Assembly (NCBI GenBank): GCA_046292385.1
Contig: JBKBRF010000007.1
Coordinates: 32,001 to 96,000, forward strand
Direction of reading: 5' to 3'
DNA from: Armatimonadota bacterium
GTDB lineage: Bacteria; Armatimonadota; SYMT01
Length of the DNA stretch: 64,000 nucleotides
The notes below the pieces were generated by a model. The model did no database searches. It had not been told where the DNA came from and was given only the letters and a program-made list of their open reading frames with translations. Position 1 is the first letter of the stretch. Each line of letters starts with the position of its first letter. Position numbers and translations under genes: made by a program. Shown here piece after piece: positions 1 to 64,000 of this stretch.

Positions 1-2
1 TG

Positions 3-680
3 GTCTCGCTGCCGAAGGAGGTGGCGCACCAGCTCTCCCGGGTGCTGCGCCTGCGTCCCGGCGCGAAGCTGATGCTGTTCTGCGGGGACGACCACGAGTG
101 CGAGGCGGTGCTGGAGACGCTAAGTCCCGGCGCGGCGACTGCCCGCCTCCTCTCCCGGCACGCCCCGGGGACGGAGCTCTCCTGCGGGCTTCACGTGGCG
201 GTCTCCGCCCTGAAGGGCGAGAAGCTCGACTGGACCGTCCAGAAGCTGACGGAGCTGGGGGCGGCCCGCATTACCCTGATGCAGACCGAGCGGACCATCG
301 TCGCGCCGGGCGAGGAGCGCTGGTCGCGCCGGCTGGAGCGCTACGCCCGCATCGCGCAGGAGGCGGCGGAGCAGTCCGGACGGGTCCGGCTGCCGCAGGT
401 GGCAGGCCCCCTCACCCTGGCACAGGTGCTGGAGGCGGAGCGCGAGACCCGGCGCCTCTTTCTCGATCCCTGGGGATCGTCCACCCTTGCCCAGGCGCTA
501 CAGCCGGCGCCGGAGCGTCTCACCCTGCTGATCGGGCCGGAAGGCGGCTTCTCGGAGGCGGAGACCGCGCTGGCGCGGGAGCAGGGCGCGGAGCCGGTCC
601 GCCTCGGCACCCGCACTATGCGGGCGGAGACCGCCGCCCTCGCCGCCGCCGCCGCCGTGGTGCTGGCCGTCGACTCCTGA
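3..680 (+). CDS. rsmE: 16S rRNA m3U1498 methyltransferase RsmE (5' end probably outside the window)
   Basis: H..RVLRL, KLDWTVQKLTELG, EAAEQSGR, LLIGPEGGFS and LGTRTMRAETA motifs; frame is open back to position 3. Confidence 0.95.
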   Translation, partial: VSLPKEVAHQLSRVLRLRPGAKLMLFCGDDHECEAVLETLSPGAATARLLSRHAPGTELSCGLHVAVSALKGEKLDWTVQKLTELGAARITLMQTERTIVAPGEERWSRRLERYARIAQEAAEQSGRVRLPQVAGPLTLAQVLEAERETRRLFLDPWGSSTLAQALQPAPERLTLLIGPEGGFSEAETALAREQGAEPVRLGTRTMRAETAALAAAAAVVLAVDS

Positions 681-911
681 GTGGCTCGAGCGGCGTCGCT
701 GCTCGCCCGGCGCGCTTGACGACGGCGACTTCACCCGAGAAAAGGGCCGCGCAAGGATGCTGTCGGCAAGTCAGCGAGCAGGTGGATCCCCGGCAGCCGG
801 GAGCGCACGGGCAGAGCAGACGAGGCAGGAGTTCCGACCGGCGGTGTCTGACGGCTTCCGGGGCGCGGATCTCCCTACCTCCGGCCAGTCCGGCCGCGCC
901 CTCTCATCGCC

Positions 912-1358
912 ATGGTCAAAGTCGTCGTCATTCACGGGCCGAACCTGAATCTCCTGGGGCTCCGGGAGCCGGAGGTCTACGGCGCGCTCAATCTGGAGCA
1001 GATCAACGAGCGCATCACGGAAGTCGCCCGCGCCGAGGGAATTGAGGTGCGGATCAGCCAGTCGAACCTGGAAGGCGAGATCATCAACGCCATCCACGGC
1101 GCGCTCGACTGGGCGGACGCCATTCTCATCAACCCCGGAGCCTATACTCATACGTCGGTGGCGATCCGCGACGCGATCACCGCGGTGCGGCTGCCGACCG
1201 TCGAGGTGCACATGAGCAACGTCCACCGGCGGGAGAGCTTCCGCCACCACTCGTACGTCAGCCCGGTGGTGGTCGGGCAGATCGTCGGCTTCGGGCCGGA
1301 CAGCTACCTGCTGGGGCTGCTGGCGGCAAAGCGGACGGTAGAGGAGATGCGACGATGA
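912..1358 (+). CDS. aroQ: Type II 3-dehydroquinate dehydratase
   Basis: HGPNLNLLGLREPEVYG, INPGAYTHTSVAIRDA, VEVHMSNVHRRESFRHHS. Confidence 0.97.
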   Translation: MVKVVVIHGPNLNLLGLREPEVYGALNLEQINERITEVARAEGIEVRISQSNLEGEIINAIHGALDWADAILINPGAYTHTSVAIRDAITAVRLPTVEVHMSNVHRRESFRHHSYVSPVVVGQIVGFGPDSYLLGLLAAKRTVEEMRR

Positions 1359-2434
1359 CCCCGCGCCTTCAGCGGCTGCGCCAGGTGCTCGCCGAGAAGG
1401 AGCTCCGCGGCGCGCTGATCACCGATGCCGGCCACGTCGGCTATCTTTCCGGCTTCACCGGCAGCACCGCCGCGCTGCTGGTGCTCCCGGAGCGCGCCGT
1501 GTTCATCACCGACTCCCGCTACACTGCCCAGGCGGCGCGGGAGTGCCCCGGCTTCGAGCTGGCGCAGACCAGCTCCGGCGGCACCTACCAGGACGCCATC
1601 GCGGAGAAGGCGAAGGAGCTCGGCGCAACCGAGCTGGCGATCGAAGGCGACCTGGTCACCGTCTCGCAGCTCGAGAAGCTGAAGGAGAAGCTGGAGGGCG
1701 TGGAGCTGAAGCCGGTGGAGGGGCTGGTGGCGGAGCTCCGGCGGATAAAGGACGCCGAAGAGCTCGCCAGCATCCGCGTGGCCTGCGGGATCGTCGACCG
1801 CTCCTTCGAGTTCATCCTCGGGCTGCTCCGGCCGGGCGTCTCCGAGCGGGAGATCGCGATCGAGCTGGAGTACTTCATGAAGAAGTCGGGCAGCGAGAAG
1901 GAGGCCTTCGACACGATCGTCGCCTCCGGGCACCGCTCCGCCCTGCCGCACGGACGCGCCTCCGAGAAGCTGCTGGAAGCGGGCGACTTCATCACCTTCG
2001 ACTTCGGCGCTCGCGTCGGCGGCTACCACAGCGACCTCACCCGCACCGTGGTCCTCGGCTCCGCCACCGAGCGGCAGCGGGAGGTCTACGGCGTAGTGCT
2101 GGAAGCGCAGCTCGCGGCGCTCGACGCGATCCGCGCCGGTGCCGAGGGGAAGGCGGTCGACGCGGTCGCCCGGGAGATCATCGCCGGCCGCGGCTTCGGA
2201 GAGAACTTCGGCCACGGCCTGGGGCACGGCCTGGGACGCCACGTCCACGACCACCCCGCGCTCTCCCCGCTCTCCACCGTCACGCTGGAGCCGGGGATGG
2301 TGGTGACCGTGGAGCCTGGCGTCTACCTGGACGGCTGGGGCGGGGTCCGCATCGAGGACGACGTGGTGGTCACCGAGACCGGCTGCGAGATCCTCACCTC
2401 CGCGCCCAAGCAGTTGATCGAAGTCCCCGTGTAA
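1355..2434 (+). CDS. Xaa-Pro aminopeptidase/dipeptidase (M24B)
   Basis: YLSGFTGS, DFGA..GGYHSDLTRT, HGLGHGLG, VTVEPGVY, GGVRIEDD; ATGA overlap with aroQ. Confidence 0.95.
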   Translation: MTPRLQRLRQVLAEKELRGALITDAGHVGYLSGFTGSTAALLVLPERAVFITDSRYTAQAARECPGFELAQTSSGGTYQDAIAEKAKELGATELAIEGDLVTVSQLEKLKEKLEGVELKPVEGLVAELRRIKDAEELASIRVACGIVDRSFEFILGLLRPGVSEREIAIELEYFMKKSGSEKEAFDTIVASGHRSALPHGRASEKLLEAGDFITFDFGARVGGYHSDLTRTVVLGSATERQREVYGVVLEAQLAALDAIRAGAEGKAVDAVAREIIAGRGFGENFGHGLGHGLGRHVHDHPALSPLSTVTLEPGMVVTVEPGVYLDGWGGVRIEDDVVVTETGCEILTSAPKQLIEVPV

Positions 2435-2469
2435 GGCGTTTCGTGCTTCGGGCGCCGAAGCTCCGCAGG

Positions 2470-2494
2470 GAAGGGGGTAGACTTTACCCCCTTC
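2470..2494 (+). terminator. Hairpin after the peptidase gene (possible terminator)
   Basis: GAAGGGGGTA...TACCCCCTTC inverted repeat; weak U tract. Confidence 0.5.
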
Positions 2495-2544
2495 GTGGGC
2501 ATACTCACCTATCGCCGTCCGCGCCGCGGAGGGGGAAAGCGGAG

Positions 2545-3324
2545 ATGTCCAGTCACCACACCACCGACTGGCGCGTCGCCCGGGACGTCGCCGAGTACGG
2601 GTGGCACACCATCGGGATCGAGGAGGATGAGGAGGGGCCTCCGTTCGCCTACTCCGTCGGCTTCGTCCGCACGCTCGGCCACCCGGAGGTGCTGGTCGCG
2701 GGCCTGGAGCCGCACCTGGGGCACGACATCCTCTCCACCATCGCCGCGGAGGTGCGGGAAGGGCAGCAGTTCGAGCCGGAACGGGAGTACGAGGAAATCC
2801 TGGACGGGTTCCTCTGCGCGTTCAAGCGGGTCGACCCACAGTTCTACGCCCGTTTCCTCGGCTGCGGCCTGCGGTACTACCAGCGAGAGTTCCCCTGTCT
2901 CCAGTGCGTCTGGCCGGATAAGCTGGGCCGCTTTCCCTGGAACGAGGGCGCGCCGCCCTGGTTCCGCCTGCGGCAGCCGCTCCTCTGCTGCGATCTGGTC
3001 CATCTCTCCCACTGCCGGGAGTTCTGCCACCTGGACGATCCGGACTGGCCGTTCCCGCCCCCGCGCCGGGCTCGGGTGCGCACCACCGGAGCGATCGCCA
3101 GCGGCGGTGAGTGCGCGCGCTGCGTGGTCCACGGCGTCGCTCGGGACGACTGGCGCTTCCTCCCCGATCCGTCGGCGCGGCTCCGGGACGCGATCGAAAT
3201 CTCGCTGTCCGAGCTGGTCACGCGCGATCCCTCGCTGACGTCACTGGCCGACCTGCCGCCCGAGTGGATGGCCTGGCGAGAGGCGCCGGGCAGCCCCTGG
3301 CGCCGCGCCCCGTTTGACGAGTGA
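2545..3324 (+). CDS. DUF4262-domain protein with a C-terminal DUF2185-like domain
   Basis: True start at MSSHHTT (2545); YGW, PPFAYSVG, GHPEVLVAGL, LQCVWPD..GRFPW; C-terminal DWRFL..DPSL..LADLP..W.AWR. Confidence 0.75.
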   Translation: MSSHHTTDWRVARDVAEYGWHTIGIEEDEEGPPFAYSVGFVRTLGHPEVLVAGLEPHLGHDILSTIAAEVREGQQFEPEREYEEILDGFLCAFKRVDPQFYARFLGCGLRYYQREFPCLQCVWPDKLGRFPWNEGAPPWFRLRQPLLCCDLVHLSHCREFCHLDDPDWPFPPPRRARVRTTGAIASGGECARCVVHGVARDDWRFLPDPSARLRDAIEISLSELVTRDPSLTSLADLPPEWMAWREAPGSPWRRAPFDE

Positions 3325-3325
3325 A

Positions 3326-3499
3326 TCGTATTCCGTATTGCGTATTGCGTAGCGGCGGGTTTCGTCCGCTCCGCCGTACGTCGTGCCGCGCGTGATGCTG
3401 CCTTCTGGTGTCCATTGACCCGGGGGCGCTTCGCCCGGCAAGACGTCCACGCAGAGCGGCAGCGGCTGAACGCTACGCAATACGCAATACGGAATACGA
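3326..3499. repeat. Palindromic MITE/REP-like element with a perfect 29-bp terminal inverted repeat (CGTATTG heptamer family)
   Basis: TCGTATTCCGTATTGCGTATTGCGTAGCG (3326-3354) is the exact reverse complement of 3471-3499. Confidence 0.9.
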
Positions 3500-3604
3500 C
3501 CTCCGTTTCCCCCACGGCATGTTCCGGGTACAAGCGGGCGTCGGCCGGCGGGAAGGCCCGCACCGGAAGCGGGGTGTGCGCCGGCGAACGCAAGGGAGGC
3601 GAGG

Positions 3605-3865
3605 ATGGACCTGCTTGGATTTCTACTGCTGCTGGTGGTGGCGGCCGTGGCGGGCGCCTGCGGGGAGCTGATCGCGGGCGGAAAGGTGCCGGGCGGCATG
3701 CTCGGGTCGATGGTTGCCGGCCTGATCGGCGCCTGGATCGGCGGCATGCTGGTGCGCGTGGGGCCGGTGCTCTGGGGGATCCAGATCATCCCGGCGATCC
3801 TCGGCGCGGCGATCTTCGTGCTGATCCTGCGGCTGCTGACCTCCAGCCGCCAGCGCATGACGTAA
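3605..3865 (+). CDS. GlsB/YeaQ/YmgE (transglycosylase-associated) small membrane protein
   Basis: Hydrophobic, Gly-rich, with GLIGAWIGG and IPAILGAAIFV; SD GGGAGG upstream. Confidence 0.85.
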   Translation: MDLLGFLLLLVVAAVAGACGELIAGGKVPGGMLGSMVAGLIGAWIGGMLVRVGPVLWGIQIIPAILGAAIFVLILRLLTSSRQRMT

Positions 3866-4026
3866 TCGTTCGAGCTCCGGCTCGATTGAGAGGCGGGTGC
3901 GGACCCTGGCATACGGTCCGCACCCGTCTCGCTGCGTACGGGCCGCCGGGCCGGGCGCCTCCACCGGCAGGAGTCCGCCCCGGTGCGGTACAACTTCCCG
4001 GCGGTGTTTCTCTGGAGGTTCAGCCC

Positions 4027-4857
4027 GTGCAGACGCAGTTCAAGACGATCCCGATGCAGGACGAGCTCGCGCAGATGGAGCGCAACCTGCGCTTCATCCC
4101 CAGCGAGGTGACCGATCCGCGCGTCCTCACCCGCGAGCAGGTGGAGAGCTACAACCGGGACGGCTACCTCAAGCCGCTGCCGGTCTTCTCGTCGGAGGAG
4201 ATCGCGGAGCACCGGGGCTATCTGGACGACCTCCTCGCCCGCGTGCTCGCCGCCGGCGGCAGCAGCTACTCGATCAGCACCGCCCACCTGAAGCACGGCC
4301 AGGTCTACGACCTCCTCACCCACCCGCGCATCGTCGCCTACGTGCGCGACCTGCTGGGTGAGAACGTCGTCGGCTGGGGCTCGCACTACTTCTGCAAGAT
4401 GCCGGGCGACGGGAAGGTGGTCCACTGGCACCAGGACGCCAGCTACTGGCCGCTGAACCCCTCCCGCACCGTCACCGTGTGGCTCGCCATCGATGACGCG
4501 GACGTGGAGAACGCCTGCATGCGCTACATTCCCGGCTCGCACCACCACGGTCACCTGACCTACCGCCTGACGGAAGAGACGGAGGACGCGGTGCTGAACC
4601 AGGAGGTGGAGAACGCGGAGCGGTACGGGGCGCCGGTCGACGTGGAGCTGAAGGCCGGCGAGATCTCGATGCACAGCGACCTGCTGCTCCACGGCTCCCG
4701 CGCGAACGAATCGAGCCGCCGGCGCTGCGGCCTGACCCTCCGCTACTGCGCCGCGGAAGTGCGCGCCGGGCTCGACTGGAACCTGAAGGGCGTCGTCGTC
4801 AGCGGCAGCGACCCGTCCGGCCACTGGGCCAACCCGCCCCGCCCCGAGAACGACTGA
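4027..4857 (+). CDS. Phytanoyl-CoA dioxygenase (PhyH) family 2-oxoglutarate/Fe(II) dioxygenase
   Basis: YNRDGYL, WHQDASYW, VTVWLAIDD, ENACMRYIPGSH, HGS..N.S..RR; GTG start after GGAGG. Confidence 0.9.
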   Translation: MQTQFKTIPMQDELAQMERNLRFIPSEVTDPRVLTREQVESYNRDGYLKPLPVFSSEEIAEHRGYLDDLLARVLAAGGSSYSISTAHLKHGQVYDLLTHPRIVAYVRDLLGENVVGWGSHYFCKMPGDGKVVHWHQDASYWPLNPSRTVTVWLAIDDADVENACMRYIPGSHHHGHLTYRLTEETEDAVLNQEVENAERYGAPVDVELKAGEISMHSDLLLHGSRANESSRRRCGLTLRYCAAEVRAGLDWNLKGVVVSGSDPSGHWANPPRPEND

Positions 4858-4924
4858 GTTCCTGACCCATTACGCCCGTTCGGATCGGCGGTCGGTTGGG
4901 TAGAAGTCGAGCCGGAGGGTAGAG

Positions 4925-5035
4925 ATGTACTACTTCGGCTCGCTGGGGTTCATGATCCTGGGCTTCCTGGCGCTCGCGGTGCTCATCGTCGGCGCGGGCC
5001 AGGTAGCCCGGATGTTCCGCTCCCGCCGACGGTAA
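4925..5035 (+). CDS. 36-aa single-pass membrane microprotein
   Basis: MYYFGSLGFMILGFLALAVLIVGAGQVARMFRSRRR; SD GGAGGG upstream; host-like codon usage; shorter than any ORF in the supplied track. Confidence 0.65.
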   Translation: MYYFGSLGFMILGFLALAVLIVGAGQVARMFRSRRR

Positions 5036-5065
5036 GCCGGCCGGCGAAAGCCACAGAAAAGCGTT

Positions 5066-5131
5066 ACAGGTTGCAGGCTCGTCCCCGGGAGAGGGGTTCG
5101 AAACCTGCAACTTGCTAACTTGCTAACCTGA
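5066..5131. repeat. CAGGTT/AACCTG-family palindromic intergenic repeat
   Basis: CAGGTTGCAGG...GGGGTTCGAAACCTGCAACTTGCTAACTTGCTAACCTG. Confidence 0.8.
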
Positions 5132-5142
5132 AACGCGCGAGA

Positions 5143-6750
5143 TTACCAGCGGGCGGCGCGGGCCGGCTCCGGCAGCGGGTAGCGCTCCAGGTACTCCTCG
5201 TAGGTGCCGAGGAAGTTCACCAGTGCGTCCGAAGTAAACGCCAGCACGCGCGTCGCCACGTCGGAGATCAGGTCCCGGTCGTGCGAGACGAGGAGCACCG
5301 TGCCGGTGAAGAGCGAGAGCCCTTCGCCAAGCGCGTTCACCGACTCCAGGTCGAGGTGGTTGGTCGGCTCGTCGAAGATCAGCACCGGGTTCTGCTGCAG
5401 CATCAGCTTCGCCAGGAGCAGCCGCGCCGTCTCACCCCCGGAGAGCGCGGAGACCGGCTTCAGGCTCTCGTCGCCGCTGAAGAGCATCCGGCCGAGCACG
5501 CCGCGGACGAGCTGCTGGTCGCCGGTCGTCTCGAACTGCTGCAGCCACTCCAGGGCCGAGGTACCCGGCTCCGCCTCGATCCGGCTGTCCTGCGGGTAGT
5601 AGCCCCAGGTCATCCCGTTGCCCCAGCGGACCGAGCCCGCGTCCGGCGTCAGCTCCCCGATCAGCGTGCGGATCAGCGTGGTCTTCCCGGCGCCGTTCGG
5701 GCCGATGATCGCGATCTTGTCGCCGCGCATCACCTCGAGATCGACGTCCTTCAGCACCTGCTGGCCGTCGAAGCTCTTGCTGACCTGCTCCGCCACCACC
5801 GCCTCCCGGCCGGACGGCTTCTGCAGGTCGAACCGGATGTACGGCCGCTGGATGTTAGAGCGCTTCAGCTCCTGCGGCTGCAGGCGCTGGATCTCCTTGC
5901 GCCGGCTCTGCGCCTGGCTGGAGCGCTGACCCGCGCCGAAGCGGGCGATGAACTCCTGGAGCTGCGCGATCTTCTTCGCCTTGTCCCGGTTATTCGCTTC
6001 CACCTGCTCGCGCGACTGCAGCTTCTGCCGGACCATGTCATCGTAGTTGCCGGGGTAGACGATGATGGTCTCGTAGTCGATGTCCGCAATGTGGGTGCAG
6101 ACCGCGTTCAGGAAGTGGCGGTCGTGCGAGATCACGATCAGCGTGCCCTTGTACTCCTGCAGGAAGCCTTCGAGCCAGTGGATCGACTCCAGGTCCATGT
6201 GGTTGGTCGGCTCGTCCAGGAGCAGCGCTTCCGGCTCTCCGAAGGCGGCCTGGGCCAGCAGCACGCGGAACTTGAGGTCGCTGGGGAGCGTGCTCATCAG
6301 GTCGGTGTGGCGCTCCGCCGGGATGCCGACCCCCGCCAGGATCTCCGCCGCGTCCACTTCGGCCATGTAGCCGTTGTTGTCCGCGATGAAGTTCTCCAGG
6401 TCGCCTAGCCGCTCCATGTCGGCATCGGTGAGATCGCCCTTTTCGCAGAGCGCGTCCCGCTCCTGGAACGTCTTCCAGAGCTCCCCGTGGCCCATCATCA
6501 CCGTATCGATGATGCGCTCGTTGTCGAAGGCGAACTGGTCCTGGCGCAGCACCCCCACCCGGCGCGGCTTCTGGATGGTGCCGCGGTTCGACGGCTCCAC
6601 GTCGCCGGTGAGCATCTTCATGAAGGTGCTCTTGCCGGCGCCGTTCGGACCGGTGAGCCCATACCGGTTTCCCGGCGTGAACTTGACGGTCACGTCCTCG
6701 AACAGCGTGCGCGTTCCGAACGATTTGGTAACGTTGTTGACTGCAATCAT
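5143..6750 (-). CDS. ABC-F family ribosome-associated ATPase (YbiT-like)
   Basis: Two ABC domains (GPNGAGKST, LLLDEPTNH, GPNGAGKTT, LSGGE), PGNYDD linker, no TM segments; PGNRYGLTGPNGAGKSTFMK and LRQDQFAF resemble YbiT. Confidence 0.92.
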   Translation of the reverse strand: MIAVNNVTKSFGTRTLFEDVTVKFTPGNRYGLTGPNGAGKSTFMKMLTGDVEPSNRGTIQKPRRVGVLRQDQFAFDNERIIDTVMMGHGELWKTFQERDALCEKGDLTDADMERLGDLENFIADNNGYMAEVDAAEILAGVGIPAERHTDLMSTLPSDLKFRVLLAQAAFGEPEALLLDEPTNHMDLESIHWLEGFLQEYKGTLIVISHDRHFLNAVCTHIADIDYETIIVYPGNYDDMVRQKLQSREQVEANNRDKAKKIAQLQEFIARFGAGQRSSQAQSRRKEIQRLQPQELKRSNIQRPYIRFDLQKPSGREAVVAEQVSKSFDGQQVLKDVDLEVMRGDKIAIIGPNGAGKTTLIRTLIGELTPDAGSVRWGNGMTWGYYPQDSRIEAEPGTSALEWLQQFETTGDQQLVRGVLGRMLFSGDESLKPVSALSGGETARLLLAKLMLQQNPVLIFDEPTNHLDLESVNALGEGLSLFTGTVLLVSHDRDLISDVATRVLAFTSDALVNFLGTYEEYLERYPLPEPARAARW

Positions 6751-6751
6751 T

Positions 6752-6796
6752 TCAGAAGTATCGGATCCAAAAAAGAAGACGCGCGGGGCGCGTCAT
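6752..6796 (-). CDS. Putative 14-aa leader peptide MTRPARLLFWIRYF
   Basis: ATG lies just downstream of a predicted promoter; stop TGA is 1 nt before the ABC-F ATG. Confidence 0.45.
   Translation of the reverse strand: MTRPARLLFWIRYF
6769..6794 (-). terminator. Intrinsic terminator/attenuator in the ABC-F leader
   Basis: GACGCGC-CCC-GCGCGTC followed by TTCTTTTTT on the minus strand. Confidence 0.7.
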
Positions 6797-6806
6797 AGGC
6801 GGTCCA

Positions 6807-6836
6807 AGTATACCGGAAGCACCCCGCGCATGTGAA
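6807..6836 (-). promoter_or_regulatory. Sigma70-type promoter for ABC-F
   Basis: TTCACA-18 nt-TATACT on the minus strand. Confidence 0.6.
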
Positions 6837-6872
6837 GGGCAGGGCGAAGGTCGCGAGAGCGCGCCGGAGCCT

Positions 6873-6908
6873 GTTACCTGCCAGCCTGCCACCTGCTGAC
6901 CTGCCAAC
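6873..6908. repeat. Half copy of the AACCTG-family repeat
   Basis: ACCTGCCAGCCTGCCACCTGCTGACCTGCC. Confidence 0.55.
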
Positions 6909-6918
6909 TCCTCTACCG

Positions 6919-7380
6919 CTAACCGTGCAGCGCCGCGGCGACCAGCAGCATTCCGAGGGCCAGGAGGAGCGTGCGGGCGCCTCCCAGCAGCACGGTAGTC
7001 AGGGCGGTCTGCCCCAGCCTGCGCGCCATGCCCGGGCGCGGCTCTTCCTGATGGCGTCTCCGGGCCTCGGCGAGCTCTTCGTCGCTGAGCCGCCACTCCT
7101 CGGCGAACCGCATGATCCCTTCGGTCAACCGCAGTGAGGCGATGCAGAAGAGCAGCCCCAGCACGAGCGCGTAGGCGGCGGGGACTGCTACAAACCACGC
7201 AAGCGCCAGGGCGGAGACGCAATCGCAGAGCGGCAGCAGGATGAACGCAGCCCGCTCTCCCCACTGGCGGCGCGGCCGGGCCTCCGCGCGCAGGTAGGCG
7301 CGGGCGTGGCTGGCGAGGACAAACGCCAGGCAGACCACGGAGAGCGCGGAGGACGCCACCAGGGCCAGGAGCCAGGTCAT
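6919..7380 (-). CDS. Hypothetical membrane protein (about 4 TM segments)
   Basis: Starts MTWLLALVASS; several hydrophobic stretches. Confidence 0.65.
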   Translation of the reverse strand: MTWLLALVASSALSVVCLAFVLASHARAYLRAEARPRRQWGERAAFILLPLCDCVSALALAWFVAVPAAYALVLGLLFCIASLRLTEGIMRFAEEWRLSDEELAEARRRHQEEPRPGMARRLGQTALTTVLLGGARTLLLALGMLLVAAALHG

Positions 7381-7497
7381 CGGTAGAGGTTCACTCGTTA
7401 CTGTATGAACCACCACGCGTCTCGCCTGGTTACGGGTCGAGCCTCTGTACTCCCGCAGGCGTAGGCGGAACCTGGCGTGGGTATGCTGTAGAGCGCG

Positions 7498-7526
7498 TTG
7501 ACGCGCCGCACTGCTCCCGTTACGAT
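7498..7526 (+). promoter_or_regulatory. Sigma70-type promoter
   Basis: TTGACG-17 nt-TACGAT. Confidence 0.6.
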
Positions 7527-7621
7527 TCACACGCTTCTCGCCCGCTGCCAGGCCGCGCGGTTGGTGAACCGCCGCGGAGGGACCGGCCTCTATACTGGAG
7601 TGGCGTGCTGTTCCCGAGGAA

Positions 7622-8860
7622 ATGGGTGGCCCTGTGATTGAAGCTGCTGCTCCACAAGAAGAGAAACCGTCCGCACCGGAGCTGCCGCAGGAGGCGGAGA
7701 CCAGCCCGGCGCGCCGCGGCTGGACCTTGCCCGCCGGGCTGGTCTTCAGCGCCGCCGTCCTCTCCCTCGCCGCGGCTGCCACCGCCCCGCCGCGGATCCC
7801 GGAAAGCGCGGCGAGCGTGTTCGCGCCAGCGTTTCAGTTGGAAGAGCTCCCCGGCCCCGCCGCGCGCGTGATGGGTGATACCTACGTGGAGGCACCCGAG
7901 TTGATGGGTCCGCCGGCGCCCGAGGCTCCGAAGTCCGTCCCGAACGGGCCCGCGGCGGCGCCGGCCCAGGTGGCGACCTTCGGCGGACCGGTCCGCGGCC
8001 CGCTCTGGAGCGGCACCCCGCTGCCGTGGCTCCCCTCCGGCCGGGCCCCGGCGATCCCGGCACCCGGCACCGCCATCCCGGTCGAGGCGCCGCGTCCCGC
8101 CGAGGAGCCGCAGCCGACTGCCGCCGCCGCGAAGCCCGAGAGCCCCGCCACCAGCTCCGAGCTGCCCGATCCGAAGAAGCTCGCCCTCTCCCGCCTGGCA
8201 CGGCCGGAGCTGGAAACGCTGAAGCTGGAGAAGCAGGCCGGGAAGGTGAGCGCCGCGGAGCCGCTGCGGGTGGAGCTCTCCCTGGCGGAAGCGGGGAAGA
8301 CGGTGGGGCCGGGCGATTCGCTCACGGTGCGTCTCGCCGCCACCGCGGCCTGCTACTTGGCCCTGATCCGCGTCGACGCGTCCGGTAAGGCGGCCACCGC
8401 CTTCCGCGCGCCCCTTCCCTCCCAGCGCCTCTCGCTCACGCTGAAAGCCGGGGCGGAGACGGGGGCGGAATACTTGCTCGCCGTCGCTTCCGTCAAGCCG
8501 CTCAGCGGCGCGCAGGTCTCCGCGGCGCTCAAGGCGTCCGGCAACAGCTTCCCCACCGTGCAGCTCGCCTCCGCCAACTCCGGAGCGGCCTGGAACGCCG
8601 CGCTGGCACACGCGGGGGCCCTGAGCGGCCCTGCCGCCCGCTGGGAGCGGTTCGAGTGGGCGGTCGACACCGCCGCGGTAGCGGTGCGCGCCCCGGAGAA
8701 GACGGTCGCCGTAAAGCCCGCGCCGGAGAAGCCGGCGCCGGAGAAGCCCGCCTCCGCCGCGGAGAAGCCGTCCCCCGGCAAGCCGGCGGAGAGCGTGCTC
8801 CCGGAAGAGAAGCTCCCGGAGAAGGCGCCCGCCGACGATGGGAGCGCGCTGCCGGACTAG
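7622..8860 (+). CDS. Pro/Ala-rich membrane-anchored protein with a DUF4384-like domain
   Basis: N-terminal TM; VGPGDSLTVRL..ACYLALIRVDASG..G.EYLLAVAS..PL pattern; PAPEK repeats. Confidence 0.6.
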   Translation: MGGPVIEAAAPQEEKPSAPELPQEAETSPARRGWTLPAGLVFSAAVLSLAAAATAPPRIPESAASVFAPAFQLEELPGPAARVMGDTYVEAPELMGPPAPEAPKSVPNGPAAAPAQVATFGGPVRGPLWSGTPLPWLPSGRAPAIPAPGTAIPVEAPRPAEEPQPTAAAAKPESPATSSELPDPKKLALSRLARPELETLKLEKQAGKVSAAEPLRVELSLAEAGKTVGPGDSLTVRLAATAACYLALIRVDASGKAATAFRAPLPSQRLSLTLKAGAETGAEYLLAVASVKPLSGAQVSAALKASGNSFPTVQLASANSGAAWNAALAHAGALSGPAARWERFEWAVDTAAVAVRAPEKTVAVKPAPEKPAPEKPASAAEKPSPGKPAESVLPEEKLPEKAPADDGSALPD

Positions 8861-8911
8861 ATGAGGGATGAAGGATGAGTTTCCCGGACCCTGCGACCGG
8901 TGCGCTCTTCT

Positions 8912-9418
8912 CTACACCCTCGACGCCGAGCCCTCTAGCTCCAGCAGCCGCTGCTTCGTCTCCAGGCCGTAGGCGTAGCCGGTGAGCTTGCCGCCCGAGC
9001 CGATGATGCGGTGGCAGGGGACGATCAGGCAGATCGGGTTGGCGCCGTTGGCGGCGCCGACCGCCCGGGAAGCGGTGGGGCGGCCGACGGCGGCGGCGAT
9101 CTCTCCGTAGCTCCGCGTCTCGCCGTAAGGAACGGCGGCCACCGCCTCCCACACCTGCCGCTGGAACGGCGTGCCTTTTGGGTCCAGCGGCAGGTCGAAT
9201 TCCTTGCGGCGGCCGGTGAGGTACTCGCGGAGCTGGCGGACTACCTTCGCACAGGCCTGGTCGCCGGAAGCGACGATGTCGTCCTCGTACCGGTCGCAGA
9301 GCCGGTTATAGGCGGCAGAGGGCTCGTCCAGGGAGACGAAGCAGACCCCGTCCGGCGTCACGGCGACGGTCGTGGGGCCGACCAGCGGCAGCTCTTCGGT
9401 GGTGTAGGCGACGATCAT
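8912..9418 (-). CDS. ogt: Methylated-DNA--protein-cysteine S-methyltransferase
   Basis: GTPFQRQVW, YGETRSYGEIA, RAVGAANGANP, VPCHRII. Confidence 0.95.
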   Translation of the reverse strand: MIVAYTTEELPLVGPTTVAVTPDGVCFVSLDEPSAAYNRLCDRYEDDIVASGDQACAKVVRQLREYLTGRRKEFDLPLDPKGTPFQRQVWEAVAAVPYGETRSYGEIAAAVGRPTASRAVGAANGANPICLIVPCHRIIGSGGKLTGYAYGLETKQRLLELEGSASRV

Positions 9419-9427
9419 GGGAGCGGC

Positions 9428-9460
9428 AAGAAGAAGGGCCGCCCCTAGCGGGGCGGCCCG
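9428..9460 (-). terminator. Intrinsic terminator after murA
   Basis: GGGCCGCCCC-GCTA-GGGGCGGCCC then TTCTTCTTG. Confidence 0.7.
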
Positions 9461-9487
9461 GTCGATCTCGGTCAGACCGGTACGGTC

Positions 9488-10828
9488 TTATACGACGGTC
9501 GCGTCCGGCTTGCCTGCCGGGGCTGCCAGCGTCGGTAGCGCCAGGTCGCGCTCGGCGGCGGTGCGGGTGATCTCCGCGCCGACCGACTGCAGCTTCTCCA
9601 CGAGCGCGTCGTAGCCGCGGTCCACGTGCTCCACGCCGCCGATGGTGCTCTCCCCCTCGGCTGCGAGCGCGGCCACGATCATCGCGGCCCCGGCGCGCAG
9701 GTCGGTCGAGGTCACCACGGCGCCGGTCAACTGCGGCACGCCGTGCACGAAGGCGGTGCGGCCTTCCACGCGGACGTCGGCGCCCATCCGCTGCAGCTCG
9801 CTGACGTAGCGGAACCGGTTCTCGAAGACCCGGTCGGTCACCATCGCCGCGCCCTCGCTCACGGAGAGCAGGGCGACCATCGGCTGCTGCATGTCGGTCG
9901 GGAAGCCAGGGTGCGGCATCGCCAGGATGTCGACCGCCCGGCAGCGCCCCTTCATGCTCACACGCAGGCGCCCGGGGGCGTTCTCGTCCTCATCGAGCTG
10001 CTCCAGCGTGACGCCCATGTCCCGCAGCTTCACCAGCACCGGCTGCAGGTGCGCCGGCACCACGTTCTCCAGGATCAGGTCGCCCCGGGTGATGGCCGCC
10101 GCGCACGCGTAGGTGCCCGCTTCCATCCGGTCCGGGATCACGGAGTACTCGGCCCCCGCCCGGAGCTGCTTCACGCCCTCGATAATGACGGTCGAGGTGC
10201 CGGCGCCGGTCACCTGGCCGCCCAGGCTGCAGAGGAAGTGGGCCAGGTCGACCACTTCCGGCTCCGTAGCGGCGTTCTCGATGATCGTCACGCCCTCCGC
10301 CATGCAGGCGGCGGTCATCAGGTGGGTCGTGGCGCCCGCGCTCGGGAAGTCGAGGTAGATCCGCGCGCCGACCAGCTTCTCGGCCGAAGCTTCCACGATG
10401 CCGCCGTCGTTCCGCACGTCGGCGCCCAGCGCCCGCAGACCCTTGATGTGGAAGTCGACCGGCCGGGCGCCGATGTCGCACCCGCCGGGCTGGGCCACGC
10501 GGGCATGGCCCAGGCGCGCCAGCATCGGGCCGAGGACGTAGAATGAAGCGCGCATCTTGCGCACCAGCTCTTCCGGCGCGCTCGTCCGGCAGAAGCCGGT
10601 GGCGTCGATCTTCACCACACCGTCGGTGCTGAAGCGCACCTCTGCTCCCACCTCCTGGAGCATCTCCGCCATGGTGTGGATGTCCCGGATGTCCGGGACG
10701 TTGTGGAGCGTGGTGACGCCGTCTACCAGCAAGCAGGCCGCCATCAACGGCAGACTGGCGTTCTTGCTGCCGCTTACTCGAATGGAGCCCTGCAAAGGAA
10801 TGCCACCGCGAACGTAAATCTTATCCAC
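9488..10828 (-). CDS. murA: UDP-N-acetylglucosamine 1-carboxyvinyltransferase
   Basis: SGSKNASLP, MRASFYVLGP, PGGCDIGARPVDFH, PGFPTDMQ, DLRAGAA. Confidence 0.98.
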   Translation of the reverse strand: MDKIYVRGGIPLQGSIRVSGSKNASLPLMAACLLVDGVTTLHNVPDIRDIHTMAEMLQEVGAEVRFSTDGVVKIDATGFCRTSAPEELVRKMRASFYVLGPMLARLGHARVAQPGGCDIGARPVDFHIKGLRALGADVRNDGGIVEASAEKLVGARIYLDFPSAGATTHLMTAACMAEGVTIIENAATEPEVVDLAHFLCSLGGQVTGAGTSTVIIEGVKQLRAGAEYSVIPDRMEAGTYACAAAITRGDLILENVVPAHLQPVLVKLRDMGVTLEQLDEDENAPGRLRVSMKGRCRAVDILAMPHPGFPTDMQQPMVALLSVSEGAAMVTDRVFENRFRYVSELQRMGADVRVEGRTAFVHGVPQLTGAVVTSTDLRAGAAMIVAALAAEGESTIGGVEHVDRGYDALVEKLQSVGAEITRTAAERDLALPTLAAPAGKPDATVV

Positions 10829-11034
10829 TGGTTCCTGCCTCCCTACTGAAACCGGGTTACTTCGAAGCGCATATACCCGGCTCCGGCGGGTTACACGTCC
10901 TCACGCGAAATAGTCGGTGAATCCGCGGCAAGCAAACAGTGGTTCGTTTGGATGGCGGCTTCTCATTCAAAAGCGGGATCCTCCACCGGTCCTGTGCAGC
11001 GGCCCGATCGGCGTCCGACCGAGAGTCCGCGCGG

Positions 11035-11064
11035 ATGATAGCCGGGCGGGCTGGCGGTCGTCAA
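11035..11064 (-). promoter_or_regulatory. Sigma70-type promoter for murA
   Basis: TTGACG-18 nt-TATCAT on the minus strand. Confidence 0.55.
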
Positions 11065-11145
11065 CTTCTGCAGCGGGAGTACGTCCGGCTCCGTTCCCTG
11101 CTCTGTTAGTGGCCCGAAGCGGCGCCGAAGTTCGGTTTCCCCGGC

Positions 11146-12561
11146 TCAATCTTCTCTCCGGGCGAGCGCCGCGTGCGCCAGCTCCACTCCCACCCCCTGC
11201 AGGCGGATCCGCCGCTTCCCGGCGGGCAGCCCCACTCGCACCGTCGGGCACTCGTCCAGGGTGGCGACGAGTTGCTCGCCGCTCCGCCGCACCGTCAGCG
11301 TGTGCCACGCCTCGGCGCGGAACCCGGCCGGCAGTGCCGCGGAGGCGCTCCCCACGCGGAGCTTGCCGTCTGCGATCCATACCTCCAGGTCCCCGACCGC
11401 CGCGCCCCAGCGGCCGCCGGACTGCGTGGCACGGCCGGAGCACTCCAGTACGAACCGGTCCTGCGGCTCCTCTAACTCCAGGATAGACCTGTCCCCGCGG
11501 GATTGGAGCCCCTCCTCTCCGCGCTCCCAGCCCGCCGCGCCGCTCCACTCGTCGCCCGGCGGCGCCTCGTCGAACCACGAGAGGTAGTCCGGCATCCTCG
11601 GCGCCGGCTGCGGCGTAGAGGTCGGCCCGGCGCAGGCCGGCCGGCCGTCGTGCCAGACCAGCCGGTCGATGCGCGGGTAGCGCGCGGTGCACTCGTGGTC
11701 CCAGCCGTGGTAGACCATCCACTGCGACTGCAGGTCCGGTCCCAGCACCACGGAGTTGTGGCCGGGGCCGATGACGCGGCCGGGATCGGTGCGGAGCACC
11801 TGCGGCCCTGTCGCGTTGGCGTCGTCCACCCACGGCCCAAAGGGATGGTCGGCGAACGCATAGGCAACACCGTAGTTCGGATTCTCCCACCGGCCGCCGC
11901 TGTAGAGGAGGCAGTAGCGGTCCCCGACCGGCAGCACGAACGGTCCCTCGACGGTGTACCAATCGAGGTTGCCCTTGATCGCCCGCTCCAGCTCGAACAC
12001 CTGCCAGTCCGCGTACGGGCGCAGCACCTCCTGGCGCTCTCCCGCCAGCCGGTCCATCGTGATGAGCCGGTCGACCACCAGCCCGGTGCCGGAGAAGGGC
12101 GGCGTCAGCCAGTCGCGCGCGTAGAACAGGTACCACTGGCCGTCCCGCGGATCCCGGAACGGGTGGCCGTCGATCGCGAACGCTTCGGTGGGGGTCAGGT
12201 CGACGTCGCAGTCCCGCCACGGGCCGAGCGGATGCTCCGCCACCGCGACCCGCAGGTGGTGGTCCGGCGACTCGCCGTTTCCGAGCGCGTAGTAGAGGTA
12301 GAAGCGCCCTTCCGAGTAGGCCACTTCCGGGGCCCAGTAGTCTTCCTTGTCCGGAAACTTCAGCGGGTCGAGCACTCCGCCGCGCGGCTCCCAGTGGACC
12401 AGATCCCGCGAGGTGAGCATCTGCATGGCGCGGCCGTCCGGCGCGTAGTCGGTCGCGTAAGCGTAGTAGCGGCCGTTGAAGCGGAGCACGAACGGGTCGG
12501 GAAAGTTGCGGTCGTAGACCGGGTTCTGGTAGGTCCCGGCGGTTCGGGTCGGTTGGCTCAA
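11146..12561 (-). CDS. Glycoside hydrolase family 43 protein with a C-terminal beta domain
   Basis: YQNPV..FPDPFV, WAPEV, IDGHPF, EGPFV, GPGHNSVV. Confidence 0.9.
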   Translation of the reverse strand: MSQPTRTAGTYQNPVYDRNFPDPFVLRFNGRYYAYATDYAPDGRAMQMLTSRDLVHWEPRGGVLDPLKFPDKEDYWAPEVAYSEGRFYLYYALGNGESPDHHLRVAVAEHPLGPWRDCDVDLTPTEAFAIDGHPFRDPRDGQWYLFYARDWLTPPFSGTGLVVDRLITMDRLAGERQEVLRPYADWQVFELERAIKGNLDWYTVEGPFVLPVGDRYCLLYSGGRWENPNYGVAYAFADHPFGPWVDDANATGPQVLRTDPGRVIGPGHNSVVLGPDLQSQWMVYHGWDHECTARYPRIDRLVWHDGRPACAGPTSTPQPAPRMPDYLSWFDEAPPGDEWSGAAGWERGEEGLQSRGDRSILELEEPQDRFVLECSGRATQSGGRWGAAVGDLEVWIADGKLRVGSASAALPAGFRAEAWHTLTVRRSGEQLVATLDECPTVRVGLPAGKRRIRLQGVGVELAHAALARRED

Positions 12562-12608
12562 CGTTATCGTCCTGGCAAGGGGAGAGTGCGATCGCTAAAG
12601 ACCTAATC

Positions 12609-13724
12609 TTACCGCTGCTCCAGCGGCGGGACGGAGCGGGGCTCCGGTCCGATGTACTTCGCACGGGGGCGGATCAACCGGTTGGCGTCGAGCTGCTCGA
12701 TCACGTGGGCGCACCAGCCGCTCGTCCGGGCGGCGACGAAGATCGGCGTGTAGAGATCCGGAGGGACGCCGAGCAGGTGGTAGACCCAGGCGCAGGGGAA
12801 GTCGACGTTCGGCTTCAATCCCTTCTCCCTCTCCACCGTCTCCTGGATCGCGTCGGCGGTCTCGAGCCAGTGGAGGTCTCCGCGCGCGCGGGCCAGGTGC
12901 TCGCCCACTTCGCGCAGGATCACGGCCCGGCTGTCGCCCTGGCGGACCACCCGGTGGCCGAACCCCATAATCCGCTCCCGCCGCCCCAGCCGCTCCCGGA
13001 CCCAGGCATCCGCCCGCTCCGGGGAGCCGACCTCCCGCAGCATCGCCAGCGCCGCCTCGTTGGCGCCGCCGTGCAGCGGCCCCTTCAGCGCTCCGATCGC
13101 GGCGACGATCCCGGAGTGGAGATCGGAGAGGGTGGAGACGACCACCCGCGCGGCGAAGGTCGAGGCGTTCAGCTCGTGCTCCGCGTAGAGGATGAGCGAG
13201 ACGTCCATCGCCCGCACCGCCTCTGGGTCCGGCTCGCGCCCGGTCAGGCTCCGGAGCAGGTAGGCGGCCTGGCCCTCCTCCGGGCGGGGCGCCGGCGCCG
13301 TCTCGCCCCGCCGTGCCGCGTGCCACTCGGCCAGGAGGGCAGGAAGCTGGGCGAGGAGCCGGATCGACTTCCGCACGTTCGCGTCGTGGGAGCCGTCGCC
13401 CACCTCCGGCTCGAAGTGCGCCTGCAGGCTGACGGCGGAGCGGAGCGCGTCCATCGGCGGCGCGCCGGCCGGGATCCGGCGGACCAGCTCCCGAAGCTCC
13501 GCGGGAACGGCGCGAGACCGCGCCAGCTGCGAGCTGAAGTCGCGCAGCGCCTCCCGGCCGGGCAGTTCTCCGCAGAGCAGGAGGTGTGCGACCTCTTCGA
13601 AGCTGCAGCTCCGGGCGAGCTCCGCAATCGGGTAGCCGCGGTAGAAGAGCCCCTCCTCCGTGATGGTGCAGATCGAGGTCTCCCCGGCGATGACCCCTTC
13701 CAACCCGGGACTGAAGTCGCTCAT
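12609..13724 (-). CDS. prpC: 2-methylcitrate synthase / citrate synthase
   Basis: PGLEGVIAGET, YAEHELNASTF, GPLHGGANE, MGFGHRV, PNVDF; adjacent to prpB. Confidence 0.85.
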   Translation of the reverse strand: MSDFSPGLEGVIAGETSICTITEEGLFYRGYPIAELARSCSFEEVAHLLLCGELPGREALRDFSSQLARSRAVPAELRELVRRIPAGAPPMDALRSAVSLQAHFEPEVGDGSHDANVRKSIRLLAQLPALLAEWHAARRGETAPAPRPEEGQAAYLLRSLTGREPDPEAVRAMDVSLILYAEHELNASTFAARVVVSTLSDLHSGIVAAIGALKGPLHGGANEAALAMLREVGSPERADAWVRERLGRRERIMGFGHRVVRQGDSRAVILREVGEHLARARGDLHWLETADAIQETVEREKGLKPNVDFPCAWVYHLLGVPPDLYTPIFVAARTSGWCAHVIEQLDANRLIRPRAKYIGPEPRSVPPLEQR

Positions 13725-13763
13725 CTCGCCCTCCTCGGGTCCCCGGTGAAAACCACTGGCTGC

Positions 13764-13824
13764 TGCAGGTTGACCCCGCGTCAGGCGGAGCTCGGAACCT
13801 GCAAACCTGCAACCTGCGAACCTG
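13764..13824. repeat. CAGGTT/AACCTG-family repeat between prpB and prpC
   Basis: GCAGGTTG...GGAACCTGCAAACCTGCAACCTGCGAACCTG. Confidence 0.8.
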
Positions 13825-13858
13825 TTCACTCACGAGGCCGCAGCCCTGGCGGCGGCGA

Positions 13859-14722
13859 CTACTCGTATCCGGCGATCTTCTCGTCCAGCGCGGCGTACTC
13901 CGCGTAGCGCACCAGCTCGTACAGCTCCGCCCGGGTCTGCATCCGGTCCAGGAAGCCCTGCTGCGTCCCTTCCGCCGCCAGCCGGGAGAACGCCTCTTCC
14001 ACCGCCTTCATCGCCACGCGGAACGCCGTCATCGGAAAGAGCGCCAGCCGGTAGCCGAGCTCCCCGAGCTCCGCCACCGAGAGGTACGGCGTCTTCCCGA
14101 ACTCGGTGATGTTGGCGAGCAGCGGCACCCGGATCTCCCGGGCGAAGAGCGCCAGCTCCTCCCGAGAGCGCAGCCCTTCCGGGAAGATCACGTCGGCGCC
14201 CGCCGCCACGTACCGCTGCGCCCGCGCCAGCGCCGCCTCCACCCCTTCCACCGCCGCCGCGTCGGTGCGCGCGATCACCACGAAGTCAGGATCGCGCCGC
14301 GCCTCGACCGCCGCCGCGACCTTCCGCTCCATCTCCTCCGGCGACACCAGCCGCTTGCCCGCCAGGTGTCCACACCGCTTGGGGCTCTCCTGGTCCTCTA
14401 GATGCATACCCCCAATCCCGGCCCCTTCGAACTCCCGAACGGTGCGCATCACGTTCAGCACTTCGCCGAAGCCGGTGTCGGCATCCACGATCACCGGCAG
14501 GGAGACCGCCTCCGCGGTATAGCGGGCGTGCCGCACCACCTCTTCCAGCGACATCAGCCCCACGTCCGGAAAGCCCGCCACCCCGTTGGCGGTCCCGGCC
14601 CCCGAGACGTAGACCGCGGAGAACCCGGCGCGCTCCGCCAGCAGCGCCGTCGCCGCGTTGAACACGCCCGGAACGGCGTGCGTCCCACTCTCCAGCAGTC
14701 TCCGCAGCGCCCGGGCACTCAT
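13859..14722 (-). CDS. prpB: 2-methylisocitrate lyase
   Basis: DADTGFG, HLEDQ..PKRCGH, IARTDA, LANITEFGKTP, MQTRAELY. Confidence 0.95.
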   Translation of the reverse strand: MSARALRRLLESGTHAVPGVFNAATALLAERAGFSAVYVSGAGTANGVAGFPDVGLMSLEEVVRHARYTAEAVSLPVIVDADTGFGEVLNVMRTVREFEGAGIGGMHLEDQESPKRCGHLAGKRLVSPEEMERKVAAAVEARRDPDFVVIARTDAAAVEGVEAALARAQRYVAAGADVIFPEGLRSREELALFAREIRVPLLANITEFGKTPYLSVAELGELGYRLALFPMTAFRVAMKAVEEAFSRLAAEGTQQGFLDRMQTRAELYELVRYAEYAALDEKIAGYE

Positions 14723-14753
14723 ACAGGCCTCCTCATCACCACCACTCTTGCAC

Positions 14754-14782
14754 TACAATGATGATACCGCGACCTGGTGTCA
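14754..14782 (+). promoter_or_regulatory. TA promoter -10 box and palindromic operator
   Basis: TACAAT (14754-14759) followed by imperfect inverted repeat TGATACC-N7-GGTGTCA. Confidence 0.5.
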
Positions 14783-14797
14783 CGAGGGGTTATAGTG

Positions 14798-15049
14798 ATG
14801 GCCACGAGGAACTTGACTGTCCGACTGCCGGAAGAGCTTTTTGCTGAGAGCGAGAGCCTGGCAAGAGAGCGGAACGTGAGTCTGAACCGCCTGGTACAAG
14901 AAGGGCTCACGACCCTTCTCCGGGCTCAGCGTTACCAGCGACTCTACGAGGCGTTTGGCGAGCTGGGCGACGATCCGGATGAGATGGACGTAGAGTTCGC
15001 GGCTGAAGCGCAGTTCGAGGCGACCAGAGAAGATGAACGAGCAGCCTAG
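14798..15049 (+). CDS. Ribbon-helix-helix antitoxin
   Basis: NLTVRLPEEL...ARERNVSLNRLV RHH pattern; acidic C-terminus; overlaps the toxin. Confidence 0.8.
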   Translation: MATRNLTVRLPEELFAESESLARERNVSLNRLVQEGLTTLLRAQRYQRLYEAFGELGDDPDEMDVEFAAEAQFEATREDERAA

Positions 15050-15386
15050 CCGCGGCGAGATCTGGTGGGTCGACTGGTCGCCGGGTCGTGGTTCCGAACA
15101 GTTGGGACGCCGCCCTGCGCTCGTCATCCAGACTGACGCCGCAAACCAAAACCCGCGCTACGGCAACACCATCGTCGCTGCCATTTCGACGAAAGGACGC
15201 CCACTGCCGTTCCACGTACCGGTCACTCCCACCCAGGAAAGCGGTCTCTCCAGGCCATCCTGGGTGAAGTGCGAGCAAATCCTTACGGTCAGTAAGGAAC
15301 GGTTGCTACAGAGACTTGGCGCGCTTAACCCTGGGGAGCTAGCCCGAGTAGAGCAAGCGCTTCGCCTGGTTCTGGATCTGGATTAG
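15033..15386 (+). CDS. mazF: PemK/MazF family endoribonuclease toxin
   Basis: RGEIWWVD, GSEQLGRRPALVIQ, SGL.RPSWVKCEQI.TVSKERL. Confidence 0.93.
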   Translation: MNEQPSRGEIWWVDWSPGRGSEQLGRRPALVIQTDAANQNPRYGNTIVAAISTKGRPLPFHVPVTPTQESGLSRPSWVKCEQILTVSKERLLQRLGALNPGELARVEQALRLVLDLD

Positions 15387-15419
15387 CCTCTTCGGGCCTA
15401 ACCGTCTCCACCAGCAACT

Positions 15420-15565
15420 CCCTCTGCGACTCCTCTGCGCCCTCGGCGGCCTCTGCGGTAAACCCTGGTTCGGACCGGGGCGCGCTACAGGACTCGTGAG
15501 GCGGACCAAGCCCGACCCCCTGGGTTCCGGTTCTCTCCGCGCACTCCGCGTCTCTGTGGTGAAAA
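15420..15565. repeat. CTCTGCG/CACCGCAGAG-family REP-like repeats
   Basis: CCTCTGCG..CTCTGCGCCCTCGGCGGCCTCTGCGGTAAA and CTCCGCGTCTCTGTGGTGAA. Confidence 0.7.
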
Positions 15566-15571
15566 ACCCCG

Positions 15572-16360
15572 TTAGATCCCCTCCCCTGCCTCGCCGGTGA
15601 CCGGCCGGAGGGCCACGCAGTGCAGGTACGGCGTGCGGAGGCTGTCCAGGGAGACGTCGGAGCGGGGGCGGCCGGTCTCGTCCTCGCCGTAGATCCGCAG
15701 GTCGGCCAGGCCGGTGGCGGCGGCGAGGGCGCGCAGTTCCGGCAGGGTGTAGGCCCGGTAGCGGGCGGCGGGCAGGTCGCGCCGGGTACCGTCGGCCAGG
15801 ATGCAGCGGACACGGCTGACCACCGTCCCAGCGTCGAAGTCGAACCGGTGGCGCCGCACCACGTCGGTCCGCTCGATCAGCCGGTGCTCCGTCCGCGGCG
15901 CCCGCGCCCAGTAGTAGGGGTTGCAGGTAGCGAAGATGACCCGCCCGCCCGGCTTGAGGGCGGTCGCGACGGCGCGCATCATCGCCGCGTTGTCCGCGTC
16001 CGAGAAGGCGCCGAAGTCGAGCATCAGCGCGCCGTCGAAGACGCTCCGCTCCGGGAGGCTGCGGAGGTCCGCCTGGCGGAACTCGATCTCGGCGTGGTGC
16101 TCCCGCGCGGCGCCGCGGCCGAGAGAGAGCAGCCACTCCGCTTCCTCCACGGCGGTGACCTGGTAGCCCCACTGCGCCAGCCGCACGCTCACCGCGCCGG
16201 TCCCGCAGCCCAGCTCCAGCACCCGGCCGCCCGCGGGGAGGTCGAGCGTCTCCGTCAGGAACGGCAGCGACTCATCCGCTTCGTTGAAGTCCCCCATGTG
16301 CCCCAGGAACTCCAGCCCCGGGATCTGCCGCAAGTGCATCCGCCACCAGACGTGATTCAT
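15572..16360 (-). CDS. Class I SAM-dependent methyltransferase
   Basis: VLELGCGTG, FRQADLR, LKPGGRV. Confidence 0.9.
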   Translation of the reverse strand: MNHVWWRMHLRQIPGLEFLGHMGDFNEADESLPFLTETLDLPAGGRVLELGCGTGAVSVRLAQWGYQVTAVEEAEWLLSLGRGAAREHHAEIEFRQADLRSLPERSVFDGALMLDFGAFSDADNAAMMRAVATALKPGGRVIFATCNPYYWARAPRTEHRLIERTDVVRRHRFDFDAGTVVSRVRCILADGTRRDLPAARYRAYTLPELRALAAATGLADLRIYGEDETGRPRSDVSLDSLRTPYLHCVALRPVTGEAGEGI

Positions 16361-16399
16361 TCCCCCTCCGACCGTGCGCCCGCGGGCGCGATTGAGCTG

Positions 16400-16473
16400 T
16401 TGCAGGTTAGCAAGTTGGCAGGTTGCAGGTTAGATTCCGCCCGAAGGGGTTCGGAGCCCGGGAACCTGCAACC
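16400..16473. repeat. CAGGTT/AACCTG-family palindromic repeat
   Basis: GCAGGTTAGCAAGTTGGCAGGTTGCAGGTTAG...GGGGTTCGG...GGAACCTGCAACC. Confidence 0.8.
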
Positions 16474-16608
16474 CGAAAACGGAACAGGGCAGGCTTAACG
16501 AAGCCATGCCGGAAGCACCCGGGTCGCCAGCGAGCAGGAGCGCGATCTCCCGTCTACGGAGGGTTCGGCTTTAGCCTTTAGCCTTTTGATTTTAGCCTTT
16601 AGGATCCC

Positions 16609-17994
16609 TCAGAGCTTCTGGCGCGCCTTCAGCTCCAGGTACCGGTTTACCACGGAGACGGAGAGCTCTTCCGGTGCGGAATCGAGGACCAGCGCCCCGA
16701 GCTTGTGCAGGCTCTCCTGGATCCGCCGCCGCTCGCCCAGCAGGTCGAGCGCCACGGTGCGCGCGTACATCTCCGCCGCGCTCTCCACCGGGCGCCGGGC
16801 GGCGGCGACCACTCGCTCGTCCTGCAGCGTCACGCAGAGCGGCAGGTGGGTAGGGAGCAGGAGCCGCAGGTAGGTTACCAGCTCCGCGGAAGTCTCTTCG
16901 TCGACCAGGTCGGTGAAGAAGACGACCAGCGACCGTCGCTTCACGCGGGTGGCGATCTGCTCCAGCGCGCCGCGGTAGTCGACGTGGCAGAGCCGCGCCT
17001 CCACGCCGTAGAGCAGCTCCAGGCACTGGCGGAGCTGCGGCTCGCCTTTGCCGAGCGGCAGGTAGGCGTCGACCTCATCCGAGACGATCATCAGCCCCAC
17101 GCGGTCGCCGGCCCGCAGCGCCACGTGCGCCAGCATCAGGGCGGCGTTGATCGCGTAGTCGAGCTTCGCCAGCTTCCCCACGCGGCCCGCCATCATCCGG
17201 CCCGCGTCGAGCACGATCAGCACGTTCTGGCTGCGCTCCACCTCGTAGACGCGGCTCATCGGGCGGTGGCGGCGGGCCGTCGCCTTCCAGTCGATCTGCC
17301 GGTACTCGTCGTCCGGGGTGTAGTCCCGGATCCGCTCGAACTCGGTGCCGCGCCCGATGTGGCGGGAGCGGTGGATGCCGAATTCACCCAGGCGGCTGCG
17401 GCGCGCCATCAGCTCGTACCGGGCGACCTCCCGCAGGTCGGGATAGGTGCGCACCTCCGCCGGGGCGGGGAGGGTCCACTGCCGCACCGCCAGTCCCGGC
17501 GCGTGCTCCACGCGGAGGTGCAGGTCGCCCAGCTCGTACCGCCCCCGCGCCGGGGAAATGACGTGGTACGTCAGGGTCGCCTCCTCCTGCGACCGCAGGG
17601 TGAGCGAGCCGGGCAGCCCTTCCACGTCCCAGGTCGGCGGCAGGGTGTCCTGGATCGTGAGCCGCAGTGGGAAGCGGCTGTAGTTGCGCACCCGCAGCTC
17701 CACGCACTCCCGCTCCCCGAGCGAGAGCCGCTCCGGAGCCAGGCGCACCACCTCCACGTCTTTCGGACGGATCCCCAGCAGCGCGTTGCCCGCCATCAGC
17801 ACGCCGCAGACCGCCAGGTAGAGCAGCGCCACCGCGAAGAACGCGGGCGAGACGACCGCCAGCGCCGCCGGCGCCAGCCCCAGCGCCGCCAGCAGCAGCA
17901 TGCGGCGGCTGGGGAGCACGCGGGAGCGGAGGGCAGGAGCTTCGGCAGATGACATAAGAGCGAAAGGCGGCGGACGCCTAAAGAAGTCCCCCAC
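16609..17994 (-). CDS. DUF58 (vWA-like) membrane protein
   Basis: GTEFERIRDY.PDD.YRQIDWKATAR, LDAGRMM, DRVGL, VVFFTDL; start codon uncertain. Confidence 0.9.
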   Translation of the reverse strand: MGDFFRRPPPFALMSSAEAPALRSRVLPSRRMLLLAALGLAPAALAVVSPAFFAVALLYLAVCGVLMAGNALLGIRPKDVEVVRLAPERLSLGERECVELRVRNYSRFPLRLTIQDTLPPTWDVEGLPGSLTLRSQEEATLTYHVISPARGRYELGDLHLRVEHAPGLAVRQWTLPAPAEVRTYPDLREVARYELMARRSRLGEFGIHRSRHIGRGTEFERIRDYTPDDEYRQIDWKATARRHRPMSRVYEVERSQNVLIVLDAGRMMAGRVGKLAKLDYAINAALMLAHVALRAGDRVGLMIVSDEVDAYLPLGKGEPQLRQCLELLYGVEARLCHVDYRGALEQIATRVKRRSLVVFFTDLVDEETSAELVTYLRLLLPTHLPLCVTLQDERVVAAARRPVESAAEMYARTVALDLLGERRRIQESLHKLGALVLDSAPEELSVSVVNRYLELKARQKL

Positions 17995-18014
17995 GCCGCC
18001 CCCGATCTCCTCTT

Positions 18015-18368
18015 CGAACCGGATTCACCACGGAGCGCACAGAGGGCACCGAGATTTCGAACCGGATTCACCGCAGGGAATTGAACCGCCAAGACGCCAA
18101 GCTCGCCAAGAGGGATGGGCCGGGTTCGCCTGTCGAGTACCGTACAGCGGCCCCGGGCCGAACCGATTTCACCGCAGAGATCGCGGAGAGCGCAGAGGGG
18201 ACGCAGAGAGGGGAAGAGAGGGTTAGGCCAGATCCGCTGACGAGTCCGTGAGCGGCCCCGGAGTTTCTCCTTCTGGTTCCCCTCTCTGCGCCCTCTGCGC
18301 TCTCTGCGGTGAAATCCCGTTCGGTTCCTCTCGGTGCCCTCTGTGCGCTCCGTGGTGAATCCGGTTCG
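18015..18368. repeat. 354-bp nested palindromic element with a perfect 40-bp terminal inverted repeat
   Basis: 18015-18054 is the exact reverse complement of 18329-18368; an inner imperfect inverted pair lies near 18165-18197 and 18284-18316. Confidence 0.9.
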
Positions 18369-18454
18369 GAGGTCCCGGGGGTGGTTGGCTGCCGGGGAGA
18401 CACGGTATGATCTTCCTGCGCTTGCCCGGAACAGGCCGGCGAAGCGTACTGAGG

Positions 18455-19417
18455 ATGCGTGAGTCAGTGGAGCCGTTCTGCCCAGGACGATACGCCGCGA
18501 TCGATGTCGGGAGCCATTCGGTGCTGCTCCTGGTGGCCGACGTGGACGAAGAAGGCCGGTTGACGCCGGTGGCAGACGGCGCCCGCGCCACCCGTCTCAG
18601 CGAGCGGTACTACATCCGCAAGCGGCTGAGCCGTCCCGCGCGCGACCGCACCCTGGAGGCGATCTGCGACTTCAGCCGCATCGCGCGCCGCTGCGGCGCG
18701 GAGGGGATTGCCGCGGTCGGCACCTCCGTCCTGCGGGACGCGCCGAACGGCACCGAGTTCCGCTCGCAGGTCCGCCAGGAGTGCGGCCTCCCGATCGAGG
18801 TGATCACCGGCGAGCAGGAGGCGGAGCTGGCCTACGAGGGGAACCTTCACGACCGCCTTCTGCCGGCCTGCGACGGCGAGCGGGTCGTGATCGACGTCGG
18901 CGGCGGCAGCACGGAGCTGGTCCGCGGCATCGGCGGCACCCTCACCTCTCGCGTCAGCTTCCCGATCGGCGCGGTCCGCCTCACGGAGAGCTTCCTCCGG
19001 AGCGATCCGCCGTCCGCGGCGGAGTGCGCGGCGGCGGAGGCGGCGGTGGAGCAGGCGTTCTGCGACGTGGAGCCTCTGCTGCCCGCTTCGGTGCTGATCG
19101 GCTCCAGCGGCACGGTCTACAACCTCACTCGGGTCGCCATCGCGGGCGGACTGATCCCGGCGGAGAAGGTGCACGGCGCGGCGCTCCCGCATACGCGGGT
19201 GGCGGAGCTGGTCGACCTCTTCCGCAGCCTGCCGATCAAGTTTCGCAAGCGGGTCCCCGGGCTGGAGCCGGAGCGCGCCGACGTGATCTTCGCCGGCGCC
19301 ATGATCCTCCACCAGGTGATGGCGCGGCTCTCCGCCACGCAGCTGACCACCAGCAGCAACGGCGTCCGCCACGGCTGCATCTACAACATGGCCCGCCGCG
19401 CCCTGCTCAAGCGGTAA
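18455..19417 (+). CDS. ppx: Ppx/GppA family exopolyphosphatase (short form)
   Basis: AAIDVGSHSV, TSVLRDAPNG, ITGEQEAEL, IDVGGGSTE, PIGAVRLTE, RADVIFAG. Confidence 0.9.
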   Translation: MRESVEPFCPGRYAAIDVGSHSVLLLVADVDEEGRLTPVADGARATRLSERYYIRKRLSRPARDRTLEAICDFSRIARRCGAEGIAAVGTSVLRDAPNGTEFRSQVRQECGLPIEVITGEQEAELAYEGNLHDRLLPACDGERVVIDVGGGSTELVRGIGGTLTSRVSFPIGAVRLTESFLRSDPPSAAECAAAEAAVEQAFCDVEPLLPASVLIGSSGTVYNLTRVAIAGGLIPAEKVHGAALPHTRVAELVDLFRSLPIKFRKRVPGLEPERADVIFAGAMILHQVMARLSATQLTTSSNGVRHGCIYNMARRALLKR

Positions 19418-19455
19418 GCTGCCGGGCTGCGCTCGACGAGATGGGTGGCTCGTTA

Positions 19456-19547
19456 TCAGGTTGTCAGGTTACAGGTTGGCAGGTTCCGAACCCCGTCTCC
19501 GGAGTGCCTGACTTGCAGCTTGCCAACTTGCTAACCTACGAACCTGC
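19456..19547. repeat. CAGGTT/AACCTG-family palindromic repeat
   Basis: CAGGTTGTCAGGTTACAGGTTGGCAGGTT...AACTTGCTAACCTACGAACCTG. Confidence 0.8.
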
Positions 19548-19604
19548 GTGATGCGACAGGTCCGCCGTCTCTCGGCAGACAATCTCTCACCGGAGGTGGC
19601 CTCG

Positions 19605-20501
19605 ATGCGCGTTCTCAAGAGCCTGGGTGCGGTCCTCATCGGTGCGGCGGTCCTGGCCGCGGCTCCCGGAGCGAGTGAGGAAGGGCGGATGCTGCCGCTG
19701 ACCCTGCGCCGGCAGGTGGAAGCGGGCGGCCGGTTTACGCCGCAGGAGACGAAGGTCCGCTGGAAGCCTGCGGAGACGGCGGTGATCGTGATCGACATGT
19801 GGGACCGCCACTGGTGCGCCGGCGCGAATCGCCGCGGCGCGGAGCTGGCCCCGCGGGCGGACCGCTTCGTCGCCCGCGCCCGGGAAGCGGGAGCACTGAT
19901 CGTTCACGCCCCCAGCGGCTGCATGGAGGCGTACCGCGATCATCCCGCCCGCCGCCGCGCCCAGAGCGCCCCGCCTGCCCCGAACCTGCCGGAGGGCATC
20001 GAGAAGTGGTGCTACTCGATCCCGGCGGAGGAGCGCGGCAAGTACCCGCTGGACCAGACCGACGGCGGCTGCGACTGCCAGCCGAAATGCGCCACCAGCA
20101 ATCCCTGGAAGCGGCAGATGGACGCGATCCGCATCCGGGACGAGGACGCGATCAGCGACTCCGGGCCGGAGGTCTGGAACCTGCTGGAGCAGCGCGGCAT
20201 CCGCAACGTCCTGATTCTGGGGGTCCACACCAACATGTGCATCCTGGGCCGCCCGTTCGGGCTGCGGAACATGGCGCGCTTCGGGAAGAACGTCGCGCTC
20301 GTCCGCGACCTCACCGACACGATGTACAATCCCCGGGCCTGGCCCTACGTCGACCACTTCCGCGGAACCGGGCTGATCGTGGAGCATATCGAGAAGTACG
20401 TCTGCCCCACCGTCTCCTCGGAGCAGCTCCTCGGCGGGAAGCCGTTCCGCTTCCGTGAGGCTCCCACGCCGGAGCCGAAGCGCGGCAGCGACGCGGAATA
20501 G
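19605..20501 (+). CDS. Secreted isochorismatase/cysteine hydrolase family protein
   Basis: Signal peptide; TAVIVIDMWDRHWC, GVHTNMCILGRPFG, RDLTDTMYNP; SD GGAGG. Confidence 0.8.
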   Translation: MRVLKSLGAVLIGAAVLAAAPGASEEGRMLPLTLRRQVEAGGRFTPQETKVRWKPAETAVIVIDMWDRHWCAGANRRGAELAPRADRFVARAREAGALIVHAPSGCMEAYRDHPARRRAQSAPPAPNLPEGIEKWCYSIPAEERGKYPLDQTDGGCDCQPKCATSNPWKRQMDAIRIRDEDAISDSGPEVWNLLEQRGIRNVLILGVHTNMCILGRPFGLRNMARFGKNVALVRDLTDTMYNPRAWPYVDHFRGTGLIVEHIEKYVCPTVSSEQLLGGKPFRFREAPTPEPKRGSDAE

Positions 20502-20509
20502 ACCACGCG

Positions 20510-20821
20510 ATGAACCGGACCACCTTCAAATTCACGCTCGAGTTCCAGTCGGAAGATCCCCACTCCGACCACGCCCGGCTGGTCGAGTTGCTGAGCCGCG
20601 TGCCTGGGGTCGAAGCCGTCGCGACCGTCGAAGAGATTACCGAAGGCTGCCCGGTCGCCCGCCTGGCCGTCGACACGCACTTCCAGGACTCGCAGCAGGC
20701 CTGGAGCCTCTACAACCGGCTTACGCGGCAAATCCATACCTGCGCCGGCGTCTATCTCTGGAAGCGCGAGTGCCGCCTGGCCGAGATGCACGCGAGCGAA
20801 GAGGCGCTGCGGGAGAGCTGA
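20510..20821 (+). CDS. Hypothetical protein (103 aa)
   Basis: Host-like codon usage; starts 8 nt after the previous gene. Confidence 0.6.
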   Translation: MNRTTFKFTLEFQSEDPHSDHARLVELLSRVPGVEAVATVEEITEGCPVARLAVDTHFQDSQQAWSLYNRLTRQIHTCAGVYLWKRECRLAEMHASEEALRES

Positions 20822-20966
20822 ACGCTCGGCCGGGATGGGGTGGAGAGCGGGGAGGCACGGGTGCGGCAACCCTCACCCGAACCGAAGGTGAACGGCTCGC
20901 CGGAAAACAACGCGGCCCGTCCCGGAGAGGGACGGGCCGCGCTCTTCGTTCGGACGGCTGCGGAGG

Positions 20967-21497
20967 TTACACACCTGCCTGGTAGAGGGCCTCCAGCCAG
21001 TAGTAACCACCATCCGCTCGGATGAGGGACTCGAGCCAGTGGGTGAAACTGGCTGCGATCGGTCGCCATTCGCGGGGCTGCTCGGAATGGATCCCGTCCA
21101 GGACGTGGCCGGTTTCCAGATCGAACGCGAGGAAATCGCCGGACCCGTTTACACGGGCGAAGACCGCGTAGCGCTCCAGGGCCTCAGTTCCGTAAAAGTC
21201 CTCTTCTTCCTCCTGCAGATCCACAATCAGCTCGGTCGACGCAATTCCGACCCCGTGCAGGCCGGACTCGTTGACGAACAGGTTGGCGCCGTTGGTGAAG
21301 CGCCAGAAGACCTGGAAGTCGACGGGGAGCTTGCGCCGCAGCCGCGTCTCCGCGGCGGCGACCGCCTGATCCTCCGCCGGAGGGAAGAGCATCACCTCAT
21401 ACCAGTCGGATACGCTGCCGGTCTCGACTCGCAGCCCACCGTCCGCATGGATGCGGCGGAGCTCTGCGAGTAACGGCGCCAGAGGATGACTGTCCAC
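20967..21497 (-). CDS. SMI1/KNR4 (SUKH) family protein
   Basis: PPA...AETRL..KLPVDF..FW..TNG, GDFLAFD, IAASFTHWLE. Confidence 0.85.
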   Translation of the reverse strand: MDSHPLAPLLAELRRIHADGGLRVETGSVSDWYEVMLFPPAEDQAVAAAETRLRRKLPVDFQVFWRFTNGANLFVNESGLHGVGIASTELIVDLQEEEEDFYGTEALERYAVFARVNGSGDFLAFDLETGHVLDGIHSEQPREWRPIAASFTHWLESLIRADGGYYWLEALYQAGV

Positions 21498-21652
21498 GGA
21501 AAGGCTCCTGCACCGGCGCTCCGAGAGGGGCCGCGCCGGACACCGCTCTGTTCCCCGCCCTGGGCACCGGTTCCTCCCGCCCGGTGCTATCGCGCATCTT
21601 TCACACGCCCGGTGGAGCCGCCGCTGCTCTGCCGGCGCGTCTTTTGAAGAGA

Positions 21653-21683
21653 GCGGACCCCGGGGAGCTCCCCCGGGGTCCGC
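21653..21683. terminator. GC hairpin, probable terminator of the DUF4139 gene
   Basis: GCGGACCCCGGGG-AGCTC-CCCCGGGGTCCGC. Confidence 0.6.
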
Positions 21684-21690
21684 ACCTCGT

Positions 21691-23925
21691 CTAACCTACC
21701 GACAGGCTGTCGAGGTACTGCCGCAGCTCCTGCTGGGCTTCCGCCTCCTGCTGGCGCAGCCGCCGCTGCTCCGCGCGCAGCGTCTCGATCTGCGCCTCCT
21801 GCTCGGTCAGCTTCTGCACGTACTGCATGTAGAGCGGGCTGTTGCGGTCGAGCCGCTCCATGTTCTGGCGGATGCGGGCCTGCTCCGCGTCGATCTCCTT
21901 CAGCTCCGCCTCCACCGCGGCGCGGCGGCCCTGGAGCTCGGTGATCTTGCGGCGGCGCGTCACCAGCTCTTCCAGGGCACGCTTCACCTCCGGGCTGACG
22001 CGGTCGTTCCGCGTGTAGGTGAGGAGGAGGTCCAGGTCGGCGTCGAGCAGCGCTACCGTCTCCGTAACCGGCCGCTCCGTGCTGACGGTCAGCTTCTCCG
22101 TCTCCCCCGGGGCCACCGTCACCCGGAAGCGGTAGGCCTCCGGCGTGATCTCCGCGGCGGTTTTCGGCTGCGCCAGGTCGAAGCCCTCGTCCTTCGCCTG
22201 CTGCACCAGGAGCGTCTTTGCCGTCTTGCCCTTGTTGCGGAAGCTGTAGGTGCGGGTGAGGTGCTGCTTGCGGGTGATGTGCAGCACGCCGCTCTTGATG
22301 CTGATCGTCACGTTCTCCGCGCGGGGCTGCGGCCCTTCCTGGTCGGCAACCAGGTCGAGGTCCACCGCGTACGCGAGCAGCCGCTCCTCGCCCGGACCGA
22401 CGTGCCCCACCTGCGCGTCGCCCGCGTAGGCGTCGTCCTCGAAGACGGTGATCGGCCCGCCGGAGAGGTCGAGCCCGGTGGTGTTCTTCAGCCGGAAGCC
22501 GCGGAGCGCGTGCCGGGAATCGGCGCTCGGATCGAAGATCGAGAGCCGCTCGCCCTGGATGCCGGCGCCGACGATCGGCACCATCGCCGCCTTGCCGCGA
22601 GGGAGGGTGACCGGCTGCTGGATGGCGTACTCGAACAGCTCGCCGCGCTCCGCACCCTCCGCCTGAGCCTGGGTCCCCTCTACGCCCTCAATGGAGAGAC
22701 CGAGGTCCCGGCGACGCTCCCGGGAAAGCTGCTCCAGCGCGGCACGGTCGCTCGGCCCCGGCGCTCCCGCGGGTCCCGGCGGGCCCTGCGGTCCCCGGTC
22801 CCCGGCAGCGCCCGCCCGCGCGCCCAGGTTGACGCTGCCGGTAATCTTGGGCATGCGCGCGATCGTAGCGGCCGCCTTGGCATCCTCGAACACTTCTACC
22901 GCCTCACCGTAGAGCTGCGGGCGCGGAGAGCCGACCACCTGCGGCTGCACGACGGGGCGGGGGACGTAGAGCGGCTGGTAGAGGTCCTGGATGAAGCTGA
23001 TCGGCCGTCCGGAGACGAGCGAGAGCCGCACGTCGCGCCAGTCCTCCCCCGTCGTGTTCTCCACGATCGCCCAGCCCTGCAGATACGCGCCTCCGGCCCC
23101 GTTCGGCGCCGGCGCGGCCGGCTGCTGACCGGTGGCAGGCTGCCCGGGGGCGGGCTTGTCGTCCAGCACCAGGCGGTAGCTCGTCTTCCAGACCGGCGTC
23201 TCCTGCAGGTAGCCGGCCCGCACCTCCCGCGCCGCGTCACCGGTGAAGCGCAGCTCTACCTCTCGCTGCTCGTCGGAGAGGCCGGTCGCCAGGAGCGCCA
23301 GGCTGTCCCGCAGCTCGCGGTCGAGCCGCTCGTCCAGCAGCTGCACCTGCTGCACCGCCTCCAGCGGGACCGCCCGCAGGCCGGTCGCCGTCAGCACGTT
23401 CAGCACCTCCTGCTCCACCGGCGGGTGCCCGTCCCGCACCGGCGGCACCACTTTGCTGCTGACGCTGACCAGCCGCCCTTCCACCTGCTCCTTGGCGAGG
23501 TGGAGGCGCAGGCGGGCGCCCTGGAACTGCCGCAGGAGGGCGCCGAGCGAGACGCTGCTGCCGGTGGCGAGGGCGCGGACCCCGGGGCGGAGGAGGTGCG
23601 CGTCCTGCGTCGTGTACGTGACGGGGCGCACCTGCCCCTGCGGATCGATCAATACCAGGCTCTTCAGGATGTCGTTCACCTGGCCCGCCCGGAACGAGAG
23701 CTTGAGCGAGGTGGTGCCGCGGACGGTGCCGCGCCGCTGGAAGTAGCCGACGCCGCTGCTGAAGAGCACCACGTCCTTCAGCGGCAGCGGCTGCGCGGGG
23801 GCGGCGGGGCCGCCCTCCTGCGCCCGCAGCGGCGCCGCCGCCACCCCGCAGGAAAGCAGCGCGAGCGCCAATAGGGTCAAGCGCGGCGGGACAGTGCGCC
23901 GCGCGCGAACGTTCGTAAGGGACAT
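21691..23925 (-). CDS. Secreted DUF4139/DUF4140-like protein with a C-terminal coiled coil
   Basis: LFSSGVGYF, NDILKSL, WKTSYRL, LQGWAIVENTTGEDW, LVSGRPISF. Confidence 0.8.
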   Translation of the reverse strand: MSLTNVRARRTVPPRLTLLALALLSCGVAAAPLRAQEGGPAAPAQPLPLKDVVLFSSGVGYFQRRGTVRGTTSLKLSFRAGQVNDILKSLVLIDPQGQVRPVTYTTQDAHLLRPGVRALATGSSVSLGALLRQFQGARLRLHLAKEQVEGRLVSVSSKVVPPVRDGHPPVEQEVLNVLTATGLRAVPLEAVQQVQLLDERLDRELRDSLALLATGLSDEQREVELRFTGDAAREVRAGYLQETPVWKTSYRLVLDDKPAPGQPATGQQPAAPAPNGAGGAYLQGWAIVENTTGEDWRDVRLSLVSGRPISFIQDLYQPLYVPRPVVQPQVVGSPRPQLYGEAVEVFEDAKAAATIARMPKITGSVNLGARAGAAGDRGPQGPPGPAGAPGPSDRAALEQLSRERRRDLGLSIEGVEGTQAQAEGAERGELFEYAIQQPVTLPRGKAAMVPIVGAGIQGERLSIFDPSADSRHALRGFRLKNTTGLDLSGGPITVFEDDAYAGDAQVGHVGPGEERLLAYAVDLDLVADQEGPQPRAENVTISIKSGVLHITRKQHLTRTYSFRNKGKTAKTLLVQQAKDEGFDLAQPKTAAEITPEAYRFRVTVAPGETEKLTVSTERPVTETVALLDADLDLLLTYTRNDRVSPEVKRALEELVTRRRKITELQGRRAAVEAELKEIDAEQARIRQNMERLDRNSPLYMQYVQKLTEQEAQIETLRAEQRRLRQQEAEAQQELRQYLDSLSVG

Positions 23926-24334
23926 GGAAGGGTTCTCCCGTCTGGCCGGCGCCGCAGCCCGGCAGCACTGGTGTGGCAACAGAAAGTTGGACGCCGCCCC
24001 GCGCGCCAGGGTTACCCCCCCTCTGGCTTAGCGGCCGGCTCGCTCACTGGTGAGGCCCGACTGGGTGCAAGGGAGAGTGGGAGAAACCGCCCTCGGGAGC
24101 AGGGCTCGCTTGCCGGGTACGGTAGCATTCCGGGAGCGCCATTGAGAAAGAGAATGAGAAGGAGAAAGAGTAGGAGTGTCCGTACCGGAAGGTTCGGATT
24201 CATCCCGCATTCTTCCGCCCTCATCCCTCTAGCTCCCGTGCTCTCCTTTGCACCGACTCAGTTCCGCGTGAGGCGGGCACTGGCGGGGGCGGGGTAAAAT
24301 AGCTTTCGTCATCGGAACCCAGAGGAGTGCACCC

Positions 24335-24601
24335 ATGCCGACCGGCAAGTCGGACCAGCCCGCCACTATCCAGGACGTGAAGAACGCCGCCGACGAAGTA
24401 CTGGCCCGCCTGAGCGGCCCGGAGCTCACCGCCTCCGGCCTGTTCCCCTTCGGAATCACGCAGATCGCCATCTCCGTAAAGGCGGGCGACGCCGAGATCA
24501 ACGTGCAGATCGCCGGACCGGACCACGCTCACGGGGACGAGGGCGAGTGGTTCGAAGAGGAGATGGGCGATCTGTTCGACGAGGATGACGACGAGCTCTA
24601 A
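24335..24601 (+). CDS. Hypothetical protein with an acidic C-terminus
   Basis: SD GAGGAG; host-like codon usage. Confidence 0.65.
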   Translation: MPTGKSDQPATIQDVKNAADEVLARLSGPELTASGLFPFGITQIAISVKAGDAEINVQIAGPDHAHGDEGEWFEEEMGDLFDEDDDEL

Positions 24602-25454
24602 CGACACCGCTGCTGTCTCCTCGGTGAGCGCCGCCCCGGCCAGGCTCCCGCGGCAACCCACGCCTGATCCCGAGCTGGAGTGGCTGATCGAGAGGATCTC
24701 CAGCGGGTATGGGTTCGACGTGCGCGCCTACAAGCGGTCGACGCTCTACCGCCGCATCCGGAAGCGCATGCACGACGCGCGCTGCGGGTCCCCCCGGGAG
24801 TATCTCTTGCGCCTGGAGGGGGACCCGGAGGAGCTGCAGCAGCTCCTCTCCACGCTGCTGATCAACATCACGGAGTTCTTCCGCGATCCCGAAGCGTGGG
24901 AAGCGCTGCGCCGGCTCGCGCTGGAGCCGCTCCTCCAGGACCGTGCTCCGGACCAGCCGGTGCGGGCCTGGAGCGTCGGCTGCGCCACTGGCGAGGAGGC
25001 GTACTCCCTCGCCATGCTGCTCTCCGGCTGGACCGACGCGGGGGGCACGCTCAAGCTGTTCGCCACCGACGTGAGCCAGCCGGCGCTGGCCGCGGCCCGG
25101 ACCGGCACCTACCCGCACTCCAGCCTCCGAAACGTCTCTCCGGACCGGCTGGAGCGGTTCTTCGAGCCGCGGACCTTCGGTTACGCCGTCCGGCGAGAGC
25201 TGCGCGCCGCCGTCACCTTCGGCGCTCACGACATCCTACGCGATCCCCCGATCTCCCGGCTCGATCTACTCGTCTGCCGAAACGTGCTGATCTATCTCGG
25301 GCGGGAGGCGCAGCATCAGGTGCTCCGCCGCTTCCACTACGCCCTCCGCGAAGGCGGCTGCCTCTTCCTGGGGAAGGCGGAGACCCTGATGACGCGCTCC
25401 CACCTGTTCGAGCCCCTCGATTCCCGCTACCGCATCTTCCGACGATTACCCTAG
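24585..25454 (+). CDS. cheR: CheR-type protein-glutamate O-methyltransferase (stand-alone)
   Basis: YKRSTLYRRIRKRM, INITEFFRDP, WSVGCATGEEAYSLA, CRNVLIY, LFLGKAE; start uncertain. Confidence 0.9.
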   Translation: MTTSSNDTAAVSSVSAAPARLPRQPTPDPELEWLIERISSGYGFDVRAYKRSTLYRRIRKRMHDARCGSPREYLLRLEGDPEELQQLLSTLLINITEFFRDPEAWEALRRLALEPLLQDRAPDQPVRAWSVGCATGEEAYSLAMLLSGWTDAGGTLKLFATDVSQPALAAARTGTYPHSSLRNVSPDRLERFFEPRTFGYAVRRELRAAVTFGAHDILRDPPISRLDLLVCRNVLIYLGREAQHQVLRRFHYALREGGCLFLGKAETLMTRSHLFEPLDSRYRIFRRLP

Positions 25455-25621
25455 CTCCGCTTTCGCCAGCGCGCCCTCCCGAACTGAGAAGCGGAACTCT
25501 CTCTGTCCCTCTGTCTCTCCGTCCAGCCGGCAGGCAGCGGCTCCCACCCCGGGCATGTTTTGAACCCGGACCCGCACGGAAAAATGCGAGTGCCGGGAGC
25601 TGAATGTAATGCGGATAGAAC

Positions 25622-26116
25622 ATGCTCGAAATTAAGCAAAAAGCTGGCGGGAAGGTACTGCTCCGGCTCCGCCAACCGACTCTACGCGGAGCTGATCTCC
25701 GGGGGCGGGACCTCTTCTGGGCTGACTTGCCGGGAACGGATCTTACCGGGGCGATTCTGGAGGACGCGGATATCGGTTACGCCGATCTCACCGGCGCCAC
25801 GCTGACTTCCGCACGCCTGCACTGCGCGAACCTTCAGCGCGCGCGCCTGGACCACGCCGTCCTCCATCAGGCCGACCTGCGCCAGGCGAACCTGCGCGGC
25901 GCCAGCCTGCGCGGTGCGACCCTGCGGGGGGCGAACCTGAGCGGAGCCAACCTGGCGGGGGCAGACCTGACCGACGCTGACTGCACCGGCGCCGTGGTGA
26001 CGGGCGTCTACTACGATCACACCACGCGCGGGGCGAGCGGATTCCTGACCCGGCTGCACGGCGAGGAGGACGAGGACGACGTGCAGAGCCCGTCCACCAA
26101 CTCAACGGCGCAGTAG
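25622..26116 (+). CDS. Pentapeptide repeat protein
   Basis: A(D/N)Lxx repeats, e.g. ADLRQ ANLRG ASLRG ANLSG ANLAG ADLTD. Confidence 0.9.
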   Translation: MLEIKQKAGGKVLLRLRQPTLRGADLRGRDLFWADLPGTDLTGAILEDADIGYADLTGATLTSARLHCANLQRARLDHAVLHQADLRQANLRGASLRGATLRGANLSGANLAGADLTDADCTGAVVTGVYYDHTTRGASGFLTRLHGEEDEDDVQSPSTNSTAQ

Positions 26117-26268
26117 CGATCGCCACGCCAGGGGTGGATCGGCGCAGGGCACGTCCGGGCTCCCGACAGCCCGCCCTACGAGTGAACTCGGGGCTACAGG
26201 GAGCGAAGCCCCGAAAGCTTTCGGGGCTGCCAAACCGCAGTCTGCGCGGGAAGCCTCTGCTGATTCCT

Positions 26269-27729
26269 TCAGGTTCCCTTCGCGTCCTTCGCGGAGACTT
26301 CGCGCCTTCGCGTTCGTTCGGGATCAGCACTCCGGATCGCGCGTCCGTTTCCCGGCCCGGGGACCAGCTTTCCGTCCCGCACGGCGAAGCGACCGTTGAC
26401 CAGCACGTGCCGGACACCGCGGCTGTACTGGCGGGCGTTCTGGAAGGTGGCCTGGTCCAGCACGGTGCGGGGGTCGAAGACGGTCACGTCGGCGTCCATG
26501 CCGGGAGAGAGGCGGCCCTTCCGCTTGAGCGCCGGGGCGCCCGGCTCGATCCGCTGCACCGGCTGCACCGTCATCTTGCGGAGAGCGGTCGCGAGCGGCA
26601 GCACCTTCCGCTCGCGGACGTAGCGGCCGAGCACGCGGGAGAAGGTGCCGGCCCCGCGCGGGTGACTCACCTCGCCCTCGCCGATCCAGCCGTCGCTGGC
26701 GACGGAGACGGCGGGATGACGCAGCGCCAGCTCGATCTCCGCTTCCGGAATCTGGTGGCAGGCGACGAAGCCGCCCATCTCCCGGAAGCGGGGGAAGCTC
26801 TGCTCCGTGACGCGCTCGCCGGTGGCGACCCAGACGAGGTCGTCGTAGCCGAGCAGGTACTTCTCCTGCCAGCCCGGGTCGAAGATGGCGCTCTGGATGC
26901 GCGTCATCCAGGCGTCGTACGGATAGATGTCGGCGGCGAGGTCGATCTTGCGGGCGCGGGCGCGGTCGAGCAGCGCCAGCGCCTCCTTTTGCCGGCGGAT
27001 CGCCATGCTCCCGATGTGGGCCACCTGCACCCGCGCGCCGGTGAGCGCGCCGGCGGCGATCAGCTCGTTGATCCCCTGGAACGGGTCGAGCAGGTGGGGC
27101 AGCCGGATGTGGGAGTGGACGCCGGTCCGGTGCCGCGCCGCCACCTCCGCCAGCGCGGTCACCTCCTGCCCACTGGTGCCGGGGATGTACTCCACCCCGA
27201 AGCCGACACCCAGCGCGCCCTCCCGGTGAGCGGTTTCCGCCAGGCGGGCCATGCGCGCGGTCTGCTCCGGCGTGGCGGGCGCGCCGCGGTCCGCCGCTCC
27301 CACCGCTTCCCGCAGCGAGCCGTGTCCCACCACGGTGCCGAAGTGGACCAGCGGCCGGCGGCGCGCCTGCTCCGCCAGCCAGTCCGCCACCTTTACCGGA
27401 CCTCCGTGCGTGGAGAGCACGGTCGTGACGCCGTCCATCACCTTGTAGGCGTCCCCCTCCGGATGAGTGCTGGAGAGGATGTCGACGAATCCCGGCGCGA
27501 CCACCAGGCCGCGCGCGTCGACTCGGACCCGTCCCCGCAGCCCGCGGCCGGAGGTCGTCTCCACGCGGCCGCCGCGGATGCCGATGTCGGCGGTACGATC
27601 GGTCCCGCTCGCCGGATCGATCACTCGCCCGCCGGAGAGCACCACGTCGTAGACCGGTCCGCCGGCCTGCCCGGAGGCGGATCCGGCGCCGAGGACCAGC
27701 GCCGCGCCGAGCGCAGCTAGCAAACGCAC
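26269..27729 (-). CDS. Secreted amidohydrolase (N-acyl-D-amino acid deacylase-like)
   Basis: GGRVIDP, VAPGFVD, ASDG, HPRGAGTFSRVLG, KGRLSPGMDADVTVFDP, VLVNG. Confidence 0.88.
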   Translation of the reverse strand: MRLLAALGAALVLGAGSASGQAGGPVYDVVLSGGRVIDPASGTDRTADIGIRGGRVETTSGRGLRGRVRVDARGLVVAPGFVDILSSTHPEGDAYKVMDGVTTVLSTHGGPVKVADWLAEQARRRPLVHFGTVVGHGSLREAVGAADRGAPATPEQTARMARLAETAHREGALGVGFGVEYIPGTSGQEVTALAEVAARHRTGVHSHIRLPHLLDPFQGINELIAAGALTGARVQVAHIGSMAIRRQKEALALLDRARARKIDLAADIYPYDAWMTRIQSAIFDPGWQEKYLLGYDDLVWVATGERVTEQSFPRFREMGGFVACHQIPEAEIELALRHPAVSVASDGWIGEGEVSHPRGAGTFSRVLGRYVRERKVLPLATALRKMTVQPVQRIEPGAPALKRKGRLSPGMDADVTVFDPRTVLDQATFQNARQYSRGVRHVLVNGRFAVRDGKLVPGPGNGRAIRSADPERTRRREVSAKDAKGT

Positions 27730-28094
27730 AGAGGGCTGCACTTTCTGGCGCTGGCTCGCATTTGGGAGTCGGCGCCCGCGTCTGCGGACGAGGCGGCAGC
27801 AAGCAGCGAGCATTTCGGGATGGCCCTCCGGAGCGCGGGCAGCGACTGGGCGGGAGCAGCCGCCTCGTCGTTCGTATTCTACGCGCGGCGGAGGCACGCT
27901 GTTCAGTGGCAAGCGGATCCACTGCCGGGCGAGCGGGCGCTGAAGGTGTGATCGGACAGGGGTTTGGAGTGTAAGGCCTTCGGGGATAAGGGGTTGGAGC
28001 CGGGACGGCAGCCGACGCGTGCGTGCCGCTGCCCGGTCGAGTTTACGCCCATCAATGCCGGCCTGCCCGGCCTGTCAGTTAGGAACAGCTTCTC

Positions 28095-29438
28095 ATGGTA
28101 GTCGATCAGTACGCGGGCGCGCCGCGAACCGGAGAGCACGAACGGCTGCGCCACAAGATCGCCACGCGCGAGGCGGAGATCTGCGTGGTAGGCCTGGGCT
28201 ACGTGGGGCTGCCGCTGGCCGTGGCGCTGGCGGAGGCGGGATTCCGCGTGCGCGGCCTCGACGTGGCGGCGGATAAGGTCCAGGAGCTCCGGGAAGGCCG
28301 CTCCTACATTCTCGACGTGCCGAGCGACTCGGTGGCGGCGCAGACGGAGGCGGGACGCTTCCGCGCGGAGACCGACGCCGCCTACGCGGTGCGCGGCGCG
28401 GACGTGATGATCATCACCGTCCCCACCCCCTACACTTCCAGCAAGCAGCCCGACCTGCGCTACGTGATGCACGCCTCCGAGACGATCCGGATGCACCTGC
28501 AGCCGGGAGCGCTGGTGGTCCTGGAGAGCACCACCTATCCGGGCACCACGGAGGAGATCGTGCAGCCGCGGCTGGAGGAGACCGGCCTGGTCTGCGGGCA
28601 GGACTTCCTCCTCGCCTACTCGCCGGAGCGGATCGAGCCGGGCAACCGGCGCTTCGGGCTGAAGAACACGCCGAAGATCGTCGGCGGCGTCACGCCGGAG
28701 GCGACCGAGCTGGCGGGAATGGTCTACGGCTCGATCATCGAGCAGATCGTGCCGGTGGAGAACCCGCGCGTGGCGGAGATGGCGAAGCTGCTGGAGAACA
28801 CCTTCCGGCACGTGAACATTGCGCTGGCGAACGAGATGGCGATCCTCTGCCGGGAGATGGACATCAACATCTGGCAGGTGATCGACGCCGCCGCCACCAA
28901 GCCGTTCGGCTTCATGCCGTTCTACCCGGGCCCCGGCGTGGGCGGGCACTGCATCCCGATCGATCCCTACTACTTCGCCTGGAAAGTGCAGGAGTTCCAG
29001 GGGTACGCCCGCTTCATCGAGCTGGCCGGGCAGGTGAACGACCAGATGCCGGAGATCGTGGCGCGGCGGGTGCAGGACGCGCTGAACGACCACGGCAAGA
29101 GCCTGAAAGGCGCCCGCGTGCTGGTGCTCGGCGCGGCGTATAAGAAAGACATCGACGACGTCCGGGAATCGCCCGCGCTGCACGTGATTGAGCGGCTCCA
29201 CAAAAAGGGCGCCGAGGTGAGCTACCACGACGACTACGTCGCCTCCCTCCGCACCGCCGCGGGAGAGCTGCGCTCCGTGCCGTTCAGCCCGGAGGTGCTC
29301 CGGGCGGCGGATGCGGTGGTGATCGTGACCGACCACACCAACATCCCGTACGGCGAGGTGCTGCGGCACGCCGCGCTGGTGATCGACACCCGCAACGCGA
29401 TGCGCGGCTACCGGGATCCGAAGATCGTCCGGTTGTAA
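28095..29438 (+). CDS. Nucleotide-sugar dehydrogenase (WbpA/WecC-like)
   Basis: VGLGYVGLP, ESTTYPGTT, SPERIEPG, KLLENTFRHVNIA, GVGGHCIPIDP, YKKDIDDVRESP. Confidence 0.95.
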   Translation: MVVDQYAGAPRTGEHERLRHKIATREAEICVVGLGYVGLPLAVALAEAGFRVRGLDVAADKVQELREGRSYILDVPSDSVAAQTEAGRFRAETDAAYAVRGADVMIITVPTPYTSSKQPDLRYVMHASETIRMHLQPGALVVLESTTYPGTTEEIVQPRLEETGLVCGQDFLLAYSPERIEPGNRRFGLKNTPKIVGGVTPEATELAGMVYGSIIEQIVPVENPRVAEMAKLLENTFRHVNIALANEMAILCREMDINIWQVIDAAATKPFGFMPFYPGPGVGGHCIPIDPYYFAWKVQEFQGYARFIELAGQVNDQMPEIVARRVQDALNDHGKSLKGARVLVLGAAYKKDIDDVRESPALHVIERLHKKGAEVSYHDDYVASLRTAAGELRSVPFSPEVLRAADAVVIVTDHTNIPYGEVLRHAALVIDTRNAMRGYRDPKIVRL

Positions 29439-29469
29439 AGACCACTGCCGGCGAGGAAGTGGGCAGGGG

Positions 29470-29524
29470 GCAGGTTCGCGGCCAGGCACAAAGCTGGATT
29501 CGGAGCCGGCAACCTGGAACCTGA
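29470..29524. repeat. Degenerate CAGGTT/AACCTG-family repeat
   Basis: GCAGGTTC...GCAACCTGGAACCTG. Confidence 0.5.
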
Positions 29525-29761
29525 CGGCCCGCCGGGCAAGTCAAAGTGAGAAGGGTGAGGCAGATCGAGGGCCGGGAGCAGCCGTCAGCGGCGCTCCCGG
29601 CCCTCGCGTTCCGGCGCCGGGTCCGGCCGCAGCCTGCCCGCTTGGCGGAGCGTCCCGTAGATCGCCGCGGGGCAGCCCGGCCGCATACGGAGGCAGCGCT
29701 CCACACGGGTGGAGAAGCGGCTGGCCGAGTGGAGAGGCTCCTGGGCAGGCAGAGGCGGCTC

Positions 29762-30229
29762 CTACTCGTAGTTGCCGTAGAAGGTCACCTCGATCCGGCG
29801 GACCTCTGCCGGGATGCCGGAGAGCTTGCGGACCCAGTTGCCGGAGCGGCTGTCGCCGAAGTAGATGCCTTCCTTCTCCAGGCCGGCGAAGTCGCGGGAG
29901 TAGAGCACCTGGTCGTCGCCGCTGTAGCCGCGCACTTCCACCCGCTCTCCCAGCAGCGCGAACGAGACCTGCCCGCGGCGAACGGTCCGCGAGACCCTCA
30001 CGGTCAGGCTGCCGGCGCTCCGGGTGCGGCGCAGCCGCAGGCGCGCCTCGGCGTCGCCGCCGCCGAACGACTGGTCGTACAGCTCGTAGACCAGCCCGCG
30101 GCGCTCTCCCAGGGAATCGAGCGAGTACCGCTCCAGGACCGGCAGCTCTTCCGCTGCCGGCGCGGCGGAAACGACCAGGGCGACGAGTACGAGACCAAGA
30201 CGGAGGGTGCGAGAGACGAGTGAAGACAT
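29762..30229 (-). CDS. Hypothetical secreted protein
   Basis: Signal peptide; beta-rich mature part. Confidence 0.7.
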   Translation of the reverse strand: MSSLVSRTLRLGLVLVALVVSAAPAAEELPVLERYSLDSLGERRGLVYELYDQSFGGGDAEARLRLRRTRSAGSLTVRVSRTVRRGQVSFALLGERVEVRGYSGDDQVLYSRDFAGLEKEGIYFGDSRSGNWVRKLSGIPAEVRRIEVTFYGNYE

Positions 30230-30307
30230 CGGAGCGACTCCGGAATGAGTTCGACTGCTCGTTAGACTCGGCCGAGGCGGAAGTTGATGCGGAGCTTTCG
30301 AGCCGGG

Positions 30308-31171
30308 CTACTTCTTGCGCCGGAGGTGCTGGCCCAGGAACTCCAGCGTGGCGGCGTCGGCCTGGCGGGCGTGCGGAGAGTCGGCGGGCCAGCCGTGCCC
30401 GGCACCCTCCAGGATCAGGAGCTTGCTCTCCACGCCTTTCCCGCGGAGCGCGTCGTGGAGCAGGTGCGACTGCTCCTCCGGGTTCACCGTGTCGGCGTCG
30501 CCGTGGATGATCAGGAACGGCGGGGCCTCGCGGGTGACCATGCTCGCGGGCGAGGTGATCCGGTAGATCTCCTTCCGCTCTTCCGGCGAGCCGCCGAGCC
30601 AGGCGGTGAGGGGCCGGTGCGCCATCTCGATCTTCCACATCCGCACCAGCTCGTGCGCGCCGTAGAGGGCGACCACCGCCTCCGGCCGGCTGCGGAACCG
30701 CGCCAGCTCGCGGTCGCTGTTGTCCCGCGCCTTCCGCACCCCGATCAGGGCCGCCAGGTGCGCCCCCGCGGAGGCGCCCATCGCCGCCACCCGCCGCGGA
30801 TCGATGCCGTAGTCCCCCGCGTGCGCCCGCACCCAGCGCACCGCCCGCTGGCAGTCGTCGAAGGCGGCCGGGTAGGGGAACTGCGGCGCCAGCCGGTAGC
30901 CGACCGCGCACGCCGCATAGCCGTTTCGCGCCAGCCAGAGGCCGGTCTCCCGGTAGCCCGACTTGTTCCCGCCGATCCACCCGCCGCCGTGGATGAGCAG
31001 CACCGCCGGGTGCGGCCCCGTCCCTTCCGGGCGGTAGATGTCCATCAGCAGCCGGTAGCCGTCCGGCTCCCCGTAGAGGACGTCCTGCTCCACGCGCGGC
31101 TCGGCGGCGCGGGCACCGAGGGCGGAGAGGGCGAGAGCGGCGGGGGTAAGGAGGAGGGTGCGGCGGTTCAT
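30308..31171 (-). CDS. Alpha/beta hydrolase (esterase) with a Tat-like signal
   Basis: MNRRTLL; HGGGW, GASAG, HGDAD, GAGHG. Confidence 0.92.
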   Translation of the reverse strand: MNRRTLLLTPAALALSALGARAAEPRVEQDVLYGEPDGYRLLMDIYRPEGTGPHPAVLLIHGGGWIGGNKSGYRETGLWLARNGYAACAVGYRLAPQFPYPAAFDDCQRAVRWVRAHAGDYGIDPRRVAAMGASAGAHLAALIGVRKARDNSDRELARFRSRPEAVVALYGAHELVRMWKIEMAHRPLTAWLGGSPEERKEIYRITSPASMVTREAPPFLIIHGDADTVNPEEQSHLLHDALRGKGVESKLLILEGAGHGWPADSPHARQADAATLEFLGQHLRRKK

Positions 31172-31245
31172 ACCTGTTGTTTCCCGCCGGAGCGAGAGAT
31201 CTCCTCGCCAGCTCGGCAGCCAAATACCGATGACGTCTGGAGGCG

Positions 31246-31495
31246 CAGCCGTAGGCTGGGCTGGAGGACGGCGACTGTGACCCCCCTGGGAGCCAGGGGG
31301 GGTAGCTCGAAGGCTCCGGATCCAGCCCGTGAACCTCACCTTGGGTGCGATGGAGCGCGGTGGCGCGGGAAGAGGTTCTCGGAGCGACCCCCGCAGCGGT
31401 CTGCTAACGGAGCGAAGCGGAGTGTGAAAAGACCGCGGAGGGCCTGCGTCGCGGGAGGGCTGGATCCGGAGACAAGGGCTCGGGGTCGAACCCCG
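31246..31495. ncRNA. Candidate structured RNA or MITE (unassigned)
   Basis: Perfect 15-bp closing stem 31314-31328/31457-31471 with nested and flanking hairpins. Confidence 0.4.
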
Positions 31496-31738
31496 GGACC
31501 GACGCTGCTGCCCGGCAGGCCGCAGAAGCCGCGGCAACGCGACCGATGTCGGTCCTCGGTGCCAACACGGCTCGGCGATCCGCAGACAGGCTCATCCGGG
31601 CTGAACACCCACTCTTTCACCGCACTCAGCCCTACCGCCGTGCTCCGCTGATCCTCCGCGTAGGAAGGCTGAACGACCCCGGGGCGCGAACTCAGCCTGG
31701 CCGGGATTTCCACCGCACGCCGACGCCCGAGGATAGCC

Positions 31739-34300
31739 ATGTCCAGCCGCCACTCCCTCTCCCGCCGGGAAGCCGTCCAGGCGCTCGCCGCCCTCGCGTC
31801 CGCTCCCGCCGCGGCGTTTGTCCCCGCCGCCGTAGAGGCCGCTCCGGGCGGGAAGGACGACGCGCGCGAGCGGCTGTTCGACGAGGGCTGGCGCTTCCAT
31901 CGCGGCGATGCCCCCGGCGCGGAGGCGGCGGGCTTCCCCGACGCGGAGTGGCGCACGGTCTCGCTGCCGCACGACTGGAGCATCGAAGACCTCCCGCCGC
32001 AGCCGCGCGAGACGACCGGCGAAGGATCGCTCTGGGAGAACGCGAGCCCTCCCCCGCGTGTCGGGCCGTTCGACCGCGACCGCAGCGAGGGGAAAGGCTC
32101 CACCGGCTGGGTGGTCGGCGGCACCGGCTGGTACCGGAAGCGGTTCACCGCGCCCGCGGGCCGGCAGGTGGAGGTCCGGTTCGACGGCGCCTACATGAAC
32201 GCCGACGTCTGGATCAACGGGCACCACCTCGGCTTTCACCCCTACGGCTACACCGGCTTTGCCTACGACCTGACGCCGCACCTGCGCCCGGGAAGCGAGA
32301 ACGTGCTGGCGGTCCGCGTCCGCAACGAGGGGCAGAACAGCCGCTGGTACTCCGGCTCCGGCCTCTACCGCCACGTCTGGCTCACCGTCACCGGCGAGGT
32401 CCGCGTGCCGCTTTGGGGGGTCTTCGTCACGACGCCGGAGGTCGCGCGGGGGGCCGCCACCGCGAGGGTCGCGGTCCAAGTTGAGAACCGCGGGCGGGAA
32501 GAGCGAGAGGTGCAGGTGCGGGTCCGGCTGCTCGGTCCCGACGGGCGCGGGGCCGGCACCGGGGAAGTCACGCAGCCGGTGCCGGCCGGCGGGGAGGGCC
32601 GCGCGGAGCTGCTGCTTTCGGTCGCCGCGCCGAAACTCTGGTCGCCCGACTCGCCCCACCTCTACCGCGCCGAGGTGGAGCTCCGGGTCGGCGGGAAGAC
32701 GGTCGACCGCGTCACCACCCCGTTCGGCATCCGCCGGATCGAAGTGGACGCCGCGCGCGGGCTGCGCCTCAACGGCGAGCCGCTCCTGCTCCGCGGCGGC
32801 TGCCTGCACCATGACAACGGGGTGCTCGGCGCCGCCGCGATCGACCGGGCCGAGGAGCGACGGGTCGAGCTGATGAAGGCGAACGGGTTCAACGCGATCC
32901 GCTGCAGCCACAACCCGCCTTCCTCGGAGCTCCTGGACGCGTGCGACCGCCTCGGGATCCTGGTGATCGACGAGGCGTTCGACCAGTGGGAGCTCCCGAA
33001 GAAGCCGCAGGACTACCACCGCTACTTCCGGGAGTGGGGCGAGCGCGACCTCGAGAGCATGGTGCTGCGCGACCGCAACCACCCGAGCGTCCTCTTCTGG
33101 AGCATCGGCAACGAGATCCCGGAGCGGGCCGATCCCGCCGGGGTGGAGACCGCGAAGCGCTTCGTCCAGGTGGTGCGGCGGCTCGACCCGACGCGGCCCG
33201 TCACCGCCGGGATCCCCACCTTCTTCGAGGGCGGGCGGCAGCGTCCGTGGACCGACAGCGACCTGGCGTTCCAGCACCTCGACGTGGCCGGCTACAACTA
33301 CCTCTGGCAGCAGTACGAGCCGGACCACGCGCGGCATCCGGAGCGGGTGATCCTGGGCACCGAGTCGTTCGCGCAGCACGCCTTCGAGAACTGGCAGCTC
33401 GTCCGGAAGCACCCGTACGTGATCGGCGACTTCGTCTGGACCGGGATGGACCACCTGGGCGAGTCGGGCATCGGCAACGCGCAGCTCGTCCCGGCAGCCC
33501 GGGAGCCGGCCGATCCCGCGGCGGAGTGGTCCGCCAGCTTCGCATTCGCGCTGCGGCCGTATCCGTGGTTCAACAACTACTGCGGGGATCTCGACCTGAT
33601 CGGGGAGAAGAAGCCGCAGAGCTACTACCGGGACGTGGTGTGGGGCCGGAGCCGGCTCGAGATGGCGGTGCAGCGCCCGGTGCCCTCCGGCCGCCGCGAG
33701 GTGCTGAGCCCCTGGGGCTGGTCGGACGAGCTGCGGAGCTGGACCTGGCCGGGTCACGAGGGCCAGCCGCTTCAGGTGCGCGTCTACTCCACGGGAGACC
33801 AGGTGCACCTGCTGCTCAACGGAAGAGAGATCGGCGTCCAGCCCGTCTCCGAGGAGACGAAGCTCCGGGCCGAGTTCACGGTGCCGTACGCGCCGGGCGA
33901 GCTGCGGGCGGTGGCGATGCGGCAGGGGCAGCCGATCGCGGAGCTGACGTTCCGGACCGCCGGCCCACCCGCGAAGCTGCGGTTGAAGGCGGACCGGACG
34001 TCGATCCGCCGCGACCGGCGTGACCTCGCCTTCGTGACCGTCGAAGTGCTGGACAGCGAGGGGGAGCTGGTGCCGGACGCGGTGGTCCCGGTGGAGCTGC
34101 GGCTTCGCGGCCCCGGCCGGCTGGCGGGCGCCGGCAGCGCCAACCCGCGCGACGTCCGCAGCTTCCAGCAGCCGCGGGCGCGGACCTTCCACGGAAAATG
34201 CCTGGCCGTCATCCAGCCCACCGGCACGGCCGGCGCGCTCCTGCTGCGCGCGGAGGCGGAGGGCCTCGCCTCCGCCGAAACGGTCATCCGCGTGCGGTGA
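31739..34300 (+). CDS. Glycoside hydrolase family 2 (beta-galactosidase-like), Tat-exported
   Basis: SRRE signal; LPHDWSIE, SRWYSGSGLYR, NAIRCSHNP, RDRNHPSVLFWSIGNE, GDFVWTGMD. Confidence 0.95.
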   Translation: MSSRHSLSRREAVQALAALASAPAAAFVPAAVEAAPGGKDDARERLFDEGWRFHRGDAPGAEAAGFPDAEWRTVSLPHDWSIEDLPPQPRETTGEGSLWENASPPPRVGPFDRDRSEGKGSTGWVVGGTGWYRKRFTAPAGRQVEVRFDGAYMNADVWINGHHLGFHPYGYTGFAYDLTPHLRPGSENVLAVRVRNEGQNSRWYSGSGLYRHVWLTVTGEVRVPLWGVFVTTPEVARGAATARVAVQVENRGREEREVQVRVRLLGPDGRGAGTGEVTQPVPAGGEGRAELLLSVAAPKLWSPDSPHLYRAEVELRVGGKTVDRVTTPFGIRRIEVDAARGLRLNGEPLLLRGGCLHHDNGVLGAAAIDRAEERRVELMKANGFNAIRCSHNPPSSELLDACDRLGILVIDEAFDQWELPKKPQDYHRYFREWGERDLESMVLRDRNHPSVLFWSIGNEIPERADPAGVETAKRFVQVVRRLDPTRPVTAGIPTFFEGGRQRPWTDSDLAFQHLDVAGYNYLWQQYEPDHARHPERVILGTESFAQHAFENWQLVRKHPYVIGDFVWTGMDHLGESGIGNAQLVPAAREPADPAAEWSASFAFALRPYPWFNNYCGDLDLIGEKKPQSYYRDVVWGRSRLEMAVQRPVPSGRREVLSPWGWSDELRSWTWPGHEGQPLQVRVYSTGDQVHLLLNGREIGVQPVSEETKLRAEFTVPYAPGELRAVAMRQGQPIAELTFRTAGPPAKLRLKADRTSIRRDRRDLAFVTVEVLDSEGELVPDAVVPVELRLRGPGRLAGAGSANPRDVRSFQQPRARTFHGKCLAVIQPTGTAGALLLRAEAEGLASAETVIRVR

Positions 34301-34316
34301 GGCTCCGTTTCCGGCG

Positions 34317-35693
34317 TTAGCTGCTCCGGCGGCGGTGAGGGAGCGCCGGGAAGCAGCGAGAGAGCCGCACCGCCGGCACGCAAAGCACCCCGAAGAGTGG
34401 ACGCAGCCCCGCCGGGCAGAGGCGATGGAGGCGCGCCGGGGTGCGGTGCGTCTCCCGCACCTTCCAGACGAAGAGCGCGGCGCCGACCGCCGCCACGCAC
34501 GCCATCACCCCGAAGGTCCAGGGCAGCCCCCACTGCTGCGCGATCCAGCCGCCGACCGCCGGGCCGGTGGCGGCGGCGATGCCGCTGGTGGCGGTCAGGC
34601 GCGCCTGCATCGCCCCACGCTCCGCCTCGCTGCAGAGGTCGCTGACGAAGGTGATCGCCACCGTCGCCATGATCCCGAAGTTGACCCCGTGGAGGAGCTG
34701 CACCCAGAGAACGCCCAGCGGGGAGCCGGCGACGACGTAGAGTGCCAGCCGGACCGGCATGGCGAGGAACGCCACCGCCAGCAGCGGGCGCCGGCCGAAG
34801 CGGTCGCAGATCCGCCCCGCCTGGGACATCACCAGCACCTCGCAGATCACCCCGGAGGCGAAGACCCCGGTAATCCAGAACGGCGTGGCGCCGAGCGAGC
34901 GCAGGTGGAGGCTGATGTACGCCGCGCAGCCGGCGTAGGCGAAGACGTAGAAGAAGTAGGCCCGCAGGAACTGGTCCAGGTTGCGGAGACCCACCTGCCG
35001 CGGTCCCGCCGGAAGCGCATCACTCTCGCCGCCTGTCGGCGCAGCCCTGCGCTTCGGGTCCGGCAGGAAGCCGATCAGCACGGCGACCAGCAAGAAGAGC
35101 AGCGGGCCGTAGAGGAAGATCGGCGCCACCGCGGCCCGGCTCGCCAGCGCCTGCGCTCCCAGGGCGCGGCCGAGCACCCAGCCGGAGAGGAGCGAGACTA
35201 CCACGTACCCCACCGAGCCCCAGATCCGGTACGCGGCGAAGGTCCCGGCGCGGGCCGACTTCGGCCCTTCCTGCGCGGCGAGGCGGCTGACCAGCACCGC
35301 GTTCGCGGTGTTCAGGTACATCACTCCGTTTACCCCGAGCGCCGTCAGCAGGACGAACGGGAGCAGCCCCTCCGCGGAGCGGTACGAGAGGTAGGCGGCG
35401 CCCGCCGTGAGCGCCGCGGCCAGCATCAGGGGCCGCCGGGCGTCGAGCCGGTCGGAGAGCCTCCCCAGGAGCGGCTGGATCAGCAGTGCCAGCCCCGTGC
35501 CGATCCCAGAGACCAGGCCGATCTCGCCCCGCGCCAGGCCGCTGAGCTCCAGGTAGAGCGGCACGAACGGCTCCAGAAAGCCGAACGCCGCTACGCTCAG
35601 GAACATGCTCAGCGCCAGCAGGCAGCGGCGCAGGACCGGAGTCCCGGTCCCCTGTTGGTCCTCGCCAGAGGTCTCCCCCGTCTCCCGCTGCAT
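34317..35693 (-). CDS. MFS transporter
   Basis: About 12 TM segments; GRLSDRLDARR and GRICDRFGRR motif A; RIWGSVG. Confidence 0.9.
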   Translation of the reverse strand: MQRETGETSGEDQQGTGTPVLRRCLLALSMFLSVAAFGFLEPFVPLYLELSGLARGEIGLVSGIGTGLALLIQPLLGRLSDRLDARRPLMLAAALTAGAAYLSYRSAEGLLPFVLLTALGVNGVMYLNTANAVLVSRLAAQEGPKSARAGTFAAYRIWGSVGYVVVSLLSGWVLGRALGAQALASRAAVAPIFLYGPLLFLLVAVLIGFLPDPKRRAAPTGGESDALPAGPRQVGLRNLDQFLRAYFFYVFAYAGCAAYISLHLRSLGATPFWITGVFASGVICEVLVMSQAGRICDRFGRRPLLAVAFLAMPVRLALYVVAGSPLGVLWVQLLHGVNFGIMATVAITFVSDLCSEAERGAMQARLTATSGIAAATGPAVGGWIAQQWGLPWTFGVMACVAAVGAALFVWKVRETHRTPARLHRLCPAGLRPLFGVLCVPAVRLSRCFPALPHRRRSS

Positions 35694-35802
35694 CTCCACC
35701 CCGACATTCCATCCCACCCGTGCCGCCGCATCCCAGTCTATCTTCGGGGAGAGTCCCCGCGACACCCAGGGTTGAAACTGGCCGTGGGGAGAGGCAAAGC
35801 GG

Positions 35803-36738
35803 CTACTCGCGGCGGCGCATGCGGCGGAAGTTGCGGAGGCGGTCCGGGTGGATCTCGCCGCGGTCCACGGCGGTCCGGACGGCGCACTGCTGCTCCCCGG
35901 TGTGGGTGCAGTTGCGGAAGCGGCAGCGCGCGGCGAGGGCGGCGATCTCCGGGAAGGTGTCCGCCACCGACTCGCCGTCGTCTTCCAGCAGGCCGAGCGT
36001 GCGGATCCCGGGCGTATCGGCGAGATAGGTACCCTCGCCGACCGGATAGAGCCGGCTGCTGGTGGTGGTGTGCCGGCCCTTATGGCTCCACTCACTCACC
36101 TTGGCGACGCGGGCGCCGAGTCCGGGATAGAGCGCGTTGACCAGGCTGCTCTTGCCCACGCCGGACTTGCCGCTCAAGACGGCGATCCGACCGCGGACCG
36201 CCTCCCGCAGGGCGTCTATCCCGCTACCGTTCACCGTGCTGGTGAAGTAGACCCGGTCGCCCGCGCTCTGGAGCGGCGCCGTCTCCTCCTGGAGCAGCGC
36301 CGGGTCGGCGAGGTCGTACTTGTTCACCACGACCAGCGGCTCCACGCCGCCGCGGCGGGCCATGCCGATGAACCGCTCCGCCAGGCGCCGCTGAAACGGC
36401 GGCTCGGCGGCGGCCTGGACGATCAGGAGGAGGTCGACGTTCGCCGCCAGGAGCTGCTCCACGCCCGCGAAGCCGGGGCGCGCCAGCTCGCTGCGGCGCG
36501 GCTGCACCGCTTCGATCACGCCTCCTCCGTCCGGCAGGCGCAGCAGCTCGACGCGGTCGCCGATCACTACCGGGCTCGACGCTCGCCGCCCTCCCAGCCG
36601 CAGGCGCCCGCGCAGGCCGCAGTCGAGCACCTCGCCCGCCGCCTCTACCTGGAAGCTGGCGCCCTCGTGACCCACCACCAGCCCGGTCTCCCGGGGCTCG
36701 TGGCCCGCTTGTCCTCCGCTCGCGCTGCGCTTCGACAC
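35803..36738 (-). CDS. rsgA: Ribosome small subunit-dependent GTPase A
   Basis: NKYD, GKSGVGKSSL, GRHTTT, DTPG, CRFRNCTH..E..C. Confidence 0.97.
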   Translation of the reverse strand: MSKRSASGGQAGHEPRETGLVVGHEGASFQVEAAGEVLDCGLRGRLRLGGRRASSPVVIGDRVELLRLPDGGGVIEAVQPRRSELARPGFAGVEQLLAANVDLLLIVQAAAEPPFQRRLAERFIGMARRGGVEPLVVVNKYDLADPALLQEETAPLQSAGDRVYFTSTVNGSGIDALREAVRGRIAVLSGKSGVGKSSLVNALYPGLGARVAKVSEWSHKGRHTTTSSRLYPVGEGTYLADTPGIRTLGLLEDDGESVADTFPEIAALAARCRFRNCTHTGEQQCAVRTAVDRGEIHPDRLRNFRRMRRRE

Positions 36739-36965
36739 TCGCTCGTCTCCCGCACCCTCTATCGTCGTGGAGAAGGGCGCTGCTAAACGGCGGCTCCCGG
36801 GTAGGATCTCTTGAGCAGAGAGCCGGGGCAGGACGATAGGGACGGCGAAAAGCGGGAACCCTGAGGACAGGATCGGAGATGAGGATGCCGACGCGAATAC
36901 GAGGAAAGGCCGCCGGCCGCAGTGAGCTGGCCCGGGACGCGCACTTCCGCACCGGCGGAGGTGCG

Positions 36966-37061
36966 ATGGGCGGAAGCCGGAAGCTGCAGGCGAAGCGGCG
37001 GCGCCGGGCGGATCGGCTGGAGGAGCAGCGCGCCGCCCGCGAGCGGGAGCAGGCCGAGTAG
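36966..37061 (+). CDS. 31-aa basic/charged microprotein
   Basis: Strong SD GGAGGT; MGGSRKLQAKRRRRADRLEEQRAAREREQAE. Confidence 0.55.
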   Translation: MGGSRKLQAKRRRRADRLEEQRAAREREQAE

Positions 37062-37147
37062 GCGTGACACGAAAGCCCGCTCGCGGGCGGGAACCTCCGG
37101 TTGAAGATTCGGGTCTTTATAGATAGCTCTCCCCGAGCACCCCTTCG

Positions 37148-37597
37148 ATGCGACGACGCACCCCGTCAATCTGGCTCGCCCTCTACCTGGCCGTTCTGCT
37201 CCCGCTCCTGGGAGCGGGTGGGCCGGCGGCATGGGCGTGCGGCGAGCAGTCCGGCTGCTCCGGCCATGCTGCGGGATGCGACGGACCGGGACAGGCGTGC
37301 GGCACCGAGTGCGGCCACGGCGCCTCCGCGAAGGCGGACTGCTGCGCCGCGGGCCACTCCGAGAGTCCGTCGGTCTCCGCAGGCGACTGCGTCTGCGTGG
37401 TCGAATCGGCTCCGGCGCCCGATCTCTACCGGGTGGTCGTCGCGGCCGAGGTGCCGATCGCGGCGCCTCCCAGCGTTCCCCTGCTCCTGAGCGCCCCGCG
37501 CGCGATCCGGGTGCGCCAGCGCAGCACGGCCCCCGCCGCGGTGCGGGGACCCCCACTCTCTCCTCTCGGCTCGCGCGGACCTCCGCGCCTCGGATAA
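37148..37597 (+). CDS. Signal-peptide, Cys/His-rich protein ending in tandem RGPP motifs (DUF2946-like putative arrest/leader peptide)
   Basis: N-terminal hydrophobic signal; 9 Cys and 3 His; Pro-rich linker; ...VRGPPLSPLGSRGPPRLG-stop. Confidence 0.7.
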   Translation: MRRRTPSIWLALYLAVLLPLLGAGGPAAWACGEQSGCSGHAAGCDGPGQACGTECGHGASAKADCCAAGHSESPSVSAGDCVCVVESAPAPDLYRVVVAAEVPIAAPPSVPLLLSAPRAIRVRQRSTAPAAVRGPPLSPLGSRGPPRLG

Positions 37598-37756
37598 CTG
37601 CGTCTCCCACGGGAGACCCCTGACGGCCGCCGGCCTGGAGCCCCTCCGGCTCCGGAGCTCCGCGCGGGGTCCGGCTTCGGACCACCCGACTCGTCAACTT
37701 GCAGTTATCCGGCCCCGATGGGCCATTGCCCCCGCACGTGGGGCAGAGGAGAAGTC

Positions 37757-38254
37757 ATGTCTCGTTTCATTCAGATCGCCCTGGCCGTCTCCGGCCTCTC
37801 CGTCTTCGCCTTCGGTCTCGCGGGCGCGGCTCCCAAGGCAGCCGCCCCGGCCGCGAAGCAGCCAGCCTGCTGCGCGCAGAAGAAGGAGTGCTGTGCGGAG
37901 AAGAAGGCGTGTTGCACCACCGCCAAGCCGGCCGCGTGCTGTGCCGAGAAGAAGGCGTGCTGCGACAAGAAGGACGCCGCCTGCTGCGCCAAGACCGCGG
38001 CGGCCGCGGCTCCGGCCTGCTGCGTGGAAAAGAAGGCCTGCTGCGACAAGAAGGCCGCCTGCTGTGATCAGCACCACGCCGCGGCGGACTGCTGCGTGAA
38101 GGGCGCCGAGTGCTGCGCGAAGGGTGCCGAGTGCTGCACCACCGCGAAGAAGGCCGCCGCGATGGACTGCTGCGCCGCCCCGGCCAAGGCCGTTTCGGTG
38201 AAGAAGGCGGCTGCGGTGAAGAAGGCCGCCATGCCGTGCTGCGAAGAGCGCTAA
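37757..38254 (+). CDS. Exported Cys-Cys repeat protein (metallothionein-like)
   Basis: SD AGAGGAG; signal peptide; 14 CC pairs in Ala/Lys-rich repeats of about 7-8 aa. Confidence 0.8.
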   Translation: MSRFIQIALAVSGLSVFAFGLAGAAPKAAAPAAKQPACCAQKKECCAEKKACCTTAKPAACCAEKKACCDKKDAACCAKTAAAAAPACCVEKKACCDKKAACCDQHHAAADCCVKGAECCAKGAECCTTAKKAAAMDCCAAPAKAVSVKKAAAVKKAAMPCCEER

Positions 38255-38277
38255 GCGGCTGAGCGATCGCTCGTGAG

Positions 38278-38312
38278 CGAGGGAGGGGTCTCCGGATCCC
38301 TCCCTCGTTTCT
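38278..38312 (+). terminator. Terminator after the CC-repeat gene
   Basis: CGAGGGAGGG...CCCTCCCTCG then TTTCT. Confidence 0.65.
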
Positions 38313-38343
38313 GTCGCGGCCGGAAGAGACCGCTCTACCTTCG

Positions 38344-38373
38344 TTGCCATCCGGGCGCCGCCGCCGCTACAAT
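38344..38373 (+). promoter_or_regulatory. Sigma70-type promoter for the OsmC-family gene
   Basis: TTGCCA-18 nt-TACAAT. Confidence 0.6.
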
Positions 38374-38403
38374 CCCGGGTAGAGCCTCATTCAGGATGCG
38401 CAG

Positions 38404-38844
38404 ATGACACAGGTAGTCGTGATCTCGGATCGGAACTTCCGGCAGGAGATCTGGGCGGGGGACCACACCCTCGTCGCGGACGAGCCCCGGGAGCTGGGCG
38501 GCGACGATACCGGCGCCACCCCGTACGAGCTGCTGCTCGCCGCGCTCGGCGCCTGCACCTCCATCACGCTGCTGATGTACGCGCGCCGGAAGGGGTGGGA
38601 GCTCCAGGCGGTGGAGATCCGCCTCCGGCACAACCGCGTCCACGCGAAAGACTGCGCGGAGTGCGAGGAGAAAGACAGCTACCTGGACCGGATCGAGAAA
38701 GAAATTGCGGTCTCCGGCAATCTCTCCCCCGAACAGGTGGAGCGGCTGGCGGAGATTGCGGAGAAGTGCCCGGTGAACCGCACGCTGCGTGCGTCGATCG
38801 TAACGAAGCAAGAAATCCGCCTGGCCGCCGCGGGCTCCGCCTGA
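38404..38844 (+). CDS. OsmC/YhfA family protein
   Basis: ADEP..GGDDTG.TPYELLLAALGACT, KCPVNRTL. Confidence 0.93.
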   Translation: MTQVVVISDRNFRQEIWAGDHTLVADEPRELGGDDTGATPYELLLAALGACTSITLLMYARRKGWELQAVEIRLRHNRVHAKDCAECEEKDSYLDRIEKEIAVSGNLSPEQVERLAEIAEKCPVNRTLRASIVTKQEIRLAAAGSA

Positions 38845-38921
38845 AGGTCCGGTCGCCAGGCTCCCGTTCCCCTCTCTACTGCGGCTCTGCCCTCCCGGGC
38901 AGTAGACCGAGGAGTGTCCCG

Positions 38922-39563
38922 ATGATCAAGTCCCGAATGCGTTCCTATGCCCTCGCCGGCGCCGCGGTGCTGGCCGCGACCGGAATCGCCCGCGCCGCCG
39001 TCGACGCGGAGCCGATCCCCGCGGACTACCTGCAGCAGCTCGCGCCGATCGCGCTGCAGCTCTTCCAGGACCAGTTCCCCAACCCGCCCGTAAAGGTGAC
39101 CGCCAACCTGGAGAAGGTGAGCGGCTATCACGTGATGCAGCAGGTCGGCGTGGTGGTGATGCCGGACAAGAACCTCACCGCCGACGCCGTGGCGAAGAGC
39201 GCGGAGAAGGAAGCGCCCGCCGCCATCGTGGTGGCGCGGGGCCTGACCTTCAAGAATAAAGACAAGGCGGTCCCCGCGGAGCGGATCGCCAACGCCGACC
39301 TGGGCCAGGCGAAGCTGCCGGTCTACTTCTTCGCTGTGAAGGGAGAGGGCGAGGAGCGCTCGCTCCTGATCTACTCCAAGGACGCGGAGCCGATCGCGAC
39401 CGCTCCGATGAAGAAGCGCGAGACGGCCGGCACCGATCAGTTCGAGCTGAAGCTCGCCAACGTGGACCTGGAAAAGAAGACCGCCGAGCTGAAGGTCGGC
39501 GTTGGCGGCACCCACGAGACGACGCTGAACCTGGAAGTGCAGAAGGTCGAGCCGCTGCAGTAG
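38922..39563 (+). CDS. Hypothetical secreted protein
   Basis: SD GAGGAG; signal peptide; host-like codon usage. Confidence 0.75.
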   Translation: MIKSRMRSYALAGAAVLAATGIARAAVDAEPIPADYLQQLAPIALQLFQDQFPNPPVKVTANLEKVSGYHVMQQVGVVVMPDKNLTADAVAKSAEKEAPAAIVVARGLTFKNKDKAVPAERIANADLGQAKLPVYFFAVKGEGEERSLLIYSKDAEPIATAPMKKRETAGTDQFELKLANVDLEKKTAELKVGVGGTHETTLNLEVQKVEPLQ

Positions 39564-39789
39564 GGCGTATTTCGTATCGCGTATTGCGTAGCGGCAGGCC
39601 TATTCCGCTTCACAGTACGTCGTGCCGGGCGGGGCCTATTCCGTATCGCGTATTGCGTAGCGGACAGCCGCTACCTCGGTTCCAAGACATCGTGCCGGGC
39701 GGGACGCTGAAGGAGCGTTCCGCCCGGCACGACGTGCTGGTGAAGCGGGATCATCCCGCCGCAACGCAATACGGAATACGCAATACGCC
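39564..39789. repeat. Second CGTATTG-family palindromic element (left arm duplicated)
   Basis: Left arms at 39564 and about 39637, right arm at 39758-39789; internal TACGTCGTGCCG and CGCCCGGCACGACGT match the 3326-3499 copy. Confidence 0.85.
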
Positions 39790-39853
39790 TCCCTCTCGCC
39801 AGCGAGCCGCCGCCCTCGAGAGAGCGCCGGCGGCTACGTGCAAGGAAGGACCA

Positions 39854-40714
39854 TCATCGTACGAGCGAGGCCGCGCGGAGGATCTCCTCCTCTCCGGCCT
39901 CGCTCGCTGCGTACCGGGCGAGCGCGCGGGCGGCCGCGAGCGGATCGGCGCGCAGCTCCTCGAAGCGCAGCTCCAGGTAGCCGCCGGGGTGCTCCCGGAA
40001 CCGCTCCGCCTCGGTCACGTAGCGCTCCCACAGGGCTCGCGCGTAGTTGGGGTCGGTGCTGGGGTTGGAGGGCGGTGGGGACAGCGGGGCCAGCCCCAGC
40101 TTACTCCCGGCGCGCCGCAGCGCCTCTCCCGGGTGGGAGAGCCACCAGCGCAGCCGCTCGCCCGAGGGCAGCGGCGCCCCGGCAGCGCCTGCCCCTCCCG
40201 AGCGGCGGGTGAGGCTGCGGACCACCGCCTCGGCCTCCCGCCGCACGTGGAGGACTCGCGCGTGGGGAAAGAACCGCAGCCAGTAGGGGAGCGTCAGGGT
40301 GGTGCGGGGGTCCTTCCACCCCCACGCCCGCCGGGCACTCTCCAGCTCCGGCTGCAGGTAGTCCCGCCGCAGCGGACCCGACAGCGCCGACGCGATCAGC
40401 GCCTCCGCCCGCGCCGCCAGCTCCGGCGTGTCGCGCCGCTGGAGCAATGGCTCCACGCGGCACCAGTCAGCCTCCGCCGCCGCCAGCAGCGCCTCGTTCA
40501 CGCGGACGAAGGCGAGCGCCTCGCCGTAGCCCTCCGTCCGCAGCCGCTCCTGCAGGGAGGCGGGGTCGGCCTCCGTCGGGATGCGCAGGCCCGGCCCCAT
40601 GTAGACCCCGAGCGCCCCGAGCATGCCGGCGACGACGCTGGTCCCCGACCGGTGCATGCCGATCACGACCAGCGGCGGCGGCAGCTCGCCGAACGGCGAC
40701 TCGGGCGGCAGCAT
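39854..40714 (-). CDS. Sulfotransferase family protein
   Basis: VIGMHRSGTS PAPS-binding loop; WGWKDPR; LRFEEL..P. Confidence 0.88.
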   Translation of the reverse strand: MLPPESPFGELPPPLVVIGMHRSGTSVVAGMLGALGVYMGPGLRIPTEADPASLQERLRTEGYGEALAFVRVNEALLAAAEADWCRVEPLLQRRDTPELAARAEALIASALSGPLRRDYLQPELESARRAWGWKDPRTTLTLPYWLRFFPHARVLHVRREAEAVVRSLTRRSGGAGAAGAPLPSGERLRWWLSHPGEALRRAGSKLGLAPLSPPPSNPSTDPNYARALWERYVTEAERFREHPGGYLELRFEELRADPLAAARALARYAASEAGEEEILRAASLVR

Positions 40715-40722
40715 CGCAGTGG

Positions 40723-41775
40723 TTAGCTTCCGGTGCCGGGATGGACGGCGACCTTGAGCGGGCCGCCGCCGCGGGCGAGCACCGGGAGCAGCGTGGAGAG
40801 CTCCGCGAGGGTGGCGTGCTCCTGGATCAGCACCTCCGCCGGAATCTGCCCCGCCGCCAGCAGGCGCAGCGCCTCTCGCACCATCTCCGGGGTGTGGTGG
40901 AAGGTACCGATCAGCGTGAGGGCGTCGTAGTGGAGGCGGGTGGTGTCGACCTGAATCGACGTGCCGGAAGCGCAGCCGCCGAAGAGGTTCACCACGCCGC
41001 CCTTGCGCGCCAGCGCGATCGCCTGCGACCATGCCTCCGGCGTGCCGACCGCCTCGATCACGCGGTCCGCCCCCCGGCCGCCGGTGCGGCCGCGCACCCA
41101 CGCCACCGGGTCGACCTCACCGGCGACGTCGAGCACCTCTTCCGCGCCGAGGGCGCGGGCGGCGGCGAGGCGCCCCTCCCGCCGGCCGAGCATCAGCACG
41201 CGAGCGCCCTTCAAAACGGCGCAGCGGGCGAGCAGCAGCCCGAGCGGCCCGGCGCCGAGGATGGCGACCGTCTCCCCCGCTCGCACGCCGGTCTCGTGGA
41301 CGCCGTGGACGGCGCAGGCGAGCGGCTCCGCCAGGGCGGCGGCCTCGAACGGGAGCGTCTCCGGCAGGCGGTGCAGGTTCTTCCGGACCAGCCGCGCCGG
41401 GAGCGTGGCGTACTCCGCGTAGGCGCCGTTGAAGAAGAGCAGGTCCTCGCACAGCTCCTCGCGGTCGACCCCGCAGAAGAAGCACTCCCCGCACGGCGCG
41501 GAGTTCGCCGCCACCACACGGTCGCCGGGGGACCAGCCGGTGACGCCCTCGCCGACGGCGTCGATCACCCCGGCCAGCTCGTGACCGAAGACCGCCGGAG
41601 GCACGATCATGCGGGCGTGGTAGCCGCGGCGGAAGACTTTCAGGTCGGTCCCGCAGGTGAGCGCCGCGCCAATCCGGACCCGCACCTCGCCCGGGCCAAC
41701 CGCCGGCACCGGGACGCGCTCCAGCCGCGCGTCCTCCTTGCCGTAGAGCACGAGAGCCTGCATCGTCTCACTCAC
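40723..41775 (-). CDS. Zinc-dependent alcohol/sugar dehydrogenase (MDR)
   Basis: CGTDLK, GHE, CGECFFC, GAGPLG; GTGA overlap with the upstream paralog. Confidence 0.92.
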   Translation of the reverse strand: MSETMQALVLYGKEDARLERVPVPAVGPGEVRVRIGAALTCGTDLKVFRRGYHARMIVPPAVFGHELAGVIDAVGEGVTGWSPGDRVVAANSAPCGECFFCGVDREELCEDLLFFNGAYAEYATLPARLVRKNLHRLPETLPFEAAALAEPLACAVHGVHETGVRAGETVAILGAGPLGLLLARCAVLKGARVLMLGRREGRLAAARALGAEEVLDVAGEVDPVAWVRGRTGGRGADRVIEAVGTPEAWSQAIALARKGGVVNLFGGCASGTSIQVDTTRLHYDALTLIGTFHHTPEMVREALRLLAAGQIPAEVLIQEHATLAELSTLLPVLARGGGPLKVAVHPGTGS

Positions 41776-42845
41776 GGCTGCACCAGCACCTTCAGGGAGT
41801 CGGGCCGGGGCCGCGCCGCCACCTCCAGCGCCTCCGCGATCCGGTCCAGTGGAAAGCGGTGGGTGATGAGCGGGCGCACGTCGATCCGCCGAGTGAAGAG
41901 CAGCTCCGCCGCCAGCGGCTGGAGGTCGATATCGGCGCTGTAAGAGCCGAGAAGCGCCTTCTCCCGCATGCAGACCTGGCCGGCGTCGAGCGTGACCGCC
42001 TCGCCCAACCGCGTCTGCGCGAAGAGCAGCACGCGCCCGCCCGGCCGGACCGCCCGGAACGCTTCTTCCACCACCGCGGTGCTCGCCACCGCCACCACCG
42101 CCAGGTCCGCCCCCCGGCCGGCGGTAAGCTCCGCGCAGAGGGCGGGAACGCCGGTCCCGCGCGGGTCGACCGACCGGGCGCCGAGCTGCTCCGCAATGGC
42201 CCGGCGGAACGGATGGAAGTCGGTCCCCACCACCTGCACGCCGCGCTCCCGCAGCGCCTGAGTGAAGAGCAGCCCGATCGGCCCCTGCCCGATGACGAGC
42301 GCGGTCTCTTCGGCCTGGGCCCCGGCGGTCTCCACGCCCTTGAGCACGGTGTTCAGCGGCTCCAGAAAGCTCGCTTCCTCGAAGCTGATCTCGTCCGGGA
42401 TGGCGACCACCCCCCGCCGCACGAACGGCAGCACCCGCGCGTATTCCGCGAAGCCTCCGCCCGCCGGCTCGAACCCCGCCGTCACGCCGGTGCGGAGGTA
42501 GCCGGCACAGAAGGCATACTGTCGCCGCGCGCAGTAGAAGCAGTCGCCGCACGGCACGTGGTGGTGCACCACCACCCGGTCGCCCACGCGCCACTCCGTC
42601 TCCCCGGGCGCGACCGCGGCGATCGTTCCCGCCGTCTCGTGCCCGAAGACCCGCGGCGGCGGCGTGAGGCCGTACTCGATCTTCTTCAGGTCGGTCCCGC
42701 ACACCCCGCAGGTGTGCACGCGCACCAGCAGCTCTCCCGGCCCGATCTCCGGCACCGGCAGCTCCTCCACCTCCACCCGCCCTTCGCCGCGGTAGACCGC
42801 TGCTCTCATGCGCGTCGGTGACCTCTCCACGTGCTGCTCGATCAT
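41772..42845 (-). CDS. Zinc-dependent alcohol/sugar dehydrogenase (MDR)
   Basis: CGTDLKK, GHE, CGDCFYC, GQGPIG; start may be 42809. Confidence 0.92.
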   Translation of the reverse strand: MIEQHVERSPTRMRAAVYRGEGRVEVEELPVPEIGPGELLVRVHTCGVCGTDLKKIEYGLTPPPRVFGHETAGTIAAVAPGETEWRVGDRVVVHHHVPCGDCFYCARRQYAFCAGYLRTGVTAGFEPAGGGFAEYARVLPFVRRGVVAIPDEISFEEASFLEPLNTVLKGVETAGAQAEETALVIGQGPIGLLFTQALRERGVQVVGTDFHPFRRAIAEQLGARSVDPRGTGVPALCAELTAGRGADLAVVAVASTAVVEEAFRAVRPGGRVLLFAQTRLGEAVTLDAGQVCMREKALLGSYSADIDLQPLAAELLFTRRIDVRPLITHRFPLDRIAEALEVAARPRPDSLKVLVQP

Positions 42846-43228
42846 GCGGCTTTTGCTGGAGCAGCCGCTGCGTCCGATGGACCGTCACCCCGAGGTGTTT
42901 CCTGCGGAAGCAGCTCAAAGCTAACTACCACCCGCCGCCCCAGAGCGCTCGCGATTCGCCGCAGCATCGTCAATGAGTGCCCTTCGTACTCGGCATCCTC
43001 TAGTTGGCTGATGACGGACTGCGTCGTGCCCACGCGCTCTGCCAGGTCTCGCTGCGAAAGTCCCGCTTCCTTACGCAGCGACTGGAGCGCCTGCCCCACG
43101 GCGAGAGCCTCCTCGAACTGACGCGAGAGCTCATCGGCGCGTGCCTCTGCACGGGCTATCGCCTCCCGATCACCCTGGAGTACGACCTCACGAAGGATCT
43201 CCAGGCCATTCCTCGTCTTCCGCTTCAT
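42842..43228 (-). CDS. XRE-family HTH protein (HigA-like antitoxin, no adjacent toxin)
   Basis: LRKEAGLSQRDLAERVGTTQSVISQLEDAEYEGHSLTMLRRIA. Confidence 0.85.
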   Translation of the reverse strand: MKRKTRNGLEILREVVLQGDREAIARAEARADELSRQFEEALAVGQALQSLRKEAGLSQRDLAERVGTTQSVISQLEDAEYEGHSLTMLRRIASALGRRVVVSFELLPQETPRGDGPSDAAAAPAKAA

Positions 43229-43606
43229 AGCTCTACCTCTGCCGTGTGAGCGCGTGGTTCCTGCCTACCACCGCGGTCCAGTTGCCGCCGGAGCCCGTGG
43301 CGGGCCAGCGTTCCGAGCACGGGTGTAAGATGTTTCGCAGGTTAGTCTCCACCTCGCGCCCGGGCGTCGGCTGGCTCAACATGACAGTTCTTTGGGGCGG
43401 CCGTGCCGTATCCGAGTGGGCTGTGCGTGGAGCTCACACCACTCACCAGTGCAGTCATTCTGAACGTCAGTGAAGAATCTCGGCAGCTGCTCTGGGACGG
43501 CATTCGCATCGGGGTGATGAGGATTCCCCCCCTCCGGTACCTTACCGCTCCCGCCGGTCTACCGCCCGCATCCCAGAACCGAACCGCCGTGTGCGATAAT
43601 CAGCCT

Positions 43607-45118
43607 ATGACCCCCGATACCTCGATTCTGAACGAGCTGACGCCCGGAATGCCGATCCTCTACGGCGGGAACCGCGTGACGCGGGTGCCGGAGGAGACGG
43701 CGCGGCGCTTCCGGCCGGGCGACCGGCTCCTGGTGGTGGAGCAGACCGGCGACCTCCTGCTGGTGCCCGCGGAGGCATTCCGCGAGGCGGGGGAGGCGGT
43801 GGGCCGGGCGCACGCGGCGTTCCAGGCGATGGGCTCCGTGCCGGACGAGGCGATCACCCGTTTTTACGAGGAATTCGCCCGGCGGCTGGAATCCGAAGAG
43901 AGCTGGGGCGCCATTGCCGCGGCCAACGCGCAGGACGTGGAGCAGGCGCGGGCGCGGGGCCGCTCCGTGACCCGGCTGGTCGCCTCGGAGAAGATGCGCG
44001 CCGACATGATCGCCGGCCTCCGCGGCTGGCGGGACGCGCCTACCTCCCGCGGCCGCGTGGCGGAAGCAGTGGAGCACGACGGCTGGCGCGTGGAGCAGGT
44101 GGTCGCGCCGCTGGGGGTGGTCGGCTTCGTCTTCGAGGCCCGGCCGAACGTCTTTGCGGATGCCACCGGCGTGCTGCGCGGCGGGAACACCGTCGTCTTC
44201 CGGATCGGCAGCGACGCGCTCGGGACCGCGCGCGCCATCGTGGAGCAGGCGCTGGAGCCGGCGCTCGCGGCGGCGGGCCTGCCTTCCGGCGCCGCCTCGC
44301 TGGTGCAGAGCGGCGACCGTGCCGCCGGCTGGGCCATGTTCTCCGACCCGCGCCTGGCGCTGGCGGTGGCGCGCGGCTCCGGCCAGGCGGTGGCGCAGCT
44401 CGGCGCCGTGGCGCGGCAGTCCGGGATCCCGGTGAGCCTCCACGGCACCGGGGGCGCCTGGCTGGTGGCCGCGCCGGACGCGGACGCGGAGCGGTTCGCG
44501 GCGGCGGTCTACCACTCCCTCGACCGCAAAGTCTGCAACACGCTGAACGTCTGCTGCATCGACCGCTCCCGCGTGGGCGACCTCCTCCCGGCTTTCCTGC
44601 AGTCGCTCGGCCGGGCCGGCGAACGGCGCGGGCAGAACAGCAAGCTCCACGTGGTGGAGGGCGACGAGCGGTATCTTCCCGAGGGCGCGCTGGAGACCCG
44701 GGTGCGCGTGCGCCGCGCGGAGGGCGACGTGGAGGAGCCGTGGGCGGAGCTGCTCCCGGAGGCGGAGCTGGGTCGGGAATGGGAGTGGGAAGAGTCGCCG
44801 GAGGTTTCGCTCAAGATCGTCGACGGAATCGACCACGCGGTGCGGCTCTTCAACACCTACAGCCCGCAGTTCGTCGCCGCGCTGGTGAGCGAGGACCCGG
44901 AGGCGCACCGGCGGTTCTACGAGGCGGCCAACGCGCCGTTCGTCGGCAACGGCTTCACCCGGTGGGTCGACGGCCAGTACGCCTTTCTCCGTCCGGAGCT
45001 CGGCCTCTCCAACTGGCAGCACGGCCGCCTCTTTGCCCGTGGCGCCGTCCTGAGCGGCGACGGCGTCTTCACCCTCCGCACCCGCGCCTGGCAGTCCGAC
45101 CCGGAGGTGCACCGGTAG
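43607..45118 (+). CDS. Divergent gamma-glutamyl phosphate reductase-like aldehyde dehydrogenase
   Basis: PLGVVGFVFEARPNV, RIGSDA, ARGS, KVCNT; N-terminal extension. Confidence 0.75.
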   Translation: MTPDTSILNELTPGMPILYGGNRVTRVPEETARRFRPGDRLLVVEQTGDLLLVPAEAFREAGEAVGRAHAAFQAMGSVPDEAITRFYEEFARRLESEESWGAIAAANAQDVEQARARGRSVTRLVASEKMRADMIAGLRGWRDAPTSRGRVAEAVEHDGWRVEQVVAPLGVVGFVFEARPNVFADATGVLRGGNTVVFRIGSDALGTARAIVEQALEPALAAAGLPSGAASLVQSGDRAAGWAMFSDPRLALAVARGSGQAVAQLGAVARQSGIPVSLHGTGGAWLVAAPDADAERFAAAVYHSLDRKVCNTLNVCCIDRSRVGDLLPAFLQSLGRAGERRGQNSKLHVVEGDERYLPEGALETRVRVRRAEGDVEEPWAELLPEAELGREWEWEESPEVSLKIVDGIDHAVRLFNTYSPQFVAALVSEDPEAHRRFYEAANAPFVGNGFTRWVDGQYAFLRPELGLSNWQHGRLFARGAVLSGDGVFTLRTRAWQSDPEVHR

Positions 45119-45167
45119 CTCTTCTCGCAGCGCCCGGCACCCCGCGCCGCCCACCCTCCGAGACGGC

Positions 45168-45848
45168 TCAGGCCGCCGCGGAAAGGCGGGCGGCGGGGCC
45201 GAGCTGGGCCAGGAGCCGGGCTACCTCTTCGTCGGTGCTCTGGTCGAAGTCCTGGTACCAGGCGCCCACTGCCATGAACGGCTCCGGGGTGCGCAAGGCG
45301 ACCACCTCGTCGGCGATTTCGCGGAGCTGCGGGATCGCGCTCGGCGGCGCCACCGGCACCGCGACGACGAGCTTCCCCACCCCCTGCCCGCGCAGGCCTT
45401 CCAGCGCCGCGCGGATGGTGTAGCCCGTAGCGATACCGTCGTCGACCACGATCACGGTGCGCCCCGTCAGGTTCGGCTCCGGCCGCCCGCTGCGGTAATA
45501 ATCGACCCGCCGCCGGATCTCCTCGAGCTGTCGCCGGCTCTCCTCCTCGATGTACTCTGCCGAAACCCGGAGCATGCGGATCGTCCGCTCGTCCAACAGC
45601 CGCGTCCCACCGCTCACCACGGCGCCGATTGCCAGCTCCGGCTGCATCGGCGCGCCGATCTTGCGGGCGATGATCACGTCGAGCGGCGCGTCCAACGCCC
45701 GGGCCACCTCCGCCGCAACCACCACTCCACCGCGCGGAACGCCCAGCACGATCGTGTCCGGTCCGGCGAACCGCTGCAGCGGCTCCGAGAGCAGCCGCCC
45801 GGCCTCGGTCCGGTCCAGAAATGTCTGCAGGCCCCTTCGAAACTCCAT
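45168..45848 (-). CDS. Phosphoribosyltransferase-like protein
   Basis: F.DR.EAGR.L, PRGGV, RKIGAP..PELAIGA, VVDDGIATG, AVGAWYQDF. Confidence 0.9.
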   Translation of the reverse strand: MEFRRGLQTFLDRTEAGRLLSEPLQRFAGPDTIVLGVPRGGVVVAAEVARALDAPLDVIIARKIGAPMQPELAIGAVVSGGTRLLDERTIRMLRVSAEYIEEESRRQLEEIRRRVDYYRSGRPEPNLTGRTVIVVDDGIATGYTIRAALEGLRGQGVGKLVVAVPVAPPSAIPQLREIADEVVALRTPEPFMAVGAWYQDFDQSTDEEVARLLAQLGPAARLSAAA

Positions 45849-45922
45849 CGCCGCCTCCTCTCCCCTCCATTCTTCCCCGGCGCGCGCGAAGCGAAAGCCC
45901 GGCTGCGTGATGCGGCGGTCCG

Positions 45923-46858
45923 CTATCCCAATGTGCGTGCCACCTCTCGCCGGACGGGGCCCGGCCGGTAGCCGAGGCGCCGGTTGATCCGGATCATCGC
46001 GGCGTTGTCCAGCTCGCTGGAGGTGAAGAACTGCTCGACCCCCTGTCGCCGCGCCCACCGGATCGCAGCGAGCTTCAGCACCGGCGCGATCCCGCGGCCG
46101 CGGTAGGCGGGGGCGACCCCGGTGAAGTCGTTCTCCGCCGCCGTCTCCGTCAGCCGCCGGAGAAAGGTCATCCCGACCGGCACCCCCGCGTCCAGCGCCA
46201 CCCAGAAGCTCTCCGGCGAGAGCCCGGGACCGTCCAGCACCGCGCCCCGCCAGGAACCGAAGCCCGGCAGCGACGCACCGCCCCCCGGATCCTCTCCGGA
46301 GGCGAGGCGATGGAGCGCCTGGAGGAATGCCTCGTGAGGAGACAGCTCCGCCAGCGAGGCGAGGCGCAGCCCTTCCTGGCGGAGCCGCTCTTCCACTCCC
46401 GCATAGGGGGCCAGGGTCGCTTGCGAGAGCCGGAGGTGATACTCCTGGACCGCCTGGCCGGTCTCCACGAGGCCGCGCCGCTGCGCGAAGCGCCGGGACC
46501 GCTCGTCGTCCGCGCGCACCCAGCCGAGGAGCCTCGCTGCTCCCCGCACCTCCAGACGGCGCGCCAGGTGCGCGTAGAGCCCGAACCCGACGCCGCGCCC
46601 GTAGTGCGCCGGCTCGACCCGGATCTCGAGCGAGTAGATGCCGGCGTCCGCCACCCACCAGGCCGGGCTGGCGGTGCCGTATCCGGCCAGCTCTCCCCGG
46701 CGCTCCGCAGCCCACTGCTCGGCTTCGCCCCGCGGCTCTACGGCGAGTGGGGAGAGTGGAGGCCCGTCCGGCTCCTGGCGCGCGTAGAGCTCCGCTACGG
46801 TGGGAGAGTCGTCCACGCGCAGGGGGCGCAGGAGCAGCTCATCACTCTGAGATGGCAC
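45923..46858 (-). CDS. Tandem GNAT acetyltransferase
   Basis: VEPAHYGRGVG and TGVAPAYRGRGIA acetyl-CoA motifs; N.AM.RIN.RLGY. Confidence 0.88.
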   Translation of the reverse strand: MPSQSDELLLRPLRVDDSPTVAELYARQEPDGPPLSPLAVEPRGEAEQWAAERRGELAGYGTASPAWWVADAGIYSLEIRVEPAHYGRGVGFGLYAHLARRLEVRGAARLLGWVRADDERSRRFAQRRGLVETGQAVQEYHLRLSQATLAPYAGVEERLRQEGLRLASLAELSPHEAFLQALHRLASGEDPGGGASLPGFGSWRGAVLDGPGLSPESFWVALDAGVPVGMTFLRRLTETAAENDFTGVAPAYRGRGIAPVLKLAAIRWARRQGVEQFFTSSELDNAAMIRINRRLGYRPGPVRREVARTLG

Positions 46859-46924
46859 CAGCAGGTTCCTCCGCTCGCCCCCGCCAGGGTTCAGCGTCCG
46901 CGGCCGATCGCTCGTCCCGGCCCG

Positions 46925-47131
46925 CTACTGCTTGATGCCGTAGCCAATGCCGAGCAGCTCCCCGCAGGCATCGCAGGAGTAGATCGCCTCCTGCTGATAG
47001 AAGCCGCGCGACAGGTACTTGCGAATGACCTGGAGCGGCTTGCGGCAGTGAGGACAGGGCGGCACGTAGTCGGTCTCCACCACGCTCGAGCCCTCGTAAT
47101 GCTCCGGCTGGTTATCGTACTGGCTGCTCAT
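46925..47131 (-). CDS. Small zinc-ribbon protein
   Basis: CPHC...CDAC in 68 aa. Confidence 0.7.
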   Translation of the reverse strand: MSSQYDNQPEHYEGSSVVETDYVPPCPHCRKPLQVIRKYLSRGFYQQEAIYSCDACGELLGIGYGIKQ

Positions 47132-47227
47132 CGGTTGGTTCCCCTACGATAGAACGCCCCAGCCTGACTGCCGGTTTCGCGAGAGCCGATCGTCGAGGGC
47201 GGCGGGGTACCGGGACCGCGGCTCGCG

Positions 47228-48205
47228 TTAGCTCTGCCGCAGGTGCCGCCGGGCGGCGTCGACCACGCGCGCCACGGCCTGCGGCAGCGGTCCCGGGAGC
47301 GTGCAGCCGGCAGCCGGCACGTGGCCGCCGCCGTCGAACTCCTCCGCGATCTTCGCCACGTTGGCGTGCCCCCGGGAGCGGAGACTCACGCGCACTTCGC
47401 CATTGTGCTCTTCGCGGAAGAAGAGGGCGATCTCGCTCCCCTCCACCATCCGGATCTGGTCGACGAAGCCTTCGGTGGCGTCGGTGTCGACCCCGATCTT
47501 CCGGAAATCCTCCTGCGAGAGGCTGGCCCAGACGATCTGCCCGTTCTCCGCGTGCTCCAGGGTGTGGAGGAGCTGGCCCAGCAGCCGGCTGGCGCCGAAG
47601 GGACGGGTGCCGTAGACCCACTCGTAAATCGGCGACGGGTGGGCGCCGGCCTCCACCAGCTCCGCGGAGATGCGGAACGTCTCCGCCGTCACGTTGCCGA
47701 AGCGGAAGCAGCCGGTATCGGTCAGGATCGCCGCCATCAGGCAGCAGGCGATCTCCGGGGTGAGCGTGACGCCCAGCGCCTTCAGCACGTGGAAGACCAG
47801 CTCGCCGGTGGCGGCGGCGGTCGGATCGACCAGCCGCACGCTCCCGAACGGGTCCGGGCCGGTATGGTGGTCGATGTCGATCACCGTCGGCAGGGCCAGG
47901 ATCGCCGCCTCCGCGGAGCCGAGGCGATCGGAGCCGTCGGCATCGAGCCCGATGCCGACCTCCCACTCGCCCTCGACGGTCGTCACCACCCGCTCCCAGG
48001 AGGGGAGGAAGCGATAGAGCTCCGGCACGCCGTCCGGGCTCACGGCAAGCACACGCTTGCCGAGCTGCTCCAGTCCCAGCGCCAGGCCGAGCAGCGACCC
48101 GAGGGCGTCCGCATCCGGCCGGATGTGACACGCGAGGGCGAGGCTACTCGCCTTCCGGATCGTCTCCGCCGTCTCCGCTACCCGATCCCGCCGCGCCTGC
48201 GTCAT
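47228..48205 (-). CDS. nrnA: DHH family phosphoesterase (nanoRNase/pAp phosphatase)
   Basis: HIRPDADALGS, IDHH, TDTGCFRF, SLRS, GGGH..AAG; follows rbfA. Confidence 0.92.
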   Translation of the reverse strand: MTQARRDRVAETAETIRKASSLALACHIRPDADALGSLLGLALGLEQLGKRVLAVSPDGVPELYRFLPSWERVVTTVEGEWEVGIGLDADGSDRLGSAEAAILALPTVIDIDHHTGPDPFGSVRLVDPTAAATGELVFHVLKALGVTLTPEIACCLMAAILTDTGCFRFGNVTAETFRISAELVEAGAHPSPIYEWVYGTRPFGASRLLGQLLHTLEHAENGQIVWASLSQEDFRKIGVDTDATEGFVDQIRMVEGSEIALFFREEHNGEVRVSLRSRGHANVAKIAEEFDGGGHVPAAGCTLPGPLPQAVARVVDAARRHLRQS

Positions 48206-48560
48206 GCTGCCGTGCCTGCTCCAAGAGTTGACTGATCCGGGCTCCGCGGTCCGCGGAAGGATCGTAGTGGAACCGAATGTCCGGAACATACCGCATCTGC
48301 GCGCGCCGGGCGAACTCGCTGCGCACGAACCCGGCGGCCCGGTTGAGGGCGGCGCCGGTCTCCTCCCGCTCCTCGTCCGTGCTGACGCCGGTCGCCCCCA
48401 GCACGCTGAAGTAGACGCGCGCGTGACGCAGGTCCGGCGTCACCTCCGCGTCGGTAATCGTGACGAAGCCGATCCGCGGGTCCTTGAGGTCCCGGCGGAC
48501 GATGTCGCTGATCTCCTGGACCAGCATCTCCTGCACTCTCTTCTGTCGCTGCGTTGCCAT
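48144..48560 (-). CDS. rbfA: Ribosome-binding factor A
   Basis: DLKDPRIGFVTITD.EVTPDLRHARVY, RYVPDIRFHYD. Confidence 0.96.
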   Translation of the reverse strand: MATQRQKRVQEMLVQEISDIVRRDLKDPRIGFVTITDAEVTPDLRHARVYFSVLGATGVSTDEEREETGAALNRAAGFVRSEFARRAQMRYVPDIRFHYDPSADRGARISQLLEQARQHDAGAAGSGSGDGGDDPEGE

Positions 48561-48591
48561 GCTACTGGTGCGTCCGGCTACTTCTGATGTA

Positions 48592-48678
48592 TGGGAGTGG
48601 GCGCAAGGGCGAGTGGGGGAGTGGGAGAGCCGCTCTCGTGAGCCGCTTCTCCAGCTCGCCCTCTCGCCCGCTCTCCCT
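48592..48678. repeat. GGGAGT-type palindromic intergenic repeat
   Basis: GGGAGTGGGCG..GGGCGAGTGGGGGAG opposite CTCCAGCTCGCCCTCTCGCCCGCTCTCCC. Confidence 0.55.
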
Positions 48679-48803
48679 TGCCAAACTCGTCCATCGATCT
48701 CGGCCTCACGGGCTAGTGGTTGGAGCCTGTCCCGGCCGCGGTCCCGCTATCCGGAGCGCGCGCCGCCTTCCGTGACGCTATCGCCCGCGGACCCGTCCGC
48801 CGC

Positions 48804-49085
48804 TCAATAGAAATCGAGCTCCACCGCGGAAACGTTGACCCGGGGGTTGGCCTCTACCCAGTCGACCACCTTGTTCAGGACCTCGTTCGCATGCTTCTGG
48901 CTGTTGCTCACGCAGGCGATCCCCACGCCGGCGCGGCGCCAGGTGTCCAGGTGCTCGACCTCGGCGGCGGAGACGTTGAACTTGTTCCGCATGCCCTCGA
49001 GCATGCTTTTCACGACGGAGCGCTTGTCCTTCAGCGAGTTCGCCTCCGGGATGTAGAGCTCCATACTGCAGATACCCACTACCAT
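48804..49085 (-). CDS. ylxP: DUF503 family protein (YlxP)
   Basis: SLKDKRSVVKS...RNKFNVSAAEV..D.W; typical position between infB and rbfA. Confidence 0.92.
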   Translation of the reverse strand: MVVGICSMELYIPEANSLKDKRSVVKSMLEGMRNKFNVSAAEVEHLDTWRRAGVGIACVSNSQKHANEVLNKVVDWVEANPRVNVSAVELDFY

Positions 49086-49236
49086 CGACATGGCTAGTGA
49101 TTCGAGGCGCGACCCCACCCAAAAGTGGGTGGGGCCGTCGATCGCTCCGGTGCCCGGCAACCTCGCCCGCACCCGCGTATTATCCAGCCGGGAGAGAGTG
49201 AGGCCCGCGCGGCGAGCCGCACCTCCTCCCGCCCGC

Positions 49237-51099
49237 TTACAGCTCTCGGGCGACCTGCTGGTTCTCGAAGCACTCCAGGATATCGCCCTCTTCGAACGCG
49301 TTGAAACCATCCAGGAGGATACCGCACTCGTAGCCGGCCGCCATCTCCCGCACGTTCTCGCGGACGTGGCGGAGGCTGTTGATCTCGCCCTCGTGGAGCA
49401 CCTGCTTGCCCCGGATGACGCGGATCTCGGCGTTGCGCCGGATCACGCCTTCCGTGACGTAGCAGCCGGCCACCACGTTGTTGTTCGGCAGCTTGAAGGT
49501 GGCGCGCACCTCGGCCCGGCCCAGCCGCACTTCCTGGTAGACCGGCGCCAGTAGCCCCTTCATGGCGGCGGTGACGGCGTCGATCAGCTCGTAGATGATC
49601 CGGTAGGTGCGGGTCTCGATGCCCTGGTCTTCCGCCGCCTTGCGCGCCGCGGGGTCGACCTTCACACCGAAGCCGAAGACCATCGCGTTGGAGGCGGAGG
49701 CGAGGAGCACGTCGTTCTCCCCGATGTTCCCCACGCCCACGCGCAGCACTTTCACCCGGACCTCGGAGGTGCTGAGCTTCTCCAGGCTGTCCCGCACCGC
49801 CTCCGCGGAGCCCTGGACGTCGGCCTTGATAATGATGTTCAGCTCCTTCACGTCGCCCTGCTGGATCTGCGCGAAGAGCGTGTCCAGGCTCAGGCGGCCG
49901 GCGTGGGCGCCGAACTTCGCCTCGCGCTCGGCGCCGCTCCGCTCCTGGGCGAGCTGGCGCGCCTCCCGGTCCGACTCCACCGAGATGAGGCGGTCGCCGG
50001 CGGAAGGCACCGCGGAGAGGCCGAGGATCTCGACCGGGGTGGCGGGGCCCGCGCGGTTCACCTTGTTGGCGCGGTCGTCCGACATCGCCTTGATCTTTCC
50101 GTAGATCGAGCCGACCACCACGCTGTCACCGGCATAGAGCGTGCCGCTCTCCACCAGCACCGTGGCGACCGGACCACGGCCCGGATCGAGGCGCGCTTCG
50201 AGGATGACGCCCTCGGCCGGCCCGTTCGCGTCCGCCGTCAGCTCCAGCAGCTCGGCCTCGAGCTGGAGCCGGTCGAGCAGGTCGTCGATGCCGAGACCCT
50301 GCTTCGCGGAGATCTGCACGGTGCCGGTCTCGCCGCCGTAGTCTTCCGGGACGATGCCGTGCTGGGTCAGCTCGGTCAGCACCCGGTCCGGGTTGGCGTC
50401 TTCCAGGTCGACCTTGTTGACCGCCACCACCATCGGCAGCCCGGCCGCTTTGGCGTGGTCGATCGCCTCCACGGTCTGCGGCATGATGCCGTCGTCCGCG
50501 GCCACCACCAGCACGGCGATGTCCGCCACGCCGGAGCCGCGGGCGCGCATGCGGGTGAACGCCTCGTGACCGGGGGTATCGAGGAAGGTGAGGCGGCGCA
50601 TCACCTTGCGGCCTTCGCGCTCCTCGCCCGTCTCGATCGCGGTCTGGAAGGCGCCGATGTGCTGTGTGATGCCGCCGAACTCCTTGGCGGCGACGTCGGT
50701 CTTCCGGATCGTGTCGAGCAGCGTCGTCTTACCGTGGTCGACGTGTCCCATCACCACGATGATCGGCGGGCGCGGCGTCGGTCCGGTCGGCCGGGCCTTC
50801 TTCCCCTTGCCCTTGTCGGCGGTGGGGGCGGCCTTGGCCGCCGGCGTGGCGCCCGGCTTGGCGGCGGCGGGGGTGGGGGTCACTACCACGAACCCCATCT
50901 TCTCGCCCACCTTGGCGGCGTTCTCCACGGTTACCTGGGCATTCAGGTTCGCGAGGATCCCCAAATTCATCAGCTCGCGCTGCACCGTCTGCGGTGTTAC
51001 GCCGAGCTCGCCCGCCAACTCGTTCACGGTGAGCGGCTTGCTGATCTCTAGTAGCTTTTCTTCTTCCGGCATGGTCGGTGTTGTCGTAGTGAGACTCAC
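49237..51099 (-). CDS. infB: Translation initiation factor IF-2 (short form)
   Basis: [43 protein letters not shown]. Confidence 0.98.
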
Positions 51100-51231
51100 A
51101 GAGCTCCAGTCCTTACTGCTTTATGCGAATGTAGCGACCCCGAAGGGCCGTAGACCGAGCCAGAGCCGGATGCGAAGGAGCCGCCGGCCGGAGCCGGGCG
51201 GGTGATTCGGCAGACGAAGAAGCCTACTGGA

Positions 51232-51573
51232 TCATGATTCAGCCTCCACCGTCGCCGCGGACCCGTCGCCAGGCTGCTCCGCGGGGACTCCCTCTCGGGC
51301 CTTCCGGGTGTGCTCGTACTCGTGAAACCGTGTCTCGAGCTCCGCCACCGCGTCCCGGGGGACGGCCTGGCGGAACGCTCGATCAAAGCTTTTACGCTTT
51401 AACGCGCTGGTTAAACAGGCCGGGTCCGGGCAGAGATATGCCCCACGCCCCGGCAGCTTGCCGGAAGGGTCCAGCGCGAGCTTCCCTTCCGGGGTCAGCG
51501 CCACCCTTACCAGGTCGCGCTTTTCCCGCACCGTCCTGCAGCCGATGCAGCTTCGTTGAGGACTTCGACGCAT
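51232..51573 (-). CDS. ylxR: YlxR/DUF448 family protein
   Basis: PQRSCIGCR, GKLPGRGAYLC. Confidence 0.92.
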   Translation of the reverse strand: MRRSPQRSCIGCRTVREKRDLVRVALTPEGKLALDPSGKLPGRGAYLCPDPACLTSALKRKSFDRAFRQAVPRDAVAELETRFHEYEHTRKAREGVPAEQPGDGSAATVEAES

Positions 51574-51661
51574 CTGTTTGCCGGTCCTCGGCGCTACCGC
51601 CGGCAGGCGGTACATAGCTCACCCGCCCCTCCCCGGAGGGAGGGGCGGGTGAGGCAGGCCT

Positions 51662-52798
51662 TTATGCTTCTTCTTCGTCCCCGGCGGGGGCCGCCTCGGC
51701 GTCCTCGCCGGCCGGCTCCGAGCCGCGGGCCGCGTCCTGCCCGGCCAGCTCCTGCAGCCGCCGCTCGCGGTCCTGCGCCTCGCTGCGGATGTCGATCCGC
51801 CAGCCGGTCAGGCGCGCCGCCAGCCGCACGTTCTGCCCCTCTTTGCCGATGGCGAGGGAGAGCTGCGTATCCGGCACCACCACGTAGGCGCTCTTCAGCT
51901 CGTCGTTGATCGAGACGCTGACCGGCTTAGCCGGGCTCAGCGCCTCGCGAATGAACTCCGCCGGATCGTCATGCCAGCGGATGATGTCGATCTTCTCGCC
52001 GTAGAGCTCGTTCACCACCGCCTGCACGCGGCTGCCGCGGTGGCCCACGCAGGCGCCGACCGGGTCGACCTTCTCATCCGTAGAGGTCACCGCGATCTTG
52101 GAGCGGGCGCCGGCCTCGCGGGCCACGCTCTTGATTACCACGGTGCCGTCCTCGATCTCCGGCACTTCCAGCTCGAAGAGCCGGCGGATCAGCGACGGGT
52201 GCGAGCGGGAGACGATCACCTGCGGGCCCTTGGTGGTCTTCTTGACCTCCAGCAGGTAGACCTTGATCCGGTCGTTGAAGCGGTACGCCTCGTGGTGCAC
52301 CTGCTCGCTGAACGGCAGCAGCGCCTCCACCTTGCCCAGCAGCACGAAGGCGTTGCGCTGCTCCCGGCGCTGCACCACGCCGGTCAGCACCTCGCCCACG
52401 CGGTGCGCGAACTCGTCGAACACCTTCTCACGCTCGGCCTCGCGGATCCGCTGCACCACCACCTGCTTGGCGGTCTGGGCGGCGATGCGGCCGAACCCCT
52501 CCGCGGGGAGCGCCATGTCGACCGTGTCGCCCACCTTCGCCAGCGGGTTCCGGCGCTGCGCCTCCGCCAGGGTGACCTCCCGGTGCGGATTCTCCACCTG
52601 CTCCACGACGATCTTCTGGAGCACCGGCTGCAGACCCTTACCCTTCGAGTCCATCCGGAGCTTCACTTCGCCGCCGTCCGCGAAGGCCCGGCGGTACGCG
52701 GAAGAGAGAGCCGACTCGATCGTCTCGATGAGCTGGTCGAACGGGATGTCCTTCTCCCGCTCGATCTGTCTCAGTGCGTCAATGAAATCGCCGTTCAT
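51662..52798 (-). CDS. nusA: Transcription termination/antitermination factor NusA
   Basis: [46 protein letters not shown]. Confidence 0.98.
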
Positions 52799-52878
52799 GC
52801 TCGCCTCTGCCCCCGCTTCTAACGCCGCTGCGCCGCCAGTAAACGGCCGCGCGCCTGGTTTTTCACCCTTATTAGTGC

Positions 52879-52903
52879 AAAAGAGTGGGCTCTCACCCAC
52901 TCT
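52879..52903 (-). promoter_or_regulatory. rimP-leader-like terminator hairpin at the head of the nusA-infB operon
   Basis: GAGTGGG-TGAGAG-CCCACTC-TTTT on the minus strand, between the promoter and nusA. Confidence 0.7.
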
Positions 52904-52951
52904 CGCACGGGACAACAAAAGAGGGCAGCGGCGCGGTGCCGCTGCGAAGGG

Positions 52952-52981
52952 AGTATATCACGCGAGCGACGCGCTCTGCAA
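52952..52981 (-). promoter_or_regulatory. Sigma70 promoter (extended -10) of the nusA operon
   Basis: TTGCAG-18 nt-TATACT with TGn immediately before the -10. Confidence 0.7.
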
Positions 52982-53049
52982 TAGCCGGGCAACCGCACCG
53001 CAGCCATGCTGACAGTCCCGCGCGGCCGGGAGTCGGCTCGGAGCGACCC

Positions 53050-54231
53050 TCAGGGAGCGATCCGGAACGACCGCGTGAACCGCGGCGCGCTGGCGGCGGG
53101 ACGCGCGTGCTGCTCCGGCGCCGTTTCGAAGAGGCGGTGCAGGCTGTTGCCCGCCAGGTCTTCCAGCACCCCGTCCGCCTGCAGCTCGTAGTCGCCGGCC
53201 TGCCACGGCATTGCGGGCGTGAAGCGGAGCGTGCGGACCTCCGGATCGGCGGTCACCTCGCCGCCCCGGTCGAGCCGGTCGTCCCGCCGGAGAACCTGGA
53301 GGGAGCTGACGGCGAGGGCGTGGTCGAGCGGCTCGGGGAGGCGGACTACCAGCGGCTCGCGCGTGCCGGCGGCCGGCGCGGTGAGCTGCCACTCCTCCAC
53401 GCGCGGCTGCCGGCGGTCGAACCCCGCGGTCCGGAACCGGTGCCGGAACGGCTGCGCCAGCACCCGCCCGCCCTGGTCCCGGAGCCCGGGCCGCACCTCC
53501 AGCACGTACTCCTGGCCCGGCCGCAGCACCGGTCCGTCGGTCTCACTGAAGCCGAGCGACCGCTTGGTGCGCCCCGGCTGGATCCAGAGCGTGGCGCGCC
53601 GGTGCTCGTCCGCCCAGAGCTCTACGCCGCGGAACGCCATCGGGACCTCTCTCCCGGCGGCGTCGAGGAGACGCGCGTGCTCCAGCAGCCGTCCCTCGCT
53701 CATCGGGCGGCTGAAGTGGAGGTAGAACTTGAGCAGGTTGGCGGGGACCACTGCCTGTGAAGGATAGATCGCCGTGACGCGCGGGGGCGGCACCGTCTCC
53801 CCGTCCTCCGGCCGCGGCGTGTAGCTTTCCGAAAAGCGCGGCAGCTTCGGATCGAGGCGCGGCCCGTCGAACACCGCCCGGTAGGTGAGCCCCAGCGTGA
53901 GCGGCGCCTGCGGCTCCAGCACCGCGTCGCGACCGCTCCACCCGAGCCGCGCCAGCAGTGGAAGGGCGGGGCCCTGGTCCGTCTCCACCGTCAGGTAGAA
54001 GACCTCGTCCCGCCGGGCCGGCTCCGGCCGGTCTCCCAGGTGGTGCCGCAGCAGCGCCGCGCCGCCGGTGAGCCGCACCACCACGCGCCCGGCGCGGGTC
54101 GTCTCCGGCGTCACCGAAAGCGCCAGGTCCGCCGGCGCCGCCACCCCCCGCGTACAGCCGCCCGCCACCCCGGCCGCGAGGGCCGCGGCGAGCAAGAGGC
54201 CGGGAGCAGCGCTAGCACGCGAGAGGAGCAT
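53050..54231 (-). CDS. Putative lipoprotein with Ig-like domains
   Basis: Signal ending AGGC; PANLLKFYLHFSRPM, PGRTKR, LEDLAGN. Confidence 0.7.
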   Translation of the reverse strand: MLLSRASAAPGLLLAAALAAGVAGGCTRGVAAPADLALSVTPETTRAGRVVVRLTGGAALLRHHLGDRPEPARRDEVFYLTVETDQGPALPLLARLGWSGRDAVLEPQAPLTLGLTYRAVFDGPRLDPKLPRFSESYTPRPEDGETVPPPRVTAIYPSQAVVPANLLKFYLHFSRPMSEGRLLEHARLLDAAGREVPMAFRGVELWADEHRRATLWIQPGRTKRSLGFSETDGPVLRPGQEYVLEVRPGLRDQGGRVLAQPFRHRFRTAGFDRRQPRVEEWQLTAPAAGTREPLVVRLPEPLDHALAVSSLQVLRRDDRLDRGGEVTADPEVRTLRFTPAMPWQAGDYELQADGVLEDLAGNSLHRLFETAPEQHARPAASAPRFTRSFRIAP

Positions 54232-54480
54232 CGTTCGCCAGAAGGACGGAGTGCAGAGGACGGAGTGCGAACGCGGCTACTGCTTACGCGGCCTCACCCC
54301 CGTCCCCTCTCCTGAACGGAGAGGGGAGCTATGGGTGTGGGGCTCGAGAGCCGATCGTCGTCGGGTTTTCTGCCGCCAGGTCTGCTGAGTAAGAGGAGGA
54401 GTAGGAGTGGTTGTGCACGGGTGGCGCAGCCGGACCGGCACAGACCTACACCCTACCCCCTAAACCCTATCCCCTGCCCG

Positions 54481-55632
54481 CTAGGGCAAAGGCATCGGCT
54501 CCAGCGACATGCCGCCGTCGGTCGGCTTCACCACCAGGAGCTGGCGGTCGGCCGCGGTGTAGGCGCGGGCGTCCTTCAGCGACTCGACCGCCTCGATGCC
54601 CGGGAATGGCGTCATCCCGCGGTCGCCGCGGTCGGCGGTCGTCTTCTCGTTGACGGCGCTCGTCTCCATGGCGATCTTGCGGTCGACCTTCAGCACGCCG
54701 AACCGGCTGTTGTTCAGCAGGAGCGACTGCTTGCCGGGATCGCCGTAAGCAACCATCGCCATCGGGCGGTTCTGGCTGCCAAGCTCCGCCACGGTGACGC
54801 CGGTGACGGTGGCGCCCGGCTTCAGGTCGTCCAGGTTGAACCGTACCACGGGGGTGCAGACGTAGGCCGCCATCAGGTACTCGCGGTCGCCGTCGCGGTA
54901 GACCGTCAGCGTCTGGATCGGGGAGGCGGTCTCCTGGCGCTTGTGGCTGACGTGGTAGATGGAGGTGGCGAACCGCTCCACGCCGCCGTTGAACGGCACC
55001 GGCACGGAGATCAGGTTGGAGTCGAACTGCTCCTTGGAAAGGGAGGCGACCAGGAGCCGGCCCTTCGCGTAGGCGAGGTCGGTCACCAGCCGCGGATCCC
55101 GTCCCTTCGCCGCGTTGAGGCTCACGCGGGCGAACGGCTTGCTCGCCAGGTCGACCGCCGTGATCTCGCCGGAAGGGGCAACCGAGAAGAGCGCGTAGTT
55201 GGCGGGGTCGGCCGGGTTGTTGTCCGCACCGTCGGTCTTCCGCACGGAGAGGTAGACCGCGTGGGAGACGGGGCTCACCGCCAGGTCCTTGATCTCGATC
55301 CCCGCGGGGGTGGTGCCGAGCCGCGCCGCGAGGGTGGCGCCCAACTCCGGCACGCGCGCATACGGCGCCGCCTGGGAGCGGGTCTCCGCGAGGTCGACCC
55401 CGTAAATCGCACCCGCCTGGTCGTCCGCGAAGAAGAGGACGCCGCTGGGGCTGAAGGCGAGCGGCCCGATCGACTGGTGGTCCCAGGCGCCCTTGCTGAA
55501 GCCCCGGGTGAGAGCGTCGCGAGACTCCGCGGCCGGCGCGGCCTGGGCGCGGGTGGCCATGCTCCACCCCGCGGCGCCCAGGACCAGCGCGCCTGCCGCC
55601 ACCGCCGTGGCACGAAGAAGCTGGCTGCGCAT
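54481..55632 (-). CDS. Hypothetical secreted protein (probable beta-propeller)
   Basis: Signal peptide; GPLAFSPSGVLF, DLAVSP, YHVSH...ETASPI, AAYVCTPVV. Confidence 0.7.
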   Translation of the reverse strand: MRSQLLRATAVAAGALVLGAAGWSMATRAQAAPAAESRDALTRGFSKGAWDHQSIGPLAFSPSGVLFFADDQAGAIYGVDLAETRSQAAPYARVPELGATLAARLGTTPAGIEIKDLAVSPVSHAVYLSVRKTDGADNNPADPANYALFSVAPSGEITAVDLASKPFARVSLNAAKGRDPRLVTDLAYAKGRLLVASLSKEQFDSNLISVPVPFNGGVERFATSIYHVSHKRQETASPIQTLTVYRDGDREYLMAAYVCTPVVRFNLDDLKPGATVTGVTVAELGSQNRPMAMVAYGDPGKQSLLLNNSRFGVLKVDRKIAMETSAVNEKTTADRGDRGMTPFPGIEAVESLKDARAYTAADRQLLVVKPTDGGMSLEPMPLP

Positions 55633-55926
55633 CGATGATCTCCTCGAGCGGTCGAGAGTCTCCGCGCCGCAGCGGGAACACCGCGGGGGAGAAGCCGCTC
55701 GGGACAAGGTTCGCCGCCTGACACGGGGCTCCTGCGTGGGTTGTGCTCTGAGCCGGACTCGATCCGCGGCGAAAAACCGGCAGTCGGACCGGCTTCCCGG
55801 CGCTCCCCCGGTGCCCTCTCCACGTAAAACGAGGCAGCAGGGGTCGGGAAAGCGCCCAACCGCCCCTGCGGTACCACTCCTGAATAACCCGGGAGTCGAT
55901 CGCTCGAGCGCAGCCTGTGGAGTGCC

Positions 55927-56529
55927 ATGACGAAGAGGATCCTTCTACTGCTCGCCTTCCTGGCGGCCAGTCTCGCCACCGTGGGAGCGCTCCTGAACGC
56001 CGCCGCGCCCCGGCAACTGCTCTCGGCAGCGGAACGCGGGGACCGGCGGTACGTGGCAGCCCTGCTCGATCGGGGAGTGAGTCCAAGCGTCAGGGGCAGG
56101 TTTGGCGGCACCCCGCTGACGCTTGCGGCGGAACACGGGCACCTGGCCGTGGTGGAGGAGTTACTGGAGCGGGGCGCATCCGTAGACGAGGCGGCGGAGG
56201 ATGGCACCACCGCCCTCCACTTCGCGGCCCAGGGCGGGCACACCGAGATCGTGGGCCTGCTGCTGAAGCGCGGGGCAGACCCTAACCGGGAGTCCCGCGG
56301 GTACTGGACCCCACTTCTGACCGCCGCGGCCGGCGGGCACACCGGGACCGTGGAACTGCTCCTGGGAGCAGGAGCCGACCCCGATGCTGCCACGGCTGAT
56401 TGGGAGACCGGGGCCGATCTCGCGGAGAGCTTTGGTTACAAGCAGCTCAGCGCTCGCCTCCGTCGGGCGCAACGGGAGCAGGAGCGGCGTCGAGCCGCAG
56501 TTGACAGGGCCGCAGCCGGCAAGAAGTGA
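55927..56529 (+). CDS. Exported ankyrin repeat protein
   Basis: GTPLTLAAEHGH, TALHFAAQGGH, TPLLTAAAGGH. Confidence 0.9.
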   Translation: MTKRILLLLAFLAASLATVGALLNAAAPRQLLSAAERGDRRYVAALLDRGVSPSVRGRFGGTPLTLAAEHGHLAVVEELLERGASVDEAAEDGTTALHFAAQGGHTEIVGLLLKRGADPNRESRGYWTPLLTAAAGGHTGTVELLLGAGADPDAATADWETGADLAESFGYKQLSARLRRAQREQERRRAAVDRAAAGKK

Positions 56530-56640
56530 TGCCCTACGCGGAAGACACGCTGACCGAGGCGGCCCGGCGTGGGCGCGAAGAGCCTCCTGGCCCCCGATGC
56601 GAATGCGACCCCTTTCCCCTCCAGATGGTTCGGACGCGGG

Positions 56641-57030
56641 TCATGGCCTCGCCCCATGCTTTCGGAGCAGGCGGATCATCTCTGGATTCTTCCGGCGGCG
56701 GGCGATCGACAGCACCGGCTGCGCCCACCGGCCCGTCGACTGTGGGCTCGCACCCCGACGCAAGAGCTCTGCGGCAGCCTCCAGGTGCCCGAGCCGCACC
56801 GCCTCCGACAGCGCGGAGTAGGAGTAGTTGTGCATCGGCCATGGATGGTCGTACCGGGCGTTCGGGCTGGCTCCTCGCGAGAGGGCGCGGCGGAGCGCCG
56901 GAATGTCGTTCCGCATCACGGCGGAGAACAGCTTCTCGTCGGCCGCGTGCTGCCGCTGGCCGAGGTAGCAGCCGCGCACCCCGATGAGCACCGCGATCAG
57001 GACCAGAGAAAGCAGGATGCCGCGCCGCAC
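56641..57030 (-). CDS. Membrane-anchored ankyrin repeat protein
   Basis: TM segment, then RGASPNA, SALSEAVRLGH..LLRRGA, LLRKHGA. Confidence 0.75.
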   Translation of the reverse strand: MRRGILLSLVLIAVLIGVRGCYLGQRQHAADEKLFSAVMRNDIPALRRALSRGASPNARYDHPWPMHNYSYSALSEAVRLGHLEAAAELLRRGASPQSTGRWAQPVLSIARRRKNPEMIRLLRKHGARP

Positions 57031-57046
57031 AAATCTGGATCTCCGA

Positions 57047-57976
57047 TCAGCGGCCGCGGGGGCCCTGAACCTCATACGGCAGGAGGTCCAAGAAGGCGCT
57101 CACCGTCTGGAATAACGTATCCGGACCGCAGAGTTGCTGCTGGAGAATCTGGCTGTCCTCGTACAGATCCACCTCAAAGCGGAGGGTGGCACCCCGCGCA
57201 CCCACCAGTACGTACCGGGTCTGCTTCCCCCACGGTTCAGCCGAGATCTTGAGCGCGTAGAGGGAGAGGGTGGCCCAGAATCTGTCAGCCGCGCCGCTCG
57301 CCTCCAACTCCTTCACCAATCGCGCCAGCGGCCCCGCGGGGGGATACGGTGGTGCCTCTGCCGCACGCCGCTCATAACGCTGGCGGGCTTGGCCCCACGA
57401 GTCACGGCGCTCCTCTGCCTCCACGACTGACGCCCGGGACGGTTCCACGCCGGCGGACCGTTGCGGGCTCGGCAGGAGACTGAGCCCGATTCCCGGCCGG
57501 TCCGGCTCTTCCGGTCGATACTCGAGGATGATCCGGGTGCAGTCGTTCTCACAGTACACGCCGGGATGTACCCACTCATCCCCTGGTGGAGGCGTGTCCG
57601 GACCCACGAAGAAAAGGGGCTGGTGACATACCTCGCAGAGCACGGACTCCCCACGGACTACCGCAGCGATCCTCTCCATCGTTCGCACTGTGCCGGGCTT
57701 GAACCAGTCCCGCTGCTCAGCCAGCTCGCGCAGCCCTGCGAGTCGCTCCGCATGGCTTGGACGGTTCACCCGCTGCTGGCACCTCGGACACTTCCAGAGC
57801 GTAGAGCCTCCGATGAACACCGCGTCCCACGTCTCGGGCGGTGCGTTGCGGTCGAAGTTCCCGATGGTCCAGCCGCGCTCCCGCTTCAGGTCTTGGAGGA
57901 GATCGTCCGTTACTTCCCCCGGGAGCAGGTAGAGCCCGCACGCCGGGCAACGGGGATACTCATCTTCCTCGTCCAT
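57047..57976 (-). CDS. Hypothetical protein with several CxxC motifs
   Basis: CPAC, CPRC, CEVC, CENDC. Confidence 0.6.
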   Translation of the reverse strand: MDEEDEYPRCPACGLYLLPGEVTDDLLQDLKRERGWTIGNFDRNAPPETWDAVFIGGSTLWKCPRCQQRVNRPSHAERLAGLRELAEQRDWFKPGTVRTMERIAAVVRGESVLCEVCHQPLFFVGPDTPPPGDEWVHPGVYCENDCTRIILEYRPEEPDRPGIGLSLLPSPQRSAGVEPSRASVVEAEERRDSWGQARQRYERRAAEAPPYPPAGPLARLVKELEASGAADRFWATLSLYALKISAEPWGKQTRYVLVGARGATLRFEVDLYEDSQILQQQLCGPDTLFQTVSAFLDLLPYEVQGPRGR

Positions 57977-58168
57977 GTGGGCTCACCCCCGCGTCGAGTG
58001 CCGCGTCAGTGCTGCCAAGGCGCTCCTCCGCTTCCACCGGACCACCCGACCCGCGATGTGTGGCCACGGTGGTTTCGCGCCGAGCTGGCGCCGGACCTCG
58101 GCTCGCGAGCCGCTCCCGGCTCTCCCCGGATCTCCCAGGCCGGTTCAGACCAGATTACCTGGCCGCGA

Positions 58169-58477
58169 CTACTGCCTCTCCCGTCGGACGGCACGCCAGT
58201 GCAGCCAGATCCCGATCGCCAGCATCCCGGACGTGAAGAGCAGATACCCCACCGCCCGCTCCGGAGGCCTCACCTTTACCACCGTTGCGTCCGTATCGAA
58301 GAGCAGGAAGAAGTAGACTGCGAGCCAGATTGCCGCGATGGAGTAGGCGAGAAGGTTCGGGAGAGCCGCCACTCTACGCTTTCGCAGTTCGCGTCGAAAG
58401 ACGACCAGCCAGGCGAGCCAGATCGACCAGAAGATCCACACGCCCGGGTTCGACACGTAGTTCAACACGGTTTCCAT
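58169..58477 (-). CDS. Hypothetical 3-TM membrane protein
   Basis: Three hydrophobic Trp-rich segments. Confidence 0.6.
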   Translation of the reverse strand: METVLNYVSNPGVWIFWSIWLAWLVVFRRELRKRRVAALPNLLAYSIAAIWLAVYFFLLFDTDATVVKVRPPERAVGYLLFTSGMLAIGIWLHWRAVRRERQ

Positions 58478-59000
58478 AGCGTCAGCTTTCATCGCGCGGG
58501 CCGAGGCTCCACCGGGGAATTTACCCTACCCCGCCGCCGGAACCTGCCCAGCGGCGAGACCGCTCGGCCCTATCCCCGGGGTGGCGCGAGGACGCACCAG
58601 CGGCTGCCGTGGTGGTCGAGCTCCAGGTGCGTCCCGTCTCCGGACCAGGTGAGGTTCCGTCAGAGCAGGGGGCGCAGGGTGCCGCGGCGCGCGGAGACGA
58701 CCTGCAGACCGATCGGAGAGTCCGAGGTCTGGCCGACGTGGCGTCGGAAGCTTTCCGAATGGGCGTTGGACATGGGCTGTGCGAGGTCGGGCGTGAGGCG
58801 GCCATGCCTCACGCAAGCTTGTCACTCGGCGGTGCGGCCGTGGCTCCCGGTGCGCGGGCGGCGACTCGACCGAAGTGGAGCTCCTCTTCGAAGATAGGGC
58901 ATCAGACCGGGTGATCGCAGTCCCCACCCCGGCGCTCTGAACGGCGACGGCTGCCCCTCCGCGGGGGATCGGGATCTCCCCCGAAAACAGGCGCCGCCGC

Positions 59001-59032
59001 GTCACTTTTCCGTCATTTTCCCCGGCTACGAT
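59001..59032 (+). promoter_or_regulatory. OmpR/PhoB-type tandem box plus -10 element
   Basis: GTCACTTTTCC GTCATTTTCC (11-bp period) followed by TACGAT at 59027. Confidence 0.55.
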
Positions 59033-59116
59033 TAGGTCAACGGCTCGGCTCGCCCGGCACTCTGCCGTGGGGAGCCCTGGGCCGCGGTGACCGGATCAGC
59101 CGGTCGGAGAAAGACG

Positions 59117-59842
59117 ATGTTGCCGTTCGCTTCACCCCGTCGGACGGAGCGGCGCCGTCCGTCCGGGTTCACGCTGGTCGAGCTGCTGGTGGTGATCGCC
59201 ATCATCGCGATCCTCGCCGGGCTCCTCTTCCCCGTTCTGGCGCAGGCGCGCGCGAGCGCCCGGAAGTCGACCGCCCTGAGCAACCTCAAGCAGGTCGGCA
59301 CCGCCCTCGCGATCTATACCGCCGACTACGACGACCATCTGCCGAGCCGGTGGCCGATCTGGAACGGATACAGGCCGTTCTTCTGGAGGGTGGACGGCGG
59401 CGATCTTCCCACGCTCCTGAACCCGTACGTCCGGAATCGAGCGGTCTGGTACAGCCCGGAGGACCGCCGGTCGAGCCGCGGCGTGACCAGCTTCATTCTG
59501 AACGCCGAGCTGGCGCCCGGATGGCAGATGTCGAAGATCGGCAGGCCCGCGGAGGCGGTCTACCTCACCGACCGCACCGATCTCGACCTGCTTTCGATCG
59601 GCCCGGACGAGGACCCGCCGGCCGAGTACTTCTGGTGGGAGTTCTGCGACCCGCCGCTCGACCGGGGACCGGCGGACCTCCCGCGTCCGTACGACGACCT
59701 GATGGTGGCGGTCCAGATCTCGCCCCGGCGCTACGTGGGCGATGTCGGCGCCTACCTGTTCGTCGACGGCCACGTCCAGGCGCTGCCGTTCGCGAAGACG
59801 TGGGGTGATGCCTCGACCAACCTGCACTACCCGTTCAAGTAG
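59117..59842 (+). CDS. Prepilin-type N-terminal cleavage/methylation protein (DUF1559, H-X9-DG-like tail)
   Basis: [30 protein letters not shown]...[19 protein letters not shown]. Confidence 0.92.
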
Positions 59843-59872
59843 AAGAGAAGGCCCGTGGAAGAGAGGAATAGT

Positions 59873-60058
59873 ATGATGCGTGTATGGATGCTGAGCGTCG
59901 GGGTGATCCTGCTGGCCGGAACGCTCCTCGGGGCGCTCTCCGGCTGCGGGCATGACCCGAACCACGACATCGACATGGAGCAGGCCCGGAAGGCCGCCGA
60001 CCGGGTCCATCCGCCCCCTCCGCCGGGAGAAAAGAGGATCCCGGGCCACGGCGGATAA
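59873..60058 (+). CDS. Small lipoprotein
   Basis: Lipobox LSGC; Pro-rich tail. Confidence 0.65.
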   Translation: MMRVWMLSVGVILLAGTLLGALSGCGHDPNHDIDMEQARKAADRVHPPPPPGEKRIPGHGG

Positions 60059-60072
60059 CCGCGGAGGAGCCG

Positions 60073-60768
60073 GTGCGTCTATTACTCGTCGAGGATGAAG
60101 CGGCGATCGCCTGCCGGACCCGCGAGAGTCTGGAAGAGGCGCTCTACACGGTCGATTGGGCACGCGACGGCGTCGAGGCGCTGGCGCTGGCCCGGGAGCG
60201 GGAGTATGCCGCCATCATCCTCGACCTGATGCTGCCCGGCGTCGACGGCTGGGAAGTGTGCCAGACGCTCCGGCGGCGCCGCGATCCGACGCCGATCCTG
60301 ATGCTCACCGCCCGCGGCGCGCTGGAGGACCGGATCCGCGGGTTCGAGATCGGCGCGGACGACTACCTGCCCAAGCCGTTCGAGCTGCCGGAGCTGCGGG
60401 TCAGGGTGCGGGCGCTCATCCGCCGCGCGGCGGTCCACCGGACGCGGCTGATCCGGATCGCCGACCTGGAGATCGACACGGAGGCGCGGCGCGTGAGTCG
60501 CTCCGGCCGGGAGATCCCGCTCACGCCGCGGGAGTATTCGCTCCTGGAGGCGCTCGCCCGCAACGAGGGACGGGTGCTCTCGCGCGAGTATATCCAGGAG
60601 CGGGTCTGGCACGACGACGAGAGCTATTCGAACACGATCGCCGTCCGCATCCGGCAGCTCCGGCAGAAGGTGGACGACGGCCACGCCGTCCGCCTGATCC
60701 ACACGGTCTACGGCCAGGGGTACGTGCTCCGGGCGCCCGAAGCGGAGGAGGACCGTCCCCCCGGATGA
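60073..60768 (+). CDS. OmpR/PhoB family response regulator
   Basis: LLVEDE, ILDLMLPG, LTA, GADDYLPKPF, LTPREY.LL, IHTVYGQGY. Confidence 0.96.
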   Translation: MRLLLVEDEAAIACRTRESLEEALYTVDWARDGVEALALAREREYAAIILDLMLPGVDGWEVCQTLRRRRDPTPILMLTARGALEDRIRGFEIGADDYLPKPFELPELRVRVRALIRRAAVHRTRLIRIADLEIDTEARRVSRSGREIPLTPREYSLLEALARNEGRVLSREYIQERVWHDDESYSNTIAVRIRQLRQKVDDGHAVRLIHTVYGQGYVLRAPEAEEDRPPG

Positions 60769-60968
60769 GCGCGCTCGCGCGGACGGCAGGAACTCGGGTG
60801 TCTACCGCTGAACAGAGAGGCACTACTCTAACGGCCAGCCGAAAGTGCGCCAATACCGCGCCCGATTTCGACTGCGCCGGCCTCATCGGGACCTGGTCCG
60901 ACATCGTCTCCACAACGGCGCAGCCGTGGCTATCGTGGAACGGTAGTCCGTGGGAAATAGTACTACGA

Positions 60969-62180
60969 ATGAGCGCTGCCCGCACGTCTTCCCCTCCGGC
61001 GAACCGGACGCTCGCCAACGCGAAAGCGGCCAGGAAGGACGAGTTCTACACCCGGTACTTCGACATCCAAAAGGAGGTCGAGGCCTACCTGGAGTTCGAC
61101 GCCGACACCTTCCGCGGTAAGGTCGTGTATTGCAACTGCGACGACCCATTCGAGAGCAATTTCTTTAAGTACTTCGCCGCTAATTTCAACAAGCTCGGTC
61201 TCAAAAAGCTCGTCACCACCAGCTACGATGGCTCCCCGATCGCCGGGGGGCAGCTCGCTTTGCCGGAGTTCGACGACGGAAACAGTAAGCGAGAAAGACC
61301 CAAGGCAATCGCCGTCGAGATCGAGAATGTGAAGGATGTCACCGGAGACGGCGCAACCGGCATCGAAGACGTCAAGCTCTTCCTAGAGCAGAACCCCCAC
61401 ACCCGCACTCCCCTCGCGGGAGGCGGCGACTTCCGCAGCCCTGAGTGCGTCGAATTGCTCAAGCAGGCGGACATCGTGGTTACTAATCCGCCTTTCTCCC
61501 TCTTCCGGGTGTACGTTGCCCAGCTCGTCGAGCACCGCAAGAAGTTTCTGATCATTGGGAACACGAACGCGATCACCTACTTGGAGATTTTTCCGCTAAT
61601 CAAGAACAACAAGCTTTGGCTCGGGTGCACCAACTTCAATGTTGGTATGTTTTTCGAGGTGCCGGATGACTGGGAGCGCTTTCACCACATAGACAAGGAA
61701 ACCGGGAAGAAAATCGCAAGAGTGTCTACTTCGTGCTGGTACACAAACCTGGATCACGGTCGCCGACACCAGCCTCTTAATCTAATGACCATGGCGGAGA
61801 ATCTTAAGTTCAGTAAAAGTTTGAGAGGGAAGGCGGCGTATGATCGATACGACAATTACGACGCGATAGAGGTCGCAACCTACAAGGAGATCCCAAGCGA
61901 CTATAATGGCGTCATGGGCGTTCCTATTACCTTTCTTGACAAATATAACCCTGACCAATTCGAGATTGTCGGAAACAGCGATGATTCAGGTATGATGCGT
62001 GAGATTGGAGTCCGTCCTCTCGGGCGCGAGTTCATAAATGCATATCGCGCCCGTGGCGGTACTGGACACTACAGTCCGGCCATGCGGATGCTCTGTCTGC
62101 AGGAGCCGCAACCGCGGATAATTTTCAAGCGCATTCTGATTCGGCACCGCACTCCGCCTGTGATGGGAACGGGAAAGTGA
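60969..62180 (+). CDS. Adenine-specific DNA methyltransferase, EcoRI-methylase family
   Basis: AK..RKDEFYT, GKVVYCNCDDP.ESNF, GDFRS.EC, DIVVTNPPFSLFR, MGVPITFLDKYNP.QFEI. Confidence 0.9.
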   Translation: MSAARTSSPPANRTLANAKAARKDEFYTRYFDIQKEVEAYLEFDADTFRGKVVYCNCDDPFESNFFKYFAANFNKLGLKKLVTTSYDGSPIAGGQLALPEFDDGNSKRERPKAIAVEIENVKDVTGDGATGIEDVKLFLEQNPHTRTPLAGGGDFRSPECVELLKQADIVVTNPPFSLFRVYVAQLVEHRKKFLIIGNTNAITYLEIFPLIKNNKLWLGCTNFNVGMFFEVPDDWERFHHIDKETGKKIARVSTSCWYTNLDHGRRHQPLNLMTMAENLKFSKSLRGKAAYDRYDNYDAIEVATYKEIPSDYNGVMGVPITFLDKYNPDQFEIVGNSDDSGMMREIGVRPLGREFINAYRARGGTGHYSPAMRMLCLQEPQPRIIFKRILIRHRTPPVMGTGK

Positions 62181-63343
62181 AGACCACACTGAAAACTGAC
62201 ATCACCGTCGCCAACATATGTGACGGATTTGTCTACAACCAATTGGAAGGCAAAGGTCTGTTTGGGTTGAGCGGAAAACTAACCATTCAGCCGGAATATC
62301 AGCGGAACTACATCTATGCCGAGAGCGGCGGCAAAAGGGAGCAGGCGGTCATCCACTCGCTACTCAATGGGTATCCACTCGGGCTGATCTACTTCAACAA
62401 AGTCGGCGAGGACAAGTACGAGGTGTTGGACGGGCAGCAACGGGTCACCAGTATCGGGCGGTTCGTAACGAACAAGTTCGCGATCATGGACAACGGCCAT
62501 CCAAAGAACTTCGACAGCCTACCCGCCGACCAGCGGGCGAAGATCCTGGCCTCGAGCCTACTGATCTACGAGTGCGAGGGAACCGAAAGTGAGATAAAGG
62601 AGTGGTTCGAGACAATCAACATCGCAGGCGTGCCGCTTAACGACCAGGAACTGTTGAATGCAATCTACTCCGGCCCATTCGTGACCCTTGCGAAGGCCGA
62701 GTTCAGCAACACCCAGAACGCGAACATCCAGAAGTGGAAAGCGTACGTCAAGGGCAGCCCGAACCGGCAAGCGTTCCTTGAGCGGGCGCTGGACTGGGTG
62801 AGCAAGGGCGCTATCGGCAGCTACATGAGCGCGCATCGCAACGATGGCGACATCAATGAGCTGAAGGCCTACTTCAACAGCGTGATCGACTGGGTTTCCG
62901 GCGTGTTTATCGACGTTCTCCCCGAAATGTGCGGGTTGGAGTGGGGGAGATTGTACGAGGAATACCACAGCCAGTCCTACGATCCGAAGAAGATGTCGGA
63001 CGAAGTGAACAGGCTCGTCGCCGACCCCTACGTCATGAACCGCAAAGGCATCTTCGAGTACCTCTTGGGCGGCTCAGTCGATAGTAAGTTGTTGGACGTG
63101 CGCGTATTCGACACTCAAGTTAAGCGGGTGGCCTACGCTAAGCAGACGCAAGCAGCCGAGGCTAAGGGCCAGTCCAATTGCCCGCTCTGCGGGGTTGGGC
63201 ACGACGCTAACAAGGGCAGGATCTACAAGTTCGATGAGATGGACGCCGACCATGTTGCGGCGTGGAGCAAAGGCGGCGCAAGCACGGCCGACAACTGCCA
63301 GATGCTATGCAAGACGCATAACCGCGCCAAGGGCAATCGCTGA
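62177..63343 (+). CDS. DUF262 (ParB/Srx-like) + HNH endonuclease
   Basis: IQPEYQRNY, DGQQR, FETIN..GVPL; C-terminal CPLC...DADH...GG.....NCQMLC..HN..K; GTGA overlap with the methyltransferase. Confidence 0.88.
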   Translation: MKTTLKTDITVANICDGFVYNQLEGKGLFGLSGKLTIQPEYQRNYIYAESGGKREQAVIHSLLNGYPLGLIYFNKVGEDKYEVLDGQQRVTSIGRFVTNKFAIMDNGHPKNFDSLPADQRAKILASSLLIYECEGTESEIKEWFETINIAGVPLNDQELLNAIYSGPFVTLAKAEFSNTQNANIQKWKAYVKGSPNRQAFLERALDWVSKGAIGSYMSAHRNDGDINELKAYFNSVIDWVSGVFIDVLPEMCGLEWGRLYEEYHSQSYDPKKMSDEVNRLVADPYVMNRKGIFEYLLGGSVDSKLLDVRVFDTQVKRVAYAKQTQAAEAKGQSNCPLCGVGHDANKGRIYKFDEMDADHVAAWSKGGASTADNCQMLCKTHNRAKGNR

Positions 63344-63362
63344 CGGCACTATTCGGCTGCGG

Positions 63363-64000
63363 ATGACGCTCTGGAACGTCGCCGTGCTGGCCCTCATCCT
63401 GGGCGCCATGGGCGGCGTGGTGCGATATCGCGTGCAGGCCGACCGGCTGGCGGCGGTCGACCGGACCCTCGCCGAGCGGGCGCACGAGTCGGGACGCCTG
63501 TGGGCGCTCGGCCCTGCCCCTCCCGGGCTCCGCGCCGCCGGCCGACGCAGATTGCTCGACCCGACGCCCGCGGCTGCCGACGGATCGCCCGGCGCCCCCC
63601 GCGCGCTGCCGCCGCTCCCGCCGCGGATCGTCCCTCGCGACCGGGCCGGCAAGGAGCACTGGGATCAGCCCTGGGATCGAGACGCCTTCGCTCGCTGTCT
63701 CGCCGGTCGGACCGTCTATTCCACCGTGTGGGACGGCGGCGTGCCGATGCGGATCCTGTCGATGCCGATCGAGCGCCGGGGCCGGATCGACGAGGTGCTT
63801 CAGCTCGCCTATCCGCTCGGCGGCGTGCTGCGGGAGATCGACGAGCTGACGGCCACGCTCCTGGCCCTGGTGCCTCTCGGGCTGCTCGCCGCCGGGCTGG
63901 GCGGCGCCTTTCTGACCGGCCGCGCGCTCCGTCCGGTACGGGAGATCGCCGCGACCGCCGCGCGCCTGGGGGTGAATGACCTTTCCGAACGGCTGCCGGT
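63363..64000 (+). CDS. Sensor histidine kinase, N-terminal part (runs off the window; original start displaced)
   Basis: (TIRLR)MTLWNVAVLALIL TM1, sensor region, TM2, then GRALRPVREIAATA..L...DLSERLP HAMP start; no stop before 64000. Confidence 0.88.
   Translation, partial: MTLWNVAVLALILGAMGGVVRYRVQADRLAAVDRTLAERAHESGRLWALGPAPPGLRAAGRRRLLDPTPAAADGSPGAPRALPPLPPRIVPRDRAGKEHWDQPWDRDAFARCLAGRTVYSTVWDGGVPMRILSMPIERRGRIDEVLQLAYPLGGVLREIDELTATLLALVPLGLLAAGLGGAFLTGRALRPVREIAATAARLGVNDLSERLP

Follow-up and report, generated by a model that had tools for sequence, protein, structure and literature searches.

What does a short, cysteine-rich reading frame ending in a ribosome-arrest motif do when it lies directly upstream of a gene for an exported Cys-Cys repeat protein? 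The question is raised by a locus in an Armatimonadota genome. A first-pass annotation of the window (the whole stretch of 64,000 nucleotides that was analyzed) had read this pair of genes, both on the plus strand, as a metal sensor based on ribosome stalling that controls a periplasmic metallothionein-like chelator. The reading has three parts: whether the leader controls the next gene, whether metal is the signal, and in which direction the signal would switch the target.

The two-gene unit

The leader ORF (37148 to 37597) encodes 149 residues, arranged as an export signal, a Cys/His region, a Pro-rich linker and two RGPP motifs. The predicted Sec signal, residues 1–30 (37148 to 37237), is a candidate called by hydropathy and pattern. 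Residues 7–25 are hydrophobic (Kyte-Doolittle 11-mers, maximum 2.6), the relatives are laid out alike, and cleavage would probably occur immediately N-terminal to Cys31. There are nine Cys (residues 31, 37, 44, 51, 55, 65, 66, 81 and 83, forming CxxxC, CC and CxC patterns) and three His. The Cys region comprises residues 31–83 (37238 to 37396), and Cys31, Cys65 and Cys81 are invariant in an alignment of nine sequences. RGPP 1 begins at residue 133 (37544 to 37555). RGPP 2, the terminal motif that is conserved in the family, begins at residue 143 (37574 to 37585), with only three residues between it and the stop. Counting back from RGPP 2, the last Cys pair is at 60 and 62 residues, and from RGPP 1 at 50 and 52. 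All of these elements, the signal in the sense of hydropathy and pattern, are present in the sequence as the first-pass annotation had described them, including the closeness of the second motif to the stop. Recent DNA duplication is an unlikely source of the double motif, since three of the four codons differ between the two copies, all synonymously.

The leader (P0001) has no match in Pfam or NCBIfam, finds only itself in a word-index protein search, and has no loci in the metagenome scans. When the leader profile was used in the word-index search, three proteins were matched, P0001 among them. Matches in the ESM Atlas at 0.95 are unnamed Bacteroidota proteins and serve as leads only.

The second gene (37757 to 38254) encodes a secreted Ala/Lys-rich protein of 165 residues, a candidate periplasmic metal chelator. 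The 14 CC pairs attributed to it earlier were confirmed: its 28 Cys (17% of the residues) are all in CC pairs, mostly 7 residues apart, and its only aromatics are three Phe, all in the signal region. An upstream ATG at 37718 was rejected as the start codon, as it has no Shine-Dalgarno (SD) sequence while the signal and the SD fit 37757. Metallothioneins are characterized by high Cys content, few aromatics and small size, and hold several d10 metal ions in thiolate clusters. The target is like them in being small, Cys-rich and Lys/Ala-rich, in having no aromatics in its mature part and in having no confident fold (AlphaFold model, pLDDT 48). It is unlike them in its export signal and in having all of its Cys in CC pairs at a spacing of about 7 residues. 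Judged by sequence, it resembles a metallothionein in composition only. No match to the target (P0002) was found in Pfam, NCBIfam or PDB, a genome search with the metallothionein family PF00131 gave no match at the locus, and a word-index protein search found nothing. The ESM Atlas matches to the target, below 0.9, are unnamed clusters, mostly from Acidobacteriota, and the structure matches all have a TM below 0.45; both are leads only.

A single promoter-like site was found when the region from 36000 to 39500 was scanned. It lies at 38344 to 38373, outside the unit, and would serve osmC, as had been proposed. We rejected osmC as a member of the unit because it has this site of its own and was not seen beside the units of the relatives. 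The same scan showed no promoter-like site 5′ of the leader and none in the spacer between leader and target, the place where the first-pass annotation had named an independent promoter as evidence against its own reading. Leader and target are probably carried on one mRNA. In one metatranscriptome, three contigs are 90–99% alike over parts of the region; since none of them bridges leader and target, this metatranscriptome is uninformative on co-transcription. The terminator said to close the unit is partly upheld: a strong hairpin is present (38275 to 38310, z -4.0), but it has an imperfect U-tract and was missed by the terminator scan.

The window leader has neither an SD nor a clear promoter in 37100 to 37147. 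Two related leaders (L024:972 and L025:133) begin 7 nt past a -10-like hexamer, which suggests that these two may be translated from leaderless mRNAs. Farther upstream, 36879 to 37061 is a basic ORF of 60 residues with a good SD, divergent from rsgA and followed by a hairpin at 37075 to 37091; it has no Pfam or NCBIfam match. Elsewhere in the genome, a second secreted CC-rich protein (G000:C2:304263-304746, L011) has five pairs, an internal duplication and no leader upstream.

Relatives of the pair and the predicted RNA switch

An alignment of the target, whose seed contained three of the six other genomes found, matched 7 genomes among 401 of the phylum, counting the present one. In each of the six others, the gene directly upstream, 82–143 nt away, encodes a protein that starts with a hydrophobic stretch, continues with a Cys region and has RAPP or RGPP at its C terminus. 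The leader profile matched 27 of the 401 genomes. We read 23 non-seed leader loci (four further non-seed matches came without DNA), and every one of these leaders ends in R[AGS]PP no more than 5 residues from the stop. Two of the 23 precede further CC-rich secreted proteins, so that nine leader-CC pairs are found in the phylum (the window, six via the target and two via the leader), and about half, by eye only, precede membrane-fusion or outer-membrane efflux genes. The homologue search that had been suggested as a check thus supports co-conservation of the RGPP tail, the Cys residues and the gene order, in six of six genomes reached via the target and in the two more reached via the leader. 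The variety of genes downstream of the profile-matched leaders points to one leader family with several targets.

Three of the six non-self matches in one search (G023, G038 and G002) were not CC-rich ORFs and were rejected. A DNA pattern for the CC spacing gave 120 stretches, nearly all unrelated; six passed a filter for signal and CC pairs, and one of them (L113) is a clear relative. The metagenome scan with the target gave four loci, one with a CC-rich ORF lacking an upstream leader and three with no CC ORF at the match.

The distance between Cys and motif is restricted. A Cys is present 60–69 residues ahead of the terminal Arg in 33 of 34 leaders, a count that is partly circular for 23 of the 34, as the profile holds that Cys and the tail. 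The pairs found via the target and the non-RAPP leaders described below are independent of that profile. The nearer 10-residue windows contain a Cys in 2–7 of the 34 leaders each and the window from -80 to -71 in five, and a second Cys cluster occurs at -90 to -81 in 31. At our locus the spacing fits RGPP 2 (-60/-62) and not RGPP 1 (-50/-52). About 60 residues is the chain length needed to pass the ribosome tunnel and the translocon. A Cys some 60 residues from the stall, enough to clear the translocon, therefore favors sensing on the periplasmic side.

The spacer between leader and target had been described as hairpin-rich and 159 nt long. The length is correct, and the predicted fold of the segment 37540–37780 is more stable than those of 199 among 200 shuffled sequences (z -3.2); a search of the region against Rfam gave sub-threshold hits only. 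The predicted fold contains an inner domain (37592 to 37710) closed by a perfect 10-bp helix (37592–37601 with 37701–37710) that includes the leader stop codon, and a GC hairpin (37727 to 37745) directly 5′ of the target SD. Hairpins of different sequence are placed alike in three same-family relatives (L016–L018). The SD region itself (37746 to 37755) is computed to be sequestered in the ribosome-free fold, where it would pair, with probability 0.75–1.0, with an anti-SD strand in the leader coding sequence between the two RGPP motifs (37555 to 37565).

We assigned the downstream ATG by eye for 25 of the 34 leaders, some assignments possibly being wrong, and dropped the other nine. The 30 nt beneath a ribosome at the terminal motif were then removed, the footprint of a stalled ribosome being -13/+17. 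The energy needed to open the ribosome-binding site (RBS) fell by a mean of 4.1 kcal/mol, and by at least 2 in 18 of the 25 leaders, whereas removal of three neighboring 30-nt windows gave mean drops of 0.21, 0.32 and 0.07 (at least 2 in 2, 1 and 2 of 25). Because C-rich Pro codons might pair with any SD, leaders and RBSs were crossed as a control, leaving out the window and one near-duplicate. The native leader/RBS duplexes reached -13.3 kcal/mol compared with -10.3 for the crossed ones, and 0 of 20,000 permutations were as good (23 leaders), although the leaders are mutually related, so that these statistics and those of the RBS test overstate significance. If the RBS of the next gene is opened by a ribosome at the motif, a stall should turn the target on at the level of translation. 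The arrest-type reading of the leader is supported, and so, by computation across the leaders, is an RNA switch aligned with the stall site.

The window leader is not one of the 18 (its drop is 0.8 kcal/mol). Opening of its RBS is computed to cost 9.3 kcal/mol in free RNA. A ribosome stalled at RGPP 1, where it would cover the anti-SD, lowers the computed cost to 5.2, and a queue behind RGPP 2 lowers it to 5.3; when RGPP 2 is occupied by a lone ribosome, the cost is 10.0. Nor does this anti-SD do better with its own RBS than in crosses, 57% of the crossed pairs being as good. The strand stops exactly where the 5′ edge of an RGPP 2 ribosome would lie, so that the helix might still be blocked by a real ribosome in this position. 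Two other double-motif leaders (L014 and L024) were amenable to the analysis, and both show the drop at the terminal motif.

A second R[AG]PP occurs in five of the 34 leaders (at -10, -10, -10, -11 and -14), RPPP at -11 occurs in four more, and 20 of the 34 have a PP beginning between -13 and -7. Among the nine leader-CC pairs the double motif is complete in two, takes the form RPPP in three and is absent in four. With this distribution, the double motif is an elaboration on an upstream di-proline found family-wide, and is not a requirement. The first-pass annotation was right that the motif is doubled, but overstated the weight of this, given how few leaders and pairs have it in full and that RAPP/RGPP leaders of metal genes are already published. 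Six-frame translation of the genome, which is GC-rich, yields 23 cases of tandem R[AG]PP, most of them off-frame when judged by eye. A crude filter, hydrophobic start plus motif near the stop, was passed at similar rates by R-forms (9/1,321) and A-forms (16/1,685). We judge the feature to be real because of its conservation, not because of motif counts.

Similar targets occur in other phyla. The target profile matched 12 of 301 genomes in a set with a Planctomycetota centre and 6 of 301 in a set with a Terriglobia centre. A leader with signal and Cys is encoded directly upstream in six of the former (L147, L149, L150 and L155–L157) and in five of the latter, Acidobacteriota, set (L161 and L163–L166); the other seven genomes either lack a leader, encode a CC protein of another kind, have a fusion or were matched spuriously. 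None of these 11 leaders ends in R[AGS]PP. Their tails are YL[RK]xCV[FL]xI-stop in Acidobacteriota (four, and one looser), H[LV]xxCVWxC-stop in Planctomycetota (three), and three others, two of them Pro-rich. A Cys lies 60–68 residues before the stop in all ten non-RAPP leaders analyzed, one near-duplicate having been dropped. The tail codons often carry a computed anti-SD. When the leader was shortened by its last 30 or 60 nt, the RBS opened by at least 2 kcal/mol in 6 and 5 of 10, and three shifted the opposite way. One of the ten leaders heads a CusA/CzcA pump. Going by sequence and computed folds, we consider these tails candidate new arrest motifs; stop-dependent arrest peptides are known, and the tails found here are absent from the passages covered of the source describing them (PMC10987492). 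Cross-phylum homology of such low-complexity CC proteins is uncertain, and their likeness may be due to convergence.

Several other leaders of this genome were noted. A second double-motif leader (RAPP x7 RAPP; G000:C8:21494-22602, minus strand; L014:2995-4103) lies before a gene for a secreted product that has two TGA codons in frame. With TGA read as Sec, the product shows a resemblance, below the cut-off, to MerP and the UxxU metal-binding selenoprotein family, and a relative of this gene in G087 has one TGA there. A RAPP leader of the same family (G000:C3:192766-193990, L012), about 10 kb from a P1B ATPase, precedes a secreted Cys protein that matches MerB weakly (19.3 bits). A RAPP-ending leader with a single Cys (G000:C4:8534-9935, L013) lies 352 nt before a carbonic anhydrase gene and shows no RBS effect. 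A CruR-type leader (G000:C70:7222-7584, L015), with CxxC at -48/-45 and a weak DUF2946 score, has the largest RBS drop among the leaders of the genome.

Known arrest leaders, the signal and its direction

The class to which the leader belongs is already known from CruR, CutF and the RAPP/RGPP uORFs, which are compared here on the published sections covered. CutF, of the Rhodobacter capsulatus cutFOG operon, is like our leader in its Cys motifs and its Pro-rich C-terminal stall site, and has a Sec signal to which the predicted signal of our leader would correspond by hydropathy and pattern (10.1101/2022.11.11.516240; 10.1101/2025.02.05.636593). As here, its next RBS is hidden in RNA structure and a stall is predicted to turn the next gene on (10.1101/2022.11.11.516240). 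The leader passes the four operational filters of that paper, with 149 residues (below 150), PP at 145–146 (in the last 15 residues) and a same-strand gene 159 nt on (below 1,000). RNA that hides the SD and is opened by a stalled ribosome is found here by computation, the window needing the ribosome at RGPP 1. The differences are PPP, four Cys and a multicopper oxidase target in CutF, against RGPP twice, nine Cys and a Cys-Cys repeat target here. The published survey comprises 5,334 CutF-like proteins and 29 clusters, and a Cys-Cys repeat class of neighbor is not named in the sections of the paper covered (10.1101/2022.11.11.516240).

RAPP/RGPP uORFs are defined as encoding fewer than 300 residues with a localization signal and a C-terminal motif, ahead of a same-strand gene (PMC12992588; PMC10987492). 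Our leader is of this kind, with RGPP as its motif, and the motif is conserved in its homologues. A further mark of the class is that arrest of the ribosome at the motif depends on the Arg. Cys/His leaders before metal genes are included in the class and common there, RGPP gives the most robust arrest, and seven of seven C-terminal RAPP/RGPP leaders tested arrested (PMC12992588, parts covered). The words "metallothionein", "tandem" and "cysteine-rich" have no hits in the main text of PMC12992588 and are absent from the supplements searched. As only the most C-terminal di-proline motif was kept in PMC10987492, doubled motifs were not examined in the part covered. In the literature searched, outside which most subscription journals lie, there was no description of the doubled motif or of the Cys-Cys target, and "periplasmic metallothionein" returned 0 papers.

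CruR (Bp2923 of Bordetella pertussis) resembles the leader in being the first gene, with an export signal (a predicted one in our leader), Cys residues and a RAPP-type motif three residues from the end, in the length of the spacer (162 nt) and in having a conserved Cys-to-motif spacing. That spacing is 45 residues from a CxxC, however, and our leader has no CxxC and a spacing of 60–62 or 50–52. CruR acts via Rho, copper relieves its RAPP arrest and turns its target, a TonB-dependent transporter, off, and it works without its signal (PMC9426467, parts covered). The first-pass annotation had also likened the leader to DUF2946 leaders. No match to DUF2946 (PF11162, threshold 23.7 bits) was found for P0001 at E up to 10, at this locus in a genome-wide search, or for five family relatives; only the separate C70 leader scores, with 14.8 bits. 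With no profile match, no CxxC and a spacing other than about 45, the assignment to the DUF2946 type fails, the RGPP near the C terminus being the one feature that agrees with it.

The reading we prefer is a CutF-like, metal-responsive translational switch acting on the Cys-Cys target, and we put its probability at about 0.4. Its parts are individually stronger: we consider it very likely that an arrest leader controls the next gene, likely that metal turns the target on, and probable that metal is the signal.

Four of the nine same-phylum pairs have genes for metal efflux or detoxification no more than about 3 kb away. In G005 a Cd-family P1B ATPase, ArsR and a His-rich gene are directly upstream, a CopA-like ATPase and a CsoR-type repressor are near the pair in G004, and a CDF transporter and ArsM are near it in G333 and G087, respectively. 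No metal genes were found among the neighbors scanned of the other five pairs (G003, G006, G355, G144 and the window). This genome contains two P1B ATPases over the cut-off and two CDF genes in 7.04 Mb, from which the chance of such proximity is roughly estimated at less than 1% per locus. In addition, CC repeats are fused C-terminally to an HMA domain in P0005 and N-terminally to a Cu/Zn superoxide dismutase in G695 (L185:5995-6630). From the neighbors at four of nine loci and these two fusions we infer metal sensing, and the efflux-type neighbors favor induction by metal, the CutF direction.

The same stalling switch might respond to periplasmic thiol chemistry or export capacity. The Cys domain would then report oxidant stress or the formation of disulfides, with the Cys-Cys protein serving to buffer thiols or as a structural protein rich in disulfides. 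The genome has a VKOR-family gene and is therefore likely to support oxidative folding; DsbB was not found with PF02600 in this 98%-complete genome. The gene after the CC gene encodes a redoxin in G087 and, judged by eye, in G004, RAPP/RGPP uORFs also precede DsbA and thioredoxin genes in the published sections covered, and the signal-to-motif length of about 110–120 is within the range of Sec-monitoring peptides. The gene that adjoins the unit, osmC, would fit such a role, but it is separated from the unit by the boundary evidence given above. Since the HMA and superoxide dismutase fusions and the efflux neighbors point to metal, and a plain Sec monitor would not be expected to keep its Cys at a fixed distance from the stall, we regard a thiol or export signal as unlikely, if still the best of the alternatives.

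Metal could also act in the CruR direction. RGPP arrest would keep the target on by default, and metal would fold the Cys domain, free the chain and turn the target off, so that the Cys-Cys protein would scavenge or store scarce metal. CruR, a tested RAPP leader, works in this way (PMC9426467, parts covered), and RGPP arrest is described, in the sections covered, as strong, constitutive and EF-P-resistant. FeoB lies directly downstream of one of the ten non-RAPP leaders, in a planctomycete. The neighbors, however, are mostly efflux or detoxification genes (P1B ATPases, CDF, CusA/CzcA, ArsM), the efflux-type genes headed by the other family leaders argue the same way, and the Cys-to-motif distance is 60–69 residues instead of 45. 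We consider repression by metal distinctly unlikely.

It is quite improbable that the main output is transcriptional, with ribosome release letting Rho terminate in the long spacer, as in CruR, and the anti-SD being secondary. The genome has two Rho genes (G000:C29:38525 and C83:4764), and the spacer, close to that of CruR in length, contains 63 C and 52 G. Yet it is almost wholly paired in the computed fold, RNA of this kind is a poor loading site for Rho, and the family-wide register of the anti-SD points to control of translation. Least probable of all is the absence of regulation, i.e., two co-transcribed secreted Cys-rich proteins with a neutral RGPP: the motif alone is insufficient for arrest, but RGPP and RAPP are 3- to 4-fold rarer than expected in the long ORFs of this genome (RGPP 8 observed, 25 expected; RAPP 12 and 48; 3,753 heuristically called ORFs of at least 200 residues, in which the Ala controls are not depleted, AGPP 56 and 40, AAPP 129 and 115), whereas the motif ends all the non-seed members read, with RBS occlusion in register.

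A proposed mechanism and its meaning

For the metal-induced translational switch that we prefer, the following sequence of events may be envisaged. The leader would be exported co-translationally, and its ribosome would pause at RGPP, as the published behavior of the motif suggests. Once the ribosome had reached the terminal motif, about 60 residues would separate the active site from the last Cys pair and the Cys domain could sample the periplasm. When metal is lacking, the Cys domain would fold or form disulfides, the pause would be released, and the anti-SD, as computed, would close over the target RBS. In excess soft metal (Cu, Zn, Cd or Hg) the pause would persist, the anti-SD would stay under the ribosome and the Cys-Cys protein would be made and secreted, and would then presumably bind the metal.

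In the window, the anti-SD follows RGPP 1, so the ribosome that opens the RBS would be either one at RGPP 1 or one queued 10 codons behind that at RGPP 2; ten codons are about one ribosome length. As the Cys spacing fits the second motif and the anti-SD the first, a two-ribosome switch is conceivable, though doubtful. The sensing ribosome would wait at RGPP 2, and a second one, caught at RGPP 1, would open the target, giving a threshold response. It is unlikely that all parts of a wider proposal hold together, namely an exported metallothionein-like family in at least three phyla, a modular leader (signal, Cys sensor, 60–68-residue ruler and swappable stall tail) and a two-ribosome threshold switch at this locus.

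Regulation has been tested in only two members of the leader class, and the outcomes were opposite; the way in which a ligand alters the pull on the stalled chain is named as an open question in the part covered of PMC12992588. The present unit would offer a compact test case: it comprises two genes, its anti-SD is defined, and the distance from Cys to stall suggests that sensing takes place outside the membrane. Should the target bind metal, it would be a metallothionein-like protein that is exported, of a kind without description in the literature searched, and the occurrence of the same target under non-RAPP tails provides a short list of candidate new arrest motifs.

Follow-up and report, generated by a model that had tools for sequence, protein, structure and literature searches.

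In an Armatimonadota bacterium, a mobile Type II restriction-modification (R-M) cassette separates the gene of a response regulator from that of its cognate histidine kinase. The cassette was very probably acquired recently by horizontal transfer and joined into the regulator-kinase spacer by illegitimate, recombinase-independent recombination, a mode of joining deduced from the absence of recombinase signatures rather than observed. The insert is foreign, the corresponding site is empty in relatives, the native start of the kinase has been lost, and both cassette genes and the remaining kinase gene are intact. The features lie at the end of the window, the 64,000-nt stretch of contig JBKBRF010000007.1 that was analysed (Table 1). 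The preliminary description of this DNA had already proposed a selfish or defence cassette inserted inside a regulator-kinase operon, and composition, family assignments and the lack of the cassette in all 16 orthologous loci uphold that proposal. Its statements about the letters themselves, comprising the overlap of stop and ATG, the 68-codon open frame, the flanking GACGGCA and the kinase frame, were all reproduced, and hand translation confirmed its frame arithmetic for both hypothetical excisions.

Table 1. Features of the operon and its insert (positions within the window)
Feature	Positions	Strand	Support or remark
OmpR-type response regulator gene, 231 aa	60073..60768	+	Pfam Response_reg 1.9e-27, Trans_reg_C 1.5e-24
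ATG over regulator stop and remnant of ancestral regulator-kinase spacer	60765..60788	+	Aligns with orthologue spacers up to GACGGCA
Leader, 180 nt, foreign or unknown in origin, without a stop in the ATG 60765 frame	60789..60968	+	
EcoRI-family N6-adenine DNA methyltransferase gene	60969..62180	+	403 aa (471 aa if from ATG 60765)
DUF262 (GmrSD_N) and HNH restriction endonuclease gene, 388 aa	62177..63343	+	Pfam, PADLOC
Right junction: second GACGGCA, formed by nuclease stop codon and first kinase-homologous bases	63342..63348	+	
Histidine kinase gene without native start	63345..64000	+	Continues past the window, to would-be 64754

Composition and gene content of the insert

The segment at about 60789-63344 that separates the regulator from its kinase is low in GC, and all genes share one orientation. 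In 200-nt windows, GC content is 45-62% inside 60800-63399 against 69-80% in the flanks, while third-position GC reaches 0.70 and 0.79 in the cassette genes, compared with 0.91 in the regulator and 0.87 in the kinase. The host genes form an OmpR-family pair, with a receiver and a Trans_reg_C domain in the regulator and HisKA and HATPase_c in the kinase, whose full open reading frame is intact with H-box, HAMP, HisKA and HATPase_c. The regulator is 88-94% identical to those of syntenic metagenome loci, and the kinase is 67-86% identical to its orthologues over the whole length or the part held.

The methyltransferase matches Pfam EcoRI_methylase (PF13651; 5.2e-129, 430.9 bits against a cut-off of 26.4) and PADLOC PDLC03297 MTase_II (E 1.6e-107, residues 11-336), and its translation displays an NPPF motif. 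Homologous methyltransferases begin near the same place, with unrelated, variable N-termini. The nuclease, whose GTG start overlaps the methyltransferase stop (GTGA, 4 nt shared), combines GmrSD_N (PF03235; 7.3e-21, 75.6 bits against a cut-off of 33.2, residues 36-164) with HNH (PF01844; 2.5e-07), shows DGQQR and HNH motifs, and matches PADLOC PDLC03418 REase_II (E 2.8e-89) over profile positions 17-371 of 372. MTase_II and REase_II stand side by side, the arrangement by which PADLOC defines a Type II R-M system.

Among 80 related loci from many phyla, the nuclease lies 3' of the methyltransferase in 73, a nearly constant pairing which implies that it spares, rather than attacks, methylated DNA. 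Six of the other seven end about 200 nt or less past the methyltransferase match, and the last (L094) retains a 59-nt nuclease remnant. The closest DNA match to the cassette among the 80 loci is 79.7% over 2351 nt. The nuclease matches 149 plasmid records, with a query coverage of at least 80% in 43 of them, and is also encoded in a Flavobacterium phage; a solved structure was not detectable by sequence for any family member. Type II R-M pairs of this kind are mobile and widespread, and the activity of the present one is predicted from its sequence. At one of the related loci (L073), an unrelated sigma-54 regulator and kinase-type ATPase gene are found about 0.8-3.4 kb downstream of the cassette, on the other strand.

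The empty site in relatives

Forty-six metagenome loci were found with the kinase, 16 of which hold both regulator and kinase, and none of the 46 contains a match to the methyltransferase or the nuclease. Eleven loci also keep the upstream gene order of N_methyl protein, small protein and regulator. The more distant regulator-kinase pairs are adjacent in 19 of 19 cases, and adjacency is broken only here and in some relatives with other inserts. An empty site, for which the preliminary description had suggested searching, was found in a soil metagenome (run X5): a 530-nt contig follows 60428-60772 (345 nt) with 0 differences, passes through 70 other letters and resumes at 63354-63468 with 3 differences, joining regulator to kinase through 70 nt. 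Run X2, from the same study, contains both halves, with loose ends that carry GTG, AAG, GGA, TTC and ..GGATGGGGCAC. The X5 contig does not represent the exact pre-insertion sequence, since it was recovered from a different sample and carries a variant spacer of its own, lacking the 16 nt at 60773-60788 that are common to this genome and more distant orthologues.

From the regulator stop to the GGCAC point at which kinase homology resumes here, orthologues hold 29-113 nt, and 70 nt in the nearest relative; the event was therefore an insertion accompanied by a loss of at least 61 nt, and not a clean insertion. The size of the loss varies from 61 to 90 nt with the relative used. The clean insertion into the first kinase codons that had been proposed earlier thus gives way to one in which the start and 15 codons disappeared.

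Junctions and signatures of mobility

GACGGCA is present at 60782-60788 and 63342-63348, with no further copy within 60700-63450. When sequence is shuffled, a 7-mer common to both 24-nt junction windows turns up in 2.2% of cases, and among host-DNA window pairs at the same spacing 74 of 1541 share one; for GACGGCA at the two junctions this corresponds to P about 0.02-0.05, which is suggestive only. The repeat does flank the insert, as first described. Its left copy is kept in the spacers of three relatives (L026, L035 and L068) and belongs to the ancestral spacer, so no target duplication is demonstrated. Additionally, the bases after the right copy differ from those following the left copy in relatives. 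Kinase homology to orthologues starts at GGCAC, from 63345, similarity to other cassettes stops at 63339-63348, and the conserved Trp codon that precedes GGCAC in orthologues is missing.

The insert comprises two genes only and no transposase or integrase of its own. A Pfam search of 15 flanking open reading frames from -14 kb to +12 kb, taken from 30 listed under a pre-filter for length (110 aa or more) and GC3 (0.80 or more), returned no recombinase family, in agreement with the preliminary description. A genome-wide search for two recombinase families found no PF00665 (rve) match on the contig and the nearest PF00589 match about 82 kb away. No convincing terminal inverted repeats were identified; the sole candidate arms close to the ends, 27 nt in length and 70% complementary, fall within host sequence.

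A two-step history would be a possible but unlikely route to the same arrangement. The cassette would first have inserted at GACGGCA in the non-coding spacer with a 7-bp target duplication, leaving the kinase intact, and a later slippage deletion between ..CGGCA and ..GGGCA would have removed the 3' flank of the cassette, the ribosome-binding site, the GTG and 15 codons, bringing ATG 63363 near the nuclease stop. The exact placement of GACGGCA at both junctions, with an ancestral left copy, favours such a course, as does the indel-prone spacer of relatives with its widely varying gaps; a conserved stretch of about 35 nt, located right after the nuclease stop in 11 other cassettes and absent here, fits later trimming. 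However, the intermediate form was not found, neither a transposase nor inverted repeats are available to create a duplication, and one-step double illegitimate recombination at microhomologies accounts for the same sequence. The presence of ..TGACGGCA after the nuclease stop in donor DNA would mean microhomology rather than duplication.

The kinase start and the frame from ATG 60765

Downstream of the insert, the kinase frame reads ..ADGTIRLRMTLWNV, with its earliest ATG past the nuclease stop at 63363. The kinases of relatives start separately at a GTG or ATG behind AGGAGG, about 22 codons before MTLWNV, and in most orthologues AGGAGG and GTG/ATG are followed by ..QGF..RWGTVRLRMTLWNV; a native start at MTLWN was not encountered among homologous kinases. 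The native start has been lost, as previously suspected, and translation could now begin at ATG 63363 or, further upstream, at a codon of the same frame within the nuclease gene.

The preliminary description regarded ATG 60765, which overlaps the regulator stop (TGA at 60766-60768), as the native, translationally coupled kinase start (MSALARTAGTIRLR...), with the cassette inserted cleanly in the first codons and a GG(A/C)ACT join restoring the ancestral protein. Such an origin is improbable, and it predicts a cassette-free relative in which the regulator stop leads directly into ..ACGGCAGGCACTATT... ATGA or GTGA overlaps between regulator and kinase are indeed common in distant homologues and present in one orthologue (L029), and four of nine orthologous loci, as well as the relative represented by X5 and X2, have an open ATG at the regulator stop that is in frame with the kinase. 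In two of the nine, however, the frame is stopped after 16 codons (L040, L068), and in three the ATG is out of frame (L052, L069, L056). Orthologues instead use the conserved AGGAGG, GTG/ATG and QGF.. start further downstream, the coupled start would need no intervening bases where every empty site contains 29-113 nt, that of the nearest relative 70, and the lost Trp codon before GGCAC likewise contradicts the restoring join.

With ATG 60765 set aside as a conserved kinase start, what remains is its open frame, which begins MSALARTAGT... and meets no stop through 68 codons to the methyltransferase ATG 60969. The two other frames of the leader contain 3 and 2 stops, and a stop-free 60-codon leader occurs in 13.6% of shuffles, a figure that does not yet include the 1-in-3 odds of the frame being the right one. 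Codon-position GC in the leader is 0.52/0.63/0.65, without a coding signature; the in-frame link is real but looks non-coding. The leader has no match in its own genome or in the 80 cassette loci, its similarity to the ancestral spacer does not exceed that of shuffles, and the stretch at 60838-60923 shows a 73% match to a single other genome of the phylum. GGAGGAGG is located at 60744-60751, 13 nt before ATG 60765, a long spacing for a Shine-Dalgarno site, and the methyltransferase start and ATG 60765 share an 8-nt identity, ATGAGCGC. Capture of the operon's transcription and translational coupling by the cassette is possible.

Improbable alternatives: assembly artefact and ancestral linkage

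A chimeric assembly, in which a cassette from another organism was misjoined into the contig, is very improbable. The genome is derived from a metagenome, the insert differs in composition, and the junction evidence consists not of raw reads but of contigs, in which local read depth and rare variants are invisible. Nevertheless, a second assembler produced one contig (X1; 3671 nt, depth 84.5) that spans 60400-63800 with 0 differences and reproduces both junctions, a check made on the same reads and not on independent data, because the assembly was probably made from X1. The flanks are two halves of one syntenic operon, which would require two precise misjoins 2.6 kb apart; moreover, the contig is 187 kb long and has the site in its middle, and the missing kinase start fits a real rearrangement. 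That the four genes form one ancestral unit, an R-M system regulated by its own two-component pair like phosphorelay-linked R-M-like defence cassettes, is hardly credible despite their shared orientation and tight spacing, since the regulator-kinase pair is cassette-free in 16 of 16 orthologous and 19 distant loci, no two-component pair directly adjoins the cassette in the 12 loci with scanned flanks, composition differs sharply between cassette and flanks, and the kinase belongs to the ordinary HAMP-HisKA-HATPase_c type of membrane sensor.

Proposed course of the insertion and its consequences

In the illegitimate insertion favoured here, a cassette made of an EcoRI-family adenine methyltransferase and a DUF262-HNH endonuclease would have entered the short spacer in the orientation of the operon, and the same event, or a deletion soon afterwards, would have taken at least 61 nt with the kinase ribosome-binding site, its GTG start and the first 15 codons. 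The operon promoter would transcribe the cassette; none of the listed sequencing runs that contain this stretch is recorded as RNA. Translation of the methyltransferase would start at its own ATG 60969, and termination-reinitiation after the regulator might additionally start it at ATG 60765, which would add a 68-residue junk extension. The kinase would now be translated from ATG 63363, 19 nt behind the nuclease stop and with about 21 N-terminal residues missing, or alternatively from an in-frame codon within the nuclease gene. Once established, the cassette would methylate host DNA and cut incoming unmethylated DNA, and it would be hard to lose because a cell without it would leave its chromosome open to attack by the nuclease still present; post-segregational killing may lock such an insertion in.

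The locus provides an unusually well-documented natural case of a selfish R-M cassette in an operon, with the empty site of a near-identical relative and exact junctions. The loss of the downstream gene's start is defined, and the cost to the host is a sensor kinase without a start of its own. Knowledge of the individual parts is unchanged, and the locus exemplifies a known kind of selfish-gene insertion.

Recurrent cargo between regulator and kinase

The regulator-kinase junction is a recurrent insertion site, since relatives hold at least five other cargo sets at the same position, which is new here. At least six gene contents are represented overall, including this R-M pair, VOC/glyoxalase, Peptidase_S11, RibD_C, and ankyrin with a PIN toxin-antitoxin pair, and the recurrent occupants are co-oriented with the operon. 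As a tentative and rather doubtful generalisation from sequence, this planctomycete-type operon junction might be a standing cargo slot, at which unrelated accessory genes are repeatedly captured in a short, indel-prone spacer and expressed under a signal-controlled, autoregulated operon. If so, this organism would switch restriction and methylation according to the signal of the sensor kinase, and production of the kinase would now depend on translation through a selfish cassette. The junction offers a tractable place to study recombinase-free gene entry into operons and a possible two-component control of defence genes.

Comparison with known systems

The host operon resembles those of the OmpR/EnvZ class in its receiver and winged-helix regulator, its TM-HAMP-HisKA-HATPase_c kinase and, in relatives, a kinase start that overlaps or lies close to the regulator; it differs in the 2.6 kb of foreign genes between the two and in a kinase without the start type of its own lineage. 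In phosphorelay-linked R-M-like cassettes, kinase and receiver are fixed parts, whereas the methyltransferase-nuclease genes show no conserved linkage to kinase and receiver genes in the 16 orthologous loci or in the 12 cassette loci with scanned flanks.

The DUF262 nucleases GmrSD, BrxU and SspE are modification-dependent Type IV enzymes (review PMC12707154). As in these enzymes, an N-terminal DUF262 with DGQQR is combined with a C-terminal His-Me-type nuclease; unlike GmrSD Type IV enzymes, the nuclease shows no DUF1524, the Pfam scan at E<=0.01 returning only HNH (PF01844) and HNH_5 as its nuclease domain, and its gene is preceded by one for a methyltransferase in 73 of 80 loci, where GmrSD-type action on modified DNA involves no such partner. 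Known pairs of an EcoRI-family methyltransferase and a DUF262-HNH protein correspond to the cassette, with both proteins matching over full length, the same gene order and a stop/start overlap. The present cassette departs from these R-M pairs in its missing conserved 3' flank, its unique 180-nt leader and its location in a two-component operon.

A study of R-M insertions compared with empty sites in related genomes found repeats that frequently extend across a translation start or stop site, and one Type II R-M system that had entered an operon-like structure. The cases of that study mostly show long target duplications and a target gene left intact, whereas the insertion described here has a 7-bp repeat only, lost at least 61 nt of its target, and deprived the downstream gene of its start.

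Gene content and composition of the locus

In the window (G000:C7:32001-96000), a methyltransferase-nuclease cassette separates an OmpR-type response regulator from its cognate histidine kinase, whose reading frame is unbroken up to what would be position 64754. The GC content of the insert is 45-62%, against 69-80% in the flanks (200-nt windows), and third-position GC is 0.70 and 0.79 in the cassette genes, against 0.91 in the regulator and 0.87 in the kinase. Both cassette genes are intact, share the orientation of the operon and overlap through GTGA, and the motifs NPPF, DGQQR and HNH are present in their translations. By the PADLOC definition, they form an orthodox-looking Type II restriction-modification (R-M) pair. 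Sequence searches found a solved structure for neither protein, and an NCBIfam search returned nothing useful.

Coordinates of the locus and of the sequences compared with it (bare numbers are window positions)
Feature	Location	Remarks
OmpR-type response regulator	60073-60768	Response_reg and Trans_reg_C domains
GACGGCA copies	60782; 63342
Leader	60789-60968	180 nt
EcoRI-family adenine methyltransferase	60969-62180	Pfam PF13651, E 5.2e-129; PADLOC MTase_II, 1.6e-107
DUF262 (GmrSD_N) and HNH nuclease	62177-63343	PADLOC REase_II, 2.8e-89, almost entire profile covered
Cognate histidine kinase	resumes 3' of nuclease	HAMP inside window; HisKA and HATPase_c past window edge
VOC/glyoxalase gene, G000	L162:1424-1894 = G000:C7:97424-97894	downstream of kinase and YCII
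VOC/glyoxalase gene, L043	L043:4146-4616	downstream of kinase and YCII; compared with the G000 copy
Other VOC genes compared with the G000 copy	L041:4352-4822; L039:2129-2599
Second methyltransferase, G000	L162:7050-8855 = G000:C7:103050-104855	602 aa, Eco57I/N6_Mtase type
Paralogous regulator-kinase pair, G000	L002:1300-1560 (G000:C70)	classic GTGA overlap retained
Kinase of genome G004	L006:1950-2400 (G004:C790), minus strand	contig of just 2635 nt
Leader match in genome G299	L159:1501-1588, minus strand (G299:C7:108540-108627)	unannotated stretch
Orthologous metagenome contig L035	L035:912-1643	internal gap in kinase
Cassette locus of an Opitutaceae MAG	L094:6001-7131	methyltransferase 75% identical

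The second methyltransferase gene, located approximately 11 kb downstream of the cassette, has a host-like third-position GC of 0.91 and is apparently a resident modification gene. In the paralogous pair, the kinase N-terminus reads (M)KWRSFGVRLTLWNV, and its DNA is 88% identical to window positions 63360-63401.

The cassette as a recent insertion

The decisive result came from comparing public sequencing runs against 60400-63800. A soil-metagenome contig of run X5 (530 nt) matches 60428-60772 with 0 differences, continues with 70 other letters, and then matches 63354-63468 with 3 differences, while both halves, their loose ends in agreement, also occur in X2, another run from that study. A near-identical relative therefore has the empty site, which the preliminary description had proposed to seek among relatives lacking the insert. 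The cassette is an insertion that happened recently. Further soil runs, X3 among them, were left out, as they offered only short parts at lower identity. The junctions, which might have been assembly chimeras, are spanned by a single contig from a different assembler in X1, the probable source of the assembly; it covers the whole of 60400-63800 with 0 differences and serves as a check on the assembly rather than as independent data. The empty-site variant was not seen among the X1 contigs, from which rare variants drop out.

Additionally, a kinase scan of metagenome contigs yielded 46 loci, none with a methyltransferase or nuclease match. In 16 of these, the kinase (58-85% identical) is accompanied by the regulator (78-94% identical). 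A prepilin-type N_methyl protein and a small protein, the neighbours on the upstream side, are also retained in 11 loci, which are therefore orthologous. Among more distant pairs in genomes of the phylum, regulator and kinase are directly adjacent in all 19. One orthologous contig, L035, lacks kinase query residues 34-269, with the matched pieces 10 nt apart; the gap is due to a deletion allele or to an artefact of the assembly.

Ancestral junction and sequence loss

In orthologues without an insert, 29-113 nt lie between the regulator stop and the kinase, and most of them carry AGGAGG followed after 4-5 nt by a GTG or ATG that opens a kinase N-terminus of the type ..QGF..H.GR.L..WGTVRLRMTLWNV. 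By hand reading, the X5/X2 relative has a GTG within its 70 letters, 18 codons ahead of the resumed identity with the window and 21 codons ahead of the Met of MTLWNV. Homology to the ancestral spacer extends in G000 up to GACGGCA (60788) and begins again from GGCAC (63345), and the conserved Trp codon positioned just before GGCAC in orthologues is missing. The loss amounts to 61 nt relative to the nearest relative, including the start and 15 codons, and to 90 nt relative to the long-spacer orthologue L026.

The preliminary description took ATG 60765 as the native kinase start, with the cassette inserted in the first codons. Its observations on the sequence hold, namely the overlap of regulator stop and ATG (ATGA) at 60765, the run of 68 codons without a stop into the methyltransferase, the two GACGGCA copies and the frame arithmetic. 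The interpretation of the start does not: the ATG overlapping the regulator stop is in frame and open in just 4 of 9 loci (L026, L029, L030, L036), stopped in frame after 16 codons in 2 (L040, L068) and out of frame in 3 (L052, L056, L069), and is therefore not a conserved kinase start. The protein proposed to be restored by joining at GG(A/C)ACT, MSALARTAGTIRLR.., likewise differs from the ancestral one; 61-90 nt including the start are missing compared with relatives.

The left GACGGCA is ancestral sequence, while the right copy consists of the nuclease TGA and the first kinase bases. Among shuffles, 2.2% yield a 7-mer common to two windows of this kind, as do 74 of 1541 host controls. The repeat may be a trace of microhomology or else of a small duplication with a later deletion.

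The leader

The leader, lying between the retained spacer and the methyltransferase, is unique, with no match in its own genome, the 80 cassette loci or the 46 kinase loci. Its single match in the phylum (401 genomes, G000 included) covers 60838-60923 (86 nt, 73%; E 8.9e-7 for G299), where the copies differ by a 2-nt gap and the matching stretch has a prepilin-type gene cluster on one side and, on the other, a 433-aa ORF without a Pfam match. Two origins were rejected. For a tRNA or RNA remnant, ARAGORN found none in 60000-64000 and Rfam (E up to 5) gave just a chance snoRNA match; for a remnant of the ancestral spacer, an idea prompted by GGCACTAYTC near 60826 as a candidate second repeat, local alignment scores fell within shuffles for 5 of 5 orthologues. 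Across 59800-64000, no sigma-70-like site was found and 4 terminator-like sites were counted against 3.0 expected, both being uninformative for this phylum. The fusion running from ATG 60765 into the methyltransferase is regarded as incidental, because the leader has no codon-position GC signature (0.52/0.63/0.65) and 13.6% of shuffles contain a stop-free frame of its length, yet it could be translated.

A recurrent insertion site

The gap between regulator and kinase was tallied in the 16 orthologous loci holding both genes.

Regulator-kinase gaps and their contents in orthologous loci
Gap (nt)	Content	Loci
29-113		7 loci
235		L056
529	no family found by search	L034
560-561	VOC/glyoxalase gene	L041, L042, L054
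1098	RibD_C gene	L043
1572	unknown 216-aa ORF and VOC gene	L038
1689	lower-GC Peptidase_S11 gene	L025
2876	VOC, ankyrin protein, PIN and HTH_17 pair	L039

The regulator-kinase junction is a recurrent insertion site, where inserted genes are mostly oriented like the operon; some junction states may be inherited, kin not being independent. Because the left breakpoints vary from locus to locus, no fixed attachment site exists. A conserved spacer hairpin was rejected as an insertion target: of the 13 pairs in the RNAalifold structure, none shows a compensatory change, and the covariation term is positive.

A VOC/glyoxalase gene is found downstream of the kinase and YCII in G000 and L043. In L038, L039, L041/L042, L044, L054 and G004, relatives of this gene, 65-85% identical, are placed between regulator and kinase; in L044 the gene lies directly 5' of the kinase and the regulator was not seen on that contig. 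Within the clade, the VOC gene has moved from one side of the kinase to the other. G004 provides the best orthologue among species-representative genomes (kinase 79% identical). In place of the regulator, this kinase has upstream of it the end of a VOC gene and approximately 350 nt, which include a short reading frame that, by eye, looks like the C-terminus of an rve-type transposase, a putative remnant.

Cassette family and mobility

A methyltransferase search of species-representative genomes gave 574 confirmed relatives, of which the best 80 were analysed. Among these 80, hosts belong to many phyla and the nuclease lies directly 3' in 73. With a top DNA match to the cassette of 79.7% over 2351 nt, the collection does not contain the donor. 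Six of the remaining 7 loci end at most ~200 nt past the methyltransferase match; in the seventh, L094, the nuclease gene is reduced to a 59-nt 3' remnant, and it looks like an orphan methyltransferase arising by nuclease deletion.

Similarity among cassettes is limited to ~61001-63343 of the window. Eleven cassettes from different phyla (L072, L073, L074, L077, L084, L089, L091, L095, L101, L107, L150) have in common a conserved stretch of ~35 nt that directly adjoins the nuclease stop and that the window copy lacks. It is non-coding, of the type TA-TGGGCGTGCCACAGCCC.., and may act as a terminator or form the 3' end of the mobile unit.

Relatives of the nuclease occur on plasmids (149 matching records, 43 at 80% query coverage or more) and in a Flavobacterium phage. 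In a scan of the regions flanking the cassette at 12 other loci, mobile-element hallmarks (integrase, prophage genes, Rep_trans) were found in 3, toxin-antitoxin or TIR neighbours in 2, and solely housekeeping genes in 7; the pair is therefore often 'naked', as in G000. There, no convincing terminal inverted repeats were found, and Pfam gave no recombinase family among 15 flanking ORFs (half of 30, pre-filtered for host-like GC3). The closest tyrosine recombinase match on the contig is ~82 kb off, and the contig has no rve match.

Proposed expression and kinase restart

The cassette genes would be transcribed together with the operon, and the methyltransferase would be translated from its own ATG 60969, the place equivalent to which its homologues start. 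Ribosomes reinitiating at ATG 60765 past the regulator would continue into the methyltransferase, adding 68 residues. The kinase could restart at ATG 63363, 19 nt past the nuclease stop, an ancestral Met found in all orthologues; it would then be shorter by approximately 21 residues, among them the basic WGT(V/I)RLR stretch ahead of the first membrane helix. Alternatively, it could start within the nuclease gene, at TTG 63195, ATG 63234 or ATG 63252. Orthologue N-termini ahead of WGTVRLR are naturally variable (L029, L030), so some tolerance of an altered kinase N-terminus is plausible. The cassette might persist by post-segregational killing, in analogy with some Type II systems for which passages of PMC12707154 give this as established.

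Comparison with known systems

The nuclease has its DUF262 domain in common with GmrSD, BrxU and SspE, as described in passages of PMC12707154. Unlike them, it returned no DUF1524 family and has a partner methyltransferase, so it falls outside that Type IV family. R-M insertion without a recombinase is an already known kind of event: passages of Furuta et al. 2010 (PMC2853133) describe such insertions, with repeats that frequently span a gene start or stop and one case in an operon-like structure. Compared with the cases described in those passages, the present insertion stands out in that target sequence was lost, the downstream gene was decapitated, and other cargo has repeatedly used the site.
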